Shown here: positions 1-475 of the stretch, piece after piece | Numbering within the stretch: the stretch's first letter is position 1 | Layout: the number at the start of each line of letters is the position of its first letter | Source of the DNA: Escherichia coli | GTDB taxonomy: Bacteria > Pseudomonadota > Gammaproteobacteria > Enterobacterales > Enterobacteriaceae | DNA length: 475 bases | Reading direction: 5' to 3' (one strand) | Assembly (NCBI RefSeq): GCF_003334385.1 | Contig: NZ_QOWN01000178.1 | Notes under the pieces: model-generated | The model's input: only the letters and a program-made list of their open reading frames with translations | Database searches by the model: none | Told to the model about the DNA's origin: nothing | Program-made: the position numbers and the translations under genes

Positions 1-403
1 ATTCAGACAGGATACCACGTGTCCCGCCCTACTCATCGAGCTCACAGCATGTGCATTTTTGTGTACGGGGCTGTCACCCTGTATCGCGCGCCTTTCCAGA
101 CGCTTCCACTAACACACACACTGATTCAGGCTCTGGGCTGCTCCCCGTTCGCTCGCCGCTACTGGGGGAATCTCGGTTGATTTCTTTTCCTCGGGGTACT
201 TAGATGTTTCAGTTCCCCCGGTTCGCCTCATTAACCTATGGATTCAGTTAATGATAGTGTGTCGAAACACACTGGGTTTCCCCATTCGGAAATCGCCGGT
301 TATAACGGTTCATATCACCTTACCGACGCTTATCGCAGATTAGCACGTCCTTCATCGCCTCTGACTGCCAGGGCATCCACCGTGTACGCTTAGTCGCTTA
401 ACC
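1..403 (-). rRNA. rrl: 23S ribosomal RNA, 5' portion (about nt 1-403 of the mature rRNA, domain I); the gene continues beyond the window start
   Basis: The reverse complement of 403..1 begins GGTTAAGCGACTAAGCGTACACGGTGGATGCCCTGGCAGTCAGAGGCGATGAAGGACGTGCTAATCTGCGATAAGCGTCGGTAAGGTGATATGAACCG..., the canonical 5' end of Enterobacteriaceae 23S rRNA, and continues through GGGGAAACCCAGTGTGTTTCGACACACTATCATTAACTGAATCCATAGGTTAATGAGGCGAACCGGGGGAACTGAAACATCTAAGTACCCCGAGGAAAAGAAATCAACCGAGATTCCCCCAGTAGCGGCGAGCGAACGGGGAGCAGCCC (conserved domain I helices). The mature 5' end maps to window position 403 on the minus strand. The window ends inside the gene, so the feature is partial. Match is from memory of the reference, not an alignment. 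Confidence 0.95.
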
Positions 404-475
404 TCACAACCCGAAGATGTTTCTTACGATTCATCATCGTGTTGCGAAAATTTGAGAGACTCACGAACAACTTTC
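404..475 (-). other. 16S-23S internal transcribed spacer, 3'-terminal part (pre-23S leader), containing the 5' strand of the 23S processing stem
   Basis: Directly upstream of the mature 23S 5' end in the transcript, the minus strand reads GAAAGTTGTTCGTGAGTCTCTCAAATTTTCGCAACACGATGATGAATCGTAAGAAACATCTTCGGGTTGTGA, then GGTTAAGCG. This matches the spacer that precedes 23S in E. coli-type rrn operons. By established knowledge, the bases just upstream of mature 23S pair with sequence downstream of its 3' end to form the RNase III-cleaved processing stem. The exact cleavage site cannot be fixed from this window alone. Confidence 0.8.

Follow-up and report, generated by a model that had tools for sequence, protein, structure and literature searches.

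The question raised by this locus is whether a 475-nt window of Escherichia coli DNA (by window we mean the whole stretch that was analysed) contains anything besides a piece of an rRNA operon. The original prediction was that the 5' domain of the 23S rRNA and the spacer upstream of it, both on the minus strand, would fill it completely, and this is what was found: the bacterial large-subunit rRNA family RF02541 matches from position 403 down to 1, the spacer occupies 404-475 and there is no leftover, which amounts to 85% 23S rRNA gene, 15% spacer and zero remainder (Table 1). The BLASTN search and Rfam covariance search that had been proposed as a check were both run, and they returned an identical enterobacterial 23S match on the minus strand, the rest being upstream spacer.

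Content and layout of the window

When compared by megablast with 5,426 complete E. coli genomes, the window sequence was present in every one of them (5,426/5,426), the median number of places per genome being 7. Many of these matches are 100% identical across all 475 nt and every match is annotated as "23S ribosomal RNA". The search for other kinds of features was uniformly negative. A tRNA/tmRNA scan of the 475 nt gave no hit, a promoter scan of both strands of the window revealed no promoter-like site, and no defence gene, phage gene or mobile element was detected in the window. The composition profile is unremarkable, with a GC content of 47-57%. The terminator scan yielded one terminator-like site (plus strand, 161-177), which lies antisense inside the 23S gene; with 0.3 such sites expected by chance it is not significant, and we have rejected it as a terminator.

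It is virtually certain that the window is a piece of an E. coli rRNA operon, transcribed from the minus strand and comprising the start of the 23S gene and the processed spacer in front of it, and that this is the whole explanation of the sequence. That explanation draws directly on the identity and coordinates of the window, the RNA-type conservation of its 23S part, the complementarity of the operon's flanks and the placement of the StyR-44 3' end at position -8, all described below. The claim that nothing is left over that could host a defence system, a toxin, a mobile element or a novel gene was borne out by the lack of any tRNA, promoter-like site, ORF family match or protein-level constraint in the window. 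Likewise, the sequence deserved its description as an ordinary, highly conserved housekeeping locus, being 100% identical to the rrnE operon of strain K-12 and present in all 5,426 genomes. To this the present analysis adds three refinements: the window is exactly the K-12 rrnE version of the sequence, its spacer piece is catalogued under the name StyR-44, and this same piece is the 5' strand of the predicted RNase III stem. The locus is well described, it does not depart from the textbook E. coli locus and there is nothing novel in it; the window matters only as a negative, in that it can be removed from lists of candidate novel systems.

Table 1. Features of the 475-nt window and the basis on which each was placed
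Feature	Window position	Strand	Basis
23S rRNA gene, nt 1-403 (5' part of domain I)	1..403	-	Rfam RF02541 match; identity to rrlE of MG1655
Final 72 nt of the internal transcribed spacer between tRNA and 23S; part of the pre-rRNA that maturation removes	404..475	-	Comparison with the K-12 locus
Seven precursor nt, GUUGUGA, separating the StyR-44 match from mature 23S	404..410	-	Rfam match and 23S start coordinates
Main 5' strand of the 23S processing stem (predicted)	404..423	-	Co-fold with the 3' flank; extends 23S helix 1 (396-403)
Small variable hairpin ACGAU-GAUGA-AUCGU bulging from the stem (predicted)	426..440	-	Co-fold
Distal stem segments (predicted): UUCGC at 444-448, GUCUCUCA at 452-459	444..459	-	Minimum-energy co-fold
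StyR-44, a spacer-derived RNA fragment: 3' 63 model positions (45-107 of 107)	411..475	-	Rfam RF01830 match
ORF, 53 aa	19..180	+	
ORF, 51 aa	238..393	+	
ORF, 50 aa	51..203	+	
ORF, 40 aa	109..231	-	

The 23S rRNA gene and the operon it matches

An Rfam cmscan with all families, both strands and permissive filters placed RF02541 (LSU_rRNA_bacteria) at window 403..1 on the minus strand with 322.8 bits and an E-value of 1.9e-104; the gathering score of this family is 50, and the window sequence is thus a member of it. This match spans model positions 1-443 of 2925 and on its 3' side ends only where the window ends. The mature 23S 5' end, GGUUAAGCG..., starts at window 403, which is the same base as the RefSeq 23S start in the identical K-12 locus. 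Two published primers for primer extension on the E. coli 23S rRNA (PMC7261194) are found verbatim on the plus strand of the window, at 349-369 and 379-395. Window 403..1 encodes the first 403 nt of the 23S rRNA; in the large-subunit rRNA these form the 5' helices of domain I.

The secondary structure used for the covariation analysis was the Rfam consensus projected on the window, and is therefore independent of the sequences that were aligned. It closes 94 base pairs within the window, 91 of which are standard pairs in the window sequence itself. The alignment comprised 14 gammaproteobacterial sequences, four from E. coli operons and one each from ten other genera (Salmonella, Citrobacter, Klebsiella, Enterobacter, Serratia, Proteus, Providencia, Plesiomonas, Aeromonas and Vibrio). 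Over these 14 sequences standard pairs fill 94.5% of the cells, whereas sliding the partners by 1-3 columns lowers this to 35-44%. Changes on both sides of a pair occur in 41 of the 94 pairs, and for none of the measures was the observed value reached by even one of 500 shuffles. The 23S part evolves as a structured RNA, with the compensatory changes that this entails. Only in one respect does the window differ from the bacterial consensus of RF02541: the helix at model positions 272-305 is missing. The same helix is absent from the 11 other Enterobacterales rows of the alignment, which are 401-403 nt long and comprise three E. coli operons and eight further genera, so that its absence is a trait of the lineage and not an anomaly or the result of a deletion or insertion event.

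With respect to the source operon, the window is 100% identical to rrnE of E. coli K-12 MG1655. Although the window itself is too short to provide any operon context, the identical MG1655 locus has the canonical order of 16S, spacer tRNA, 23S and 5S genes, lying between purH and yjaA (purH - 16S - tRNA-Glu - 23S - 5S - yjaA, or rrsE-gltV-rrlE-rrfE, i.e. rrnE). We fetched the matching stretch from all seven K-12 operons and compared them by pairwise and multiple alignment. Complete identity is confined to rrnE, the other operons differing at 2-10 positions: rrnA and rrnB are 99.6% identical to the window (2 positions), rrnH 99.4% (3) and rrnC 99.2% (4). The operons rrnD and rrnG are both at 97.9%, with 1 substitution plus gaps (an alignment of 475 positions, the loci being 466 nt long as against 475); in the multiple alignment these gaps resolve to a 9-nt deletion in the spacer. 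Only the spacer (window 404..475) varies much between the seven operons. The three rrnC-specific substitutions within the 23S gene all preserve base pairs (GU to AU, UG to UA and GC to GU). Compared with K-12 rrlE (b4009, operon rrnE), all 403 nt of the 23S part are identical, with the same 5' end, strand logic and secondary structure, and the same 16S-tRNA-Glu-23S-5S context in the identical MG1655 locus; no difference was found. By sequence, then, the window corresponds to the rrnE copy of K-12, which does not in itself prove its chromosomal position in the source strain: rrn copies are homogenised by gene conversion and identical copies occur in many strains, so the window alone cannot prove either the operon or the replicon.

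The spacer, its predicted processing stem and StyR-44

The spacer stretch of the window sits, in the identical K-12 locus, between tRNA-Glu (gltV) and rrlE. For the co-fold, one strand was this spacer with the first 8 nt of 23S added, and the other was the final 23S nucleotides with the 3' flank of the same identical locus. For E. coli the two flanks form a continuous helix of about 28 bp that extends helix 1. The energy of this flank duplex is -52.7 kcal/mol, as compared with -28.7 +/- 4.8 for 300 shuffles of the 3' flank, the lowest of which reached -47.0. The Klebsiella flank duplex has an energy of -72.9, vs -30.9 +/- 5.0 for its shuffles, and the same stem architecture. In both co-folds the distal segments UUCGC and GUCUCUCA are predicted to pair with GGCGG and UUGAGAGA of the 3' flank. 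Co-folding thus detects, in two genera, the long flank complementarity that characterises an RNase III processing stem, and on this thermodynamic prediction the window's flank supplies the 5' strand of the classical stem.

The hairpin predicted to bulge from the stem (426-440) is the most variable part of the spacer. In the K-12 alignment it carries the 9-nt deletion of rrnG and rrnD, and in Salmonella houtenae, Klebsiella and Enterobacter this region has 10 nt fewer. The loop and closing bases of the hairpin also vary between operons, with a T in rrnE, an A in rrnA, rrnB and rrnC, and G..C in rrnH; the T that distinguishes rrnE (window 426, RNA-sense strand) adds one A-U pair to the predicted hairpin.

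It has been reported that 23S rRNA cut by RNase III keeps 7 nt of precursor at its 5' end and that the precursor residues of its two ends base-pair with each other; RNase AM takes part in trimming the 5' residues and RNase T matures the 3' end (Jain 2020, PMC7261194). The window shares with this E. coli pre-23S stem both the flank complementarity extending helix 1 and the 7-nt gap that separates the StyR-44 match from mature 23S, as in the published RNase III product; no difference between the two is known. The GUUGUGA at 404..410 would accordingly be the +7 extension that RNase III leaves, and we infer that cleavage takes place at exactly this base. In the scheme that we envisage, the spacer of the primary transcript (475..404) would pair with the sequence following the 23S 3' end to give a long stem prolonging helix 1; RNase III would cut this stem, leaving a pre-23S with 7 extra 5' nucleotides; and the extra residues would then be trimmed, by RNase AM at the 5' end and by RNase T at the 3' end. 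For both the sites of cleavage and the enzymes, this scheme follows the literature. The upstream piece of spacer thereby set free would be what was cloned and catalogued as StyR-44.

StyR-44 (Salmonella Typhi npcRNA 44) resembles the window spacer in its position directly upstream of 23S, with window 411-475 equivalent to model positions 45-107; it differs in that the window includes only 63 of the 107 model positions, the 3' part. The match within the window scores 50.7 bits (E 1.1e-06), which is below the gathering score of 54 because the window edge truncates the family on its 5' side (44 nt are missing). The full-length match in the identical K-12 locus (L001, 5957-6065) has 124.9 bits against the same gathering score. 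A Klebsiella operon and another E. coli operon also have the order tRNA - StyR-44 - 23S, and Chinni et al. 2010 (PMC2943607) describe StyR-44 as lying upstream of 23S in every one of the seven operons. Its 3' end (window 411) falls exactly 7 nt before mature 23S (window 403). Considering that the match ends at the published RNase III cleavage position, we read StyR-44 as an excised processing fragment. The identification of its 3' end with the RNase III site is our own inference, and it fits the caveat of the discoverers that this RNA, processed from longer precursors, is possibly a metastable maturation intermediate (PMC2943607). In the Rfam model the 3' end of StyR-44 forms a hairpin (CGAUGAUG/CAUCUUCG) with bases that, in the pre-rRNA co-fold, are paired with the 23S 3' flank; the two structures share bases, and they would thus be sequential rather than simultaneous.

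At its other end, just upstream of the window, the full StyR-44 match (L001, 5957-6000, RNA sense) begins with CUUUAAAAAUCUGG, preceded by UUUGCU. This start resembles the boxA antitermination element of the spacer (GCUCUUUAA...); if it is that element, the fragment would start inside boxA.

Alternative readings, and copies filed under other names

The fact that StyR-44 has its own Rfam family and is counted among the sRNAs in transcriptome papers could be taken to mean that it (window 411-475 plus the 44 nt upstream) acts as a regulatory small RNA in its own right, with targets of its own, something beyond a by-product of processing. It was, moreover, cloned as a discrete, growth-regulated 109-nt species with a northern signal in both S. 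Typhi and E. coli (PMC2943607). However, growth-rate regulation is to be expected of any fragment derived from an rrn operon, the 3' end lies at the RNase III cut, 7 nt upstream of mature 23S, and the 3' part is the 5' strand of the predicted processing stem, which alone accounts for its conservation. Nor does the window have a promoter-like site, and the discoverers themselves report its processing from longer precursors and allow for a metastable maturation intermediate (PMC2943607). The support for a regulatory role is limited to the published northern signal (PMC2943607), and we consider such a role improbable. A more specific version of it, in which StyR-44 acts in trans, its abundance reporting the rate of rRNA synthesis and the differences in the variable hairpin giving operon-specific regulatory outputs, is slightly less probable still. 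The processing fragment remains the reading that we prefer for the spacer, just as a plain rRNA gene does for the rest of the window, where one of the short ORFs (e.g. 19-180, 238-393, 51-203 or 109-231) might otherwise be a real small protein gene located in, or opposite to, the rRNA gene. There are indeed eight ORFs of 21-53 aa in the window (cut-off at least 20 aa), and neither Salmonella nor Klebsiella interrupts the three longest of them, but this is expected anyway of a sequence so strongly conserved. Against NCBIfam, PADLOC and PHROGs the eight ORFs gave zero matches at E-values up to 1; neither strand has a promoter-like site, and RefSeq annotates no CDS at the identical K-12 locus. 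When conservation and codon changes were compared with Salmonella, Klebsiella and Enterobacter, the changed codons proved to be overwhelmingly non-synonymous (synonymous/non-synonymous counts of 0/5, 3/11 and 4/10 for ORF 19-180, and of 0/6 and 2/8 for ORF 238-393), and the substitutions concerned preserve the base pairs of the rRNA. Several of the ORFs are disrupted in other genera by stops, indels or the loss of their start codon: 238-393, 251-343 and 248-313 are frameshifted in Enterobacter, and 390-470 is broken by indels or stops in all three genera. The three-genus comparison thus gives no coding signal and no protein-level constraint for these ORFs, and a hidden protein gene is hardly credible.

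Just as hard to credit is an origin of the window from an rRNA operon carried by a mobile or extrachromosomal element (a plasmid or a phage) instead of the chromosome. The databases do contain identical or near-identical copies in 72 plasmid-labelled and 16 phage-labelled records, among them two E. coli "plasmids" of 93,760 bp with a 100% match. Nevertheless, of the 37,999 places at which the sequence occurs in complete E. coli genomes 37,989 are chromosomal, and only ten are on plasmid-labelled replicons. One of the plasmid-labelled records, pF524-3, holds chromosomal genes only, being the rrnC-rrnA interval joined via one rrn operon; several other "plasmid" records are 4-5 Mb long, which is the size of a chromosome; and the "phage" records that were examined are UNVERIFIED contigs of 5-6 kb with nothing but 16S-tRNA-23S. 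We have therefore rejected the plasmid- and phage-labelled copies as mobile elements: all of the records inspected are a mislabelled chromosome, a chromosomal fragment or a contamination with host rRNA.

The copy number of the window sequence varies widely among the complete E. coli genomes, from 1 to 19 per genome around the median of 7 in the megablast search; the extremes may reflect engineered rrn-deletion strains, amplifications or assembly artefacts. A further side observation concerns annotation. In Salmonella houtenae AGRM01000003.1 (L010, 1-106) a CDS for a "hypothetical protein", SEHO0A_03482, has been annotated within the tRNA-23S spacer; it ends 2 nt before the 23S gene and corresponds to about 404-475 of the window plus sequence upstream. 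The call, which covers the region of StyR-44 and the processing stem, is almost certainly spurious. There is consequently a case for masking rRNA operons in scans of this kind: short ORFs arise in them, and at least one public record has a "hypothetical protein" annotated within the spacer. Copies of the region also surface as false "phage" and "plasmid" records.

The two 93,760-bp "plasmids", NZ_OY843411.1 (59407-77881 = L009, with the window match at locus 9001-9475) and NZ_OY757140.1, are from hen isolates. Their gene order, fadAB-pepQ-yigZ-trkH-hemG, then a 5.8-kb stretch without listed genes, then hdfR-maoP-yifB-ilv, is purely chromosomal. The 5.8-kb stretch holds the window match and was taken to be one rrn operon, PLSDB listing no RNA genes. 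These records are the K-12 rrnC-rrnA interval (about 93.7 kb), circularised through a single hybrid rrn operon, which suggests either an excision circle or a collapsed tandem duplication produced by rrn-rrn recombination, and not a true plasmid.

Among the phage-filed records, PQ800148.1 (L011, 5687 bp) and OR844775.1 (L013, 5386 bp) were scanned and contain a complete 16S, a tRNA, StyR-44 and 23S, and nothing else; holding only an rRNA operon, they are a contamination of the phage collection with host DNA. Further short UNVERIFIED records filed as phages, likewise host rRNA operons, are OR850364.1, OR845267.1, OR850889.1 and PV358070.1. One phage-filed record is labelled as a "Staphylococcus phage", and it has a 97.3% match to this enterobacterial sequence.

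Follow-up and report, generated by a model that had tools for sequence, protein, structure and literature searches.

The 475 nucleotides analysed here, referred to as the window, almost certainly come from an ordinary rrn operon of Escherichia coli (or Shigella), seen on the antisense strand, and comprise nucleotides 1-403 of the 23S rRNA and 72 nucleotides of the adjoining spacer. Using cmscan against Rfam, we recovered positions 1-443 of the bacterial large-subunit rRNA model (RF02541, LSU_rRNA_bacteria) on window positions 403 to 1 of the minus strand. The match scored 322.8 bits with an E-value of 1.9e-104, the gathering score of the model being 50, and is far beyond chance. It is cut at its 3′ end where the window stops, at 23S nucleotide 403 on the left-hand edge. 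The 5′ end of the 23S rRNA gene (domain I) occupies window positions 1-403 on the minus strand, both by this model and by annotation. In the identical locus of E. coli K-12, window position 403 is 23S nucleotide 1 and the annotated mature 5′ end (locus position 8403). The first-pass annotation had taken positions 1-403 for a 23S segment, and its coordinates turned out to be exact. In every E. coli genome listed, a '23S ribosomal RNA' annotation lies beneath the window match, and the gene is 2,904 nt long in the loci identical to the window, where about 2.9 kb is the size of a full-length bacterial large-subunit rRNA. The 5′ end of 23S with its leader is an already known feature and holds no new biology.

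The last 72 bases of the window (404-475), which the first-pass annotation had omitted, are spacer and not 23S. They are the end of the 16S-23S internal transcribed spacer (its final 72 nt), i.e. the 23S leader, on the minus strand; in the identical rrnE locus of K-12, positions 404-475 fall within the interval bounded by tRNA-Glu and 23S. The native spacer follows directly after 23S nucleotide 1 within the window itself, and the operon context 16S - spacer tRNA - 23S - 5S is present in the identical K-12 locus.

Multiple near-identical copies of the 23S segment, seven in E. coli, had also been expected in the first-pass annotation, and the genome counts and the seven copies of strain MG1655 agree with this. 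Each of the 5,426 complete E. coli genomes searched contained the segment. It occurred at 37,999 places altogether, between 1 and 19 in a single genome, the median being 7. The genomes with 1 and 19 copies, at the extremes of this range, may reflect engineered rrn deletions, amplifications or errors of assembly. Of these places in RefSeq E. coli assemblies, 37,989 (99.97 %) are chromosomal and 10 are on plasmids. The exact 475-mer (100 % identity) was found at about 9 of 60 evenly spaced ranks of the E. coli collection (~15 %), so that it is not peculiar to K-12 but widespread in the species. Copies from Salmonella are about 97 % identical, those from Klebsiella and Enterobacter about 91 %.

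We aligned the window with all seven rrn operons of K-12 MG1655 (NC_000913.3). Over the 475 bases, the identity was 100 % for rrnE, 99.6 % for rrnB and rrnA, 99.4 % for rrnH, 99.2 % for rrnC and 97.9 % for rrnD and rrnG. Four of the copies (rrnE, B, D and G) are identical across positions 1-403 and are not distinguishable there. The only variable sites in the 23S part are five, namely 47, 48 and 119 (rrnC), 88 (rrnA) and 140 (rrnH), and the window has the majority state, which is also that of rrnE, at each of them. In the spacer, an operon-variable patch was located at 424-440, in the loop region of a small leader hairpin. Here rrnD and rrnG share a 9-nt deletion (430-438) and also differ at 424-428 and 440, and rrnH differs at 431; outside the patch, rrnB differs at position 473. 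The adenine at position 426 is found in rrnE only (1 of 7 K-12 copies), the other six being different, with T in the majority. At each of the 21 variable columns of the alignment the window agrees with rrnE, and its positions 1-423 are exactly common to three further K-12 copies.

Naming the operon of origin from the window was considered and rejected. It works in K-12, where A426 marks rrnE, and fails across strains, as seen from the hybrid Ile/Ala-type operon of strain F524, whose 475 bases are the same. The rrnE assignment is valid only for a K-12-like source.

The repeat surrounding the window is about 5.2 kb long (positions 438-5667 of the rrnE locus, with the window at 2472-2946), and across this length rrnE is 98.1-99.7 % identical to the other six copies. 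Towards the 16S gene, unique sequence is first reached 2,034 nt from the window, and towards the 5S gene 2,721 nt from it. Because the window is embedded in a near-identical repeat of ~5.2 kb, short reads are unable to place it, and since the repeat occurs seven times in a typical E. coli genome at 98-100 % identity, the 23S part of a 475-base piece does not reveal where on the chromosome it belongs. To enter unique sequence, a read must extend past the window by more than ~2.0 kb towards 16S or 2.7 kb towards 5S, and a length of about 5.3 kb is needed to span the repeat. Contig ends in or near the window may be repeat boundaries. The relevance of these results is housekeeping only: the window is not placeable by its 23S part, and ORFs called on it are spurious.

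The first-pass annotation had warned that the placement and the flanks of the segment may be collapsed or chimeric. As a general point this stands, given the 5.2-kb repeat and the database cases described below, and it is a correct and routine assembly caveat, not a biological feature. Nothing within the present window suggests that it applies here; the window carries one natural haplotype, that of K-12 rrnE, with A426 and the native junction. Nor does the window hold any accessory content to which the caution could refer. A collapsed or chimeric short-read contig, meaning one consensus for several rrn copies or a sequence with misjoined flanks, is in our view an unlikely origin of the window. 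How short-read assemblers deal with such repeats is established knowledge, such artefacts do occur in public records, and within the ~5.2 kb of repeat (98-99.7 % identity) the window has no unique sequence closer than 2.0 kb. Moreover, positions 1-423 exactly match three other K-12 copies, and a misjoin beyond the 475 bases would be invisible. However, the window is identical over its full length to a genuine copy of a closed reference genome, and it also equals copies in roughly 15 % of the sampled complete E. coli genomes. It has the minority A426 (1/7), whereas a majority-rule collapse of the K-12 copies would give T, an argument which is limited to a K-12-like source. Assuming such a source, neither a majority consensus nor a mosaic of copy-specific variants was found at the 21 variable columns. 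No abrupt junction to unrelated sequence was found within the 475 bases, where the 23S runs into its native spacer, and this junction looks functional, being complementary to the 23S trailer, in contrast to the broken junction in NZ_CP129240.1.

The latter record, the 'complete genome' of E. coli 1344_LBHALD, has 11 places rather than 7. At positions 1-9472 of the retrieved locus, we observed a bare 23S gene (4499-7403) without spacer, 16S or 5S, which abuts base to base fragments of RHS, ISAs1, PLP decarboxylase, GTPase and TnpB genes and a lone tRNA-Glu. The fragments are all flagged as partial, without N- and C-terminus, and the window match ends at the 23S boundary. This patchwork looks like repeat contigs concatenated into a chromosome.

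It is very improbable that the window derives from a non-canonical rrn copy, whether plasmid-borne, on an excised circle, or host rRNA filed in a phage or plasmid record. In support of such an origin, plasmids account for 10 of the 37,999 places found across the RefSeq assemblies of E. coli, the segment is found in 72 PLSDB records and 16 'phage' records, and the circular record pF524-3 has a 100 % identical copy. However, 99.97 % of the places are chromosomal, and most of the 'plasmid' matches are either megabase-sized records, evidently chromosomes, or non-mobilizable fragments of the size of an rrn operon. The 'phage' matches are unverified short contigs without annotation. None of the plasmid and phage matches that we inspected shows a genuine mobile rRNA element, and a mobile or accessory origin of the segment was rejected.

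Among the phage records, OR844775.1 is filed as 'Escherichia phage' (UNVERIFIED_ORG) and is a SPAdes node whose length, 5,386 bp, matches that of the repeat. It contains rrn operon sequence only: 16S, tRNA-Glu and a 23S that is truncated by the end of the record. Other short unannotated 'phage' records with host rRNA (1.6-7.3 kb) include OR850364.1, OR845267.1, OR850889.1, PQ800148.1 and PV358070.1. One record of 1,627 bp, labelled 'Staphylococcus phage', shares 97.3 % identity with the window, i.e. with enterobacterial 23S and spacer, a similarity which suggests contamination and mislabelling.

Several 'plasmids' of 6.5-22 kb from human blood isolates of E. coli carry the segment (CP088634.1, CP088748.1, CP088871.1, CP088631.1, CP088766.1 and CP088358.1). 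The first of these, CP088634.1, is a 'circular plasmid' of 6,560 bp, typed as non-mobilizable and with one hypothetical CDS. Apart from a complete 16S-Ile-Ala-23S-5S operon it contains hardly anything, and it probably represents a repeat contig that was wrongly circularised.

The record pF524-3 (NZ_OY843411.1), a circular 'plasmid' of 93,760 bp from a hen isolate of E. coli, consists of chromosomal genes, and in the retrieved locus positions 5075-10391 hold hemG-16S-tRNA-Ile-tRNA-Ala-23S-5S-tRNA-Asp-tRNA-Trp-hdfR, with the window match at 8001-8475. The circle closes through a hybrid rrn operon, which is rrnA-like in its proximal and rrnC-like in its distal part, and its length is close to the distance from rrsC to rrsA in K-12 (93,723 bp). 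The record is either the product of rrn-rrn recombination (an excised circle or a tandem duplication) or an artefact of circularisation by the assembler. A second record, NZ_OY757140.1, has the same length and a 100 % match to the window. In the pF524-3 locus we also identified Rev39_5p_UTR (RF02744, 157.1 bits) at 1567-1856, in the ilvL/ilvX leader region upstream of ilvG.

The chance that the plus strand encodes a product of its own, either a protein from an ORF of 50-53 aa or an antisense RNA, is close to nil: the three ORFs of this length (19-180, 51-203 and 238-393) are of a size expected by chance in 475 bases, the one terminator-like hairpin (161-177) agrees with the number expected from shuffling (0.3 ± 0.6), no promoter-like site was detected (0.4 expected), and the rRNA on the minus strand accounts for all sequence conservation. 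ORFs called inside rRNA genes are a familiar class of false gene predictions. The repeat scan found no internal repeats in the window. With the ORF list and the promoter, terminator and repeat scans all at chance level, hidden plus-strand content was rejected.

It is well established that RNase III cleaves the 23S processing stem and thereby releases pre-23S. To test the role of the spacer part, we cofolded two RNAs, one consisting of window positions 404-475 extended by the first 17 nt of 23S, the other, from rrnE, of the final 18 nt of 23S and the 23S-5S spacer. The predicted duplex has 48 intermolecular base pairs between the leader and the 3′ flank of rrnE 23S, and the stem is nearly continuous from 23S helix 1 out to positions -68/+44. 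The cofold energy was -77.6 kcal/mol, compared with -52.7 ± 3.2 kcal/mol for shuffled partners (n=200; z = -7.8), and none of the 200 shuffled partners reached an energy as low. The 5′ strand of helix 1 (23S nt 1-8, window positions 396-403, minus strand) appears both in the cofold and in the structure line of RF02541. In the cofold, the partners of these nucleotides are positions -2 to -9, numbered from the 23S 3′ end, and the helix is continuous with the processing stem. The leader at 404-475 supplies the 5′ side of this stem by pairing with the 23S 3′ trailer, and the structure is the classical 23S processing stem.

The differences in the spacer among the seven K-12 operons fall almost all within one hairpin loop (424-440), and the adjacent bases, which are paired with the 23S trailer, do not vary between the K-12 copies. 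Judging from the alignment, the clustering of variation in the loop fits a constraint acting on the processing stem only.

Next to the 23S gene, the window contains the 3′ two-thirds of StyR-44 (RF01830) at 411-475 on the minus strand, a match located 8 nt upstream of 23S nucleotide 1. It is truncated at the 5′ end, as model positions 1-44 fall beyond the right edge of the window, and its score stays under the gathering threshold because the window cuts the 107-position model off at position 45. Complete copies of StyR-44 score 122.9-124.9 bits and are located directly upstream of 23S (OR844775.1, CP088634.1 and NZ_OY843411.1), an arrangement that PMC2943607 also describes.

StyR-44 has been described as an RNA which is present seven times, belongs to the ribosomal operon and is processed from longer precursors (PMC2943607). 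It is growth-regulated and was found in E. coli too; the leader fragment is visible on Northern blots, with growth-phase regulation in both Salmonella and E. coli (PMC2943607). The same authors were unable to exclude that it is a mere metastable intermediate of rRNA maturation (PMC2943607). Our cofold is consistent with StyR-44 as such a processing intermediate. Transcription of the operon gives a single 16S-tRNA-23S-5S precursor, in which the spacer part of the window pairs with the trailer beyond 23S into a long stem joined to helix 1. Going by established knowledge, cleavage of this stem by RNase III frees the pre-23S, and the leader fragment freed with it is the RNA cloned as 'StyR-44'. 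That the leader (404-475) might act as a small RNA itself, beyond being an RNase III by-product, seems to us quite improbable. If it did, the loop differences at 424-440 would result in slightly different versions across the seven operons.

Of the known systems, StyR-44, the RNA cloned from the rrn spacers of Salmonella Typhi, resembles the spacer part of the window in its position immediately upstream of 23S and in its hairpin, and differs in that the window covers only model positions 45-107, with 50.7 bits against a gathering score of 54. The six K-12 operons rrnA, B, C, D, G and H are 97.9-99.6 % identical to the window, and all six differ from it at spacer position 426. The closest counterpart is rrlE, the 23S gene of K-12 rrnE (NC_000913.3, 4210043-4212946), which lies in an operon of 16S, tRNA-Glu, 23S and 5S between purH and yjaA. 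The same 475-mer is found in many non-K-12 strains and in the Ile/Ala-type operon of strain F524. With no difference in sequence, rrlE and its upstream spacer are identical to the window at 475 of 475 bases.

Follow-up and report, generated by a model that had tools for sequence, protein, structure and literature searches.

The leader-trailer helix of 16S rRNA and its RNase III site are said to go back to Young and Steitz in 1978. The 23S processing stem of Escherichia coli was described by Bram, Young and Steitz (1980, as cited in PMC8708148), and it is needed for assembly of the 50S subunit (Liiv and Remme, 1998, as cited in PMC11404451). Leader-trailer helices around 23S rRNA are near-universal and needed for assembly, according to a survey of 4,464 bacteria (Gemler et al., 2024; PMC11404451). 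The 16S helix follows the same principle, in which distant complementary flanks make an RNase III substrate that is needed for subunit biogenesis (Warner et al., 2023; PMC10250234), but it flanks 16S, and its precursor extensions are much longer, at 115 and 33 nt where 23S has 7 and 7-8 nt. For E. coli, a 2021 review gives the pre-23S left by RNase III as carrying 7 or 3 extra nt at the 5' end and 7 extra nt at the 3' end, the 3-nt-extended cut being reported for pre-23S inside ribosomes (PMC8708148), and nanopore sequencing of native RNA gives a P23S extended by 7 nt at the 5' end and by 8 nt at the 3' end (bioRxiv 10.1101/2019.12.18.880849). The same spacer is also the source of StyR-44, or Salmonella Typhi npcRNA 44, a cloned 109-nt RNA that lies upstream of 23S in all seven operons and gives a growth-phase regulated northern signal in both Salmonella Typhi and E. 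coli; its discoverers allowed that it may be a metastable intermediate of rRNA maturation (Chinni et al., 2010; PMC2943607).

Here, we describe the end of one E. coli 16S-23S spacer, contained in a 475-nucleotide stretch of DNA that is referred to throughout, at its full length, as the window. With a probability of roughly 0.93, the leader-trailer (processing) helix of E. coli rrnE 23S rRNA, an RNase III substrate, has its leader strand at window 404-423 (minus strand), and no evidence contradicting this explanation came up in the analysis. The helix has been known biology since 1980, and its placement here is a correct landmark annotation with nothing new in it. Its importance goes little past annotation; the helix itself matters because it is required for 50S biogenesis. 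Quantitative evidence for a competing local hairpin in Enterobacterales leaders, a candidate co-transcriptional folding device, is a mildly useful by-product.

The locus and its features

The window has 100% identity to E. coli K-12 rrnE, and each of the 5,426 complete E. coli genomes contains matches to it, the median being 7 per genome. MG1655 has the identical copy between purH and yjaA/metA in an operon ordered 16S, tRNA-Glu, 23S, 5S, which we take to be rrnE. The RNA strand is the minus strand of the window; it opens with the final 72 nt of the 16S-23S spacer and continues into 23S nt 1-403. In RefSeq, the identical E. coli locus has its 23S annotated from window 403, in agreement with model position 1 of the Rfam bacterial LSU family, and the leader segment lies directly 5' of this mature end, inside the rrn operon transcript. 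Both the sequence and the coordinates quoted in the original prediction are exact: the minus strand reads AAGAAACAUCUUCGGGUUGUGA at 425..404, mature 23S begins at 403 with GGUUAAGCG, and CCGAAG occupies 411-416 on the plus strand.

Coordinates for the trailer and the upstream spacer were taken from a fetched whole operon sequence (L001), in which the 23S 3' terminus is ...GGCUUAACCUU and the trailer follows as ACAACGCCGAAGGUGUUUUGGCGGAUUGAGAGA. Set beside the described E. coli 23S processing stem, the locus is the same and the molecule is the same, with no difference, the window being the K-12 rrnE copy; the likeness covers a leader 5' of 23S, a trailer 2.9 kb away, cuts at -7/-3 and +7/+8, and continuity with helix 1. 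Between the rrnB and rrnE copies, two leader bases differ, as does trailer +13, where the G of rrnE (C in rrnB) turns an rrnB U-C mismatch into a U-G pair; the hexamer CUUCGG and its partner are identical.

Three landmarks are fixed in the window, namely the mature 23S 5' end at 403, the -7 cut at 411/410, and the leader strand of the processing helix at 404-423. The features used below, with negative numbers for leader positions before the mature 5' end, are:

403..1, minus strand: 23S nt 1-403 (Rfam LSU_rRNA_bacteria, 322.8 bits, model position 1 at window 403)
475..404, minus strand: last 72 nt of the 193-nt spacer between tRNA-Glu and 23S
396..403, minus strand: mature 23S 5' end GGUUAAGC (+1..+8), from the Rfam LSU alignment, annotation, cofold and invariant pairs
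404..423, minus strand: proximal leader strand of the processing helix, -1..-20 (GAAACAUCUUCGGGUUGUGA), from cofold, pair probabilities, covariation and shuffled-trailer duplexes
444..459, minus strand: predicted distal leader strand of an extended helix, from cofold, comprising UCUCUCAA (459..452) and UUCGC (448..444)
411..416, minus strand: CUUCGG hexamer, leader -13..-8, which pairs with trailer CCGAAG at +7..+12 (L001 6983-6988)
410..411, minus strand: RNase III cut leaving 7 extra nt on pre-23S, between G-8 (411) and G-7 (410), at its literature position
406..407, minus strand: alternative RNase III cut leaving 3 extra nt, between -4 and -3, at its literature position
411..475, minus strand: 3' two-thirds of Rfam StyR-44 (RF01830), 50.7 bits, E = 1.1e-06, clipped at the window edge
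432..445, minus strand: candidate upstream 'pseudo-trailer' GCAACACGAUGAUG, from leader-only MFE and centroid folds, pair probabilities, enrichment in Enterobacterales and compensatory variants among genera

About 34 positions of the Rfam bacterial LSU model (272-305) are unaligned at window 135/134 on the minus strand, near 23S nt 270, which looks like ordinary helix-length variation. The plus strand carries short ORFs only, antisense to 23S, and none overlaps 404-430; scanning this strand for promoter-like sites found none. One terminator-like stem with a T-run, at window 161-177 on the plus strand and antisense to 23S, is probably a chance match (shuffles expect 0.3 +/- 0.6).

Leader-trailer pairing and RNase III cleavage

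Cofolding of leader and trailer gives -62.4 kcal/mol, compared with -23.8 and -15.9 kcal/mol for the pieces alone, energies that take no account of bound proteins or of the entropy lost when a 2.9-kb loop is closed. In the cofold, 28 consecutive leader bases (-20 to +8) find their partners in the 23S 3' end and trailer +1..+19. The mature part of this duplex is helix 1, formed by GGUUAAGC as the 5' strand and the 23S 3' end GCUUAACC as its partner, and it runs on without a break into the processing helix, where leader -1..-20 takes trailer +1..+19 as its partner with a single trailer G bulged at +6 (cofold MFE). Each base of CUUCGG pairs with CCGAAG (+7..+12) at a probability of 0.997-1.0. With mature helix 1 excluded, the duplex of the flanks has an energy of -26.0 kcal/mol, against -9.0 +/- 2.5 kcal/mol for shuffled trailers, of which 0 of 2000 reach the real value. 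Across the taxa compared, leaders pair more strongly with their own trailers than with swapped ones (-23.8 vs -17.2 kcal/mol). The complementarity of the segment to the 3' trailer of the same gene is extended and, taken over the whole segment, exceeds chance, which the occurrence of the hexamer alone does not. The original prediction had expected the spacer end to pair with the flank downstream of the same 23S gene, and the trailer of the same operon is indeed strongly complementary to the leader and co-varies with it across taxa. It had assigned this pairing to the bases flanking CUUCGG; that much stands, but the hexamer itself also takes part, in six Watson-Crick pairs with trailer CCGAAG.

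Covariation was assessed on the results of a 23S 5'-end scan of one genome per species, which turned up 120 loci, among them 33 matches with the whole 23S and both flanks. Leader -24..+8 was joined to trailer -8..+26 in a gap-free alignment of 20 distinct taxa from 16 genera, all gammaproteobacterial (Escherichia, Enterobacter, Citrobacter, Pantoea, Dickeya, Lonsdalea, Yersinia, Providencia, Photorhabdus, Xenorhabdus, two insect endosymbionts, Pasteurella, Vibrio, Grimontia and Pseudoalteromonas). Placed on these taxa, the E. coli structure has standard pairs in 97.9% of 520 cells, against 89.4% in shuffles, and both sides have changed in 10 of the 26 pairs, a count that 0 of 500 shuffles attain; since the 20 taxa are related, this shuffle control overstates significance. 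Relatedness has no bearing on the slid-register control, in which pairing drops to 35-49% when the 3' partner is moved by 1-3 columns, or on the several distinct compensatory pair types. Within the hexamer, four of the six pairs co-vary, and the pair -10:+9 is C-G in 8 taxa, U-A in 5, G-C in 3 and A-U in 2. The E. coli combination CUUCGG/CCGAAG is replaced by GUUUGG/CCAAAC in Pseudoalteromonas, by CUUGAG/CUCAAG in Pasteurella and by UUCAGG/CCUGAG in Gullanella; the Pantoea version, CUGUGG/CCAGAG, retains one G-G mismatch.

Beyond the proximal strand, the cofold predicts trailer GGCGG and UUGAGAGA as the partners of UCUCUCAA and UUCGC. The box GAGUCUCUCAA (window 462..452, minus strand) is almost unchanged in nearly all Enterobacterales leaders, at a varying distance to 23S, and its predicted partner in the cofold, GAGAGA, recurs in Enterobacterales trailers; this pairing would form a distal extension of the leader-trailer helix.

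The same sequences gave several side observations. From the 5' to the 3' anchor, 23S measures 3,086 nt in Providencia vermicola (L005), about 3,014 nt in Pasteurella atlantica (L018-L020) and about 3,008 nt in Grimontia hollisae (L070-L072), against 2,904 nt in E. coli, which suggests intervening sequences inside the 23S of these three species. In Pantoea sp. 1.19 (L064), the 32-nt pattern of the 23S 5' end occurs twice on one scaffold, at minus 9870-9901 and 10089-10120, 219 nt apart, which means that the 23S 5' end is partly duplicated or that the assembly is in error. The trailer alone (L001 6981-6999) can form a CGCCGAA/UUUGGCG hairpin that would also sequester CCGAAG and that is compensated in some taxa (CACC/GGUG, and CACCAGAA/UUCUGGUG in Pantoea); it was dropped as a conserved partner structure, many trailers lacking the 3' arm (those of Providencia, Yersinia, Lonsdalea, Pasteurella and the two insect endosymbionts).

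Set on the predicted duplex, the published -7/-3 and +7/+8 ends bracket the pairs G-8:C+7 and G-9:C+8. The 3' cut of pre-23S is also reported to range over 7-9 nt. RNase III cuts lie on either side of G-C pairs and leave 2-nt 3' overhangs (PMC6212723), and the bracketing of two G-C pairs by the -7 and +7/+8 cuts fits a staggered cut of this kind. The exact overhang length is ambiguous because of the bulged G at +6, and the reported 3' cuts vary (+7, +8). As had been anticipated, precursor 5' ends fall inside 404-430, both the -7 and the -3 end being published (PMC8708148; bioRxiv 10.1101/2019.12.18.880849). The published -7 cut is the exact 3' edge of CUUCGG, at window 411/410. A maturation landmark had been placed in this segment by the original prediction and does lie there; its exact point is that edge of the hexamer and not a loop.

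The course of events that these results and the literature best support is as follows. Once 23S (2,904 nt) and the trailer have been transcribed, leader -20..-1 and 23S +1..+8 would close on the 23S 3' end and trailer +1..+19 in a helix of about 28 consecutive base pairs and a single bulged G, and CUUCGG (-13..-8) would come to lie in the middle of the duplex, facing trailer CCGAAG (+7..+12). RNase III would recognise the duplex and make a staggered cut across the last two pairs, both G-C, on the 3' side of the hexamer, between -8 and -7 on the leader and after +7/+8 on the trailer. This would release a pre-23S with 7 extra 5' nt, to be trimmed later by other nucleases, and also an upstream spacer fragment with the 3' end ...CAUCUUCGG-3', the fragment catalogued as StyR-44. 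Independent of cleavage, the helix would keep the ends of 23S together for 50S assembly, as the literature has it. Before the trailer is made, the leader strand would probably be parked in a local hairpin with window 445..432, which may later give the strand over to the trailer through strand exchange.

A possible competing local hairpin

The real trailer is made roughly one minute after the leader strand. In the leader alone, GCAACACGAUGAUG (window 445..432) pairs with CAUCUUCGGGUUGU (window 419..406), and the resulting hairpin excludes the leader-trailer helix. Both the MFE and the centroid of the leader-only fold consist of this single imperfect hairpin, at -19.1 kcal/mol (z = -2.15), with the pairings GCAAC/GUUGU, CGA/UCG and GAUG/CAUC, and four of the six hexamer bases pair upstream in it at a probability of 0.95-1.0. 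The upstream strand, UCGCAAC-A-CGAxG, resembles the real trailer, UUACAAC-GC-CGAAG. Each of the 31 Enterobacterales leaders examined takes the form of one long hairpin, and in 29 of them four or more hexamer bases are paired upstream; matched changes in the two arms include CGAAG/CUUCG, CCGCAG/CUGUGG, UCACAG/CUGUGG and CCGAGA/UUUCGG. Among the 27 unique Enterobacterales leaders, 14.0 of the 20 leader-strand bases are paired upstream on average, against 8.6 in shuffles, at an MFE of -17.6 against -9.0, and p <= 0.05 is reached in 23 of the 27.

These findings bear on whether the strand has a second, selected state, in which the GCAACACGAUGAUG/CAUCUUCGGGUUGU hairpin would protect or time it until the trailer exists. 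Such a state would complement the processing-helix explanation, and we consider it possible, at somewhat less than even odds. The whole-strand enrichment, the co-varying words of the arms and the leader-only fold speak for it, as does the Rfam StyR-44 consensus, which includes the inner part of the hairpin; transient pre-23S structures have moreover been argued for (Liiv and Remme, 2004, as cited in PMC5449589). A text search of the literature for a description of the transient structure found none. Against it, the leaders are phylogenetically related, and the upstream-pairing signal is confined to Enterobacterales sensu stricto, outside which 7.1 bases are paired against 6.3 in shuffles. The pair probability specific to the hexamer, over 81 leaders, is barely above that of shuffles (0.66 vs 0.56; 0.65 vs 0.61 in E. 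coli), which is too near chance for local pairing of the hexamer as such to be claimed. A swap test, in which the 11-nt strand was given its own or foreign upstream regions, yielded a mean z of -0.24 and was not significant (Wilcoxon p = 0.10). Given the weak hexamer and swap tests, it is the whole-strand Enterobacterales test, and no other, that carries the claim for a local hairpin. The hairpin is also much weaker than the leader-trailer helix and for that reason cannot be the final state.

A clade-specific, transient co-transcriptional hairpin that is displaced once the far more stable leader-trailer helix forms is plausible, with a role that would be as a holding structure for the strand. 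The fuller proposal, that the Enterobacterales pseudo-trailer sequesters the leader strand including CUUCGG during 23S transcription until the real trailer displaces it by strand exchange, is more doubtful, and we regard it as rather unlikely. If true, the pseudo-trailer would time or chaperone RNase III cleavage and the joining of the 23S ends in a clade-specific way, and its hairpin would explain the metastability of the excised StyR-44 fragment; the idea may even then not be new, given the general idea of transient pre-23S structures (Liiv and Remme, 2004).

StyR-44, the CUUCGG word and the spacer repeats

In the identical locus, the full StyR-44 match spans L001 3957-4065 at 124.9 bits over model positions 1-107, above the gathering score of 54. 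Window 475..411 corresponds to the 3' part of the family, and its score of 50.7 bits stays below 54 because the window edge removes the 5' third. The StyR-44 span is the spacer fragment from the spacer boxA region to the RNase III cut, and the last base of the model is the second G of CUUCGG (window 411), directly 5' of that cut. In the Rfam structure, CUUCG is the 3' arm of a local hairpin and the interaction with the trailer is ignored.

It is very unlikely that the segment is mainly the 3' terminal hairpin of StyR-44 as an independent regulatory small RNA and not a by-product of processing. The strong Rfam match would fit a small RNA of this kind, as would the growth-phase regulated northern signal in Salmonella Typhi and E. 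coli (PMC2943607) and the presence of StyR-44 in sRNA surveys of Pectobacterium and Yersinia ruckeri; these later mentions are listings in expression surveys, growth-rate regulation is expected of any product of an rrn operon, and the literature examined reports no StyR-44 target or phenotype. The covariation of the segment is with the trailer. The fact that StyR-44 ends at the RNase III site speaks for the reading as a mere metastable maturation intermediate, which the discoverers themselves allowed (PMC2943607).

CUUCGG is also the classic word of C(UUCG)G hairpins of the UNCG family, with UUCG closed by C-G at window 416..411, and the original prediction had noted the resemblance while judging any such hairpin weak. 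The three flanking pairs it proposed can be drawn (C416-G411, U417-G410, A418-U409), and its judgement was borne out to the point that the hairpin is not used at all: the 3-pair structure has an energy of +0.7 kcal/mol with the ViennaRNA tetraloop bonus included, and the probability of its closing pair in the leader ensemble is 0.0. The 27-nt segment is no more stably folded than its shuffles (-2.7 kcal/mol, z = 0.08), and the hexamer occurs at chance frequency, with 1 match against 0.29 expected per window and at least one in 54 of 200 dinucleotide shuffles. As a loop the word is poorly conserved, being kept in 8 of the 20 aligned taxa and 35 of 81 unique leaders, and its changes are compensated in the trailer and not within the loop-closing pair. 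The 20-taxon alignment gives no covariation for the putative tetraloop stem, because the 3' side of that stem never varies.

That CUUCGG serves as a local tetraloop hairpin, a structural or nucleation element near the mature 5' end, is ruled out for practical purposes by energy, occupancy, conservation and chance frequency, even though, 130 nt upstream in this spacer, the same 11-nt word, CAUCUUCGGGU, does form a true tetraloop hairpin. The likeness to C(UUCG)G hairpins is that of a six-base word, and it is a coincidence; here the word comes without a stable stem, predicted occupancy or loop conservation, and its bases are Watson-Crick paired in the long leader-trailer duplex. A word that looks like a textbook tetraloop can be just one strand of an ordinary duplex.

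The upstream hairpin is a 16-bp inverted repeat, AAUAUCUCAAAACUCA / UGAUGUUUGAGAUAUU, at L001 3913-3952, about 120-160 nt upstream of 23S and outside the window. It is long, has a genuine C(UUCG)G tetraloop cap and lies directly upstream of UUGCUCUUUAAAAAUC, and the two together are presumably the boxB-boxA antitermination element of the spacer; the start of StyR-44 falls inside the boxA-like word. A 22-mer at L001 3916-3937 recurs with 77% identity at 4046-4067 (window 430..409), and the repeat includes CAUCUUCGGGU as an exact 11-mer, of which a rough estimate expects about 0.004 exact repeats in 193 nt. Likewise, GGUUUGUGAG just after tRNA-Glu (L001 3886-3895) resembles GGGUUGUGAG at the 23S junction (L001 4064-4073). 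The direct repeats of the spacer may reflect an old internal duplication, and of the two copies of the word CAUCUUCGGGU, one forms a true tetraloop whereas the other serves as a duplex strand.

Follow-up and report, generated by a model that had tools for sequence, protein, structure and literature searches.

The stretch of DNA analyzed here (475 nucleotides of Escherichia coli, in the following called the window) comprises, on its minus strand, the transition from the 16S-23S spacer to the 23S rRNA gene of an rrn operon (Table 1). The 23S part matched the Rfam family RF02541 (LSU_rRNA_bacteria) with 322.8 bits (gathering score: 50), window positions 403-1 aligning to model positions 1-443, and "23S rRNA" is also the annotation in every matching E. 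coli record. With the Rfam 5′ end of the 23S rRNA at position 403, positions 404-475 are left for the spacer, which agrees with the length of 72 nt given in a preliminary description of this DNA. For positions within the RNA, a sense numbering is used in which sense 1 is window position 475, the mature 23S rRNA starting at sense 73 (window 403).

All 475 nucleotides are identical to the rrnE operon of K-12 MG1655 (NC_000913.3, 4209971-4210445), the spacer part corresponding to 4209971-4210042 between gltV and rrlE. By its identity to annotated operons and its location between the spacer tRNA and the 23S rRNA gene, the window represents the 23S-side spacer block of an E. coli rrn operon. The annotated context of the matches is 16S, tRNA, 23S and 5S. 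The window was matched in all 5,426 complete E. coli genomes of the collection (5,426/5,426), and exactly in approximately 14-15% of the records, a share estimated from 9 of 60 evenly spaced ranks. A tRNA scan did not detect any tRNA within the 475 nt, the window ending 111-121 nt short of the spacer tRNA.

Table 1. Features of the 475-nt window, with positions counted from its first nucleotide
Feature	Window position	Strand	Basis and remarks
Mature 23S rRNA, first 403 nt	1..403	-	Rfam RF02541; the gene runs on past window position 1
Leader-trailer (processing) helix, 5′ strand	396..423	-	Cofold; partner just after the 23S 3′ end, outside the window
Local hairpin predicted for the leader by itself (sense 27-74)	402..449	-	ViennaRNA; G-N-A-A loop at 424-427
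GUUGUGA, 7 extra 5′ nucleotides on pre-23S after RNase III, trimmed later	404..410	-	Deduced from coordinates
16S-23S spacer, last 72 nt (5′ leader of the 23S precursor)	404..475	-	Directly upstream of the 23S 5′ end
StyR-44-type spacer fragment, 3′ part	411..475	-	RF01830, model positions 45-107
14-mer GAATCGTAAGAAAC	419..432	-	Single exact match
Variable base (T in RNA sense, A on the plus strand)	426..426	-	Sense position 50; -23 from the mature 23S 5′ end

The equivalent 475 nucleotides of all seven rrn operons of K-12 MG1655 were compared with the window. No mismatch was found for rrnE, which carries the segment GAATCGTAAGAAAC. The operons rrnA, rrnB and rrnC possess the version GAATCGAAAGAAAC and revealed two, two and four mismatches, respectively, rrnH (GGATCGCAAGAAAC) showed three, and rrnG and rrnD contain a different, shorter block (CTCTGAAGTGAAAC). 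Within K-12, the window sequence is thus unique to rrnE, all other copies deviating by at least two mismatches. The spacers of rrnA, rrnB and rrnC resemble the window in block structure and leader, but have an A at sense position 50 (window 426), where the window has a T. One further spacer difference exists in rrnB at sense position 3 (window 473), and the further differences of rrnA and rrnC are located inside the 23S part.

The preliminary description had noticed that one segment of the spacer differs by a single base from a version ascribed to E. coli. Both versions are real: the ascribed one, GAATCGAAAGAAAC, is that of K-12 rrnA, rrnB and rrnC, and the single base is the one at window 426. 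The segment itself is present, but lies at 419-432 and thus begins one base outside the start that had been assigned to it (420). The suspicion that the window might differ from the E. coli reference does not hold. K-12 carries both versions, rrnE having the exact window sequence, so that there is no departure from the reference genome. As exact strings were compared, chance is not an issue for the one-base difference. Identity of the spacer to every reference rrn copy, which had been named as the outcome speaking against a variant, was not found either, since K-12 harbors four versions of the segment.

Differences between the K-12 copies also exist in the 5′ domain of the mature 23S rRNA. Compared to the window, rrnH differs at sense 336, rrnC at 357, 428 and 429, and rrnA at 388 (sense 336, 357, 388, 428 and 429 correspond to window 140, 119, 88, 48 and 47). 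UM146 combines several of these differences and deviates additionally at sense 155. The differences among the K-12 copies in this domain are intragenomic 23S microheterogeneity.

The distribution of the alleles was determined in 5,426 complete E. coli genomes by use of queries of 55 nt centered on the variable base (position 28), an arrangement in which every 28-base megablast seed must include this base. A at sense 50 was the commonest allele (4,061/5,426 genomes, 17,811 places), followed by C, which was detected at about 11,283 places in approximately 2,970 of the 5,426 genomes. The T allele of the window was present in 1,154 of the 5,426 genomes at 2,730 places, with one to seven places per genome and a median of two. 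G was nearly absent (6/5,426 genomes, 14 places), none of its places being a full-length exact match. In the genomes with the C allele, the best match showed an identity of 99% or more to GAATCGCAAG in 2,357 genomes and to GGATCGCAAG in 758. Altogether, the collection contains 37,999 23S 5′ ends, of which some 6,160 are left after the four alleles; these presumably belong to the block of the rrnG/rrnD type. The figures for T bear out the expectation of the preliminary description that a real difference would be copy-to-copy or strain-level heterogeneity of a common kind. We are highly confident that the segment is the 23S-proximal spacer of an E. coli-type rrn operon and that the site at window 426 has three common alleles among copies and strains, namely A, C and the T of the window.

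A few 23S 5′ ends of the collection were located at unusual sites. Ten places were found on plasmids, some genomes contained up to 19 places, and one match (H140), in a genome with 11 places, overlaps a feature annotated as 'RHS element protein'. The plasmid-borne, the surplus and the H140 ends could represent additional or incomplete rrn copies, or else assembly artefacts.

Due to the perfect match with K-12 rrnE, it is possible, if somewhat doubtful, that T is a fixed marker of rrnE and that the window stems from this operon, with the tRNA-Glu gene gltV lying a short way past position 475. This applies to K-12 MG1655 and strains derived from it: only rrnE has the window sequence there, with gltV located 121 nt upstream, and many of the 100% matches are K-12 laboratory strains at rrnE coordinates. 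A string search, however, confirmed the identical 475-mer at five loci. Besides rrnE of K-12 MG1655 (purH / yjaA; tRNA-Glu), these are rrnG of strain 300709 (clpB / kgtP; tRNA-Glu), rrnC of 2013C-4991 (yieP / hdfR; tRNA-Glu), rrnB of NCTC9080 (murI / murB; tRNA-Glu) and rrnH of SCPM-O-B-7615 (gmhB / dkgB), where the sequence follows tRNA-Ile and tRNA-Ala. Four of the five strains thus have tRNA-Glu beside the 475-mer and one has tRNA-Ile plus tRNA-Ala, and a restriction to the purH-yjaA locus was not found, the other strains carrying it at rrnG, rrnC, rrnH and rrnB. Moreover, the number of T copies per genome ranges from one to seven, strain EC06 having the allele in all of its rrn copies (7/7), and even in K-12 the allele does not track the type of the spacer tRNA. 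As a general rule, a fixed rrnE marker is refuted by these data.

Although there is no sequence difference between the window and the gltV-rrlE spacer plus rrlE 5′ end of K-12 rrnE (475/475), this identity is no proof of an origin from rrnE or from K-12, because rrn loci of other strains carry the same sequence, too. An operon can be identified by the window sequence only if the strain is known. The idea that the spacer could reveal the rrn copy is therefore valid inside K-12, where the sequence is unique to rrnE, but not across E. coli, where the identical 475-mer occurs at other loci. Hence, caution is necessary when a short piece of the 16S-23S spacer is assigned to an rrn copy outside a known strain.

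The allele at this site was also compared with that of other enterobacteria. Species-representative genomes were searched in one scan with the variable base left open, which returned 24 loci. A occupies the site in Escherichia albertii, Enterobacter cloacae, Enterobacter mori, Citrobacter youngae, Citrobacter amalonaticus, Citrobacter sp. 18056 and Phytobacter ursingii, C in Enterobacter sp. EA-1, and T, together with a G at sense 45, in Kluyvera ascorbata. Ungapped mismatch counts for distant genera, which are inflated by insertions and deletions, were left out. Since A predominates in those other Enterobacteriaceae that share the block, A is likely to be the ancestral state and T in E. coli a derived one, as far as the sequences allow this to be judged. 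A match in Salmonella was not expected because the loop of the Rfam consensus is 2 nt shorter.

The variant is quite unlikely to be a sign of a non-E. coli species or lineage, for instance Shigella or another enterobacterium. The spacer indeed varies between genera, and Kluyvera ascorbata has the T as well. This species, however, differs from the window at 32 of the 475 positions, while all 475 nt are found without any mismatch in about 14-15% of the complete E. coli records, K-12 included. Shigella as the source would leave the nature of the feature unchanged.

Some results of the scan deserve a comment. It returned no representative of E. coli, Shigella or E. fergusonii, although rrnA, rrnB, rrnC, rrnE and rrnH of K-12 as well as UM146 fit the search pattern; this gap may be due to the representative genome or to the index. 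Two contigs contained an rrn leader and 23S 5′ end that deviate from the window by a single base out of 475 (A allele), namely USBZ01000017.1 (L028, 13718-13748), filed as 'uncultured Desulfovibrio sp. UMGS1580', and JAHAYL010000010.1 (L029, 12804-12834), filed as 'MAG: Oxalobacter sp. MBin.057'. They look like E. coli contigs that were mis-binned into these metagenome-assembled genomes. An enterobacterial 23S leader was furthermore detected in the actinomycete Microbispora bryophytorum DSM 46710 on NZ_VIRL01000101.1 (L027, 177-207), a contig of 426 nt with a coverage of 0.83, which is probably the assembly of contaminant reads.

The position of the variable base is informative with regard to the processing of the precursor. 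RNase III cleaves E. coli pre-23S rRNA at -7 and -3, leaving seven or three extra nucleotides at the 5′ end (+7 and +3 ends; PMC11194073). Applied to the coordinates of the window, the -7 cut falls between positions 411 and 410. The variable base at -23 lies 16 nt upstream of this cut and consequently is removed with the excised spacer and never occurs in the ribosome.

The excised part corresponds to StyR-44, a 109-nt RNA encoded in seven copies upstream of the 23S gene in rRNA operons, for which Northern blot signals were obtained in Salmonella Typhi and E. coli and which is growth-regulated in both (PMC2943607). Its authors conceded that it might represent no more than a metastable intermediate of processing (PMC2943607). 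In the window (475-411), the RF01830 model reached 50.7 bits versus a gathering score of 54, the match being cut at its 5′ end by the window edge. In the identical rrnE locus of K-12 (L001, 1928-2036), StyR-44 was recovered in full length with 124.9 bits versus 54 and ends at -8. Like the leader in the window, it is situated directly 5′ of the 23S gene inside the rRNA operons. Its 3′ end (window 411; L001 2036) immediately precedes the RNase III -7 site, a coincidence which supports the view of StyR-44 as a spacer piece released by processing rather than a small RNA in its own right. The loop of the StyR-44 consensus is 2 nt shorter than that of E. coli. In the Rfam alignment, the variable base belongs to this 2-nt insertion, and the consensus has no position for it.

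For the leader, two structures were predicted that are mutually exclusive. Leader-trailer helices are established in E. coli (PMC11404451). When the leader and the trailer of rrnE were cofolded, the latter taken from the identical K-12 locus and not from the window, 28 consecutive leader positions (sense 53-80) were paired at -68.8 kcal/mol, and the extended complementarity of a leader-trailer helix was thus found for rrnE. The variable base would be located 3 nt outside this helix, i.e. beside and not in it. Among the alleles, the cofold energies differed by no more than 1.4 of approximately 68 kcal/mol.

Folded alone, the leader is predicted by ViennaRNA to form a long local hairpin with -20.3 kcal/mol for all four alleles, in which the variable base was never paired. 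The predicted loop G49-N50-A51-A52 is closed by the pairs C48-G53 and U47-A54. Depending on the allele, it reads GUAA, GAAA or GCAA, and all three fit a GNRA sequence with a C-G closing pair, the predicted closing stem comprising 2 bp. The inner stem of the hairpin agrees with the consensus structure of Rfam StyR-44. Over 14 distinct enterobacterial sequences, 97.6% of the cells were paired and all seven variable pairs (7/7) changed on one side only, figures on which the controls say little: the 3′ strand never varies, so that compensatory changes are not visible, the shuffle control is uninformative, and the slid control is biased in favor of the hairpin as the structure was derived from one of the 14 sequences.

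G is nearly absent at window 426 despite the fact that GGAA is a GNRA loop, too. This scarcity could reflect selection against G, or G never arose. A small hairpin formed by sense 36-40 and 46-50 was considered as a pairing role for T and rejected, as the 36-50 pair is present in seven of the 14 sequences and 81 of 500 shuffles scored as high.

It is conceivable, but very improbable, that T is functional. An extra A36-U50 pair, predicted beside the leader-trailer helix, might slightly alter how fast RNase III processes the precursor or how long the excised StyR-44 fragment persists, so that T, A and C copies would behave differently. In the cofold, this pair at the base of the small hairpin has a predicted probability of 0.90 for T and of 0.00 for A, C and G, T gaining 1.4 kcal/mol. 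Among the 14 enterobacterial sequences, columns 36 and 50 are U-A in five and A-U in two, and StyR-44, as mentioned above, can be detected in both E. coli and Salmonella Typhi and is growth-regulated there (PMC2943607). On the other hand, the pair is missing in 7/14 sequences, the same score is reached by 81/500 shuffles, and A and C, the commonest E. coli alleles, are unable to form it. The energy change amounts to about 2% of the structure, StyR-44 is possibly nothing but the metastable intermediate considered by its authors (PMC2943607), and the allele moves freely among the operons. Most likely, the variable base has no measurable effect and is presumably neutral. An error can practically be dismissed, be it one of sequencing or assembly in the source or a mistake of the earlier reader: rRNA repeats are prone to assembly collapse, which counts for it, and the reader was unsure of the reference version, but in the finished K-12 genome T occurs in rrnE and A in the operons rrnA, rrnB and rrnC, and 1,154 complete genomes contain the T version, with 2,730 places in all.

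If T is regarded as one allele of a polymorphic spacer site, its history may be pictured as follows. A would be the ancestral base from which T arose by a point mutation. Gene conversion among the rrn copies, along with recombination between strains, may then have moved T through the seven operons, and both processes together would place the same 475-mer at different loci and beside different tRNA genes. The published rate of rrn gene conversion was obtained for the 16S and 23S genes themselves rather than for the spacer (PMC8022953); at this exact site, we infer gene conversion from the sequence patterns described above. In the precursor, the base would be either the free N of the predicted GNAA loop, as long as the leader folds alone, or a nucleotide 3 nt outside the long helix after pairing with the trailer. 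The first processing step would remove it as part of the StyR-44-type fragment, and it would never enter the ribosome. Since this portion of the precursor is discarded, a low consequence is sensible to expect, and the position of the base in a loop or at a junction is apparently unconstrained. T at window 426 can be considered an ordinary spacer allele of little consequence.

This kind of variation between rrn copies is already known. Variable blocks in the 16S-23S spacer were reportedly described in the 1990s in studies on the ECOR strain collection. As in the mosaic heterogeneity of the 16S-23S spacer and the concerted evolution of rrn operons, the alleles at window 426 are shared and shuffled among the seven operons independently of the tRNA type. 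Compared to the known mosaic variation, the site does not reveal anything different in kind; what is added are counts from 5,426 genomes for one site. For the assignment of operons or the typing of strains by single spacer bases, it should hence be expected that the copy number of an allele in E. coli ranges from 0 to 7, and that spacer alleles shift among the seven operons uncoupled from the type of the spacer tRNA.
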